Shown: in pieces, positions 1 through 64,000 of the stretch | Position numbering within the stretch: position 1 is the first letter of the stretch | How the letters are laid out: each line of letters opens with the position of its first letter | NCBI RefSeq assembly: GCF_963921235.1 | Contig: NC_086097.1 | Span: 70,558,001 to 70,622,000, forward strand | From: Mobula hypostoma | Taxonomy: Eukaryota | Reading direction: 5' to 3' | DNA: 64,000 nt | The notes under the pieces: model-generated | The model's database searches: none | Seen by the model: the letters and a program-made list of their open reading frames with translations, nothing else | What the model was told of the DNA's origin: nothing | Made by a program: the position numbers and the translations under genes

Positions 1-1099
1 TGCCCCACAGCTATACGTATTTTCATAAAACTGAGCTGCCTGCAAGCTCCTTCTCCAATTTCAAAATCTAATCCTTTGAAATGACCATTCTTTTACTTCC
101 TATAAACTTAAACAAATAACACAATTTAAGATTTGATTTCTTCTCTCTTGATTGTCTCTGCCTGCTCTAGGTGAAGGGGAGGCATTATTTGCATCCCTGT
201 CAGCATGGTTTATGTTGCTTGGAACAAAGGTTTGCAAATGGGATTATGTTCCTGTGTTAATTATGTTTGTATCTGTTATAATTGCACCAAATCTCCTCAG
301 TAGCATCTGTGTTATAAAAGTTTTGTATTGCTATCTATGACACGTATTATGACATGCATTGACACAATACGGAATCTCATTTTGAATCTCCATGGTGTAA
401 GTAAATTTACTGTTGTTGATCACCTTGAAATGTAGGCGGACTGAGTCTGTGCATGTGCCCAGAAAGTATAACCCGACCACCTTCTGGATACAAGACACGG
501 TCTCCCACGATCTGCTCCTTACAACTACATCAGGTGGTTCTGCTGTACTAACCTGTGGAGGTTATCAGAGCTCAGCGAAGAAATGAAAATGTGATAGAGG
601 CTGGATTTTGTTTCTGCTCAGCAATAACCATTTTCTCCATGACTTAGACCAAAACCCACACCAATCCTGGATATTGGAACGATGCTCAAGAAAGCGCGGG
701 TTTGCGTGGCTCAAAGGGCCAGGAGGGCCTATTCCATGCTGTATCCCAATAAACAAAGAAATACACAAATGTTCCAGTATCAATCTGGGGCAATGGAATT
801 TCCATTATTTACAGTAACTAATCTGGGTTTGTCTAATTATCTTAAATCAGCAAAGGTGCTTCTCGATTTGATCATTAGGAACTTGATTATTTGGAACTCT
901 GAACCTGAAGCAGGCATGAGTCAATCTGTACAGTGCAATGCCAATAGACGCAATGGCTGGTGACACAGAAGATCCAAACTAAATGGAGGAAAAGGGTGCA
1001 TTTATCTAAATTATTATTCCATTCACTGTTTGATTACTCTGTAATAAAAAGAACAAAGAATCAGCAGAATCTTTCTGAAGACTTACACATGTGTGTGAT

Positions 1100-1262
1100 T
1101 TTTTTTCATCTGAACACTTTAATGAAAGGTTATTGATCTGAACTTGAATTCTCTTCCTCTCTCCATAGATGCCATATAGGCTGCTGAGTATTTCTTGTAT
1201 ACTCTTGTGCTTTTTATTTTGCTTTTATTTCAGATTTCCAGCATCTGCAGTATTTTGCATTT
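1100..1262 (+). mobile_element. Old Penelope-like element (pLTR/3' end) remnant with decayed hammerhead
   Basis: Ends in tttcagatttccagcatctgcag like the copies at 14483 and 21340; hammerhead core degraded (taatgaaagg...ctgaac). Confidence 0.55.
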
Positions 1263-3037
1263 GACAGTGTTGTTTTTAAGTGCCTTTCCTAAGTTTACTG
1301 TCTTTGATTTACCATGACAATCATGTCAAAGTGCTGTGAGACAGTGCAGGAGACATGACATTAAATATACTGGTAATGTGATTGTGAAGCATTTGGTTTA
1401 ACCTTTGAGGCCAGGCAAGTAAACACTGTTAGTTCAATTCCTATTGGATTTTTCCCACTTTTGACAAGGATAAAAGGCAATGTCAGGATCACTCTGAGAA
1501 TATTTCATTTTGATTTATAAAATGTTAATTGGCTTTGGCTAGAGTAGAATATCTTTAGTTTGCCTTCCTTCCCAAAGGCTCTCATTGAAGTTAACCTTTC
1601 TTTGAAAAGGCTGCAAGGACACTTTAAATGTCTGCAGAACTTGAAGGTCACAGGTCTGACAGGGGGTTGGCCACGTTCTGCCAGACCACATCACCTGCCC
1701 AGGGCAAAATTCTACACTTTTACTGCATAATGTAGCTGGTCACACGGTCACGTCAGTGACGATTGTCAAGTATGGCTATTTCCTGGTTCAAGTTTATTCT
1801 TTTACAATAGAGATATCATATGGCATCTTACATATTATGCCCTCACTGCCTGCCTGTCACTTTTAAGTTTTTGTTTAAGATTGTTATTGATTGTGTAACT
1901 TCAATGTTGCTGTGATTGGCAGATAGATGAGGAGACTCTGAGAACTTATGCTTTGTAGAGATTATGCTGTCAGCCACGAACCTGATATAGGGTCAATGAG
2001 ATATATCCTATTGCGTGCCTGTTTTGTTGTTATTTAGGCTGTTGTTAATTTTCTCAATATGTACCGTACATAAATTACTGTGTACTGACTTTAAACTCTG
2101 AATCTTTCAACAAACCCTTATTCATCCTGTCACTAACATCATGGAGCTTACCAGAAAAACACAATACAAAATCTCTGTGCTTCAAACCCCCGCTCTGTTT
2201 CATCAAGCTAAGTTCAAAAGTTCAGATGATTTAGAAATACAAACAGATGGAAAAAGTTAATTGCTTCTTCTATTTGCTTTATGATATAACACGCTGTTTA
2301 CAATTCCATACTTTTAATTTAACACATATACATTTTAGACAATTTTCCATTTGAATTTACTCCCTTTTGAGACCTTATCTTTCTTAAGCTGTTCTACATT
2401 CATTTTAACTATTTTCCCCACTTTTCTAATTATGTTCACCATCATTAAATATTCTTTTTGATTTTCCAAATACATTTAGTTATCCGTCAAGACAACAGTT
2501 TATTGTATCTGTGACACCAAATCTGAGGCACTTCAATATAGTACAAAATTTATAAATAGAAAAATGGGTACTTCTGAGAAAAGAATGGATTCTGTACATG
2601 TATCTTTTTAATGAAGGGAGATCTGCGGGCATATTGTAACTCCCAACATATGGAAGGAATATTGCATGCTGACTGATTCAGCCTTGTCATTAGCATGAAG
2701 TCTGATCAACCTCTACTGCTGACTGCCACGTGAGTTCTGTCTATGGCCTGATCTGGAAGCTCTTTCCACTCGCCACTACCTTTAAAGTAAGCAACGGTGA
2801 GCAATCTGATATGATCAGAATGAGAATTTCAATAACTGGGACCTGTAAAAACTAGCTAACTAGTGATCTGTGCATATTCTGTAAACACAGTTTTAAACAT
2901 CTCTATCAAAGCACATTAATGCAAGAAGAAGCTAACTCTGGACTAAAAAGTCCTAGATGTAGAAATTGTGCATGGCTTGATTTACCTAAAGAAACTTTTA
3001 TACAGAAGAATGGCTGACAAAAAAAAATTGCTCTGCT

Positions 3038-3290
3038 AACTCGCACCAATAAGTTGGATCTGGCAGTTTAACTGACTCACAGTACTAAGTTTGACCTGAT
3101 AGTTTAACTAACTAACACCATTAAGTTTATCCTGGTGGTTGACCTTTATGGGGACCACTACCACTAAGTTTGACCTGGTGATTTAACTTAATTGTCATCA
3201 CTAAGTTTAGTCTAGCATTTTAGCTAATTAGCACCCAACTAAGTTTGACCAGGTTGGGTTAACTAACTAGCACCGCCAAGATTGACCCAC
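3038..3290. repeat. Degenerate minisatellite, ~36-bp unit, ~6-7 copies
   Basis: Recurring unit close to actaagtttgacctggtagtttaactaactagcacc. Confidence 0.8.
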
Positions 3291-3509
3291 AGCTTTTAGA
3301 TCTGTCCTGTGTGCAGAGTCAGTCTGCTCTGTGTGACGACACATCACAGGATGTTAGCCATAGCCTTCAGCAGGGTTTGGGGTTGTACTGGAGGATGCCC
3401 ATCCACTTGGACTGGCCAGTTGCTGAGACCACCTCACTAACAGTACGCAGCAGCTTCTCCTGATCTGCTAGGAGCCTGGCCACCTTGTTCGCTTTCTGGT
3501 CTGCTGGTT

Positions 3510-3693
3510 ATTTAAAATGGATTGAGTATATTTAAAGCCGAGGTTGATAGGTTTTTGATTAGTCACAGCGTTAAAGGTTACTGGAAGAAGACAGGAGAAT
3601 GGAGTTGAGAGGGATAATAAATTAGCCATGATGGAACGGCAGAGCAGACTCAACGAGCCGAACGACCTAATTCTGCTTCTAAGTCTTGTGGTC
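3510..3693 (+). mobile_element. CR1 LINE 3' end fragment
   Basis: Similar to the 3' end of the CR1 at 62360-62544 (atatttaaagccgaggttgatagg...gcagagcagactc...tcttgtggtc). Confidence 0.8.
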
Positions 3694-5170
3694 CGCTGAA
3701 GCTCTTCTGTCCACTGGGAAGTTCCCAGTTGTCTTACCAGCAGCTTAGAACTGGGTGATATATCTCTGGAAATTTTGAAAATAATGAAGATGAAAGAAAA
3801 TTCCTAATTTGTGGTGCTCAAGGAATTAGTCCGAGATTGAAAAATATTTTAAAATGTGATCATGGCACTGCAATGAAACTTATATTTTTATATTTAATTT
3901 TGTATATGGGTGCTTCATCTCTTTATTCTTAAATAAAGTAAGTGACTAAAACGGACATAGAAGGGCCAATTTATTCAAATGATTCTTTGCTTAACTTTGG
4001 TTTAAGACTTCTTTAAGCATAGAATTTAGCTGACACTGCACAGGATTTCACACAGTAAGATTCTTCACAATATCCTAACTGAGAACAGCTGCAACTCACT
4101 CTCTTGTCCAGAGGGAGTTGCAAAGAAAAGGCACTCTTGGGTTTCATTCGCTTTACCAGCTGGCCGAGAAAAAGACGATCTGCTGCCTGCTCCTCAGTCC
4201 TACTTTTCTGACACTGATGACTAATTTTTGACACTCGCCACTTCCCTGTGCACAAATTATGGACTAATTCATCCAGACGTAAGCTTTGACATGCATGTAT
4301 TCTTTCCAGTTACAATATAACATTTGTACTAATCTATACCGATCCACAGTTAATGAAAGAAACTCTTATGTAGTACCAGTAGATCATGAATTGGTTAAAG
4401 TAGTGAAAAAAACTGCACAATTATTGCTTTGCACTTAATTTGCTCCTTAATCTGTTAATAAATTAATAACTAATACAACTTTCAATTACTTTTAATAGTG
4501 AAATGATTTTAAGCATGATGCAGTCAATGTAAATTCTGCAGAAATTGCAGCTGATGTGTACCTATTAATATAAACGTATTTAATTCCCTTCCAGTTTGCA
4601 CACTTAAAAACTTCCATTCCTCTTCAGAAAATGAAGTGCTTTGCAATTTGGTTATTGGCCACAGTGCTCCCGTGAAGTCCAAGCAGGACAGTCTACCTGA
4701 TGCTGGCTGAGGCCAACAGGCCCCATCCATAACAGCTGGAGATGCACCTGTCTCAAGGCCATGATGTAGCCAGGCTGAATTGAATGTATTTACAGCTCTT
4801 TTCAAACATCCAAAGCTGAAGGGATAAGGAGGCATTATACTGGAAAAAAAATGAGTTTAAAGTTAGCCTTGACTGTAGGACATGAAAATATGAAAACTGC
4901 CTGTGCTGGGGTTTTTGATATGAAAGATAACTTAGTTAATGTGAACATGAAACCTGATTTTCTAAAAGACACTCTCTTTGGACAGATGTGCTTTGACCAG
5001 TTGTGCGTTTGTACCATTTTTTTTAAGAACAACTTGTCCCCCTCAATGGCTGAAATGAATACGATATAGGAGTTCAAAGAGAACAAAGAAGCTCTCTTTT
5101 TGCCGCTACTGCACATAATGGAACTGCTTGAAGATCAGTGATGGTAAAAAATATGAGTATACATAGAGAT

Positions 5171-5325
5171 CACAAACAAGACAAAATCCGCAGATGCTAG
5201 AAGTCCGAGCAACATACCCAAAATGCTGGAGGAACTCAGCAGGCCAGGCAGCATCTATGGAAAAGAGTAAACAATTGACGTTTTGGGCCGAGACCCTTCA
5301 GCAGTCCTGCTGCACTCTTTTCCAC
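5171..5325 (-). mobile_element. Short Penelope-derived insertion with mutated hammerhead, 12-bp TSD
   Basis: Flanked by atacatagagat at 5159-5170 and 5326-5337; minus strand reads CUGCUGA-AGGGUCUCGGCCC-AAAACGUC; short inverted piece at 5311-5325. Confidence 0.75.
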
Positions 5326-6769
5326 ATACATAGAGATGTCTTTTGGTTGAGTGATCCTGTTCCATCCTCCTGACTGAAGTGTGAAGAGAATAACTTGGAT
5401 TGCAAGACCAAACAGAGGGGGTATGATTACTGATTTGAATGAGAAATTTTTATAGTCTCAGGGAAAGTCTAAAAACAGATTAAGACTTCTACATTTCCTA
5501 AACTGTTAATTTCTCTAAATAGTTGAGTTTGTATGCTCAAGCCATCTGAGCAGCACTTTAGAAAGGAGTATGTTTCTCCAATAAGCAGCAGAAGGTTCAT
5601 TCTGTATTTGGCAGACGGAAAAGAACCAATTCTGTCAATACTTAAAAAATAAAATTTTCCTATTTACTGTATCTTAAAAGATCTTTGATACCTTTTGATC
5701 ATTTAAAAATGGAATGATACCGATGAATTTCTAATAAAGTCAAATGAGAACAAATGCCAAATGAAGGAATTTGAGACTCACTAAATCTTTGTTACCACAG
5801 ACCTTGGGGAGTTAATACAGTCCTGTAGTGTGATTCATTCCTTTCATATCTACCCAGGGTCAATAATGATAGCGTACATAAAGCTGACAAATAAATGAGG
5901 TTCAACATTAAGTGTGGCTGTGCTCGTTGCTGCAACCAATGATCACAAAGCACACTTGTAAAATGCTAGGAAACAACAGTTACCATAGCAACTGTCACTT
6001 TTTTTTAGGTTATTCAAGCCTCAATATAACGTCTGATAAGATATTTAGGATGATCGAAAATTTTGGAGAGCAGGGATCACATATCAGTGACATTACAAAT
6101 TATTGAAAAATAGGTATTCTAGTCACCTTTGCTAAAATACAAATTGGATCTCAGGCAGGCTGGTGCTTGAGAATGAAGGAGGCACCGTTACACATGTGGA
6201 ATGCTAATGAGCTAGTTCTTAAAGCTGCTGTCGAAGCTTGTATCTCTAGGGATGTCACTGCCATATACAGACTGTAAAACTAAATATCTAAATATATTCA
6301 CACTGCAAATATTTTGTAATCAGTAAATCGCACTAATGTGCTTCTAATGTCTACAATTTCACTCCACTCTCCAAATCACATTGATGAGTATGCAGGAACT
6401 CTAAATTATTCACAATCTCTTTCTATACAATATTTAAAGTTGTTTAGCTAACAATACTTACACCAATAGTTATTAGATTGATATTTTGTTCCATATGTTC
6501 ATTATAAACACATTATTTCAAATTATACAGCTCTACCATACTCTGCCAAATCATTTTCAGCTTGAAATAACATAGACTAAAATGATAAGGAAGTTTCAAC
6601 CAAACTGACAAATACTGCTCAGTGTGAAATGAAACCCTTTCACATGCTGTTACAGTAAAAAGTTGGAGAAAAACATATCGGGACATGTAGAGTAAGTTCT
6701 CTGTCAAATGCTGAAAGTAGTTCATATTTTCTTTATTCTGCATATCTTGGCATTACAGGCACGAAACTC

Positions 6770-7152
6770 TATAAGACCATAAGGCTTAACAGCAGAATTA
6801 GGCTATTCAGCCCAGCAAGTTTGCTCTGCCATTCAATAATGGCTGATTTATTTTCCCTCTTAACACCTTTCTCCTGCAAGGAATAGAGTTTTGGTGAATT
6901 AACTACAAACACAAGAATATGCACAAGAAAATTGGAGCAGGGATGGGACACCTGGCCCCTTAAGTCAGTCTGTCATTCAACATAATTGGGGTTCAATTCT
7001 TCCATTTCCTGATTTTTCAAAAATGTATCCATCTCCTCTTTAAATACGTCCAATGATCCAGCCTCTGCAACTCTTTGTAGTGGGGCGTAGAGGGTGGAGA
7101 ATTCCAGATATTTACCACCTTCTGCAAGAAGAATTTCTTATGCACCTCATTG
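6770..7152 (-). mobile_element. Two adjacent CR1 3' end fragments
   Basis: ataagaccataagg tail at 6770; minus ORF contains KFFLQKVVNIWNS, matching the CR1 ORF2 C-terminus. Confidence 0.75.
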
Positions 7153-7182
7153 TCGGATGAGGACGTGGAAGGAGGAGGAAGA

Positions 7183-7500
7183 TGGCATAATGGTACAGCT
7201 AGTGGAGCCACTGCCTCACAGTGCCAAACATCCAGGTTAAATCCTGACCTCCAGAGCTGTCTGTGTGGACTTTGCTCATTCTCCCTGCGAGCACATGTGT
7301 TACTCTGGGTATTCCATAATTCTCATCACGTGGTTTGATCGGATAATTGAGTGGCTCCTTTTGTGCTGGGTCAGTGGTAGAGTCTGGGGAAAGCTGCCAG
7401 TTAAGTAGGAGAATAAATTATGGGATCAATGTAGGATTGGTATAAATGGGCACTTGGAGGGCTGATGGCCTGTTTCTGTGCTGTATCATTTCATGATTCT
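7183..7500 (+). mobile_element. tRNA-derived SINE (V-SINE/HE1-like) with CR1-type tail
   Basis: tRNA-like head (ggtacagctagtggagccactgcctcacag...ggttaaatcc), gtgtggactttgc..ttctccc core, tail ggcctgtttctgtgctgtat. Confidence 0.7.
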
Positions 7501-8424
7501 ACATCTTTACAATGAGGATGAGAATGAAAGGGAGGAGAAGGAGGAAGAGAAGAGGAACTATGAGGAGGTGAAATACGACGATGTCCACTGCCTTCTAGTG
7601 ATTAGTGCAAATTGTCGCATGTATGAAGGTACCTGGGAGAGTGGATGAGAACATGGGGAGAATAAAAATGTAGAGATAGTGTAAGTGGACTGTTGATGAG
7701 TGGCATGAACTTGATGGGCAGAAGGGCTTGCTTCTATACTATACCTGTCCAAGACCCTAGGACAAGGAAAAGGAGGAGAACAAAGAGAGTGAGTAGAGGA
7801 GCAGGGGGTAAGGAGGAGAGGCTGTTCCAGAGATGTTTTTCATTTGAATCTTTTTTTCACTTCACTTTTCCCAGCTTCTTGCTACCTAGAAAATGCACAG
7901 CTTTAGCTTTGTAGGGTTAAAAGTGGATTCCCTCACATTGAACTCCACCCATCCCAGTTTTGACTACTTCTTCCATTCTTGGCCCTTGACAACTCTTTCC
8001 TCCCATTGGCATGACTTGTAAAGCTATGGAGTACCATTAGAAAGCCTGGGTGAATGGTTCAGTGTTTGAGCTGATAGTTATTCCTCAACTATCACATAAA
8101 ATTCAGATAAGATAACCCATTTCTGAGGTTCTTAGAGATGTCTGGAGGACATATGAGTCATGTCCAGTCAATCACATCTTTTATTTACTCTATTGTCTTT
8201 CACTTCTTACTAATGTGTGCTTGTATTGTTATGGTGACCATGTAAGTAACATCCATTGACTCCATTACGGTTAATTAGTGTCCCAAGAGTTTTAATTGGT
8301 CCTGAGAGAATTGTCTACCCTTTACAAATCACCAATGACTTTCTCTAATGAGCTCAAATGTGTTCATCAACCTTATATAATAAATTTGAATAAATTTATT
8401 CCAAATTATGTTAGAATTACTTAG

Positions 8425-8770
8425 CAGAAAACTGAAGGAGGCCATTCAGGCCATGAGGTTGATGCCAGCTTCACTCACCCTCATGATCCCTCTCATTAAT
8501 TCCCTGTCCCTGATGACATATTCTCTCTCTCAGACCCATCAACCCATGCCCCACCTCTACCCCTTTGATTCTTTTTCCATTTACCTGTGCTTGGAATAAT
8601 CTGCACTGACCACTGAGCACTTTAATCTGCCAGTATATCTCTGGGATGTGGGAGGAAACTATGGCACCCATAGGAAACCTTCACAGTCAGGGAGAGAGAA
8701 GGTGCAGACTCTTCACCAACCACAGCCAAGGCCCGGAACAAACCCGTACTCCCAGAGTTGTGAGGCAATA
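8425..8770 (-). mobile_element. Degenerate tRNA/V-type SINE
   Basis: ctgggatgtgggaggaaac...gcacccataggaaacc...gtgcagactc...tgtgaggca is the reverse complement of the SINE core and head. Confidence 0.6.
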
Positions 8771-11700
8771 TCATGGACCTCAGTTTATTAGTTGATTCCT
8801 CACTTCCTTCAATAACAGAGTGACATTGGTGGCTTTCAGTGCAGGGGTTCAATTTCTGTACCAGTTCACTTTTATAAAATATGAGCGAGGCAGCTACAAC
8901 CTCCTTCCCCTCTTTTGGTACTGATGGGGAACCATTGTGCCTTGTTGATGTGTCCACATTTGGCCTTATTACTGACTTCTTCCTGAAATTAATTCTAGGG
9001 TATTTCCTCTCCTTATTTTAACTGTAGTTTTCCTCCTAGTTCCAGAACTTTATCCACATCCTTGTATAGTGATCAATACACTCTAACATTTCCCGACGTT
9101 AAATTTTTAAATTACAATATCACCAGTGTCTAGCTTTAAGGGGCACACATTATCTGTAGAACAGCTCTTGCAAATTGACAGCATCATACATCTGACTCTG
9201 GTAGAATGTATTGTGAGAAACAACTAAATCAACAGTGACCTGCAGGCCAGAGTAGTGTGTTGTTATAATGTGTGAATAAATGGTTTTGTGCTACGGGCTC
9301 TATTGCCATGGTTACAGTGATTTTTCACTTGTATATGTTAGAGAACTCAGAGCTGTTGACACTGTCACAGCACCTTTGCAAGCAATCGGAAAACCCTATG
9401 AGTTAGTTGTGATGCTTTTAACTATACCTGCAGGAACAGGCTGATTTGTTGCCAAGGTTTTTGATAGAACGGCCTGTTTACTATTCTAAGATGGGACTTA
9501 ATTTGCATGAAACTTTGAATACTGTCATCGTTAACTCATCAACTCCTTCTAACCTTATATGGCTTTATTAATTTAGCCAGATAGAAGCCACTGCCCCTCA
9601 CCCCAACCCAGATGTTCTCAGAACTCCTGTGGTATATTACTGATATGCTGCTGTTTGGATATCAGTTCAAGACATTTGATGTAGAATAAAGAGATAATTA
9701 AAACAAAAAAATGTTTTGTATTTAATCATTTTCTGTGCACAACAAAAATAGCTATAAACCAGAATGTTGAGAATGTTGGCCAGGAGTTGAGAGGTGGAAG
9801 AGACACCTTTTGGTCAAAATCTTAGACCTAACAAGTTGACGTATATCGATAGTGTAAATCAAACCCCTTGCCAGCGAGTGCCATCTCTCTCATGTACGTC
9901 AATAGTCACCCTAATTTGCATGTAAACTTCCCCCGTACTCAAATGAAAGTTCTGCTGGAATTAAATTACTGGCTATGATGTTTTTGCTCTGAATATATAT
10001 AACTGAACAATTACTGTAACCATGGCAATAGAATAATACTGCATCAAACTGCTTCTAGACTGAACAGATATTTTATCAGCCAGCATGAACATTGACATCT
10101 AATTTGAATATGGATTCCAACAAATCCGATCTTGATTTAAATACTGAATCAAGCAAGAAGCAGGATTTTCTGAAATAAATTTGCCAAGTCCGGCTTTCTG
10201 AAGACTTTATGTCCCCCATAGTTTTTAGGTATGAAAGTTGCAAAGTATGTCCAGAGGTTTTACCAAAATAGCATTGTTTGCCTTACGATATGTGCATAAA
10301 TACTCTCCATGTGACGTGTAAGCAAACTGCAATGGCCATTTGGCCATTTGCATTTTGCTGTAACTTGAAACTTACCAAAGGTGAAGCTCGAAATTTAAGG
10401 GTTCACAGATGCCCAGCTTGTCTTCTAATGAACTAGATCTGGAGCACCCAGCTTGTAATTAATTAGACCTGGGAGCACCCACCTTGTAATTACCATATCA
10501 TAAATACTGATTGGCAGCAAAATAGTTTTTAGACCATCCCATTTCACAACTTTCAATTATTCAGTGTCAGTGCAATGCTGGTGTTGGTTCTTTATCTTCA
10601 TATAATTACTTGAAAAGAACAGCAATTGTTTAATGACCAGCAGTTCCTTTTGTTTTGAATCAGAGGCCCAATGCATTGTCCCAGCAAAGGATGGTGATCC
10701 AGACGATGCACAGCTCATCACAGGCAATTTGAGAAAGTTTTGGGTGGAAGTTAGGAGGCAGTCTTTAGCCCACTTGTCAAAGGAAAAGTTGTAAATTGAA
10801 AACCTTTCCTCTGCTCTCTCTTTCCATATTCCCAACCTTGGAATACTTGGGCATAGTTTGATACATAATGTTGGGGATTTCCATGGGCATATGGAGGGAT
10901 TGTGACAGCCACCATCTCTGAAAGTAGATTTACAGTCTCTGTGAAACTCTTTTCTGGTTTATTTCATTAGGAAAACGAGCTCCAGTATTTGTAAGTGTGA
11001 ATGTCCTAACCTCCCTCCTTTGCACCTGAGGATTTACTGATACTCTTCTAAAGACGGATGTTTCAGTTTTAGCTGAACTCCTGTAATATACAACCGCATA
11101 TTTGTTGGTCTTGCTTCTGCCAACCTCTGTGCAAACTCACTGGAATAAGTTTATAAAACTTAATTTACAAATTGACTGAATCAGGCCTGGCAGGATGGAT
11201 GCATAGTGGTGCGGGATGGGGATATTTCTACATTTCCTGATGACATAGAAGGTGCCACTTGTCTGCTAATAATGTGACCCATGGAGTCTATGATAGCTGC
11301 AAAGTAACAAATGGTTTAAAATTAATAACTAGCCATCCTTTGGAAATACCAAGTCTTCAGAACTGACAAACGCTTTAAAAAATTATTTGAAATAAATAAA
11401 GCCTTTCTATACACAAAATCATGTCACAATTCATCACTATTAGTGACATTGAATCATTAATAAACATTGTCATTTTTGTTTAAAGATATCAATATGGGTT
11501 TTATATATGTTAAAATAAAGTGTTCTTCACACAAGCGTCTTGTAGATGGTCTCGATTGTCAGCCTAGACCTCTCCAAAAAGTGATGCACCAATGCAACTG
11601 AGATTTGTGAGGAAAATATCCAAGAGTTACCCTTAGATAGCCTTACAGTAGAGACTTCAGCTACTGAGCAATGTGCACAGAAGATTCAGCCTTTGAATCA

Positions 11701-13198
11701 ATGTCATTATCACTGGCTCAGATCCAGAGAAGAAAAATGTAGTGTGCCATAATTAATTTCATATGTGTGTGGTTTCCATTGTTAAAATTAAAGTTAAAAG
11801 GCAAAGTGGTATAAAAGTGAAATGGGACACTTGTTGGAGATGAATGATACAAAGAGAGTACCCGGAGACACACGGGACACTTAGATGCAAGGTTTCCTTT
11901 GTTTTCAGCAGAAGATGCAAACTTACTTTGTCTGTGTGTATAACTTCTTCTGTAAGAACTTCTATCAATCATCCTTATGGAGGTATCCCTTACCCATTCA
12001 GGGAATTTTACGGATAGTCTGAATTGGAAGAAAGGTTGAACCCAGAAACAAAAGTCCAAGTAAAACAAACATCACCACTGTCAAAGGATTTAATGATTCT
12101 GGACTGTGGAAGCTAAATCCTGCGTCCAGCTGAATACAAGAGACTGAGTCATCCACACCAATCGCATCAGTTCTCAAGTAAGTTAATTGCAGCCCATATA
12201 CAACACAAATGGATTTTTTTTGGCATTTAAGAGATATCATAAACACTCCAATTTATAAACTCTAACTTGGGTCACTAGTGTAGATAATCTTCAGTCATCA
12301 TTTGAAAATAGAGCACTTCCAGAAAGTAATCATTTTATTAAATAGTTCTGTCCATCCATTAATGATTCACCAGTCAAGCTCAAAGTAACTCTGCAATACG
12401 TTCAAATGCCATGTGCTCTGGCTTCTCCTCAGTGATTTGACAAAGAAGACTTTCTTTACTCACACTGCAGTTTCAAACCAACTTGTTAAGATAAATAAAT
12501 GGAATGATAAACCATGCCAGGTTAAGTTTAAGAAGGGAGGTATTATTTGGATCACAGTTATCAGCAGACTGAAACCCTTCTTTTGAATATAACTAATTCC
12601 TAATTAAGTATTTATCATTAAAGGAAGGTTCACTTAATGTCAGCAAATATTCTCCAGAATTTTTTGTTCAGGGATGGTAATGAAGAAAATCTAACTGTTG
12701 CTTTTAGTGTGTGCTGTGGCATGTTCATGACTGAGTCCTAATCTATTGTTGATCACTGATTGAAGTATATATGACTTATCCACTCAGCATCCACCAGACC
12801 AAGATCTTCTTCCAACCTATCCAGCCTACACTACCACTGTCCTTTAATAATGGTTTACAAGGGGACCTTGGTAAACATGAATGACTGCCATACTTTGAGA
12901 ACCACCTCATGGTCAAGGCAGGCATTAATGATAAAGTTCATCAATAGCTTTGATGTGCCAACACTTGAGGAAAATTCCAGACCTCAGCCCTGGCATAAAA
13001 CTCATTGTCTACCTGGCAGCAGTGATCCCTGCCCTTCCATTAATTTCGAGACCTGGATTAGTTACAGTAAGAGAAAGTACCAATGCTGTCCCAGTAAAAT
13101 CCTGTACATTTACTGGAAGGGTAAGCAAACCAACAGCATCCTCTTCTATGCCAGCATATCAAGAATTGAGGCCTCGGTTGTTATTTTGGGTAGTTACA

Positions 13199-13751
13199 TA
13201 CTATTGGTGCTCGTTTTATTAGGAACACCTGTACTCCTGCTCGTTAATGCAAATATCTAATCAGCCAATCATGTTGCATTAATTCAATACATAAAAAAGT
13301 ACATACGTAGTCAAGAGCTTCAGTTGTTGTTCAGACCAGACATTAGAATGGGGAAGAAATGTGATCTAAGTGACTGACTGTGGAGCTTTGGTGTCAGACG
13401 GGGTGGTATGAGCATCTCAGAAACTGCTGATTTTTCACATACAACAGTCTATAGAGTTTACAGAGAATGGTGCGATAAACAATAAATATCCAGTGACTGA
13501 AAGTTCTGTGGGCAAAAATGCCTTGTTAGTGAGAGAGGCCAGGGAATGGCCAGACTGGTTTAAACTGACAAGGAGATGACAGTGACTCAAATAACCATGT
13601 GTTACAACAGTTGGTGTGCAGAAGAGCATCTCTGAACGCACAACTCCTTGAACCATGAAGTGGATGGTCTACAGCATCAGAAGACCACAAACATACACTC
13701 AGTGGCTACTCTATTAGGTATAAGAGGTACATAGTAAAGTGGCCCAGAGTG
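13199..13751 (+). mobile_element. Non-autonomous Tc1/mariner derivative with decayed transposase N-terminus
   Basis: Fragmented MGKKCDLSD...GMSISETAD...TTVYRVYREWC...MARLV...VTQIT...QKSISERT paired-like domain; TIR-like cactcagtgg..tattagg; TA at 13752-13753. Confidence 0.85.
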
Positions 13752-14482
13752 TAATTTGCACGCCTGACACCAGACTGCTGAAACAGAACCCATTTCATCC
13801 CCTGTCACAGGCAGAAGTAAATTGGTGAGCAGATGAAAATGTTTTAAACATATGGTCAAAGTCTCTGGCCCACAACCATTCAAAGTGAAGGAGGTGCATT
13901 TGAGGTGCTGTTGGGAACCCCAGGAGCACACAGACACCCTGGGTAGGTGGTGGAAGGAGTGGAGTGTCACCTAATCTGCCTTGGCACTCATGTTATCAGG
14001 TATCTCATTGATGGAAAAGCCACACAATAGAATGCACAAAATCAGAGAGGGAGCTTGTCGTCCTTGATCTTAAGGCTCTTCCTAAGTCGAAGAATCTCAA
14101 ACATCACATGTTGTGGAGTGGAATGGAAGTAAAAATAAAAAACGGTGCAAGATGGTTTCAGAATATCTCCTGAATAGTTTGATGGATCACATCTCCAGCA
14201 GCTCGAAGTGCTGCTGAGCTAAGCTCCCTCCTGACACACTCAAAAACTGGATGTGGGTGAAGCGGAAGGAATAACCTCTCACTTGAGGGTGAGAATTGAG
14301 CGAGCTTGTCTAGCACCAGAGCTATCTCCAGACTAACTTTGATTACCTAAGAGAGGCCAGAATGGAACTTCCCCAATCCTTCATCACAAACGTGACCTTG
14401 GTTTCCATTCCCAGGCTGGCACATGGTGAGACAGGGAGCGTAGGAATTCTGATTCATCTTTCTGTACGGTAGTTTGGATGTG

Positions 14483-14709
14483 CAACGCACATCGAAGTTG
14501 CTGGTGAACGCGGCAGGCCAGGCAGCGTCTCTAGGAAGAGGAACAATCGACGTTTCGAGCCTAGACCTCTTCTTTCAGTTAGTCCTGACGAAGGGTCTCG
14601 GCCCGAAACGACGACTGTACCTCTTCCTAGAGATGCTGCCTGGCCTTCTGCGTTCACCAGCAACTTTTATGTGTGTTGCTTGAAATTCCAGCATCTGCAG
14701 ATTTCCTCG
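14483..14709 (+). mobile_element. Penelope-derived insertion: inverted partial pLTR fused to forward pLTR with hammerhead, 12-bp TSD
   Basis: agtttggatgtg at 14471-14482 and 14710-14721; ~86-bp inverted arms 14482-14567 and 14594-14679. Confidence 0.8.
14580..14617 (+). ncRNA. Minimal type I hammerhead ribozyme motif (cleavage triplet mutated GUC>GAC)
   Basis: uaguc-CUGACGA-A-GGGU(CUCG)GCCC-GAAA-CG-AC-gacug; stems I and II pair. Confidence 0.7.
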
Positions 14710-17615
14710 AGTTTGGATGTGGCCGGTTTCTGGTCCATAATTGTTCATAATTTCCAGTTCCTTCTCCCCTTCCTAATTTCATAATTCCATTACTTCCTCC
14801 TTAGACTGCTTCAAGGAAACTCCCAGTGATATTATAGAACAATAACAAATAATAGTGAATGCTGCAGTGGCCTCCTGAAACAACAGATCAGCATCCTTGT
14901 TGCCTCCTGGCTCTCATTATGTTGCTTCTTTTGTGCATTTATGCAGACCTAAGCCAGTTGGTGAGAGAAGGGCCTTGCTCACAGGAGCCAGGCTTTGACT
15001 TGATGCTCTGGATGCAGAGATGCCACAGATATTCACCCTGAATGAGAGTATCATGGTTAATCACAGGGAACCAGGAACAGGTTGGGTGAATGGAGGATTG
15101 CTCTGAGAGCTTGTACAGACTCAGTGGGCCAAATGGCCTCCAATATCATTAGACAATGCGCACACAATTGCCATGACTACAAACATGTTGAATATTTAGC
15201 ATATGGAAGACCTTGGTATTGAAAATGCAAGTTTGATGCCGTTTAATGGGCTTGCAGTTCATAGTATCCTGGCACACAGAATATTATGTGTCTGATGTGG
15301 CAGAATCTCTGATTTCCCTTTTCTCACTTAGCAATCTTCATGATATCTTTGAAGAGATATTTTGGTAAGGGTGAAGGTCCCTTAAATTCTGCTTTTTACT
15401 TATTGCTTCCCTATGATTTGCCGAGTAGCTTTAGCACGTCCAGACTCCAAAATCAGACGAGAATCCTGACTTAGCACTGCAGCCTTAACTAAATGTTTAA
15501 ATATTGTTAGGCTTAAGATCTCCCATCAAATAGCCCAGACTAAGTAGCATTGCATTTAGTACTGGGTTCCTTCAAATGCAGAAATTCATGCTGGAGAACA
15601 TGGCTTTCCTTTTCAGATCCAGCATGCATGTAAGCATACATCTGTGAACTCCTGCACTAATGGTGCCCACAGCAGCTCTACATTCACAGCTGCTGACTGC
15701 ATTTCTAGGTCAAGGTCTGGATGTAGGACCAGCGAGCGAGAACAAAAACACTAGCTGATAATCAGATTGGTGCTAGCACTGGCGGGTCTCCCCCTGCTGG
15801 TGCCAGCAATCTGCTTTTTCGTTCGCAACAGTGCATCTGGCTGGAATGAAACAAGTGTAGGGTGATAGGGAGATTGCTTTTGCTAATGAAACTAGAAAAT
15901 AATTGGAGATTTTTTCAAACCATATCTAACTGAAGAACTAATAATAAATAAATGAATTACATTTTCTGTTGGAGGAGGAGAATAAGTGTCTCTGCAGACA
16001 ATTTTCTCTCCATATGTTAGATGTATGTGAATGTTGAATTCAGAAAAGCAGCTAACTTTGCCAGACCAGTACTTAACCCACAGGCATCATTGATATGAAA
16101 GAGTCTAGTGGTAATCAAGTTTACACAATTATTTCATTGTACATAATTCTATTTGCGGAACTATTAGAAAATGAAAATTAATTAGAAGAGTTGCTTGATT
16201 TTCCACTGATCTGAGGCATTGATTGTAAATTTCTAGCGTTGCTGTCATGGCAAAATAAGAAAATCAAGAATAAGAAATTTCTTCCAAGAAAATTGAATGT
16301 CAAAAGAGCAACCAGGTAACAGGGTTTATATGAGGGAAATATCCTGAAAATTACTCTATACACTTTGCACCGAGTGCAATATCATGACTGAACTTACTTC
16401 CTAATTGGGAGATTTTGCCCTTAAGGTTCAAAGCTCTGTTTATGCCACAACATATTAAATTTGTTCTAGTATTTCTGCTGCACACTTAGATTTTAGTTGC
16501 ACATTGTGTACTACAACTAAATGTGGAGTTGCATTAAATCATAGGCAAAGTGCTTGGCACTTTCCAACAAGCCACCCCCATTATATAAAGCCCCATCAGC
16601 TGGAAATTGTCCTAGACTGTCATATCCAGAAACCACATTTCTGTAGACTCCTTGGTATTTTGAACAGCTCAGAATCGTGGTTTTGGTGGAGAGCTGCTTA
16701 TTCTCATTTGGACAAGAGAAATAAAGGTACTGGCAAGTTTAAGTATGAACATTTTGTGCAGGAAATCCAGGAACTGAACATTTATTACTTCAGTGGCTGA
16801 ATGACTTGCCAGCATTTAAGATGCAGGATTTAGAGCTGACTGAAAAATGGAGATCCATTTCGGAAAGAAGCGTAAAAAAGCAAATGATATCAGAGAAATA
16901 ACACAGCTCCATAAGTCAAATGATTGGAGATGAAATTGATTTCATTCAAAGAAAAAAATGCTGTTCAAAAATACAAAAAAGTGACGTTCAATGTATGAAC
17001 ATTTGATTCAGACAGATACATTTTCTGGTTTGATCACCAAGATAAGTATTCATGATCTGATTTTTCTCTGGACATTGCATTACTTGCACTCAGCTGTGGT
17101 ATTAATTTTCACGTGATTACCAAAGAAAAATTATTTTTTACGTGCAAGTAAAAGACAATCAGAGAAAGCACACAAACATGCTGTTCACTTCCTTATGAAG
17201 GCCTCAGTAACTGAATATTTCTCCCTGGGGCATCCTCAGTGGATAGGATGGGGTTACTGATGACACCAGATTGCTCTGATAGGAGCACCAACTCATATCC
17301 CTGTACTGCAGAGAGCACAAATCTTTAACTTACATAATGGTTTACCTTCCTGTTTTTGTAAGCTATCACTAGATGTCAGCCCTGTTCACAAAGTAAAAAG
17401 AATGCCTGAAAACAGACCAAAGTCAATGAAAGCAGAGGAGGAAATAAGTGAGGGCTGCTATAATGGTACCCCCTTGGGTAAATGCCAACATTTTTTACAT
17501 TTGCTACACTACAGTCTTACTGCTAGTGCATCAAACATCTTCCCAAATGGCCAAAAATGGAGAGCAGATTCAAATAATACGTGGTTCATTGTATTAAATA
17601 TGAAATTAATGCAAA

Positions 17616-17920
17616 AGTCAAAGTCGGGCAAATTAAAATTTATTATCAAACTACACATATGTTATCATAAACCATCTTGAGATTCCTTTTCTTGCATGCA
17701 TTTACAGGAAAATAAAGAAATACAATAGAATTTATGAAAAAAACATACATTAATAAAAATAATCAAAATGCAAAAGAAGACAACTTGTACAAGTAAAATA
17801 AACATACTGCTGAGAACCTGAGTTGTAAAGTATATTGCAGAATCAGTTCAGAGTTATGGTGAGCGAAGTTATCCATGCCAATTCAGGAGACTGATGGTTT
17901 TGAAGTATAAACTGTTGGAC
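17616..17920 (-). mobile_element. Old Rex1/Babar-type 3' end fragment
   Basis: aaaatttattatcaaa...cttgagattc is the reverse complement of the gaatctcaag...tttgataataaa end seen at 24057-24103 and 34608-34653. Confidence 0.6.
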
Positions 17921-18009
17921 ATTATTCCAAGGAAATTATCACAAACTCTCAGCTTTGCACACTGCTTTGCATATCATGTACCTGGTTCAATCAATACAAG
18001 TTTTTTTTT

Positions 18010-18900
18010 TAAGCAGTCCCTCAGGATCAAGGATGAAGTGATTTCTAGTTGTGTGTTGTGAGGTGGATAATGTGGGAATCACAAGCCATTCCAGAAATGG
18101 GCAGGAGCTGACTGAATGAATGAGTGGATTGGTAATTGGTGAGGTCGGCCTCTTCCACTGCAGCAGGGCTTCTATTTACTGCTGATGCACGGGCAGGGAT
18201 ATCAATGCCATCCAAAATATCCTTTCTTCACTTTGAATGGTCATGGGCCAGAGGATCCCAGGAGTCAAGAGGTTGTGGCTTTCTTCAAGGAGGCTTTGCG
18301 AGCATCATAGAATATTTTCCTCTCTCTACCATGACAGAGCTTGGAATGGAGTGCCTGTTTCAGGACACTGGGGTTGGGCAAGCAAACACTGTTGTACAGA
18401 ATGGAGTGTTACTAGGATCTCCATAATGGATGTACTCGGTTGGGAGAGGACATTAATATTGGTTGGCTGCCTTTCATCAAGATTTGAAGGATTTTGCACT
18501 GTAGTATAGATGGAGTGCCATGAGATGCTGGCTGTATGTAGCCCAGATCTTAGGAACATACTAGAGGGCAACAATCACTGCTAGCGGGTAGACCATAAAC
18601 TTTGTGCCACTCTGAGAATACGGTCTTCAAATTCACTTGTCTTCAGTCTGCATAGGCACATTGAAGGGGGTGAAGTTTATAGTGAAGCAGCTCTCCCTTG
18701 AGTCTGAAGTTTAGTTCATTCTCACAAGCAGTTTCTCAGAGGTGAGGTGCTACATTATGGCAAGGCAGATTGAGAGAGGAGTTGAGGCAATAACAACACC
18801 TTGTTTGACGCTGGTCTTCATGGACAATGGTTCTGTTGTACACCTACTGGTTAATTTCACAGTTTGCGTGCTAACAAAAAGCACGGGCAGAGTGAAGATG
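18010..18900 (-). mobile_element. Decayed RTE-clade LINE (RT to 3' end)
   Basis: Minus-strand KTSVKQG..IA motif of RTE RT; 3' end agcagtcccctcaggatcaaggatga next to a T run. Confidence 0.65.
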
Positions 18901-21339
18901 AACCTCTGTGAGCATTTGAACTTGAAGAGTAAAACAATTATACCATTAAAGCCAAACATTTTCAGCCTCTTCCTGCCCAGGAACTGACAGAGAGCTGCAC
19001 GCCACGTCAGGCTTTTTGAAAGGATATGCATCCATGTGAGGTGTGTAGCTGTTAAAAGAAGATCAATCAAAGAACGATTTCCTTCACAGAAATATTTATT
19101 TGGAATGGATTTCTGAAGAGCATATCAATCAGCACAGGACTGCCAAGCTCCCCTTTAACTGAACCCAAAGGTTTAAAACATTTACCCAAACTTTTTTTTT
19201 CTGCTGTACCCCTTTAGACGGATGTGGTTTCTATTGCTTTCCACCCCCGATCATTTTACTTACAGGCATCGACCAAAAAAAATACTGTTTTATCATTGCC
19301 CATTTCCCTGTCCAATGTTACTGTAGGCCCTATAGGACCTTCCCATGGTATAGTTGAAAGCCTAGCATTTAAAGTACTGACTTTTTAAAAATGTCTCCAC
19401 CCTATATAGGCACTTACTTTGTGATGGGGCCATGAAAGTGAGTAATAATGTGCTTTTGGAAATACAGCTTTTTTCTTAAAGGTATAATTGCCGGAGAATA
19501 TTTAATTTGATGGATGATATAAATAAAGGTTGAGCATTGTGCTCTTGCTGCAATGCTTTAATGAACTATCACGTCAAGAAAAGTAACAGCAATAAAAGAT
19601 TACTCAGTCTTAAATGTTTGTAAAATATTTGCTTTCCATTATGTGAAGTGAAATATTCCTTTTATTTTATAAGCAAAAAATTGCAATGTTTTAATTGAGA
19701 CATCATTTGACATATGTAATAAAATGTTAAGATGACTGTGTTAGCCTGTGGGACACTACTAATTACATAGAGGCTGTTTGTCATAAATTATCTGCTTCAG
19801 CTTCTGACTGTCATGTTCAGCTTAAGTAGGTACAGAGAAGTATTATTTTATCACATTTTGCCTTTCAAGTTTTATACTAGTACTTGCGCCCATAAATTTG
19901 CACAAATCAAATTGTTGAGTTATCAGCACATTTTTAATTCATAGTGCTTACTGCAGTTGAAGGGATGAAAAGAATAAAAGTTATTGAAATACACTTTTAA
20001 AATATGTTTCTGCAAAGAGAGAGTTGCAAATTGTATGCCTTTATCTTACAAGTGTTAAACAGAATTTTACTCTGTGGATTATATGTATTGAAATCACAAG
20101 AGGCATAGAACGACACAGTGTAGGCACAGGTCTTTCAAGCTATTGTGGCACTACAGAGCTTTCCATTTACTCCCACTCTCCCACTTTACACTCTTCTTCA
20201 TGCATATATACAGTTCTCTTTTAAAGTTACCATTGAATCTGCTTCCACCACCCTTCCTGACAGTGCCTTTCAGTAGAAATTAATTTTCTGTAGAAATTAA
20301 TTTTCTGCAGAAATGTTACATTTTTTGACTACTTTGCTCTTTTGCCAGTTACTTTAAATCTGTGCCCTGTGATCATTAGCCTTCCCCTCTCCCCAGGCAA
20401 AATCTTTTCTTTATGAACACTTTATTTATCATTTTCCCTAACATGTTAAGGATATTACCCAACAAAGCATACACCTACATCTAGCTGTCTAAAGAGCTAC
20501 ATGGCATCTATATTCATTGCTGCATTTATATGGATTTTGTAGCCATAACGGATTTTATATATCTCAAATCAATCTAATTTAGATTTTAGATCTACACTGA
20601 TGCCTATTTTAAAATCATTATTTAAATATTATTATTTCAACTTCAATATTATTTAAACTTTTTCAAGAATATTCAAAAGCCATGGCTGTCAAAAATGGCA
20701 GCTAGCAATGCACATCAAGTTTTGATTATCACCAGGATTCATTTCCTCTAAAACACACTTCAACTTAATGTCTCTTTACAAAAAATAATGAGCATCATGT
20801 AGAGGTTAATCACTTCTCTTTATTCATCTGTGAAAGTAAAAGAGACTTTTGCAATTAAAATTAATTTATCTTTATTTACACACAAACTATTTCTATATGC
20901 AGGAGTGTGAGGTGGGAGCTTCTTTAACAAATCTCGCTCTCTATCCTGCCACTAAATAAGTTGCATCATGAGTCAGCTTTCCTTCCAATTCCTCATCTTA
21001 CCCTCACTATCTTTATCCTCCTATATTATACCAAAGAAACCCCAAGTAGGCTCAAAGTAGGCACTTCATTTTTTGCCTTGGTACGTTACAATTCACCAGG
21101 TTAAATGTTTGTGTCAGAACTGGACTGTCTGATTTTTAGTTCTTATTTCCACCAATACTGCTTCTCATAGTTTCATTATTGTTTTGATTGCTCTCATTCA
21201 TTTTCCTTTATGTTCAATCCTCCAAGCAAATCAGCTTTGGTTAACCGATATCCATATCTCTCTCTTAGATTGCATCTAAACAATTGTGCCACCCAGATAA
21301 CTTTGGTCTTTAATACTTGCCTCATCACTGCAACTTAAG

Positions 21340-21490
21340 ACACACATTTTCCCATTTTTCTATTCCTGATGAAAGGTTATTGTCCTGAAACATTGAGCCT
21401 GTTCTGCTCCCTGCTGATGATGTCTGATCCAGCTGAGTATTTCCAGCAAGTTCTGTTCTTATTTCAGATTTCCAGCAATTTTGTTTTGTG
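21340..21490 (+). mobile_element. Older Penelope-derived pLTR with hammerhead core
   Basis: uuc-CUGAUGA-A-AGG(UUAUUGU)CCU-GAAA-C-AUU-gag at 21363-21397, followed by the family 3' end ttcagatttccagca. Confidence 0.65.
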
Positions 21491-21622
21491 TTCTTTTTAA
21501 CTTTTAAACTTCCCTCAATGCCTAAGTGTAACAGCTCACCTGGCACCAATACCTGTAATGAACTTGAAGGTTCTTAATCCAGTATATGGTTTTGAGTCAA
21601 GCTGTAATCTAGAGCGCCATTT

Positions 21623-22188
21623 GTGTGTGTTCATCCATCGTTGACGTCAATGAGGACCTCGACACCATTATTGATGGTGTCGAGACTAGCGCGTGATTTG
21701 GATTTAAGTGAGGGAGATTTGCGCAGCGTCAGCCTCACTCTCTCTTCCCAATTCCCATCTGGATCCAGTGGCAAGACAGAGTCATGACGGCTGGAGATGG
21801 GACTAGGTGCAGTGGATGACCAGGACGTCTTCTGTGTCTTGTCCTGCTCTACACATTCCACGACGCTTGCGGAGATCGCCTTCTTGACCGTTGGACCTTC
21901 CATTGATCTCGTCCACTCAGTCCACTGGAGTCTGTCTTCACATGCTGGGATAGACAACTCCCTATCTCACCGAGGGTTTGAGACCTGTCGGCTACCCTCA
22001 CCTGGTTTAGCCGGCTTGTCGAAGCCGTTGCCCGGGGTCTGTCTGCTGTCGCATGCAAACAGCTACGGGGAGCCACAGGTGAGAGTTGAGTGCCAGGTGG
22101 GGTCCAAAGGTGGACTAACCGCCTTGAAAAGGACACGACATGTTCCCCCACCAGAGGTGCTACCCCTCCCTGATACCCCATACACCCC
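21623..22188 (-). mobile_element. Young non-autonomous RTE-derived element (5' UTR joined to 3' end), 566 bp, perfect 12-bp TSD
   Basis: agagcgccattt at 21611-21622 and 22189-22200; (AC)n tail; CpG-rich; RTE-like 5' UTR motif gcgcaaatctccctcacttaaatccaa; no RT or EN coding. Confidence 0.8.
21994..22188 (-). ncRNA. HDV-like self-cleaving ribozyme at element 5' end
   Basis: P1 GGGGUGU/AGACCCC; P2 ACUCUCACCUG/CAGGUGAGGGU; P3 GGC/GAC; L3 UCCCCGUA plus hairpin; P1.1 CC/GG; GCAAC; P4 CGGCUU(CGAC)AAGCCG; J4/2 GCUAA with catalytic C at 22010. Confidence 0.8.
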
Positions 22189-22239
22189 AGAGCGCCATTT
22201 ACCCCTGATATTACTGGTCTAGTAAACCCTGCTTGAGAG

Positions 22240-22322
22240 CACCACACACAAAGTGTTGGAGGAACTCAGCAGTTAGGCAGCATCTGCAGAAGTGAATGAA
22301 CAGTCATCCCTTCTTCAGGACT
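22240..22322 (-). mobile_element. Internally deleted Penelope-derived repeat
   Basis: ggaggaactcagcag..ggcagcatct...cccttcttcaggact, same family as 5171. Confidence 0.6.
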
Positions 22323-22334
22323 CAAGTAGACAGT

Positions 22335-24118
22335 CTGAGTGGTGCCACAACAACAACCTTTTTCTCAATGTCAGCAAGACCAAGGAGCTGATTATTGACT
22401 TCAGGAGAAGGAAACCACCAGAGGTCCATGAGCCAGTTCTCATCAGAGGATCAGAGATGGAGAGGGACAGCACTTTAAATTCCTCAGTGTTATTATTTCA
22501 GAGGAACTGTCCTGGCTCCAGCACGTAAGTGCAAGTATGAGGAAAGCACTGCAGTGCCTCTACCTAGGAGTTTGTGAAGATTCGGCATGACATCTAAAAC
22601 TTGGACAAACTTCTATACTGTAGGTGTGGGGTGGAGACTATATTGACTGGCTGCATCACAGCCTGGTATGGAAACACCAATGCCCTTGAATGGAAAATCC
22701 TACGAAAAGTAATGGCTGCAGCTCAGTTCATGGGTAAGTCCTCCCCACCATTAAGCACATCTACATGAAATGCTGTCACAGGAAAGCAGCATCTATAGTC
22801 AGTGACACCCCACAATCCAGGTCATGTTCTCTTCTCACTGCTGCCATCAGGAAGAAGGTACTTGAGTCTCAGGACTCACACAACCAGGTTCAGCAATAGT
22901 TACTACCTCTCAACCATCAAGCTCTTGAACCAAAAGAAGTAACTTCAGTCATCTTTACCTGCCCCATCATTGAAATATTCTCACAATCAATGGACTCACT
23001 GTCAAAGACTCTTCACCTCATTGTTGGAAGAATCTCAGGTGGAGATGAGAGGATGTATAGGGCTGAGATATGCCAACTAGTGGAGTGGTGTCGCAGCAAT
23101 AACCTTGCACTCAACGTCAGTAAGACCAAAGAGCTGATTGTGGACTTCAGAAAGGGTAAGTCAAGGGAACACAAACCAATCCTCATATAGGGATCAGAAG
23201 AGGAGAGAGTGGGCAATTTCAAGTTCCTGGGTGTTAAGATTTCTGAGGATCTAACTTGGTCCCAACATATCGATGTAGCTTTAAAGAAGGCAAGGCAGTG
23301 ACTATGTTTCATCAGGAGTTTGAGGAGATTTGGTTTGTCACCTAAAACACTTGAAAACTTCTGCAGCTGTACCGTGGAGAGCATTCTGACTGGCTGCATC
23401 ACCATCTGGTATGGGGGACTATTGCTATTGCTCAGGATCAAAAGAAACTACAGAAAGTTGTAAAATTAGTCAGCTCCATCATGGGTACCAGCCTCCATGG
23501 CATCCAAGACATCTTCAAGGAGCGATGCCTCAGAAAGGCGGCATCCATTAATAAGGACCCTCATCACCCAGTGCATGCCCTCTTCTCATTGTTACCATCA
23601 GGAAGGAGGAACAGAAGCCAGAAGGCACACCTGCAGCAATTCAGCTTCTTCCCCTCTGCCATCTGATTTCTAAATGGACATTGAACCCATAAACACTACC
23701 TCACTTTCTTATTTTATTTCTGTTTTTGCTCTACTATTTTTAATTTAGCCATTTCATATGCACATATATATCCTTACAGTAATTCATTTATTTATATTTT
23801 CTATATTTATTATGCATTGCATTGTACTGTTGCCATTAATTTAACAAATTTCACGCCATACGTCGATGATATTAAACCTGATTCTGACTCCAATGTTCTT
23901 GATATTTATTTATTATTGTTATTGCTTTATTTTTGTGCTTGCATAGTGTATTGCCTTTTGCACACTCACTGAACACTGAAGTTGGGGGCGGTCTTTCATT
24001 GATTCTATTATGATCATTATTCTATTCCGGACTTATTGAGCATGCCCGCAAGGAAATGAATCTCAGGGTTGTATATGGTGACATATATGTACTTTGATAA
24101 TAAATTTTCTCTGAAGTT
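22335..24118 (+). mobile_element. Rex1/Babar LINE 3' part (outer), interrupted by a second Rex1 copy
   Basis: WCHNNNLFLNVSKTKELIIDFRR and LLPSGRRY motifs; 3' UTR resumes at ~23891; tail tttgataataaa. Confidence 0.85.
23021..23890 (+). mobile_element. Rex1/Babar LINE 3' part (inner, nested)
   Basis: LVEWCRSNNLALNVSKTKELIVDFRK; KDPHHPVHALFSLLPSGRR; tail attaaacctgattctgac. Confidence 0.85.
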
Positions 24119-26379
24119 TACACTGTATTCAAAGAAATTTTGCTCAAGGTAGGGGGACGTGTTTAAGATTTGGAGTTTATTATTAGAAGGTGAACAATTA
24201 GCTTTGTGTCACCAAGACAGACAAAATGTTCAGAGTTCATGGAGGTTTGTCCCATGAACAGTGATGACACCAGCACTGTGTTTACCCCAGTTATCTGTCT
24301 CTGTAGACTTTCTGCAGATCAGAAATGTCCAGCCTGCAGCTGGAAACCCCCATTCAACCTCTAAGCCCAGCGGTGCCAGCCAAAGACACCTCAAACTGAG
24401 TGTACAGACACTGAAAGCATCATTCAGAATTTCAGAAATAAATTATCTCAGCATTGTTGCCCTATTGAGGAATAATTTCTAAATCAGAACTGGATTACCT
24501 TAGTATTTTACACAAATAGGACCATTGATTTAAAAGTACAAGTGGTCCATCATAATAAGTAGTCATGGTACTACGATTTAACCTTTTGATTTGCATTTTC
24601 GAAATATTTCTCTCAAGTTTGTCTACCCAAAAACTGACAAGGAATGACCTTTCCCCATTTAAATAAAACTCTTATTATGTCAAATATCATTCTGATTGCT
24701 TTTAAAGCATCCAGATAATCTTCCCATGAAACGTGTCATTGGGCGCAGTTTATTGAAACTAATTGATATCTAATTCCCGTAACATTGGTAACAGCTGGTT
24801 ATTTACTGGCTGACCAAACCAATAGTCTGAAAGCAAAAAATATTCACAGACGACTGGTTAATTTAATGAATAAAGGAGCGTGTATTTAACAAGAAAATCA
24901 TCTAGCTGGAAAATTAAAGAAGCAATCGTAGTGATTATTGATGGCGGTCGCAATCACAGCAAAACACACTAGGAATTAAATGGGAATCTATTATTGAATT
25001 ACGCAACATCATTTTACTAGTACGTGATCTTTTACTGAGAGTGGAAAGTCAATTTCATTGTATTGAGCACTTACGCTGAGAACTGCCTGACCCAATTGCG
25101 TAAATCCACCAGACATATCTTATTTCCTCTCCCTAGGTCACCCAGAAGATATATTAGGGCCTCCAGGAGAAGACAATAAGTTTGAAGTCTTCCTGACAGT
25201 ACTGATCTAGAGCCAGTATTTATCCGTTGATCAGACCCAACAGATAATTGTGGCACATAAGGTGGCTTCTTGCTGTAAGACCATGTTTAATGTCATTTTG
25301 CTCAAACAATGATTAGCCTTTAAAAGAATAAAATGGGTGAAATGTTATAATTTTACTCTTTCTTCATGTTTTAATTTTAAGGTTGTCATGCATGAACGAA
25401 GATTTCCCATCCCTGATGAGGCGAGGTTTTGTCTTCAATCTGTACAATGAGTACGTGATAGATGGATACAGTATAGTGAAAGGATGTCGTCTTCCTCCTG
25501 GAACACGAGAATGACATTTCCATTTCCATTTCTTAGGTTGTTTTTTTTTGTTGTTTTGTTTAACACAATGTACGGTGTGCAATAGTAAAGGATAAAGCCA
25601 GTTTAGAACCAGAGGACAGCGACGTCCTCTTCCACTCCCAGGATATCATTCTGGGGTAGGGCCAGCTCCCTGTGGTACAGCAGTTGCTTGTGCTAGCAAA
25701 ACATATAAAATCTTTGTTTGACGAACTGTATGTGGGTGTATCTCTGCTCTGACAGCAAGAGAGGTAACTCTTTCTGGACCATGTGTGTTCCGGGATCTCG
25801 ATAACCCACTCAGAAGCTATCTCCCTGCTTTTCCTCGAGACTTCTACAGCTAATAATACCAACACTCTCGTGTTTGTCAAGATATTTTGATGTGTGTAGA
25901 CCATGCAGATCTAACATGCTAGTAATCGCACGCTCATTTACAATTTGTTTAGCTTATGCGGTAGGCTAGATGAGAACATTTAATGAGCACAGCTTCTTGT
26001 AGTAATTAGCGGAGCAGTGGTGCCTCACAGATGATTTACAGCAAGTAAAATTAAGGCACGTCTTTCTGAGCTGCAAAGATTTGAAACATAATTTTTTTAA
26101 AAATCAGCAGCTTTTGGAAGAGTGTTTATCTGACAGTTGAAATGCTAACAATAAGATGGCTGTGGAGAAATAACTTCCCATCCTCCCCCAAGGAAAGTTC
26201 CTCCTTAGCAAGTGAGGGCGGTCAGCTTGATGCACGTGGCAGTGACTAATGTATGGATGAACAGTGCCTCCTTCCCACTCTCCACTATGCAACGTTCAGC
26301 AGAGTGGGATGGGATGTGGAGAGGACAGGGGTGCTGTGTTGTGCTCTGCAGCCTGGTAGTGGAGAGGGAGAACATTTAA

Positions 26380-26590
26380 AGGGGGTGTGCAGGTTTACAC
26401 AGAAAATGCAGGGTGGCTGGAATGGACTGCCAGGGTTGGTGATGGGAACAGACACTGTAGTGATATTTGAGATGCTTTTAGCTGGGCCCTTGCAAATGGC
26501 TCATGTGCAGGCAGGGGAGACTTAGTTTAACTTAGTGTCATTTTCAGCGCAGGTGCGATGAGCATCCTGTGTTCCTATCCTGTGTTCTTC
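26380..26590 (+). mobile_element. Decayed CR1 3' fragment
   Basis: tttacacagaaaatgcagggtggctggaatggactgccaggg, similar to the CR1 FFTQRVV..WN.LP end. Confidence 0.55.
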
Positions 26591-27414
26591 CATGAGCGGG
26601 GCCAAATGAGTAAAGTGCAATTGGGGTGAGGGTGAATGGGGGCACTGAGTGAGAAGGGTGGAATTCAAGGTGGGCTGAGGGTGTGGAGATGAATGAAATG
26701 GGAGAGAAGTAAGAGTTGAAGTTGGGTTTAAAAAATGGTGAGAACGGTGGGCTAGAGTAGAAAGCAGAATGGAATATACCTGTCAGAGGACATTAAAGTG
26801 GAGAAGAATTTGCGAGGTTATTGATGTCTGTCCATATGACTCATAATGGATCTGCAGACTGATACAAAATAACAAACCCTTACGCACCTTGTGTCAGCTA
26901 CAGATGAGTAACAAGCAATGGCATTTCTAAAAGGAGAGGAGTAGCAACAAACTGAAAGCATAAAACTGCCCACACTGAGCCAGCAGTCTATTTACAGTGT
27001 ACCTGACTGTCATTTTTAATAGAATGCAAATTGGCTGACTTGAGGAAATGTTGGTCAGCAAGTGGGTGAACATCAGACACATTTGAATAAATTACCTTCC
27101 ATTTATTTTGTTTTGAAATTTACATAAGGTACATTGATAACTGTTATTGTAATTATTCTTGCCCTCCGTATGCACTATGTGCAACAAACAGCATCAGATA
27201 ATTCCGCTTGCATATTACATGCAACAGCAGCTTCATTGTTTCGATCAGAACAGAAATCACAGCCTTTAGATTTGAATCTCCACACTCAAGGTAAGTCTAC
27301 CAAAAATTGGTCAGATTACAATACTGCCATCAATGCCTATAATCCAGATTTATAACTCCAATGATGAGGGAACATTGCACATCTTCCTTGATACCATGGA
27401 GCAAGATCAATGGA

Positions 27415-27543
27415 GATACAAGAGTCTGCAGATTCTGGAAATCTGAAGCAACACACCAAGGAGCTGGAACTCAGTCGATCAGGCAGCATCTATGAAGGGA
27501 AATGGACAGTTGATGTTTTAGAACAAATCCTTACATCAGCACT
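27415..27543 (-). mobile_element. Penelope-derived repeat, hammerhead decayed
   Basis: ctgcagattctggaaatctgaagcaacac...aggcagcatctatg...gttgatgtttt, same family as 5171. Confidence 0.65.
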
Positions 27544-28339
27544 AGAGAAATGATTGATTGAGGAGGAATTAAGTGTTATTATTTATTGGCGTTGCGTCAG
27601 AAGATGGAGATAATCATGGGACAAGGCCCCATGTGTAAGCAGGAGTTACCTTACTCATTTTAGGATATGCAAGAAGTTCAGATTTTAAATTTTGACACAT
27701 CATTGTTCATGATCTAGAACATTTGCAATGTGCAGAATAGAAGAGAGACAGAAGTGTGAAGTGTGAAACTTAAAGGATGGCATTGACTTTTCTAGGGAAG
27801 ATGGGAAAGATTGTAAATGTAATATTGATCAAGACCAGAATTAAAATGAACACAAATCATTATACTTTTTAGACTTGTTGTTGGTGTAGATGTTTCTTGA
27901 AATGGTTACATTTATTGTCCATCCCTGATTGCTCCTGAGAGTGTGGAGCCATATTTAGGGTAGACCATGCATGAATGTAGATTTCTCTTCCCAAAGTTTT
28001 CATTAATGGATGGGGTTTTATAACAATGGTTATTTTACTGAAAGCAAGTTTGAATTTTTTTATATATTTGATAAGAATAACTCATATGCTCCCCTGCTGC
28101 TAATGCTTGTTCATTTTGTTAAGGCCATAACATGACTAAAAGAGAGACAATACATGCCCAGGGGGTAAATGATTTTAAACCTAATTTTGTTCCTACTAAC
28201 TATATTACATGGAAGCAAGTATTGGTATACTTTGAGAAAGGGCAAGTTCACAGTTGATGTTGGGGTGCATTCCTAACCAGATTGCTCAATTCAAGGAAGA
28301 TTACAAAAGAATATATTTAGAATCATTGAGGAGAAAGTG

Positions 28340-28590
28340 TCACATAGAATGGAGTCTGGTTCTTTAGCATCTACTTGCACTAATCCTATTTCTCTCATCC
28401 TTAGTTCTGGGCCACATCCCCACACAAAGGACAATTTACAGGAGCGAATTGATCTACCAACCAGCATATCTTTGGCATATGGGAGTAAACTAGAGCACCC
28501 AGGAGAAACCAATGAGGTCAAAGGAAGAAGATGCAAACTCCACCCTCATGCAGTGGTTCAAATGAGGATTGAACTACTTGTTCCTTGAGG
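28340..28590 (-). mobile_element. Degenerate V-type tRNA SINE
   Basis: ggacaatttacag...ctaccaacc...ttggcatatgggagtaaactagagcacccaggagaaacc...tgcaaactccac. Confidence 0.65.
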
Positions 28591-30829
28591 AAAAGATCAC
28601 AATTGTTCAACACTTTTCTCACCATAGAATGCCTTCAAGTATTTCACAGCAAAGGAGTATGTATATAAATAATCTTCTCATGTCACTAAATTGTTAAGAA
28701 TTGTTTAATTAATATTGTTTATTTCAAACAATTCAAAAATTTATCATATTAAGTACAATTTAATCCATTTGATTTTATTTTGTACTTCATATAAAGTTGC
28801 TACAGACTATTAAATAATCTCATCAGGAAAATTGTTTTTCCTGTTTGTAAATTTATCAATAAATATAAATAAACAAATTCTGTGTTGCATTGGGAGTTTC
28901 AGTGAAGCAAAAGTTTTGGGTTTACTTACAGTCCATTAGTTTAGGAAAAATTGCATGAAATTATCCTACAATGAGATTACCTTTATTTGCCACAGAGCTT
29001 TTGTACAGCAACCAAATATATTATTTTGTATTTCAACGAAGAGCTTTACGGGCTCTAAGAGATTTTACCAGCCACTTCCTGAATATAAAAAAATATGCAT
29101 TAATGCTCTGCATGTGTCTGGTAATTTTGATGCAAATAGCAGCTTTCAAAAGGTTGCTTTGAGGGTGGCTCAGTAGCTCAAGTGATTGAGTGCTTGACTC
29201 TCAATTGGACTATTGTCAATTCAAGTTCTGGGCTGCTGTCACTCAAAGTCCCCTGACAGTTTGGAGCTTCTTGGTTTCACCCATTCAACTGCTGCAATGG
29301 CAAGCAAGCCAGTTGTGATTTCTGCCATCATTTGTGTCACTTAATCGGTGACTAAAAGAGAGACAGTATCTGCCCAGGGGGTAAATGGTTTTAGATCTAA
29401 AATGGATATTGCACCTTGATCGGGCACTTTGCTGAGCACTCCTTTCTGATGAAACATTAACTGCTTTATTCCTTTATCCGGTGAAGGTCTGAATATATTC
29501 ACTTCTCGGGTCTGAATGTCTGTAATTTGCAACATAATATTCCGCAATTATCTGCTCTGCAAACTTCTGTGATGAGCTCATCCTGAGACCCATCAGATTG
29601 TGGGATTCAGTCTGGCACTTGTACAGCTGCAATATTGGGTGTTCACATGCAGCTCTAGGGAACAAGCTGTTCTTCCCATATTGACCCAGAGTTCGCTCCA
29701 AACTTTCATCAACTATTTGAGAGTTAAGGTTAAATAGGGTTGTTCTTGAACTACATATACAAAAATATTTTAAAATAAATTTTAAAATCATATTCTTTCA
29801 CCTCTTCCTTCCTCAAAGCATTTCAGGCCACACATTTCAATGTCAGCAAAGTAGTCTATTTTCTAGTGCCACTAAAAAATATGTCTGCACAGTTCAACAA
29901 GCAGACCGTTGGCTTAGATTGCCCATCACTGTGGGTATCTACAGGCTTTGTCCAACACATCATGGCTTGGTATTCTAACTTACTGTATCTAATAACCTTA
30001 CCTTCAAATAATTTACCATATAGCAAATTGCTGTTGGATAGGGCACCAATCCATTACTGCAGCAAAATGCTTTTCTTTCTCTCAAGGTGGAATTTTCACA
30101 ATTTTTTTGTATCAATTCCTTTGAAGTTATGTGAAGTCCCTTATTATTCAATTGTTCCTCCTGAAATATTTTATATATTTAGACTTAAGGGTATATCTAA
30201 TACAAGTTAAGCCAGGGATCAGATATATAACTTCTCTTAGTCATGGTGCCTTGGTATGATGCCAATAATATATAGTCCATCAGACTTTGACTTGAAAGCT
30301 ATCTGGAGCTGTGACCCTACAGATAAAGGTTATATCTAAATTATGGAATGATCTTCAAAAAATTGTGCAGATAAGACATAAATTTGCAGGGAAGTTCCAT
30401 TCATACTCTATTAATTGTGATAAGAGCATTTATGTGTGGAATTAGGGGGAGGGAGTTGAGCCTTGGGAGCAGCCAACGAGGAAGGCAGAAAACCTGGAGG
30501 CGATAGTGCCAGTGATCTTCCAAAATATAGGGCTGTCAGTCAGACAATATGACCCATTGTGGGAGCTGCAATTTTCAAACATCACAATTTCTGATTCACA
30601 TCAGATAAGATGGATTCAATAAAAAGCTTTTTCAGCTGGATAGATCAATAAGTAAAATATTGTTGTGTTGTCTGGTTATGAAGTGCAATGTTCTTAAAAA
30701 TTAATCACTTGGTTTTGTTGCACAGAACACTATTTGGCCTTTGCCTTTCAAAATAAGATGATATTTAATCTCATTCCTAGTAAGACTACTCATCTCATAA
30801 CAGCAATTTGCAACCTTTGGCATGAAGGA

Positions 30830-31245
30830 AGTAATTATGAGGAGAGATTGGATAGGCTGGCACTGTTTTTTCCTTGGAAACATGGGAGATTGGTGGGTGC
30901 CTTCGTAAAGGTTTATGATATTATGAGTGGCATTTTAAAGGTAGATAGTCACAGCTTTTTCCCCAGGGTATGGGGAATCCAAAACTGGAAAGTGTAGGTT
31001 TAAGGTGAGAGGTGAAAGATTTAAAAGGATCTGAGAAGCAAATTTTCACACAGTTGATGGTGGGTACATAGAATGAATAAGGAGGAAAATGAAGAAAGTG
31101 CAATAACAACATTTAAAGTACATTTGGACAGGTAAGTGGAGAGAAAATATTTTGAGAGATACAGGTCAAACAGGCATACGGGATTAGGGTAGATAGTCAT
31201 CTTGGTCAGCATTGATAAGTTAGGCTAAAGTCTATGACTCTGCAA
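30830..31245 (+). mobile_element. CR1 3' fragment
   Basis: NYEERLDRLALF...KVYDIMSG; tail tctatgactct. Confidence 0.75.
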
Positions 31246-31807
31246 CTGGATGAATCTTTATGAATCAGTACATACTTACATTTTTTTTGTAAGGATTGAT
31301 CTGTGAAAATAAAGCAATGCCAAATAAAATCAGATCAGTATTCCTGGGTGTCCAGCAACAATCATTTTTTAAAGATGCTGTGGGTTAGGTTTTGTCTTTC
31401 TCTGGCAGACTGTGAAATATGCACTTCAAACCTGCCATTTTTTAAACATATATTCTTATTTTCATTCTTATTGAAAGTTAAAATCTATGGCTAAATCTGC
31501 CAGCAATTGAAATTGATAGTAGCAGAGACAGAAAGAAAGTGTTTGTCATTGAGCTTCCCTTTGTATAAAGGAATACCACTACATCACAGTTACGTATGGT
31601 GCCATTGTCCAATACTGAAATTGTTTATGTTCTGTGAATGTCTGTGGCTAAGGCACTATGAAATGACTACTCAGGGCTTTGGGTCAATCTCATTTAAAGT
31701 ACAGGTAGTTCACCTGCAAGGCATGTTTCCATACCACAAATTGATTATGACATTATTGATGGCTCAGGTAATGTTATTTACATTATGCAAGCTGCATTGA
31801 TTATAAG

Positions 31808-33310
31808 ATAATAATAAATATCATCATCATTATGTGCCTTGCCCTATGATGTGGATGATCGTGGTCTTCCATCCGTCTTTAATCTGTGAAGTTCTAATAA
31901 GCTTTCCAAAACTTTTGCCTGTCCATCCATTGTTATAACTCACGAAGGCCATGTGCTGTTGACCATGACTTTTTTCCCCATCAATTTTTCACATCACTAT
32001 GAGATGTTTAAGCTTCTCTTTCCTCAGTACATGTCCCAGAATTTCCAGCTGCTTCTTCATGACTGATGATATCATCTCTCTTCTTATTCCAGCTTTTTGT
32101 GCACTTCCTCATTTGTTTCTCTGTTCTTCCACAATATTTTCATCATTCTTCTCAAAAGCCACATTTCTGCTGCTTTGAGTCTTTGAGTATGCTTTGATAT
32201 TGTCCAACATTCACTTCCCTATGTTAGTTTGGAATGAATATGTCACAACATGGATTCAGCAGCGCAGCAGATGTGGCAATTATGCTCGTAAATATGCACG
32301 TCAGCGAATTATTATTTCATGGTGATGGTGTTTAACTACATTCTTTTCATCGTAGCACTTGCTGAGACTTGAACAAAACAGCAGTTTTGCTGCCTGTTTG
32401 CATTCGGTCTTGCCTGAGAAAATTGGACTGTCGAGTCAACTGACTCTGAAGACTAGCGGTATTCATTTTATATTTAGTTATTCCTTTCAGCTGCAGTGTT
32501 GGCTTTGTTTTCCATTTGAGAGTTTTAGTTAACGACCCTGTTTTGGCCTAGCATTTACTGTTTACTTTTCCCTCTAACTCTGTTCACATTAAAGTCTGTG
32601 AACTATCGACCCTCTTCAGTGTCTCCCTCTCCACACTTGGCCATATCTGAACGCAGTGACAGAACTTAGCTCTGCAACACTGAGTTTTCATAACCATAGA
32701 AGTTATGTTATTCTTTAATACCTTGCTCAAACACTTGAAAATGCATTTAGCAATCAAACCCTCCTCCTAATTTCACCATTAGTCCTACCATCAGATGTTA
32801 TTGTGCTCCCTAAGTAATTGAACTTCCACATTTGTTTAATTGTTTCACTGCCCACTTTCAGTATTTCTTTCTTCCTCGCGACAACCGTACATTCGGTCTT
32901 CTTGCAGCTGGTCAATCCTCTATTTGCACCTTCTTCAACAACTTCATCAGTGTTTCTTGGACATTTTCTTTAGAAGTAGCTGTGTCATCTGTGTTCTGTA
33001 GGTGGTTCAAGTTGTATCCACTAATTATTATGCCTGGAACACTGCTAATTTCTCTTAGAATTTTCTCACTATAAAGGGTGTTTGTCAGCTGGGAGAATAC
33101 AACCCTGTCTGATTCTCCTCGAAATCTGGACAAGATCATGTGTCTCATTTTCAGCTCTCATTCCTGCTCTTTGTTCCCAATACAAGTGTTGGTTGATTCT
33201 GATATCTTTCCCATCAACGTCCAAGTGCTGAAGGATTTTTATAAGCTCTTCATAAATGGATCCAATTATCTATTGTCTGATGCCAGGAAGACAATCTCTG
33301 AAGAGTATTG
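31808..33310 (-). mobile_element. RTE (BovB-like) LINE 3' half: RT C-terminus to tail
   Basis: Minus frames RGIRQGC, YSEKILREI...GIIISGYNLNHLQNTDDT, LGHVLRKEKL; (ATC)n/(ATA)n tail at ~31808-31830. Confidence 0.8.
32241..32661 (+). mobile_element. Solo LTR inserted in the RTE
   Basis: Starts TGTCAC and ends GTGACA; attaaa at ~32588; imperfect flanks gaata/gaact; RTE sequence resumes on both sides. Confidence 0.75.
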
Positions 33311-33314
33311 ATGA

Positions 33315-35150
33315 TGGCAGGGATCACAAGTCTTGCAAAGATATTGCCCAGAAGAAGGCAATGGCAAACCACATGTTGAAAATTTGCCAAGAGCAGTCCT
33401 GGTCATGGATAGAGAAATGAATAAGAACAACAGTGTGTAAGAGGTCTTCCCCACAGATAACGATCCCTCACTTGGTAGAGACACTCATGTACAACAGGTG
33501 AGACTTGACTGTCATCGGGCTGCTCTCCGCAACAAAGATACCATCAAAATAGCAGCGTGGAATGTGAGAACTCTTCATCAAGCTGGAAATCTAGAGAATG
33601 TGAAGCAAGAAATGGAATTTCCAAAGTCAACATCATGGGTTTGTGTGAGACAAGGTGGAAAGGGACTGGATGTTTTGATTCCGAACAATACAAATCAATC
33701 TATTCGGGTAGTATGGGAATAATGCTTGATGCTGAAAGAAGCAAAAGCCTTATGGGATTATGGGCATTACTGAGCAGAGTACTGCTGGTGAAACTCCAAG
33801 GTAACCTATGAACATTTCAATAATATATGCTCCAACAGCCAATGGTAGTGAAGATATAGAAAGTTTTCATGTTACCTAGCAAGAATCAAAGGACCATTGC
33901 AAATCACAAGTTATCATTACGGTGAATGCTAAATTTGGACAACAATTAGATGGTGATATTGTCAGTGCATTTGGATTGAAACCAGGAACAACAGAGCAGA
34001 GAGATTCGTAAACTGGTGTCATGTGAATGATCAGATAATAGTTGGTTTAAGATGGTGCTGGTGAATCACAAAGACTTCTGGCTGGTGGCTAACGAAACAA
34101 GGAAAACAAGCAACTACTTCGTAAATCACTCTTTTTCTGGCAAATGATCATCACAAGCAATAATCTGTAACGGGGCTTGGAGGCAATTTGATGTGGCAGA
34201 GCCAAGGTGAGGCAGGGCAGTGGGCCTGTCACCGAGCATGAGGAAGGCCCAAGGTTCAATCAATTTAAGTGGTGTGCTGAGTCAGAAAGGTTGGGTACAC
34301 GCCAAATCAAGATGGTGGGGTTCAGGCACCACAGCGTATTGAACAACGAGTTAAGCACCGGGTCAGATTGAAAAGGTCAGGGTGTTGGGGCCTTACACGA
34401 GGAATGGGCCAGTTCAGTTCACTGCCCTGTGACATTTACTTGGTTCTGTGCTGAACTATGGGTCTCAGACTCACTTTGTGGACTTCAGTTCAGAATACTA
34501 TTTGCTTGTGGTTGTTGTGTGCATGATTTGCGTTTTTTTCTTTTCTCTACACATTGGGGTGTTTGATGGTCTTTCTTTATGGGTTCTTTTGGGTTTCGCC
34601 TGTTAGGAATCAAATCTCAAGGTTGTATAACGTATACATACTTTGATAATAAATGTACTTTGGACTTTTGAACAAACGCATGGCTCAAGCAGCACATAAG
34701 AAGTTTGTGGACTTGGAGAAGCCCAGAAAATTGGTATCTCAGTCAAATAGACTACATCACAATCAGCAAGCAAGCATTTCAGGAATGCTGTGCAGCAGTC
34801 CAAGGCATATCCAGCGTGGATTGTGAGAGTGGCCATGTTCCAGTGATATGCAAAGCTAAAGGATAAGCTTAGACAGTTAAAGAATTCTCAGGGTAATCCC
34901 AAATTAGATCTGCTTACTTTAAAGATCCAGACATGAAGATAAAATACACTGTAACAGTGAAGAGCAGATTTGAAGCTCTGTTAGTGGAGAACCAAGCTAG
35001 ATGAAGTTCAAAAAAGGCAGTGGTGGATGTGCCTCATGAAATGTTACCAAAAGAGAGAAAAGAGAAAGAAAAATGGCTGACAGATGAAATTCTGAATCGA
35101 ATGAAAGAAAGTCAAAACTCTGAACAAAGAATAAGATGATCACAATCAAG
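33315..35150 (+). mobile_element. RTE LINE 5' half: 5' UTR and APE endonuclease, decayed
   Basis: gaaggcaatggcaaaccac 5' UTR motif; IKIAAWNVRTL, IMGLCETRWKG, IYAPTA, LWTWRSP..SQIDYITI, WLTDEIL. Confidence 0.8.
34048..34672 (+). mobile_element. Non-autonomous Rex1-type element inside the RTE endonuclease
   Basis: Starts aagatggtg; ends aaatctcaaggttgtat...tttgataataaatgtactttggactttt. Confidence 0.6.
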
Positions 35151-35237
35151 AAAACCTGTTTAAATCTTTGCTTCGAAGGCAGCGCTGGCCTGTTGGGATG
35201 TAACACAACTTTCTATAATGTCAAGCTTCCCGGAAAG

Positions 35238-35670
35238 GGAATCAGAGTCAGAATCAGGTTTAATATCACCGGCATGTGTTGTGAAATTTGTAAACTTAAC
35301 GGCAGCTGTACAATGCAATGCATGATAATATAGAAAGAAAAAAATAAGCAAATCAATTACAGTAAGTATATATATATGTATATTAAATAGTTAATTTAAA
35401 AATAGTGCAAAAGCAGAAATAATAAAAGGTAGGTAGTGTTCATGGGTTCAACGTCCATTTTAAGAAATGGGATGGCAGAGGGGAAGAAGGTGTTCCTGAA
35501 TTGCTGAGTGTGTGCCTTTAGGCTTCTGTACCTCCTTCCTGATGGTAACAATGAGAAGAGGGCATGTCCTGGGTGGTGAGGGTCCTTAACGATGAATGCT
35601 GCCTTTCTGAGCCATCGCTCCATGAAGGTGTCTTGGATATTACAGAGGCTAGTACCCAAGATGGAGCCGA
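35238..35670 (-). mobile_element. Rex1/Babar 3' end
   Basis: KDPHHPGHALFSLLPSGRRYRSLKAHT; (ATTCTG)n tail. Confidence 0.85.
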
Positions 35671-36119
35671 CCAATAATCACATTACAGCAGAACTACCTG
35701 TATTGTATCCACCACCTCAGCCCTCACCTCAGGAACGACTTGTGGCTGTAGAAGAGGTAGAAAGATGGGCAACATGTATGAAAAGGGAGCATGCCTTACA
35801 ATATTCCACACTGAAGATGGACTTGATGCCCTGGATTTCTAGTTTCGGAAACACGGAGCGGAAAGAGCTGCTTTCTTCTAGCTGTGTACAACAGCAAAGT
35901 TCATCACTGAGCGGCAGATGATGTATTTTGGGGGTGTGGCTTTTATGGTTCAGTAGCTAATGGTGAGTAACTGTGAGATGTGGGGAGTAGTGCCAACTGT
36001 GTGTGGGTGCTACAGTGTCTATCAATATTAGGAATATGTCCTGAATGTTAAAGAATTTTTGTACTTGAGCAAAGAAATGTGATGAATTGAGTAGTTTACC
36101 CAGTTATTATTTCTTTATT

Positions 36120-36385
36120 GATTTATTGGGATTCAGCATGGAATAGGCCCTTCTGGCTCTTTGAGCCACGCCACCCAGCAATTCCCCAGTTTCTAATCCT
36201 AGCCTTTATCTCGGGACAATTTAGAATGACCCAATAACCCACCAACCGGTACGTCTTTAGGGTGTGGGAGGAAACACACACGGTCAGGGGTAGAACATAC
36301 AAACTCCTTACAGGCAGTGGTGGGAATTGAACCCGGGTCATCTGCACTGTAAACCACTGTGCTAACCACTACGCTACTGTGACAC
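36120..36385 (-). mobile_element. tRNA-derived SINE
   Basis: Minus strand gtagcgtagtggttagcac (A box)...gggttcaattccc (B box)...gtaaggagtttgtatgttct core and CR1-type tail. Confidence 0.85.
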
Positions 36386-37873
36386 CCCTACAGTTGTGAG
36401 GAAAAAAAGCATTAATTGTACTGATTATGCATTTGAGATTGAATTTTTTCCATCCATTTCTGAGGATTAACTTCTTGCCTTGTTATCTATGTATGTTCCT
36501 CTTCAATATATATATCTGGAGAGATTCCTGTACGTAGAAGACATCCCTTCTCCTTCACAGCTCCCTAATCACAGCTGCTGGTACATAGTCAAAAAATGAT
36601 GGCACTCACTCTTTTCCATGGTTGGTCATTCTTTGATTTCACCAAAGTAATCTCCTCATAGAATCCCTGGCAGGGCTTTCTGCAAGCACAATACTTCAAG
36701 CCTTTGAGAGCTGCAGACTAATTTGAACTGGACCCATTGCTAATGATATTGACCCACACTCTTAATGATTTGTCCAGCTAATGAGCAGGATTGTTGGGGC
36801 TGGGTGCGGCAGTCATTGTAATGAGCAGACAGAACAAAGTTGGCATGCTGCCTGTATTCCACTCAATGAGTGGTTAATTGTGCACTGCAATTCCTGCACC
36901 TGTATTTGGGAGTTGCTGAATATTATCACCGTAGTCCTTCGCATCAGGAGATTTTCAGGCAGAGCTTTCAGGTTTTATGTTCAAGCAGTTGGAAGATTGA
37001 ACGTTAACAAAGGCAAATGTAACAGTCTGCACACGATCACCACATAAACACAGGTGACCAATGTGTGATACTCTATTTTATGCTGTTCTCCAAAATTTAA
37101 ATGAAATATTTTTAAATGCATGTTATTTTTTGACATCTACTGTTTCAGCCTATAAACAGACTCTACACACTGTACACTGCTGACCCCTATGAAGGATAAC
37201 AACAAAGGATAGAAAAGGATTTAAAACTGTTGCAGAATAAATGGAATATGACAACATCTTCCCAGTGGTTCCTGTCGTGAACTTGACAGAACACAGCATC
37301 AGTGGATAGAGCATTTCAGAATTAAGATTACTGCCCATTCTCTATTTTAACAAAGTGAAAACAGTATTTCTCTGCAATGTTGTCTCCTACACCTAAGGTG
37401 TGCAGTAAAATGGTGTGCTGAATGTCAATACCTAATTATCATGTTAATACCTTGGTATATGTTACCATCACATTGTGATGACAGTAACACTAAACCGCCT
37501 CTTATTTCCACATCATGAGAAGGTGGTGACAAGTCAACATTGTGTTTTGATCTTTCTGATGAGTATCAGAATCTTTAGGGAGTCCAATTCATCACTGACC
37601 AATCATTTCTTTCATTGTTTTATATTGAACAATCAAGCTTTCATTTCTTTGCTGAAAGGCCTGGCAATTGCCAAAAGCCAGATAGAATATAAAACAGTAA
37701 CAGGCTTTACAGTTTGTGCCAAACAAGATTTCAAATTTACCTACACATCTGCCCACATGTTGTCTATATCACTCCATTTCCAATCTGTCCATATGTTTGC
37801 CTAAATGCCTCTTAAATGTTGCTATCTTATCTGCTTCTACCACTTCCTGTGGCAGCACTTTCTAGGCTCTGAC

Positions 37874-38029
37874 TCTGTTATTGTGTGTGTACATGATAAA
37901 GGACTGCAGTTCCCAGTGTGCAATGCGGACACTTCAACCAGAACCAGGAGTGACGCTGGTGAGCTGTAAATAAATATGTGTTAATTTTACCCAAGCTAAT
38001 TTTGCCTTTTATCAAGAACAAACATAGTA
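37874..38029 (+). repeat. 5' LTR of Gypsy element
   Basis: Shares tgttatt start and cttttatcaagaacaaa end with 42710-42760; aataaa inside; PBS follows immediately. Confidence 0.7.
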
Positions 38030-38040
38030 TGGTGTCAGAA
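38030..38040 (+). other. Primer binding site, likely tRNA-Leu
   Basis: TGGTGTCAGAA directly after the LTR; complementary to the recalled tRNA-Leu(CAA) 3' end UUCUGACACCA. Confidence 0.7.
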
Positions 38041-40729
38041 ATTGGCGTGAGGACGAAACACTGTGTGGAAATGTACCGTGAGCATTTTAAGAAAGAGACA
38101 CTAGATTCCGACAGAGAGAAGCTGCTGGCCAGACAGCATGTTGTGTCTAGAAGCTGCCATTGTTCACCAAATTCACCAAGACAGATTCACATGAGAGCCT
38201 GAAAATCCTGGCACGGATAAGCTAAGTCCTCCCACACCAATCCAGTTTACCAGCAATCTAACTGATAACTGGAAATGCTTCAAACAGCAAATCAATATAT
38301 ATATTTAGTGGCCAGAAGAGCTGGAGAGGAGGATGAAAAATTGAAAACTTCTATCTTTCTACACGTAATTGGCAAAAATGCTTTGGACATCTACAACAGC
38401 TTTCAACTTGATGAGTCAACCTTGACATTGGACACTCTGATGACAAAATTTGGGGAATATTTTGTCCTACATAAAAACATCATATTTGAAAGATATAAGT
38501 TATTTTTCTGTGACTAAGAACAAAGTTCTCACACACAGAGTAAGTCCTGTGAGTTTGGAGATTTCAGAGACTCACTAGTTAGAGACAAAATAGTTTGTGG
38601 AATCCCAGGTAATGGACTTAGAGAAACTCTGCTCCGTGAGAAAGACTTAATGCTGGAAAAAAAGGCTGTGGACATGTGTAGGGCAGTGGAGACCACACCA
38701 GCGCAGGCCAAGGATCTGCAGAGGGCAGAAACAACAGTGCATGCTGTAAAATCTGAGGGGCAGAGCACAAGACATTTCCCAAAGCAACAATGAAGCAGGC
38801 AGGTAAGGCTCCAACAGCAAATGCAGCAGAAGTGGAGGTAGGCACATCCCAGAGATATGTCCTGCAGATGGAAAGTCCTGCAATAATTGTGGGAAGAAGA
38901 ATTACTTTGCAAATTGCTGCAAAGTGGGGGCCACCAAGAGAAAGGTGCACACGGTTGCTAAGGAAATTGAAGAAGTCCTTGTAGATTCTTTACATTCTGC
39001 AGGTTCTGGAAAGACAGAATGGATTGTTCCAGTGACTGTGAATGAGGCAGTAATCCCATTCAAGTTTGATACTGGAGCCCAGGTGAATCTGTTGCCCATG
39101 GATGATTACAAGACACTCAAAAGTAAAAAGCAAAATGTATCTGATTAAGTTTAAAGTGATAGCGTACACTAGAGAGAACGCTCCAGTAAGAAGGGAGACT
39201 GACCTTCAAGCACAAGGGACAGCATTGAAAGGTACAGCTACTGATTGTAGAAAAGTGAGTACAGCCAATATTAGGTCTGAGTGCATGTGAAAAGCTCAAC
39301 TTGTTGAGGAGAGACCACAAAGTGACTTCACAGTCCAAAGGTGACCACATTTTACTCATGGAAGAGCAAATGTCTTTGAGGGGCTTGGATGCTTATCTGG
39401 TGTACACAAAATTCATATAGATTAGACAGTGGCTGCTGTTGTCCATGCATGCAGGAAAGTTCTGTTTGCACGCAGAGACAAATTCAAACAAGAATGAGCA
39501 CCCACAGATGGATGAATGTCATACAGAAAACTGAAGATCCAACAGATTGGGTGAGTTCACTGGTCATTGTGCAAAAGAAAATGGAGCATTGCATCTATGT
39601 CTAGACTCAAGAGATCTCAATAAAGCCATCAAGAGAGAGCATTTTAAATTGCCAGCATGGTAGGAAATCATGCACCAGTTTTCAGGAGCCAAGTGATTTA
39701 GTAAACTCGACTCATTGTCTGGGTTTTGACAGATGAAGCTTGATGAGACAAGTTCAAGACTGTGAACTTTTAGTACATCTGAAAGGAGATACCGCTTTCT
39801 TCGGCTGCCGTGTGGGATCCTGTCTGCACCAGAAGTCCACCATAAAAGCATCCACGTGATCTTTGAGGACATACTTGGTGTTGAGACCATGATGGATGAC
39901 ATCATCATTTGGTGGTTTTTCAAGGAGAACATGATTCACAGCTGAGGCAGGTGCTGGATGTGACATGGAATGTCAATTTGAAATTAAATAAAGAAAACTA
40001 TGTTTGGTGTTAAGACACTGACTAGCATAGGAGATATCATATCAGAAGAGAGAGTGAAGCCTGACCTAAGAAAGACAGCAGCCATTATGAACATGGAGAG
40101 GCCCCAAAACAAAGAAGAGGTGAGATGTTTCCTGTGGATGGTGACTTAACTGGCTGAGTTTATCCCTTGACTATTTACTGTGTCAGCATCACTTAGGTCA
40201 CTCCTTGAGCAGTGAAATGAGTGGATTTGGTCTCAAGAGCAAGAAGAGTGTTTCCAGAAGTTGAAAAGAATCTTAACTGAAGAGCCCATGTTGAAGTTTT
40301 ATGATCTGGAAAGGTGTACTAGAATCTTAGCTGATGAGTCCTGGTATGGTCTTGGAGCTGTACTACTGCAGGAGCATGATGACACATGGCAACCTGTGGC
40401 CTATGCATCAAGAGCTTTAACAAGTGCAGAAGCCAAATATACATAGAGAGAGAAAGAGCTTCTCGCCAGTACATATACATGCAAAAGGTTCCATCAGTAT
40501 ATCTATGGACAAGCTTTTGAAGTGGAGACAGCCCATAAACCACTGATGTCAATTATGTCCAGACCACTGAATGACTGTCCCATGAGGATACAGCGCATGT
40601 TGATAAGGCTGCAGAACTATGACATGAAGATTTCCCACACACTGTGAAAATATATGTTTGCTGCTGATGTGTTGTCTGGAGCAGTCAACAAAAATGAAAA
40701 GAGTGACCAAGAGATTAATGTAGATACAC

Positions 40730-41247
40730 AGTCAAGACAAGTCAAGTCAGTTTTTATTGTCATTTCGACCATAACTGCTGGTACAGTGCACAGTAAAAAC
40801 GAGACAATGTTTTTCAGGACCATTGTGCTACATGAAACGATACAAAAACTACACTGAACTACGTAAAAACAACACAAAAACTACACTAGACTACAGACCT
40901 ACCCAGGACTGCATAAAGTGCACAAAACAGTGCAGGCATTACAATAAATAATAAACAAGACAATAGGCACAGTAGAGGCAAGTAGGTTGGTGTCAGCCCA
41001 GGCTCTGGGTATTGAGGAGTCTGATGGCTTGGGGGAGGAAACTGTTACATAGTCTGGTCGTGAGAGCCCGGATGCTTTGTTGCCTTTTGCCAGACGGCAG
41101 GAGGGAGAAGAATTTGTATGAGCAGTGCGTGGGGTCCTTCATAATGCTGTTTGCTTTACGAATGCAGCGTGTGGTGTAAATGTCTCTAATGGCAGGAAGA
41201 GAGACCCCAATGATCTTCTCAGCTGACCTCACTATCCACTGCAGGGT
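40730..41247 (-). mobile_element. Rex1/Babar 3' end inserted in Gypsy pol
   Basis: LPAIRDIYTTRCIRKANSIMKDPTH..FSLLPSGKR..FLPQAIRLLN; (CTTGA)n tail; the pol frame DTQ|VYVDKIV rejoins across it. Confidence 0.88.
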
Positions 41248-42697
41248 CTATGTTGACAAGATTGTCACTTCCATTCCAATATCTCCTGAGAGAACAGAGA
41301 AGATTAGAACAGCCACAGGGACAGTTGAAACAATGAAAGAACTCAAAGGTACGATACAGAAAGGATGGCCAGCAGCAAAGTATGACTGTCTATAGTGTAT
41401 TTGGGATTATTGGGCAAGCAGAGCTGAACTGTCAGTAGTGGAAGATATGATCTTCAAAGAGAATAGGTTTGTGATTCCAGTTTTGCTACTCAAGGAAATG
41501 CTCCAGAAGATACACAAAGGGTACCTTGGTGAGGAAAAATGTAAACGAAGAGCTCGTGAAGTGATGTATGGCCAAGAATGAACCAAGACGTCAGCCAGAC
41601 CGCTGCTTCATGTGAGTCATATCTTTCCAACAGACCAAAGCAGCAGAACTGCTGACACCACACCCTGTATCAGACAGACTGTACTGCTAAATTGGAGTGG
41701 ATTTGTTTGAATGTAATAGGAAGAGTCATATTGTTGTAAAAGACTACCTTTCCAATTACCCAGAGGTTGCAACACTGCAATCAACATCCAGCAAAGTGGT
41801 CATTAAATTCCTGAAAGATATGCTTGTGAGGCATGGATTTCTATGTGAAGTGGTATCAGACAATGGTCCACAATGTTTGAGCTGTGAATTTGAGTCCTTT
41901 GCCAATGATTGGGGGTTTCAACATTTAACTTCAAGCTCACATCACCCAAAATCGAATGGCCTAACAGAGAGTTCAGTCAGGGTAGTGAAGGGCCTCGTGA
42001 AGAAGGCATAAGATGGATGACAGGACTCCCACAAAAGGCTGAAGATTTACAGAAGTGCACCAATGCAGAATGGCCTTTCACATGCCATAATGCTGATGGG
42101 CCAACATATATGTACTAACATTACAGTGTGCGAAAACCTGTTGACACCTAAAGGAGCACCCAAGGTCAAATCAGCGAAGGAGAAAGGGAAAGAGAAACAG
42201 AAACAACATCATGGCAAGACTGCAGAAGGCCTACCAGTTCTGAAGCCTGGAGGTCAAGTGTGAATCTAAAATCACGGTCCCGGCACATGGTCCATGCAAA
42301 AGGAAGCTACCCCACATTCCTAACAGCTTCAGATGGAATGAGGAACACCTCTGAGAACAAATTTTGCAGATCAATGACCATGAGTTCCAACCCATAGCTG
42401 TGAGACATCACCTGTCAGTACACCAAATGGGTCAGTAAATGTGAAAAATTAATTTATTGATTAGATTTCACAGAAAGACGCTAATATTAATACAGCTAAA
42501 GAAAGAAATACATCTGTGGAGACAAATAGCAGACCAAAAAGGATCATCAACTCACTTCAGAGACTAATTGAGTGTTGCTCAGTGAATAAGGGACTGTATT
42601 TGCTCATTACAATTGAAGTTATTGTAAGTATCTGTGTTGGGAAGCATTATTGATTCCGCAGGTTTATAAGGACATAGTATTGTGTTTATTTTTCTTT

Positions 42698-42760
42698 AAA
42701 GGGGGAAGATGTGTTATTATGTTATGCTATATTTGTCTTTTATCAAGAACAAAAATAATA
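42698..42760 (+). repeat. Polypurine tract plus internally deleted 3' LTR
   Basis: aaagggggaaga followed by TG; 51-bp LTR that keeps only the ends of the 5' LTR. Confidence 0.7.
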
Positions 42761-42851
42761 CCTACCACTCCGTGTCAAAAAACTTGCCTCGTAGATGCAC
42801 TTTAAGTTTCCTTCCCTCACCTTAAAGCTAGACCTCATTGTGTTTCACATA

Positions 42852-43524
42852 CAATTGGCCCTCCATATCCGCGGGTTCCGCATCCGCAAGATTCAACCAA
42901 CCGCGGATGGAAAATATTTGAAAAAAAAATTCCAGAAAGTTCCAAAAAACAAAACTTGAATTTGCCACACGCTGAGCACTACGCTGAATGCACGTGAACG
43001 AAGTGATGTGTAGGCATACCCTGCTGTAGCCTCCCGCCATTTCACAGATCCTCAGTCCCTCTCCAGCATTGTTTGAGCATTGTCCGCCTCGCATCTCATT
43101 CATTCGCTTCTTGTGTTGTGAGCGAGAGGAAGGAGCTTAAGGCTAGTTAGGAATGGCTGGCTAGCTATGTAAAGCGCTACAGCCTCAAGAACTTAAAGAT
43201 CACGGGAGAATTGGCATTGGCTGATGCCGAGGCAACATCAGTGTTCCCAGAAGAGCTACGATGTTCGCGTCTGTACTGAACATGTACAGACTTTTTTTCT
43301 TGTCATTATTCCCTAAACAATACAGTATAACAACTATTTACATAACATTTACATTGTATTAGGCATTATAAGTAATCTAGAAATGATTTAAAGTATACGG
43401 GAGGATGTGCATAGGTTATATGCAAATACTACGCCATTTTATATAAGGGACTTGAGCATCCGCAGATTTTGGTATCCGCAGGGGGTCCTGGAACCAATCC
43501 CCCGTGGATCCTGAGGGATGACTG
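42852..43524 (+). mobile_element. Tigger/pogo DNA transposon, internally deleted, MER2-like, TA TSD
   Basis: TA at 42850-42851 and 43525-43526; imperfect TIRs caattggccctccatatccgcggg / cccgtggatcctgagggatgactg; transposase fragment 43127-43261 RKELKAS*EWLASYVKRYSLKNLKITGELALADAEATSVFPEELR. Confidence 0.88.
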
Positions 43525-44899
43525 TATACAGGAAAACAACACTGAATATCCACTCTCTCTTTGCCTCTCATAATTTTATATGCTTCTGTAAGGTCATTCC
43601 AGAGAAAACCACCTATGCTTGAAAAGCCTATCCTTATAGCTAATGGCTCTCTAATCCAGGCGTAATCCTAGTGAACCTATTTTACACCCTCTCCAAAGCC
43701 TCTGCATCATTCTTGCAACACGGTGACCAGAACTGCAAATAGTTTTATATAGCGGAAACATAACTTCCTAATTCTTGTGCTCAGCACCTCAACCAATGAA
43801 GGCAAGCATGTCGTGTGCCTTCTTACCACCCCATCTGCTTGTGTTGCTACTATCGGGGAGCTATAAACTTGCACCCCAAGATCACTCTTAACATCAGTGT
43901 TCCTAAGATTACAACCATTTACTGTGTACTGCGGAGATCACTCAAATCAGACACAGGTAATGCCTGACCTAGATCTGGCTGACTGGCCATACAATTTTGT
44001 TGCTTTGTCTGTCACTACTCGGTCTTGTGACAAGGCTAAGGTTGAGGGAGACCTATGGTGTGAATACATTCCACTGATACAGGACACAGCATGTTGCAGT
44101 ATCACGTCACACCAGTTCATTGAAAATCATTGAAGTCACAGAATTAACTGATGATTTTTATGTAATTCCGAGTTTTTCTGAGGAAACCGACAGACAAATA
44201 CTTGGTGCTGCTTCTTATCTCATTTGCATGTGTGAGTTTCTTTATGCTCACTGCCTCGTTTCTTCCCACAGCTGGTGCTCATTTATATAAATGCACCCTT
44301 ATGCTATAGGGAGACAGGCACAAATTTCTTGCTTTCATGCTACCAAACTACAGTTGCTAATTATGTCCTAATAACAGGACTCTATTACCTAATATTTGAT
44401 GTTGAAATTGCTTAACTCATAATAAATCTCATTGCTATTTTGTTAATTATTGAAGTTGGATAATTGGGAATGCTGATTGCAAGGTATTTTATGAACACCA
44501 TAGTGTAAATGAGAAACACGTGTCCCATGTATGTTATAATATGCAAACTAAGCACATTCAGCCAGACTGTTTATGCTGCACATCAGCTTTTCCCATCCTT
44601 TGTCTCCAACAAATTCTGGACATTGTTTCCCCAGTCTTCCTCAATTCCTTTCTACCTTGGGTATTTTCATGGCTGAGGGTTCCATGTTCTTAGTTCCTTC
44701 AGAATTCTCTGGATACCAGTGATCATATTGCATTTTTTCATCGCTGGCACTGAAATCTATGCTGGGCTCTGCATTGACTTTATCAAACCCATTAAAATTT
44801 TAAACAATTTTAAAATAAAGTCACCCTCCTTGATATCTGTGAATTTCGCATGATGATTATAACTTGGGGATTGGCTCCAATGAACTCTGTGACTGCGCA

Positions 44900-45215
44900 T
44901 AAAACATTGAACAGTACAGGCCCTTCGGCCCATGATGTTGTGCTGACTTTTAAACTTAGTCCAAGATCAATCTAACATTTTCCTCCCACGTAGACTATTC
45001 TTTTCATCCCTGTGCCCACCTAAGTGTCATTTAAATCTCCCATATATATTCGCCTCTACCACACCCCTGGCAATGTGTTCCATGCTCTTGCAATACTCAG
45101 AAGAAAAGAATTGACCTCTGATGTCCCCACTATACTTTCCTTGAATATTCTCAAAATTATGCTTTCTCATATTAGCTGTTTCCGTCCTGGGAAAGAGGCG
45201 GTCGTTGTCCACTTT
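44900..45215 (-). mobile_element. CR1 3' fragment
   Basis: ggcccttcggcccatgatgttgtgc tail region; ctctaccacacccctggcaatgtgttccatgc. Confidence 0.65.
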
Positions 45216-45506
45216 ATCTCTGGTTACCCAAATGGACTAGGTTTTAATCTTCCCATTCAAGGAAGAATGAATGGGATCGCTGCCTAATCACTTGAGCATG
45301 CCTTGACCACAGTTCAGTTCCCTCATGTGGAAATTGTCTACCGGGCTGTAAGTTGAATTCCCATTATCAAGTAGGAACCCCTTATGGCACTGAAAGGAAA
45401 TTCCAGGAATTCCAGTGCTATAAATCACAGTAAATCATATATGATAAAAGTGTCCAAAATATCATGGAGGGAATTTCATTGGACTCATGTCAGAGGTCAA
45501 CTCAAT

Positions 45507-48500
45507 CATAAGACCATAGGACATAGGAGCAGAATTAGGCCATCTGGCCCATCAAGTCTGCTCCACCATTTAATCATGGCTGATCCTTTTTTTCTATCTC
45601 CTCCTCAACTCCAGTTCCCGGCCTTCTGCCCGTAACCTTTGATGCCATGTCCAATCAAGAGCCTATCAATCTCTGTCTTAAATACACCCAACGACCTGGC
45701 CTCCACAGCTGCATGTGGCAACAAATTCCACAAATTCACCGCCCTTTGGATGAAGAAATTTTGCCGCATTTCTGTTTTGAAAGTGTTCCCCTCTATCCTG
45801 AAGCTGTACCCTCTTGTCCTAGACTCTCCCACCATGGGAAACATTCTTTCCACATCTACTCTGTCTAAGCCTTCAACATTCAAAAGATTTCAATGAGATC
45901 CCCCCTCATTCTTCTGAATTCCAGTGAGTACAGACCCAGAGCCATCAAATGTTCTTTGTATGATAATATTTTCATTCCTGGAATCATCCTTGTGAACCTC
46001 CTCTGGACCCTCTTCATTGTCAGCATATCTTTTCTAAGATGAGGCACCGAATACTGTTCACAATACTGAAGGTGAGGCCTTACCAGTGCCTTATAAAGCC
46101 TCAGCATCACATCCTTGCTCTTGTATTCTAGACCTCTTGAAATGAATGCTAACATGGCATATGCCATCCTCACCACTGACTCAACCTGCAAGCTAACCTT
46201 CAGGGTGTTCTGCACAAGGACTCCCAAGTCCCTCTGCATCTCAGATCCCTGAAATTTTTCCCCAGTTAGAATATAGTCCGTGCCTTTACTTCTACTACCA
46301 AAGTGCATGACCATGCAGTTTCCAATATTGTATTTCATTTGCCACTTTCATGCCCATTCTCCTAATCTGTTGAAGTCCTTCTGCATCCTACCTGTTTCGT
46401 CAACACTGCTGCCCCTCCACCAATCTTTGTATCATCTGCAAACTTGAGAACAAATCTATCTATTCCATTATCTAAATCATTTATGTACAGCATAAAAAGA
46501 AATAGTCCCAACACCGACCCCTGCGGAGCACCACTAGTCACTGGCAGCCAACCAAGAAAGGATCCTTTTATTCCCATTCACTGCCTCCTACCAATCAGCC
46601 AATGCTCCAACCATGTTAGCAAGTTTCCTGTAATACCGTGGGCTCTTAACTTCATGTGTGACACCTTGTCAAAGGCCTTCTGAAAGTCCAAATATACAAC
46701 ATCCACTGCATCCCCTTTATCTATCCTATGTGTAATCTCCTCAGAGAATTCCAAAAGGTTCATCAGGCAGGATTTTCCCTGAAGGAAACCATGCTGACTT
46801 TATACTATCTTGTTCTGTGTCACCAAGTACTCCATAACTTCATCCTTTTCAATTGAATCTAACATCTTCCCAACCACTGCGGTCAACTTAACTGGTCTAT
46901 AATTTCCTTTCTGCTGCCTTCCTCCTTTCTTAAAGAGTTGAGTAACATTTACGATTTTCCAGTTCTCTGTCACCATGTCAGAGTCAAATGATTTTTGAAA
47001 GATCATTTCTAATGCCACCACAATCTCTAACGCAACCACTTTAAGAATCTTAGGGTGCAGTTCCCTTGGTCCGGGTGACTTATGTACCTTTAGGTCTTTC
47101 AGCTTTTTGAGCATCTTCTCTCTTGTAATAGTAACTGCACCCACTTCTCTTCCTTCACACACTACAACATCTGGCATACTGCTAGTGTCTTCCACAGTGA
47201 AGACTGACACAAAGTACCTCATTTATTTCAGTAGCCATCTCTTTGTCCCCCATTATTATTTCTCCTGCCTCATTTTCTAGCGGTCCTATATCCACTTTCA
47301 TTTCTCTTTCATTTTTAACATACTTGAAAACTTTGATCTTATTTGCCAGCTTGCTTCCATATTTCATCTTTTCCCTTCTAATGATTTTTTATTTGCTCTC
47401 TGTAGGTTTTTTAAAACTTCCCAGTCCTCTATCTTCCTAATAAATTTTGCTTTGTTGCACACTTTTTCTTTTGCTTTTATAATAGCTTTGACTTCTCCTG
47501 TCAGCCATGGTTGTATTATTTTACCATTTGAGTATTTCTTCATTTTTGGTATACACACGTCCTGCACCTTCCTCATTTTCCCCAGAAATGCGCACTATTG
47601 CTGCTCCACTGACATCCCTGTCAGCATCTCCTTCCAATTTACTTTGGCCAACTGCTCTCTCATATAACTGTAATTTCCCTTACTCCACTGAAATACTGCT
47701 ACGTCAGACTTCACTTTCTCCCTATCAAATTTCAAGTTGAACACAATCATATTGTGATCACTGGTTCCTAAGGATTTTTTTACCCTAAGCTCCCTAGTTG
47801 CCCCCAATTCATTACATAATACCCAATCTAGTTTAGCTGATCCCCGAGTAGGCTCAACGATAAACTGCTCTAAAAAGTTATCTCTTAGACATTCAGCAAA
47901 CTCACTCTCTTGAGATCCATTACCAACCTGATTTTCCCAATCGACCTGCATTTTAAAATCTCCCATGGCTACCATCACATTGTCCTTTTGACTCGCCTTT
48001 TCTATTTCCTGTTGTAACTTGTGGTCCACCTCCCAGCCACTGTTGGGAGGCCTGTATATAACTGCCGTCAATGTCTTTTTACTCTTGCAGTTTCTTAACT
48101 CAGCCCACAAGAATTCAACAACATCCAATCCTATATCACATCTTTCTACTGGTTTGATGCCATTCTCTACCAGCAGAGCCACACCACCCTCTCTGCCTAC
48201 CTTCCTGTCCCTCTGATACAACATGTAATCTTGGAAATTCAGCTCCCAACTACAACCATCCTTCAACCACGATTCAGTGATGGCCACAACATCATACATG
48301 GGAATCTGTAATAGTGCAACAAGATTATCCACCTCATTTCTTACACTACGCGGATTTAGATACACCTTGAGTACTGTATTTGCTATCCTTTCTGACTCTG
48401 CATCCCTAATGATTTGATACTCAAGCCTGTTGGATGCAACTAAGTCCCATCACCTGCCTGCCCTTCCTGACCATCTGACTGCACGCTATCTTTACTTTTT

Positions 48501-49552
48501 TACCATCCATCCTTTTCTGAGTCCCTTCACTCTGGTTCACCCCGCCCCCCCCCCCACTGTCAAGTTAGTTTAAACCCTCACCAACAGCTCTAACAAACCT
48601 GCCTGCGAGAATATTGGTCCCCCTCAGGTTCAGGTGCAACCTGTCACTTTTGAACAGGTCATACCTCCCCCAGAAGAGATACCAATTATCCAAGAACCTG
48701 AAGCCCTGGCCCCTGTACCAACTTCTCAGCCACACATTTATCTGCCAAATCATCCTGTTTCTACCCTCACTGGTGTGTGGCACAGGTATCAATCCAAAAA
48801 TTACTACCCGGGAGGTCCTGCTGCTCAGCTTCCTACCTAGCTCTCAAAATTCTCTTTTCGGGACCTCATTGCCTTTCCTTCCTATGTCATTGGTATCAAT
48901 ATGTACCAAGACATCTGGCTGCTTCCCCTCCCTCTTCAAAATGCTGTGAACGCAATCTGAGACATCCCTGACCCTGGCACCTGGGAGGCAACATACCATC
49001 CAGCTGCCCCGTTCACGTCCGCAGAATCTTCTGTCTGATCCCCTCACTATCGAATCCCCTATCACTACTGCTCCCTTCTTCTCTCTCTCTTTCCCTTCTG
49101 CACCACAGACCCGTGCTCAGTGCCTGTAACCCGGTTGGTGTCCCGTTCACGTCCGCAGAATCTCCTGTCTGATCCCCTCACTATCGAATCCCCTATCACT
49201 ACCGCTCCCTTCTTTTCTCTTTCCCTTCTGCACCATGGACCCGTGCTCATTGCCTGTAACCCGGTCGGTGTCCCGTTCACGTCCGCAGAATCTCCTGTCT
49301 GATCCCCTCACTATCGAATCCCCTATCACTACCACTCCCTTCTTCTCTCTCTCTCTTTCCCTTCTGCACCATGGACCCGTGCTCGGTGCCTGTAACCCGG
49401 TTGGTGTCCCGTTCACGTCCGCAGAATCTCCTGTCTGATCCCCTCACTATCGAATCCCCTATCACTACTGCTCCCTTCTTCTCTCTCTCTTTCCCTTCTG
49501 CACCACAGACCCGTGCTCGGTGCCTGTAACCCGGTCGGTGTGGCGTTCTCCT
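45507..49552 (-). mobile_element. Long CR1 LINE: ORF1 esterase part plus complete but broken ORF2 (APE-RT)
   Basis: ORF1 IGDSIVRG...VCCLPGARVRD (SGNH esterase); EN YLNPRSVRN..VAITESWL..SDHNMI (47595-48365); RT YLDFQKAFDKV, PQGSVLG, KFADDTK; (TCTTATGG)-type tail at 45507. Confidence 0.95.
49008..49541. repeat. Four tandem 130-136 bp copies of a CR1 ORF1 segment
   Basis: Units start at 49008, 49142, 49272 and 49408 (cccgttcacgtccgcagaatc...). Confidence 0.95.
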
Positions 49553-50164
49553 TTAGGTTATTGTTGTCCTTAGGTGCAAGGGCGTCACCAGTGGGAGGCA
49601 CAAGATTGGAGCAGCTTGCTCTGTTTTGGCCTGAGTTAATGATCACTCAGTGATTAAGGAGGAGTGAAGAATGTCAAGTAGAGGAAGGAGGAGGACATAG
49701 CAAAGTTACTGTCAACATTGTACTATTGCCTGCACTACAACAGTTTGGAATAGACTTGCAAAGACAAACATGGATAAAATTGATGGGATGTGCGTGCCAA
49801 GAACAAATATGGTCCACGATAAGCTTCAGAGAAACTATGCCAAATCAATCACAACTTCTGGGTGATGAGAAGTAAGGGGGTGAAATTAGAAATGATAAAA
49901 ATGATATAACATTTAGAGGTTTGAGAGGTACTACTGCCCATGTGATACAGTAAATCATACACAAACAAACTGCATGTTTCAATATAAAGGGTAACCCAAG
50001 CCATCACCCTGAAATATTTGCCACTTAATTAAGTAAATAACAATATGCTGGAATAGTCATCTGGTAGGAGCCATCAGCCAGACATGCTGTATTATTAGAT
50101 TTTAAACATTTATACCAACACTGGAACTCTTGTCATGTAAATAACAGGCCAGAAAAAACAGAGG

Positions 50165-50480
50165 GCTTTTTCTCCCTCTGTCCCTCTCACTATACCCCTT
50201 GCCCATCCTCTAGGTTCCCCCCCCTTTTCTTTCTCCCTAGACCTCCTGTCCCATGATCCTCTCATATCCCTTTTGCCAATCACCTGTCCAGCTCTTGGCT
50301 CCATCCCTCCCCCTCCTGTCTTCTCCTATCATTTTGGATCACCCCTCCCCCTCCCACTTTCAAGTCTCTTACTAGCTCTTCTTTCAGTTAGTCCTGATGA
50401 AGGGTCTTGGCCTGAAACATCGACTGTACCTCTTCCTAGAGATGCTGCCTGGCCTGCTGCGTTCTAGCAACTTTGATGTG
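50165..50480 (+). mobile_element. Penelope-like element 3' region: pyrimidine-rich tract plus pLTR with hammerhead
   Basis: C/T-rich tract, then sequence nearly identical to 14568-14673. Confidence 0.75.
50389..50426 (+). ncRNA. Minimal type I hammerhead ribozyme motif, core intact
   Basis: uaguc-CUGAUGA-A-GGGU(CUUG)GCCU-GAAA-C-AUC-gacug; predicted cleavage after C50421. Confidence 0.7.
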
Positions 50481-50831
50481 ACTCACAGCGATAACCAGTG
50501 TTGTTTGCAGGTGTTTACTGTGGGCAAATTAGATGAAATGTTTAGTAACCACCATCCATGAGCAGTCTGTGCTTGTAAAGTACTTTAGGATATCCTGAGC
50601 TTTAAAAAGGTGCTACATACATGCAGATGATCTTTTTATAGATATCCTGTTTGGCATATCTAAGAGAATATAGAATTATGACTGCTTTATTTCATGGATG
50701 CAACATAATGAAATGCACATATGATTTTCATAGTCTGAAGATCTGTTGATAGTCTTCACTTGAAAATGGAGACAATTAGGAACCACAGTCTCCCTTTTCT
50801 TTTGTCGGCTCTGCAGTTCTTTTGCTTATAG

Positions 50832-50846
50832 TATCAGCTAAACAAG
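50832..50846 (+). other. Candidate 15-nt microexon
   Basis: Long pyrimidine tract with UGC, then TAG|TATCAGCTAAACAAG|GTAAGG. Confidence 0.3.
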
Positions 50847-53489
50847 GTAAGGTTAAGTTGAACTAATCTCAGACTCACACGTTCAACATTTTCTAGAGGT
50901 TTAGGTCATCTAATAAAAATATTATCTAAGATTTTTATTATGTTTCCCTGTCCTTGTATATCATTTGCTTACTCCAACAATGGCCAAAGTAATTACTTCC
51001 TTACGTATCTGACCTGCCTTCTGAAAGTGGCAGTCAAATGATGGATCTAAACTACTGAAGAGAACATGCAAATTCTCTATTCAAAAGTGATCTTTTAAAA
51101 TCGTTGTTGAATGTTAAATTTATCCGGTACTGCATTAGACATTTGTTTACATCTCAGCCACAGTTTCCAGTGATTAAAATATCCAGCAATAACTAATGAA
51201 AATGCTGTTAAGAAGGCTGTAATTATCCTAACGGCCTCTGCCCAGCTATGATCCATAGACCTTTATCTTTCTCTCTGCTAACCATGGAAATGCAAACATG
51301 AAACATGTGGAAATAATGACCAGACAATGGCACCAATGGGAATTAATCCTAATACTTTTTCTTAAATTGGATTGTGACAATATCTTTTACTTAGCAATTA
51401 GCAGATTGTGCTGTTTTCTTTGGCTTCCTATTACCAAAATATCACTGATCTATAAAGGCCTTTGATGTGTCTTCCTGAGCCAGTCCGCCTTAATAAACCA
51501 CTTTATTTTCCCTAAATGTTATTTGATACCAATTAAAGTTGTTTACAATGGAGACTAAATAATTAAATATGTACCATGTTATTATCTTCTTCAGGTTTTC
51601 TTCATGATATTGTTGTAGTAGTTTCTGTGAACAGAATACTATTTTATGTTTATGATCAAAACCAATTAATTAGATCTTAACCTCCTTTTACAATATTTTC
51701 CTCACATTTAATGTATAATCATAATTGTGCATGTTGTGTGATTACAGTTCCTTCTCTCTTCAGTATTTTCAAACAACTATTGTGCACACACAAAGATAAA
51801 AAGTTAGATTAAAGCCTCAGTTTCATTTTTAAATAGATTAGGACTTAACATCTACTTTCAGTGAGCAGTTAAGCTTTTAGAAAAGTGAAAAGGCAAAATG
51901 TTTGGAGGAAGACATCATAAGTATCATCTATTATTTGAAATGGAACATTTGTCAGAGTTATATTTAATTCAGCATGTTCATTTTCTCTGGGGTCTGATTT
52001 GAGAACTACATTTTTCTGTGATAGCCTGTCTTGAGCTGCTCATTTCTAACGTTACTGGAAGTACAATAAATATCCAGTTAATTTCAGAATTTTTGTTGTT
52101 TATACTGCATTTTTAATGCGTGCTAGATTTCATCAGCTCCTGTAAACTTAGTACTTTTGACAAATGCTCTACATTAGTGGATAGTACATACTAACTGTGT
52201 CAGTGTAGAAATACAATTATTTACCAAAGCTGATCACGGACCTTCAATATGTAACAATAAGACTATGTAACAAATAATATTTCAATCAGTTTATGACTTA
52301 ATCTCTGATTCGAATCAGAATTTCGGGCTTTCTATTCTAGAATATTGAAAGTGCATGATTGCCATTTCATGATTTTTTTAAAAAGATTCTGAATATTTCT
52401 GTATGTGATTAAGAATCTTTAAAGTAAGCTGTTTCTGATGCAATAAGCCATTGACCCTCAGAACCAGGGCATAGGCTGCAACATTCATATTAGCAAAGCT
52501 TCCATGGTAGAATACCTGGCCCATTCTCATTGTCTTTAGAATCCACGTTAGTGGTTTGTTTATCTGTACATTGTTAGGATTGACATGAGGTACACACGAC
52601 TGAAACATAGTGGGAAATGCAGTAAACTGGACACTTGTTATCCAGTATTAATGCAGCAGTTATTCACATGCAACCGGCAATATTTTTGAGTAAGCCATAA
52701 ACACCTCAGCCCTTTGTCTTTGACTCACCAAAGTTCTACTGAACTTAATGCAATGCCTTGGAAGTATCCAGAACACAGCAAAAAGAAATCACAGCCCTTT
52801 TGCTTCGAGAAATAAGTCATTTTACTTTAGGTGATGACTTAGCCCATGCTAGGCTTTACCTCAAAGTCTACGTATATCCTATATAAAATTATTTTGTTTT
52901 ATGAAAATAAGCTTAGAATGAACTTTATTGCCACCTCATGTGAGTATAGTCATTCAATTTTTTAATATTATTTGCATTACTACTGTATAACTTTTAAATG
53001 TAGAATTGCAGTGCAAAATATTGTTACTTAAAGGGTAAGGAAATAACATATTTCGGCAACTCATTTCAAGGTTTATGTACAGAATGCTATGTGTGACGTA
53101 CAGTATTTTTTATTGTACAATTCTCTTGCAATTGGCATATTCATGCGTCTGGTCGCACTTTTACCTGTGGATGCAGAATGGCTGAGAGTACTAGAAATAC
53201 CTGAAAATAGAGCATTGAATTGGATCACTGATCTTACTTACAATTTTAATTTACTGGAACAGTAACATTTAATCTACATTCCGCTGCACAGTAACCCAAT
53301 TGCATAACTTGTTCCAGAGATTATTCATCGAAATGGATGAAAGTATAACAGAGCAGAAGTCCTATATGTGTTTGATTAAGCAGGAATAAGGAAAATATTC
53401 CCGGGTTTGGTAGATCTGTCTCACAGAAGAAAGAAAATGATCAATGTCTTATTTTAAGCTAAGTATTTGAATAAACCAAAAACATGAGG

Positions 53490-54310
53490 TTCACCATCAC
53501 ATGAAACCCACACACTACAGTTATCACCAGCGCACAGACCTCACACATGGAAACTACAGTTAAGCAAAAAGAGTTTTACACCAACCTTGAGCGATCCACA
53601 GCCTGCCTTACAATGGGAGACAAACTGATTCTTTGTAACAACTTATTGGTGGCAGAATTTGTTGGACTTGAACCTCTGGAAAGGCTTCCTTGGCAAAGAA
53701 GGAGTAGGGAGAACTATCTTCATGTGACCCTGTCCAGACATTTGCACTTGTCATTGTCTGAGTGAGAGCCAGCATGGATGTTCAGATTCCCTGTGCCATG
53801 AAGCTGCCAATGACTCCTTGGCCAAATACCTCCCAATCTGCATGATCACTCAGAAAATCAAATGGCATTTAAATGGTGTCAATACTGCATCAGGAAAAAG
53901 ATAACATTCCTATAATGAATACTGTGCTCAACCAGTAGGTCTTGCAGAGTGTTTTTGTACCTGGTCTGTTGTGACATCTATTATGATTAACACCTGTGAA
54001 TTCTTAAACAAATACCACTGATGTTGTTCTGATGAGAACAGCCAGAAAATCCAGAGGTAATTCAACACAGATAGAAAACTTCCTGGAATTACAGTCATGA
54101 CTGAAGAGAAACGAAACAGATCAATGGACATCTGAAGATCAAGATCTAAAAAAACTCATGATTCATAGTACAGGCTAGAGGCCAACACATCCAGACAACC
54201 ATAAGTACGGCCAATGCCAGCTCTGGCCCAAACACCCAATGCTCCACCCTGCAGAAAACCTGAATCAAGGAAGAGTTTATCCCAGTTGAAAAGGTCTTCC
54301 AATAGCAAAT
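53490..54310 (+). mobile_element. Highly decayed RTE-type endonuclease/linker fragment
   Basis: KQKEFYTNLE....GDKLIL resembles the RTE APE KE.FY..L....DKLIILGDFN motif. Confidence 0.45.
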
Positions 54311-54315
54311 GATGG

Positions 54316-55048
54316 TCAAAATGGCGCCAAGCTACAACCTCTGTTGAGGTCATGGCTCAGAATTACTTGTTTTAATTTTTTTTAGCTTTTTTACGGATGG
54401 TTTTGGGGACAAAGGGGGAGCTGGGGTCAGGTTAGAGTTTAGGGACAGGGATGTTAGGGAATTAGAGGACAAGCCAGAGTTTAAGCCTCCACTCTATGTT
54501 CAAAGGCGACCAATGTGGATGGGGTTGGATGTCGGGCAGGGAGACTAGTGAGGACATTCAGGGTTCTGTCATGGCGAGTCTGGAGTTTGAGGCCTGAACT
54601 TCAGGTCCTTATCCAGGGACCTCATTCATTGGTATCAGCTAGTCCTGGGTTGAAACCAAAGATTGAAGCCTGAAGCTCGATCAGAAGTCCAGATGTTGAG
54701 GTACAATAGCTGGAGTTCCTGAGTCTGTGAAACTCTGTGTGACCGCTGGGGAAGTTGAAGACCTCATGGCTGGATTCCGTTTGCCTGCAGACTGCTGCGG
54801 GCTTGTTCTTGCCGACAACATCCATGCAACCATCAATCCACAGAAAACGACACTCAGGGACTTGGGCTACGTTATATATTTTTTGTGTGACTGTATGTTT
54901 GCTGCTATCTTACATGTGCCATGTGCTATGATGACTGTTGGTACTGTGTTTTGCACCTTGGCCCTAGAGGAACACTGGTTCATTTGGCTTATCCATGGGT
55001 ATTCATGTATGGTAGATTGGCAATTAAACTTCAACGTGAACTTGAATT
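54316..55048 (+). mobile_element. Non-autonomous Rex1-type element
   Basis: Starts caaaatggcgcc; ends gttttgcaccttggccctagaggaacactg...caattaaacttcaacgtgaacttgaa tail. Confidence 0.55.
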
Positions 55049-55074
55049 AATATATTTTAGCAGGCGCTAATAGC

Positions 55075-58000
55075 AGACCATAAGACTATAAGACATTGGA
55101 GCAGAAGTAGGCCATTTGGCCCATCATGTCTTCTTAGCTATTTCATAATTGCTGATCCATATTCCCTCTCAGACAAAATCTCCTGTGTTCCTTCATGCCC
55201 TGAGGTCTATCAACCTCTGCTTTAAATATACCCAATGACTTGCCTTCCACAGCCACCTGTGGCAACAAATTCCACAGATTCACCATTTTCATAACCGTTC
55301 TAAAAGGATGCCCTTTTATAATGAGGGTGTCCTCTGGTCTTAGACTCTCCCACCAGAAGAAACACCATCTCCACATCCACTCTACTGAGGCCTTTTAACA
55401 TTCGATAGGTTTCAATGAGGTCACCCATTATCCTTCTGAATTCCGGTGAGTAGAGGCCCAGAGCCGTTAAATGCTCTTCATATGACAAGCTGCTTAATCT
55501 GGAATCATTCTTGTGAACTTCTTTTGAACCCACTCCAATGTCAGCACATCTTTTCTTGGATAAGGGGTCCAAAACTGCTCACAATCCTCCAAGTGAGGCC
55601 TCACCAGTGCTTTATAAAGCCTCAACATTACATCCTTGCTTTTATATTCCAGTCCTCTTGAAATGAATGCTAACATCATATTTGCTTTCCTCACCACCAA
55701 CACAACCTGCAAATTAACCTTTAGGCAATCCTGCACAAAGACTCCTAAGTTCCTTTGCACCTCAGAGTTTTGAATTTTCTCTTTATTTAGAAAATAGTCT
55801 ACCCTTTTACTTCTACCAAAGTGCATGACCATACACTTCCCGACACTATATTCCATCTGCCACTTCTTTGCCCATTCTCCTAATCTATCTAAGTCCGTCT
55901 ATAGCCTCTATACTTCCTCAAAACTACCTGCCCCTACAGCTATCTTCGTATTGTCCGCAAACTTGGCCACAAAGCCATCAATTCCGTCATCCAAGTCATT
56001 GACATATAATGTAAAAAGTAGTAGTCCCAACACAGACCCCTGTGGAGCACCACTAGTCACCAGCAGGCAATCAGAAAAGGCTGTCTTTATTCCAACTCTT
56101 TGCCTGCTGCTAATCAGCCACTGCTTTATCCATGCTAGAATCTTTCAGGTAATACTATGGGCTCTTAACTTGCCAAGCAGTCTCATGTGTGTTACCTTGT
56201 CAAAGGCCTTCTGAAAATCCAATTCACAACATCCATTGATTCTCCTTTGTCTATCCTGCTTGTTATTTCTTCAAAGAATTCCAACAGATTTGTCATGCAA
56301 GATTTCTCTTAAGGAAACCATGCTGACTTTGGCCTGTTTTATCTTGAACCTCCAAGTATCCCCAAACCACATACTTATCAATAGGCTCCAACACCTTCCT
56401 AACCACTGAGGTCAGACTAATTGCCTTTCTTCTGTCTCTGTCTCTTCTTGAAGAGTGGAGTACACTTGCAATTTTCCACTCCCCTAGAACTATGCCAGAA
56501 TCTAGTGAGTCTTGGAAGATCATTACTAATGCCTCCATAACCAACCACCTCTTTCAGAACCCTGGGGTGCACACTATCTAGTGCAGGTGACTTAGCTATC
56601 TTCTGACCTTTAAGTTTCCCAAGAACCTTCTCCCTAGTAATGGCAACTTCACATACTTCTGCTCCCTGGCACTCTCAAACTTCCAGCATTGAGTCTTCCA
56701 CAGTGAAAACTGATGCAAAATACTTATTCAGTTTGTCCACCATTTCCTTATTCTCTATTACTACCTCTCCGGCATCAATTTCCAGTGGTCCAACTTCTAC
56801 CCTTGCCTCTCTTTTGCACTTTATATATCTGAAGAAACTTTTCGTATGCTCTTTAATATTTTTAGCTAGCTTACCTTTGTATTCCATCTTTTCCTTCTTC
56901 ATGACGTTTTAGTTGCTCCCTGTTGGTTTTTAAAAGCTTCCCAATCCTCTAACTTCCCACTAATTTTTACTCTGTTATATGCTCTCTCATGGGTTTTTAT
57001 GTTGGCTTTGACTTCTCTTGGCAGCCACGGTCGTATCATCCTGCCTTTAGAATACTTCTTCCTCTTTGCGCCTTTGAATTGCCTGAGAAATTCTAGACAT
57101 TGCTTCTCTGCTGTCAATCCTGCCAGTGTTCTTTTCCATTCAATTTTGGCCAGCTCCTCTCTCTCATGCCTCTGTAAGTGCCTTTACTCCACAGTAAGTA
57201 CCAGAGGGTTGGAAGATTTGCAAACATTGTTCCGTTGTTCAGGAAAGGGAGTAGAGATAATCCAGAAAATTATAGACCAGTGAGTCTGACTTCAGTGGTG
57301 GGCAAGTTGTTGGAGAAGATCCTGAGAGGCAGGATTTATGAGCATTTGGAGAGACATAATCTGCTAGTCAGCATGGCTTTGTCAAGGGCAGGTTGTGCTT
57401 TATGAAACTGATTGAATTCTTTGAGGATGTAACAAAACACGTCGATGAAGATAGAACAGTGGATGTAGTGTATATGGATTTCAGTAAGGCATTTGATAAG
57501 GTTCCTCATGCAAGGCACATTCAGAAAATAATGAGGCATGGGATCTAAGGAAACTTTGCTTTGTGGATCCAGAACTGGCTTGCTCACGGAATGCAAATAG
57601 TGGTTGCAGATGGTTTATACGGAGGTTGGTGACCTGTGCTGTTCTGCAAAGGTATTCTGGGACCCCTCTTCTTTGTGATTTTTATAAATGACCTGGATGA
57701 AGATGTAGAATTGTGGGTTAGTAAGTTTGCTGATGACACAAATGTTGGGGGTGTTGTGGATAGTCTGGAGGGTTATCAGAGGTTACAGCATGACATTGAT
57801 AGAATGCAGAACTGGACTGAGAAGTGGCAGATGGAGTTCAATCCAGATGGTTGTGAAGTGGTTTATTTCAGTAGGTCAAATTTGAAGACAGAATATTTAT
57901 TAATGGTAAGACTCTTAGCAGTGTGGAGGTTCAGAGAGACCTTGGGGTCCATGCCCTTAGGACTCTCAAAGCTGCTGCACAGGTTGACAATGTTATTAAA

Positions 58001-58962
58001 AAGACTTATGATGTGTTGACTTTTGTCAACTGTGGGATGAGTTCAGGTGCCGTGAGGTAATGTTACAGCTATATAAGACCTTATTTAGACCCCACTTGGA
58101 TACTGTGATCAGCTCACTACAGGAAGGATGTGGAAACTACAGAAAGGATGCAGAGGAGATTTACAAGGATGTTGCCCGGATTGGGGAGCATGCCTTATGA
58201 GAATAGGTTGGGTGAACTTGGCCTTTTCTCCTTGGAGTGATGGAGGATGAGAGGTGACCTGGTAGAGGTGTATAAGATGATGAAAGGCATCGATCTTGTG
58301 GAGAGCCAGAGGACGTTTCTCAGGGCTGAAATGGCTAACACGAGGGGCATAGTTTTAAGGTGCTTGGAAATAGGTACAAGGGGGATGTCAGAGATAAGTT
58401 TTTCACCCAGAGCGTGGTGGATGTGTAGAATGCACCGCCAGCGAACATGGTAGAGGTGGATACAATAGGGTCTTTTAAGAGACTCTTAGATAGATACATG
58501 GAGCTTAGAAAAATAGAGGGCAATGCAGTAGGGAAATTCTAGGCATTTTCTGGCGTAGGTTACATGGTCGGCACAATATAGTGGGCTGCATGGCCTGTAA
58601 TGTACTGCAGATTTCTATGTTCTATGTTTTTCAATTACTGATACATCTGACTTTAGCTTCTCCTTCTCAAATTGCAGGGTGAATTCTATCATATTCTGAT
58701 CACTGGTCCTTCAGGGTTCCTTTACCTTAAGCTTTCTAATCAATTCCCGTTCATTGTACAATACTCATTCCAAAATAGCTGATCCCCTAGTGGGCTCAAC
58801 CATCAGTTGCTCTAAAGAGCCTTCTCATAGGCATTCTAGAAAATCCCCCTCTTGGATCCAGCACCAAACTGTTTCTCCAATTTACGTGGATATTGAATTC
58901 CCCCATGATTATTGTAAAATTGCCCTTTGGCATACAATTTTTATCTCCCATTGTAATTTGTA
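55075..58962 (-). mobile_element. CR1 LINE ORF2 (5'-truncated), split by a plus-strand CR1
   Basis: Tail agaccataagactataagac; RLYKALVRPHLE; host resumes at ~58633 and continues ccctttactccac.gtaa|tactgatacatctgac. Confidence 0.92.
57198..58628 (+). mobile_element. CR1 LINE (different subfamily) nested in opposite orientation
   Basis: ANIVPLFRKG..NYRPVSLTSVVGK, FINDLD..SKFADDT; (TTCTATG)n tail. Confidence 0.92.
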
Positions 58963-59133
58963 ATTAATTCAACTTATGTCAAAAATCTCTTCTGAAAAAT
59001 ACCAAAAAGAAACTTTTACCACAAGGCTGTTCATTTAATTTACCTTTGCCATCATTTGCATCCATGGTCAGCTTCCACTTGACGGTACAAGATCCCCTCC
59101 TTATCTACATTTTACTGTGTGGATCAGGAAATA

Positions 59134-59935
59134 TAGTGGATTCTGGCTAATCAAGTCATCGGTTAATTGGGGCAGCCGTTTATTTGCGCTAACTGTTAAA
59201 GAAAACAACTAAATTGTTAAACTGGCCGGGATTGTCTTTGTTTACTTGGGACACTGTATCGCTTAATTGGGACAGGAGACTTGCCGAACAGTTTCTAACT
59301 AGCGTCATTTGCGTGCGCTTGTGTGGCCGTTAGACACAATACTGTGCTTACAGCGAACAGTTTTTAAACAGCATCAATTGCGTATGTTTGTGTCAAAAAG
59401 CAGTGAATTTTGTAACTGTCAGTTGAGCAAAAAATAAGCAACAATACAATTCGGAACTGTTTTGCTTACTGTGGTTTGGAAATGCTGGAGACGGCCATCA
59501 GACATTACAGAGAGAACAATTGTTAAATAGCATCATTTGCGTGTGCTTGTTGTCCACTCTATTATTCATTTTGGCCTACAGACGCCGATTCAAAGCGGTG
59601 ATTTTAGATTACTTTTTTTTAAGTTTTGACTTTATGCTGAAAGGCAATAAAAGTAGTCTATTATCTGCACTGATTTTGTTTATTTACAGTCAATCAAAAG
59701 AATATGGCAACGATAAATTCTTCCGTCAGAACTAATACACAGTTTTATAATACTGGTAGTGTTCTAATTAGTTCTGCATTTCATTTAAATGCATAATTTG
59801 TTACTCAGTTAAACGGTCGTTGGTCTTTGTTGTGTCTTTTAACTATTTCCTTGAAATTTTGCCTAGTAAGGGCAGCCGTTTAATTGGGCCAAAATGCACT
59901 ATTCCCCATGCGTCCCAGTTAAATGAAATCCACTT
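59134..59935 (+). mobile_element. Tc1/mariner-Tigger-like non-autonomous DNA transposon
   Basis: TA then tagtggattctggctaat at the left end, ttaaatgaaatccact at the right end; subterminal gggcagccgttta twice; internal agc.tca.ttgcgt repeated three times. Confidence 0.65.
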
Positions 59936-60077
59936 TTACATGATTTTGCTACAAAATATTTTAGCAAATCTTCTTACATTTCAGTAGATGGCAGTCTATT
60001 CCACAAGTTGAAATTAGATTGATGAACAATATTAATCATTGGGATAGATATTACCTAAATAAATGAATAAATAAGAT

Positions 60078-60191
60078 ATCAGAATCAGAATCAGGTTTAA
60101 CGTCACGAGATATGTCATGAAACTTCCTAACTTTGTGGCAGCAGTACAATGCAATACATGATAAATATAGAAATAAGCTGAATTATAGTAA

Positions 60192-60239
<48 letters not shown>

Positions 60240-60540
60240 ATTAAATAGTTAAATTAAAACAAGTAGTGCAAAAACAGAAATTTTAAAAAGTAGTGAGGTA
60301 GGGCTCATGGGTTCAATGTCTACTTGGAAATGGGATGGCAGAGGGGAAGAAGCTGTTCCTGAATCACTGACTGTGTGCCTTCAGGCTTCTGTACCGCCTT
60401 CCTGATGGTAACAGTGAGAAGAGGGCATGTCCTGGCTGATGGGTATCCTTAATGATGGATACTACAGAGGCTAGTACCCATGATGGAGCTGACGAATTTT
60501 ACAACTTTCTGCAGCCTACTATGATCCAGTGCAGTAGCTC
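60078..60540 (-). mobile_element. Rex1/Babar 3' end containing a (TG)n
   Basis: Closely similar to 35238-35670; atcagaatcagaatcagg tail. Confidence 0.85.
60199..60236. repeat. (TG)19 microsatellite
   Basis: Counted directly. Confidence 0.95.
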
Positions 60541-60961
60541 CAGTATTAAAAATGCTCATTCTTGGGGTAGTTTTTGCAATGGAAAGAAATTAGAACAGAA
60601 GTAAAGATATTTAAAGTTTATTATTGGGGTTTTGTCATTCTTACATGGGTTAGAAACATGGAAAGTTCAATAATGTCATCTTTGATATAAAGGGATGCAA
60701 TTTCAAACTGCACCATTATTTGCTCTGAAGGCCAGATGCCACCTTCTCGCTCACTGACCACCTTTATGCTGCCGACTCTCTTCACTCTGTTTCTTGGCAG
60801 CTCATACCAGCAGTGAGGCACAACTTTTGAGGCAGCCTGGTTATTTACAGAGGAAAGGCATCTGTGGTTGAACATTGCGATCTGAAACATTTAACAGGGG
60901 CCGACTATGTGCACAAAGGTTTCTGAAAGCTCAAGCTCTCGTGAGAAGTAGAAAGACCAGA

Positions 60962-62544
60962 TGGGCCAGATGGAATGTACCCTCGTGTTCTGAAGGAAGT
61001 AGCTGTGGAGATTGCGGAAGCATTTGTGATGATCTTTCAAAAGTCGGTGGATTCTGGCATGGTTCCGGAGGTCTGGAAGATTGCAAATGTCACTCCGCTA
61101 TTTAAGAACGGGGCATGGAAGCAAAAAGGAAATTATAGACCTGTTAGCTTGACATCGGTGTTTGGGAAGTTGTTGGAGTCGATTGTCAAGGATGAGGTTA
61201 CAGAGTACCTGGAGGCATATGACAAGATAGGCAGAACTCAGCATGGATTCCTTAAAGGAAAATCCTGCCTGACAAACCTATTACAATTTTTTAAGGAAAT
61301 TACAAGTAGGCTAGATAAGGGAGATGCAGTGGATGTTGTATATTTGGATTTTCAGAAGGCCTTTGACAAGGTGCCACACATGAGGCTGCTTAACAAGATA
61401 AGAGCCCATGGAATTACGGGAAAGTTACATACGTGGATAGTGCATTGGCTGATTGGCAGGAAACAGAGAGTGGGAATAAAGAGATCCTATTCTGGTTGGC
61501 TGCCGGTTACCAGTGGTGTTCCACAGGGGTCCGTGTTGGGGCTGTTTCTTTTTACATTGTACGTCAACAATTTGGATTATGGAATAGATAGCTTTGTGGC
61601 TAAGTTTGCTGATGATACGAAGATAAGTGGAGGGGCCAATAGTGCTGAGAAAACGGAGAGTCTGCAGAGAGACTTGGATAGATTGGAAGAATGGGCAGAG
61701 AAGTGGCAAATGAAATACAATGTTGGAAAGTGTATGGTTCTGCACTTTGGCAGAAGAAATAAATGGGTAGACTATTATTTAAATGGGGAGAGAATTCAAA
61801 GTTCTGAGATGCAACGGGACTTGGGAATCCTCATACACGATACCCTTAAGGTTAACCTCCAGGTTGAGTCGGTGGTGAAGAAGGCGAACGCAATGTTGGC
61901 ATTCATTTCTAGAGGAATAGAGTATAGGAACAGGGGTGTGATGTTGAGGCTCTATAAGGCGGTAGTGAGACCTCACTTGGAGTACTGTGGGCAGTTTTGA
62001 GCTCCTTATTTAAGAAAGGATGTGCTGACGTTGGAGAGGGTACAGGGAAGATTCACTAGAATGATTCCAGGAATGAGAGGGTTAACATATGAGCAACGTT
62101 TGTCTGCTCTTGGGCTGTATTCCTTGGAGTTCAGAAGAATGAGGGGAGACCTCATAGAAACATTTTGAATGTTGAAAGGCATGGACAGGGTGGATGTGGC
62201 AAAGTTGTTTCCCATGATGGGGGAGTCTAGTACGAGAGGGCATGACTTAAGGATTGAAGGGCACCCATTCAAAACAGAGATACAAAGAAATTTTTTTAGC
62301 CAGAGGGTGGTGAATCTATGGAATTTGTTGCCACAGGCGGCAGTGGAGGCCAAGTCATTGGGTATATTTAAGGCAGAGATTGATAGGTATCTGAGTAGCC
62401 AGGGCATCAAAGGTTATGGTGAGAAGGCAGGGGAGTGGGACTAAATGGGAGAATGGATCAGCTCATGATAAAATGGCAGAGCAGACTCGATGAGCCGAAT
62501 GGCCGACTTCTGCTCCTTTGTCTTATGATCTTATGGTCTTATGG
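60962..62544 (+). mobile_element. 5'-truncated CR1 LINE with 341-aa open RT segment (60975-62000)
   Basis: NYRPVSLTS, QHGFLKGKSCLTNL, YLDFQKAFDKVPH, GVPQGSVLG, KFADDTK; stop at 61998-62000; (TCTTATGG)3-like tail. Confidence 0.95.
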
Positions 62545-62947
62545 ACTGTTTCTTCATGGGACAGGAGGAGGTTTAGGTACGTAGTCAGTAGAAAGTAGTA
62601 AGTGATAACTGTAGGAAGAGCATAGACCCAATGATCTTACCACATTACATCGAGAAGCTTAAAAATATCACATGGGCTCTCAACATGAACACAGTATGAT
62701 AGCTGACCAGCTGCACCACACGTCTCAGCCACTCCTCAGTTTGTCACCAGTGCAACAACGCTACCAATGTTCTTTCATATCCAACCTGTTCTATCATATA
62801 GAAAATGCTCGTTCATATAATGAATGCTACCTCGTTATATGTCTTTTACACTATTTATTTACTTCTGTACCTTATAGAAATTTTTATGTCTTACACTATA
62901 CTGCTGTCATAAAAACAACAAATTTCATGAGATATGTCAGAGATAAT

Positions 62948-64000
62948 AATTGAATTGACTTTATTACTTACCTCCTTCACATACACGAGGGGTAAAAATC
63001 TTTACGTTACGTCTCCGTCTAAGTGTGCAATGTGCAAATTATAGTAATTTGTAATAAATATTATGTACAACAGGACAGTCAATATAACATAGAAATACAA
63101 TTGTATCAGCATGAATTAATCAGTCTGATGGCCTGGTGGAAGAAGCTGTCCTGGAGCCTGTTGGTCCTGGCTTTTATGTTTCGGTACCGTTTCCCAGATG
63201 GTAGCAGCTGGAACAGTTTGTGGTTGGGGTGACTTGGGTCCTCAATGATCCTTCGGGCCCTTTTTACACACCTCTTTCTGTAAATGTCCTGAATAATGGG
63301 AAGTTCACATCTACAGATGCCCTGGGCTGTCCGTACCACTCTCTGCAGAGCCCTATGATTGAGGGGAGTACAGTTCCCCTACCAAGCAGTGATGCAGCCA
63401 GTCAGGATGCTCTCAATTATGCCCCTGTAGAAAATCCTTAGGATTTGGGGACCCATCCCAAACTTCTTCAACCATCTGAGGTGAAAGAAGTGCTGTTGTG
63501 CTTTTCTCATCATGTATGTACAGACCACAGAGATCCTCTGTGATGTGTATGCCGAGGAACTTAAAGCTGTTCACCCTCTTAACCCCAGATCCATTGATGT
63601 CAATAGGGATTAGCCTGTCTCCATTCCTCCTGCAATCCACAACCAGCTCCTTTGTTTTTGTGACGTTGAGAGGAGGTTGTTTTCTTGACACCACTGTGTC
63701 AGGGTGATGATTTCTTCTCTGTAAGCCTCCTTGTTATTATTTGAGATAAGGCCAATCAATTAGTATCAACAGCAAATTTAATTGGTAGATTGGAGCTGTG
63801 GGTAGCAACACAATCATGGGTATATAGGGAGTAAAGGAGGGGACTTAGTGCATGGCCCTGAGGGACTCCTATGTTGAGAGTCAGAGGGGTGGAGGTGAGG
63901 GAGACCACTCTTACCACCTGCCGGTGATCTGACAGGAAGTCCAGGATACAGCTACACAAGGCAGGGTGAAGGCCGAGGTCTCTGAGCTTCTTGTTGAGCC
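62948..64000 (-). mobile_element. Rex1/Babar LINE RT to 3' end (runs off window)
   Basis: ILDFLSD.RQVVRV..GVPQG..LSPLLYSLYTHDC, LNVTKTKELVVD, LLPSGKRYR..SFFHQAIRLIN; (TCAAT)n tail. Confidence 0.9.

Follow-up and report, generated by a model that had tools for sequence, protein, structure and literature searches.

A 566-nt retroposed insertion, read directly from the minus strand of the window (the whole stretch of DNA analyzed here, 64,000 nt in length) at positions 22188..21623, is probably a dead member of a non-coding, non-autonomous family of non-LTR retroposons with high copy number, here termed family A. The first 195 nt of the element most likely represent an HDV-like (delta-type) ribozyme for which self-cleavage is predicted from the sequence, and we consider it likely, on the whole, that family A is a deletion derivative of an RTE-like LINE in which this ribozyme sets the 5′ end. 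There is good reason to believe that the predicted head carries two additions to the delta fold, i.e., a closed J1/2 domain (P1.2) and a hairpin inserted in L3.

Anatomy of the insertion and predicted fold of its head

The insertion is bounded by a perfect 12-bp direct repeat, representing a target-site duplication (TSD), and its 3′ tail, ACACACAC, is an (AC)n microsatellite (Table 1), both as given in the preliminary description; its sequence is 4.2% divergent from the family majority. That description had also reported the lack of a tRNA head, which was borne out in that ARAGORN detected none in the element and no Rfam match to tRNA, 5S, or 7SL was found at E values of ≤10, a result which sets the element apart from Pol III SINEs. 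Its head is homologous to the leader of a LINE, unlike the small-RNA-derived head of a classical SINE. Stop-free frames in the element extend to at most 144 aa; a 111-aa stop-free frame reaching the 3′ end was not taken as coding, given that two longer ones (138 and 144 aa) exist in other phases and that the majority sequence of the family departs from this copy at its stop.

Table 1. Window positions of the features of the 566-nt insertion, including the helices predicted for its head
Feature	Positions	Strand	Remark
TSD, upstream copy, aaatggcgctct	22189..22200	-	Same letters as 21611-21622
P1 5′ strand, GGGGUGU, nt 1-7	22182..22188	-	Predicted cleavage just 5′ of 22188
J1/2 peripheral domain, nt 11-101	22088..22178	-	Closing helix P1.2, 10 bp
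P2 5′ strand, nt 103-113	22076..22086	-	Pairs with 22004-21994
P3 5′ strand, GGC, nt 115-117	22072..22074	-	Sequence reading, mapping, pairing count
L3 proper, UCCCCGUA, nt 118-125	22064..22071	-	C119 and C120 predicted to form P1.1 with G157 and G156
Extra L3 hairpin (P3.1), nt 126-144	22045..22063	-	GCUGU, 9-nt loop, ACAGC
P3 3′ strand, GAC in this copy	22041..22043	-	Private A at 22042; GCC in 18 of 20 others
P1 3′ strand, AGACCCC (family ACACCCC)	22034..22040	-	Private G at 22039
P1.1 GG, nt 156-157	22032..22033	-	G156 and G157 conservation
P4 hairpin, CGGCUU, loop CGAC, AAGCCG, nt 162-177	22012..22027	-	Compensatory changes across families
J4/2, GCUAAAC, nt 178-184	22005..22011	-	Candidate catalytic C at 22010 (nt 179)
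P2 3′ strand, nt 185-195	21994..22004	-	Sequence reading, mapping, pairing count
Non-coding body, nt 196-504	21685..21993	-	Homologous to 5′ leader of RTE-like LINE
Perfect 11-bp hairpin, 5-nt loop, nt 505-531	21658..21684	-	Family A-specific; self inverted match
3′ terminal module, nt 534-560	21629..21655	-	Related to last ~32 nt of LINE and of families B and C
(AC)n microsatellite tail	21623..21628	-	(AAC)n or (AACC)n in other copies
TSD, downstream copy, 12 bp	21611..21622	-	Sequence reading

When mapped on a natural intact copy, the helices occur in the order P1, P2, P3, L3, P3′, P1′, P1.1, P4, J4/2, P2′, i.e., as a nested double pseudoknot. In the window copy, P1 comprises six of seven pairs, with a G·G opposition at 22183/22039, P3 has one G·A pair position, and P2 amounts to 11 pairs when G·U or U·G is counted; the strands of P4 are located at 22027-22 and 22017-12. 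The stems P1 to P4, the UCC with which L3 starts (22071-69) facing GG at 22033-32, and the J4/2 cytosine at 22010 had all been proposed upon initial inspection and are present where they were placed, as is the coincidence of the predicted cut site with the TSD-defined first base.

The motif GGGGUGU occurs twice in the head, at nt 1-7 and nt 10-16, the second occurrence providing the 5′ strand of P1.2, which pairs nt 11-20 (22178-22169) with nt 92-101 (22097-22088) within a J1/2 of 95 nt. The modeled L3 measures 28 nt, being composed of the 8-nt UCCCCGUA, the 5-bp hairpin, and 1 nt. Both the inserted L3 hairpin and the closed P1.2 domain go beyond what the preliminary description contained. The possibility that the L3 hairpin is itself P3 was rejected, as its loop lacks a CC for P1.1 and its stem does not abut P1′.

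The order P1-P2-P3-L3-P1-P1.1-P4-J4/2-P2 is shared with RF02682 (HDV-F-prausnitzii) and with what we take to be the layout of the HDV genomic and antigenomic ribozymes, as are the UCC start of L3, the P1.1 GG followed by GCAAC, and the J4/2 GCUAA with its C; family A is distinguished from these by the 95-nt J1/2 domain and the hairpin-bearing 28-nt L3. The GGGCAAC of the element is presumably identical to that of the HDV genomic ribozyme, and the RF02682 consensus (..GGCAACGg..cCGGCUAA..) can be set against the same letters in the element.

Copies of family A and their 5′ ends

That the element is multi-copy, as previously inferred, was confirmed by an initial search, which gave 4,422 first-look candidates, and by a genome pattern search with the 30-nt ribozyme core, which returned at least 3,719 copies compared to none for the reversed pattern. 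The copies are scattered across many contigs, in unrelated flanking sequence and with differing TSDs. Among the 20 other copies first aligned, the P1 3′ strand reads ACACCCC in all 20, so that the G·G mismatch is private to the window copy, and the P3 3′ strand reads GCC in 18, the remaining two (L004 and L017) carrying ACC; the expected restoration of both stems in the family was thus observed. In assembled contigs from four organisms, the family letters at 22039 (C>G) and 22042 (T>G), given for the plus strand, account for nearly all of the depth. Look-alike sequence occurs in contigs from four organisms, and shared words are present in runs labelled as 12 organisms.

Full-length copies begin with GGGGTGT directly after unrelated flanking sequence, often abutting the TSD. 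In two samples not chosen by 5′ end, 29 of the 41 copies start at nt 1-3, consistent with the start that had been put forward from the window copy: in the sample of 29 selected by the 3′ 158 nt, a start at nt 1-3 is seen in 21 and at nt 6 in one, and seven are truncated at nt 26-400; in the sample of 12 selected by the 30-nt core, eight copies begin at nt 1, another begins at nt 10, and three begin at nt 16, 31, and 155. Truncation past nt 10 affects 10 of the 41 copies, and one copy displays a 5′ inversion; G1 as the start is read from these DNA copies. An exact direct repeat of ≥8 bp surrounds 24 of 48 distinct loci and abuts the first element base in 16 of the 24. TSDs of 6 to 14 bp and tails of the (AC)n, (AAC)n, or (AACC)n type, hallmarks of target-primed reverse transcription, are evident.

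The doubled P1 strand would provide a second possible cleavage register at nt 10, where one of the 41 copies indeed starts. Furthermore, a sub-lineage represented by six of the 41 copies (sharing A6 and mostly A381) harbors an A·C mismatch in P1 and yet starts at nt 1-2. Core heads (3,719) outnumber 3′ modules (2,276) in the pattern searches, a gap which we attribute to the decay of CpG sites and to subfamilies differing at two bases of the 3′ pattern; the presence of core heads on other bodies was considered and rejected, as all 12 core-selected copies were ordinary family-A elements.

The uniform end at G1 could alternatively represent the start of transcription from an internal promoter in the leader, the fold then serving another role (translation start or protein binding) or only aiding the promoter, as for L1Tc Pr77/L1TcRz, an explanation that we regard as unlikely. 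It would account equally well for the uniform 5′ end and the conserved leader, it agrees with the retention of the 5′ end in the A6 sub-lineage despite the P1 mismatch, and it has a model in L1Tc/NARTc, in which promoter and ribozyme are united in the same 77 nt (PMC3383444). Against this stand the absence from the element of a tRNA, 5S, or 7SL head and of a Pol III box-like conserved block, a vaguely B-box-like stretch of family A being different in families B and C, and the observation that a start at the base of a 7-bp P1 in a full double pseudoknot never arose in 2 Mb of random sequence; RTEs are, moreover, described as promoter-less (PMC6765202).

Conservation of the fold and motif searches

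Pattern searches identified two sister families, B and C, and a broken autonomous EN+RT LINE, the head being shared by three diverged families, one of which is the autonomous EN+RT LINE, that differ by ~27-32% outside the conserved core in copy-versus-copy comparisons. Pairing and covariation were assessed on 26 sequences from families A, B, and C, in which 88.9% of 854 cells pair, compared to 35-48% with slid partners, and the covariation score amounts to 0.160, compared to 0.113 for shuffles, none of 500 shuffles scoring as high. Compensatory changes among the three families are present at four of the six pairs of P4 (pair types CG13/GC8, CG13/UA8, UA11/CG8/UG6, and GC15/AU3). In the same 26 sequences, P1, P2, P3, and P1.1 are conserved without family-level compensatory change, displaying one-sided or copy-specific changes only, and the J4/2 C is conserved across families, likewise without covariation. 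Among the core helices, covariation support is confined to P4, a simple hairpin; the covariation check suggested in the preliminary description showed compensatory changes in this helix and conservation without them in the other core helices.

Outside the core helices, P1.2 is paired in 89% of cells of the 26 sequences, with family-level UA-to-UG and UG-to-UA changes that preserve pairing, and this closing helix is present in the minimum free energy (MFE) fold of the J1/2 domain (-40.5 kcal/mol). P2 is paired in 92% of cells and is seen in both MFE and centroid folds. The stem of the L3 hairpin is retained in all three families, with 98% of cells paired and a few compensatory cells at two pairs, and the loop that it closes differs between families (UUGCAUGCG versus AACACGC); the hairpin is intact in 40 of 41 family-A copies.

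At the level of single positions, all 41 family-A heads retain U118, C119, C120, C179, and A181-183; G157 is present in 40 of 41, and G156, which lies within a CpG, is present in 33 of 41. L3 positions 121-122 vary by family (CC versus AA) with the P1.1 CC retained, the base after the J4/2 C is U in families A and B and C in family C, and GC(U/C)AAA is retained in families B and C, barring scattered copy-specific changes. The variable sites are L3 positions 4-5, J1/4, the base that follows the J4/2 C, the sequence of P4, and the interior of J1/2, and this variation sits where HDV-like ribozymes vary. All five core helices are intact in only 13 of the 41 heads.

The Rfam HDV-like models, to which the preliminary description had looked for recognition of the fold, made no call: the gathering score was not reached by any HDV model, the best being RF02682 at 12.9 to 13.2 bits (E values of 3.5 to 4) compared to a gathering score of 44, with an alignment to the element that mis-assigns P1. 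Of 4,227 families, RF02682 alone was listed at E values of ≤10 when ~211 nt of two copies were scanned, and Rfam yielded no HDV match in a 4-kb scan, an 861-nt locus, or four family-C heads. A lenient HDV descriptor (J1/2 of ≤120 nt and L3 of ≤35 nt), written post hoc once the structure had been seen, passes six of the nine family-A rows tested; the window copy fails it because of its two mutations. The same descriptor returned no sites in the window on both strands (128 kb) and none in a first-order Markov sequence of 2 Mb generated to match the dinucleotide composition of the head. Folded without pseudoknots, the 200-nt head has an MFE no better than that of shuffles (z = -0.07), and RNAalifold, whose model does not extend to pseudoknots, produced from the 26 sequences a weak consensus of -17 kcal/mol that is not the HDV fold.

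The absence of descriptor matches from 2 Mb of random sequence matched in composition and from the 128 kb of the window, together with the excess of paired cells over slid partners and the family letters at two positions, which were predicted blindly and subsequently found, make it highly improbable that the HDV-fold match arose by chance in a G/C-rich leader and that the element is a LINE deletion derivative devoid of a ribozyme, even though shuffled versions of the head reach the same folding stability and the model required a 95-nt J1/2 and a 28-nt L3.

A further explanation holds that the fold is an inactive relic, in which the L3 insertion ended catalysis, the head being kept for other reasons or by hitch-hiking and the 5′ end reflecting reverse transcription that ends on another RNA end. 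The L3 hairpin could indeed abolish activity: L3 is the catalytic core loop, and a limited literature search found no described HDV-like precedent for an L3 interrupted by a hairpin such as the 19-nt insertion present here. The failure of the Rfam models and a head stability that does not exceed that of shuffles are also compatible with a relic. The hairpin stem, the P1.1 CC/GG, U118, G123, and C179 are, however, kept in three families ~27-32% apart, a retention which would be unexpected for a dead motif in source genes, and thousands of copies still start exactly at the base of P1, for which reasons we consider a relic quite improbable.

Returning to a functional delta-type head, we tentatively propose, at somewhat less than even likelihood, that it represents an active member of a new delta-type subclass in which L3 tolerates or uses an inserted helix and the duplicated P1 strand either closes P1.2 or serves as P1. 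If this is true, the ribozyme would be capable of switching register or of surviving the loss of its first 9 nt.

Proposed origin from an RTE-like LINE and comparison with known systems

The broken EN+RT LINE copy is located at C1:59920300-59926000 on the minus strand. Its head shares 73% identity with nt 3-427 of the element (blastn), the likeness of the body to the LINE leader running on, by eye, to ~nt 504, and its 3′ UTR is ~45 nt in length. EN-like and RT frames are present in one reading direction, with weak RVT_1 matches, and the homologues of this LINE are single 1,030- to 1,075-aa proteins with EN and RVT_1 domains, which are 60-77% identical to the RT C-terminal fragment of the LINE copy and are patchily distributed over animal phyla (molluscs, amphioxus, fishes, corals, and opossum). 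Judged by architecture and homologues, the LINE looks RTE-like.

The short family-C copies L098 and L099 consist of the 5′ ~590 nt of the LINE and its last ~32 nt, and therefore share both LINE ends. For family A, the likeness of the 3′ module is partial when judged by eye (common letters CCT..TC..GA.GGAC.AAC). An autonomous RTE-like LINE sharing both ends, as envisaged in the preliminary description, was thus encountered for family C, whereas family A matches it at 73% identity in the 5′ part and over ~27 partly alike nucleotides at the 3′ end. Similarly, its notion of a SIDE-like element borrowing RTE machinery is favored by the autonomous EN+RT relative with a homologous head, but no LINE with the 3′ end of family A itself was found in three pattern searches. 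In these, the 5′-side junction pattern gave 12 matches, mostly A copies with small deletions, and no matches were obtained for the 3′ 27 nt preceded by anything but the hairpin arm or for the hairpin preceded by anything but the A body; being exact or near-exact, the patterns admit only part of the unrelated contexts, such that a rare or diverged partner could escape them. Among 150 scored RTE-like copies, none had an open frame of >842 aa.

Two other LINEs were considered as partners and rejected. The dominant LINE came from a Pfam RVT_1 search in which the 150 scored of 332,530 first-look candidates all belonged to one family; it is 5.8 kb in length with an L1-like look and a poly-A tail and has nothing in common with the element. 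In the case of the LINE beside the truncated copy L031, the coding end of which is located upstream of L031, a 3′ UTR of the LINE itself with an (AATTC)n-type tail follows in 28 of 29 other copies, which indicates that L031 merely inserted into that LINE.

We propose that family A would have arisen from an RTE-like LINE by internal deletion, with a ~500-nt 5′ leader and a short 3′ module being kept. Source copies, which would lack a promoter of their own, may be transcribed inside longer host or neighbor transcripts, whereupon the ribozyme is predicted to cut just 5′ of G1 and so to fix precisely where the retrotransposition template begins. The short 3′ end and microsatellite tail may then be recognized in trans by an RTE-type EN/RT, and target-primed reverse transcription would copy the RNA into the nicked target; this last step would give rise to the 6- to 14-bp TSDs, the microsatellite tails, and the minority of 5′-truncated copies. 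If the ribozyme is active, it would afford short RTE parasites a promoter-free way to define their RNA.

Delta-type ribozymes at LINE 5′ ends are already known, and it is the hairpin inside the ribozyme core that is unusual here. The published examples that we found are from insects, nematodes, trypanosomes, and rDNA-specific R2, whereas in the present case it is located at the front of several thousand dispersed short repeats of one family, and of sister families, in a large animal genome. If true, the L3 hairpin would demonstrate that the loop of the catalytic core need not be continuous, which bears on the tolerance of the fold and on searches for it: descriptors and Rfam models fix L3 at ~7-8 nt, and ribozymes of this kind would consequently be invisible to the searches that define the distribution of the class. 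Vertebrate genomes could, if this holds, contain thousands of unrecognised delta-type ribozymes on RTE-derived repeats.

RTE and baggins elements are described in PMC6765202 as having 5′ HDV-like ribozymes and no promoters. The closest likeness is with the Anopheles gambiae RTE ribozyme drz-Agam-2, which, as described in PMC6765202, PMC3774820, and PMC4908430, is likewise a 5′-terminal delta double pseudoknot of a promoter-less RTE-type element, cuts at the first base of the element (a cut which is predicted for family A), and has a long, structured J1/2 insert with P1.2 as its closing helix, adjacent to P1 and P2. Family A differs in residing in a 3.5-Gb animal genome, mostly as short non-coding derivatives in thousands of copies, and in the extra L3 hairpin of its head, the activity of which is predicted. 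Long J1/2 loops are not confined to drz-Agam-2, as active R2 ribozymes are reported in PMC3774820 to have J1/2 loops of 216-498 nt.

Drosophila R2 SIDEs, as presented in PMC3414825, resemble family A in being internal deletions of a LINE that retain the HDV-like ribozyme at the 5′ end as well as the 3′ end required for target-primed reverse transcription; they are, however, low-copy and specific to the 28S rDNA site, whereas family A is dispersed with variable TSDs, and the putative parent of family A encodes an APE-type EN compared to the restriction-like endonuclease of R2. A parallel is also apparent with NARTc/L1Tc of Trypanosoma cruzi (as described in PMC3383444, PMC3185411, and PMC4035085), in which an abundant, dispersed, non-autonomous partner shares the 5′ HDV-like ribozyme of a LINE and the ribozyme frees the element from co-transcripts, as we infer for family A; the L1Tc ribozyme differs in being a compact 77 nt that double as a promoter, in the ingi/L1Tc clade of a protist host. 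Finally, Perere-3 of Schistosoma mansoni, according to PMC8501958, bears a self-cleaving ribozyme at the 5′ end of an RTE-clade element, in line with that predicted for the RTE-like family A, the Perere-3 ribozyme being a twister T-variant and thus of another class than delta.

Anatomy of the insertion and extent of family A

The element (minus strand, window 22188..21623; nt 1, or G1, at 22188) is a 566-nt insertion whose 3′ terminus reads ACACACAC, and direct reading of the sequence located every stem claimed in the preliminary description for its predicted HDV-like ribozyme head, i.e., the first 195 nt. In the model, L3 and J1/2 (28 and 95 nt, respectively) have lengths which that description did not spell out. 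Coding potential was confined to short stop-free frames. A tRNA search of the element found none and an Rfam search for a small-RNA head gave no match, and identity as a Pol III SINE was, therefore, rejected.

Features of the insertion in the window copy
Feature	Window position	Pairs or sequence	Remark
Direct repeat	22200-22189 and 21622-21611	12 bp, perfect	flanks of insertion
P1		6/7 pairs	G.G mismatch at 22183/22039
P2		11 pairs	
P3		GGC/GAC	one G.A mismatch
L3		starts UCC	faces GG at 22033-32
P4		CGGCUU/AAGCCG	
J4/2		GCUAA	C at 22010

A search of the window's own assembly (3.48 Gb) with the element returned 4,422 first-look candidates, 40 of which were scored: the window's own place at 100% and 39 further copies at 94 to 95%, nearly all covering query nt 1 to 561. 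A 30-nt ribozyme-core pattern (P1.1 to J4/2, up to three mismatches) gave 3,719 matches versus none for the reversed pattern, while a 30-nt pattern from the 3′ module gave 2,276 versus none. Among 41 full-length copies, the median difference from the majority was 2.6%, that of the window copy being 4.2%. In the first alignment, the 3′ strand of P1 reads ACACCCC in 20/20 other copies and AGACCCC in the window, and that of P3 reads GCC in 18/20 others (ACC in the remaining two, L004 and L017) and GAC in the window; both stem mismatches are thus private mutations of the window copy. Contigs from four organisms show these two family letters in nearly all of their depth (22039 C>G, 22042 T>G; plus strand). 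The insertion, its stems and its target site duplication (TSD) were accordingly confirmed as first described, and a multicopy family with restored P1 and P3 was found as predicted.

Contigs from two organisms contain joints that omit 118 to 136 nt, between 22012 or 22024-25 and 22131-22150; such joints would delete the 5′ strand of P2, P3, L3, the 3′ strand of P1 and part of P4, and may represent head-deleted variants or other module combinations. The upstream flank at 22236-22272 (…ctgcagatgctgcctaactgctgagttcctcc…, minus strand) reached a summed contig depth of ~44,000 to 136,000 in all four runs examined, compared with a few thousand for the element, and is thus regarded as a fragment of a far commoner repeat; a similar motif occurs in locus L109.

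The predicted pseudoknot in three families

The fold was assessed on 26 natural sequences, comprising nine of family A, nine of family B and eight of family C, the latter two being diverged sister families that share the family A head. The full pseudoknotted model paired 88.9% of 854 cells, compared with 35 to 48% when partners were slid by one to three columns. Covariation, proposed as a check in the preliminary description, scored 0.160 versus 0.113 in shuffles (0/500 as high), with changes on both sides in 34 cells against 14 expected. Almost all of this signal lies in P4 (pair types CG13/GC8, CG13/UA8, UA11/CG8/UG6 and GC15/AU3), where the changes are compensatory, but none were found in P1, P2, P3 or P1.1, which are conserved and vary only in a one-sided or copy-specific manner; these four helices are supported by conservation and the slid-partner control rather than by compensation. 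Within 41 family A heads, U118, C119, C120, C179 and A181-183 are invariant, and all five core helices are fully paired in 13. The families differ at L3 positions 4-5 (CC in A; AA in B and C, as also in other organisms), in J1/4, at the base after the J4/2 C, in the L3-hairpin loop and in the J1/2 interior.

A lenient HDV descriptor, written after the structure had been seen and hence post hoc, matched 6/9 family A rows and no B or C row, every sampled B or C copy having at least one lesion; it gave no match in the window (both strands) or in 2 Mb of composition-matched random sequence. In the comparison with Rfam models, the gathering score was never reached: when two copies were scanned over ~211 nt, the HDV family RF02682 was the sole family at E ≤ 10, with 13 bits against a gathering score of 44 and with P1 misassigned in the alignment, and a scan of family C heads gave no HDV match. 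The pseudoknot-free minimum free energy of the head was not better than that of shuffles (z = -0.07). Both outcomes count against the ribozyme reading.

The model departs from the canonical HDV fold by two added features, in J1/2 and in L3. J1/2 is closed by a 10-bp helix, P1.2 (nt 11-20 with nt 92-101), separated from P1 by 3 nt and from P2 by 1 nt. Folded alone, the J1/2 domain (-40.5 kcal/mol) contains this closing helix, for which 89% of cells are paired; its changes between families (UA18/UG8 and UG17/UA7) remain compatible with pairing. In the model, a second GGGGUGU at nt 10-16 is predicted to form the 5′ strand of P1.2, although it could alternatively pair with the 3′ strand of P1; a start at nt 10 was seen in 1/41 copies unselected for their 5′ end. 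One family C head (L105) carries an expanded (GGT)n/G-run in J1/2 (columns 46 to 66 of alignment A1), and the interior thus tolerates length change. Active R2 ribozymes with J1/2 loops of 216 to 498 nt are described in an excerpt of PMC3774820.

L3 comprises the 8-nt UCCCCGUA, a 5-bp hairpin and one base before the 3′ strand of P3. The hairpin stem is kept in all three families with differing loops, and is intact in 40/41 family A copies. In the crystal structures of HDV, the final base of L3 points out into solvent, so that an insertion at this place would be sterically plausible. A full-text literature search found no description of an HDV-like ribozyme with an L3 hairpin insertion.

5′ ends, target site duplications and tails

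The first 20 copies had been picked by full-length score and were biased toward intact 5′ ends; two further samples were, therefore, taken without selection on the 5′ end. The 29 other copies retrieved with the 3′ 158 nt include 21 with a start at nt 1-3, a single one beginning at nt 6, and seven truncated copies (at nt 26, 45, 71, 230, 329, 386 and 400). Retrieval with the 30-nt core gave 12 copies: eight begin at nt 1, a single copy begins at nt 10, and the other three start further in, at nt 16, 31 and 155. Overall, 29/41 copies begin at nt 1-3, in line with the 5′ end proposed beforehand. A simple repeat finder identified exact direct repeats of at least 8 bp at 24/48 distinct loci, in 16 of which the repeat adjoins the first element base, and tails were of (AC)n, (AAC)n or (AACC)n type. 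Together, these ends, repeats and tails form the pattern left by target-primed reverse transcription when its RNA template starts at G1.

Six of the 41 full-length copies form a sublineage with A at nt 6 (an A.C mismatch in P1) and still start at nt 1-2, which counts against the ribozyme reading. Locus L119 (G000:C1:29812132-29812751) starts exactly at nt 10, the second GGGGTGT, which would fit either second-register cleavage or loss of one 9-nt repeat unit. Of the 24 distinct loci with a TSD of at least 8 bp, 17 have a TSD starting with A, which is also how the tail repeat units start, in agreement with the reported dependence between the first TSD base and microsatellite-like tails in RTE-related retroposons (excerpt of PMC6007223). 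At L032:1026-1091, an inverted copy of nt 71-136 lies directly 5′ of a full-length family A copy; 5′ inversions of this type are attributed to twin priming.

Sister families, the LINE relative and comparison with known systems

Because ordinary searches return best-scoring copies only, a pattern was applied consisting of element nt 363-381 followed by bases other than the element's. It gave 1,949 matches versus five for the control, falling into two groups, families B and C. Family B, which is older, shares head and leader with the element to nt 381 (68% identity over nt 5-381 in one copy), followed by ~150 nt of different sequence ending in ...GATGGACAACCACCA. A LINE copy belonging to family C (C1:59920300-59926000, minus strand) matches element nt 3-427 at 73% identity over its head and leader. 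This copy carries an endonuclease (EN)-like frame, reverse transcriptase (RT) frames with weak RVT_1 matches, and a C-terminal CxxC...H...H motif, the stop codon being followed by only ~45 nt; frameshifts and one foreign insert disrupt it. Nested in the RT region, at positions ~2833-3132 once the copy is oriented, is a frame of 100 aa (…FFTRRVVNLWNSLP…) of a kind usual at the C terminus of a different LINE type; this insertion breaks the copy.

Short copies L098 and L099 consist of the 5′ ~590 nt of the LINE fused to its last ~32 nt, and the last ~30 nt of the three families are partly alike (CCT..TC...GA.GGAC.AAC); the short families are, therefore, considered to derive from related LINEs by internal deletion. 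The RT C-terminal fragment has homologues (60 to 77% identical) in molluscs, amphioxus, fishes, corals, a starfish and opossum. Each is a single protein of 1,030 to 1,075 aa with EN and RVT_1 domains, an architecture which, with the very short 3′ UTR and microsatellite-like tails (excerpt of PMC6007223), fits the RTE clade. The longest open frame among 150 scored RTE-like copies of this genome is 842 aa. The proposed search for an autonomous RTE relative yielded a broken LINE with EN-like and RT frames and a homologous head, RTE-like by architecture; three types of pattern search of the assembly found no LINE with the exact 3′ end of family A.

It is established that R2, R4/Dong, L1Tc, baggins and RTE elements carry 5′-terminal HDV-like ribozymes, which free promoter-less elements from co-transcripts (excerpts of PMC6765202 and PMC3774820), and non-autonomous ribozyme-bearing derivatives are known in R2 SIDEs and NARTc (excerpts of PMC3414825 and PMC3383444, respectively). 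By analogy, the family A element would work like these derivatives; identity as an R2 SIDE was rejected, as family A copies are scattered through the genome and the EN of their putative parent LINE is of the APE type. The element fits an RTE-derived, ribozyme-headed short retroposon, and its initial interpretation as ribozyme-headed and SIDE-like is supported; from sequence, we infer catalysis by the predicted ribozyme and the identity of the mobilising LINE. New here are the hairpin within L3, the host group, and the scale, with thousands of copies in addition to the sister families. Searching full texts for HDV-like ribozymes with "shark" returned only unrelated papers.

Two other LINEs were encountered. 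A 5.8-kb LINE with a poly-A tail (L051-L053, e.g., L051:1227-7033), whose copies are 96.5% alike and retain an open 1,264-aa frame at many places, looks recently active; it dominates the RT matches of the genome, where RVT_1 gave 332,530 first-look candidates, and the 150 scored all apparently belong to this family. The second, also abundant (L031:867-1420 and L055-L083; 5,729 first-look candidates), has a 3′ UTR of its own and an (AATTC)n-type tail after its C-terminal coding end, and a truncated family A copy in L031 sits inside this 3′ UTR.
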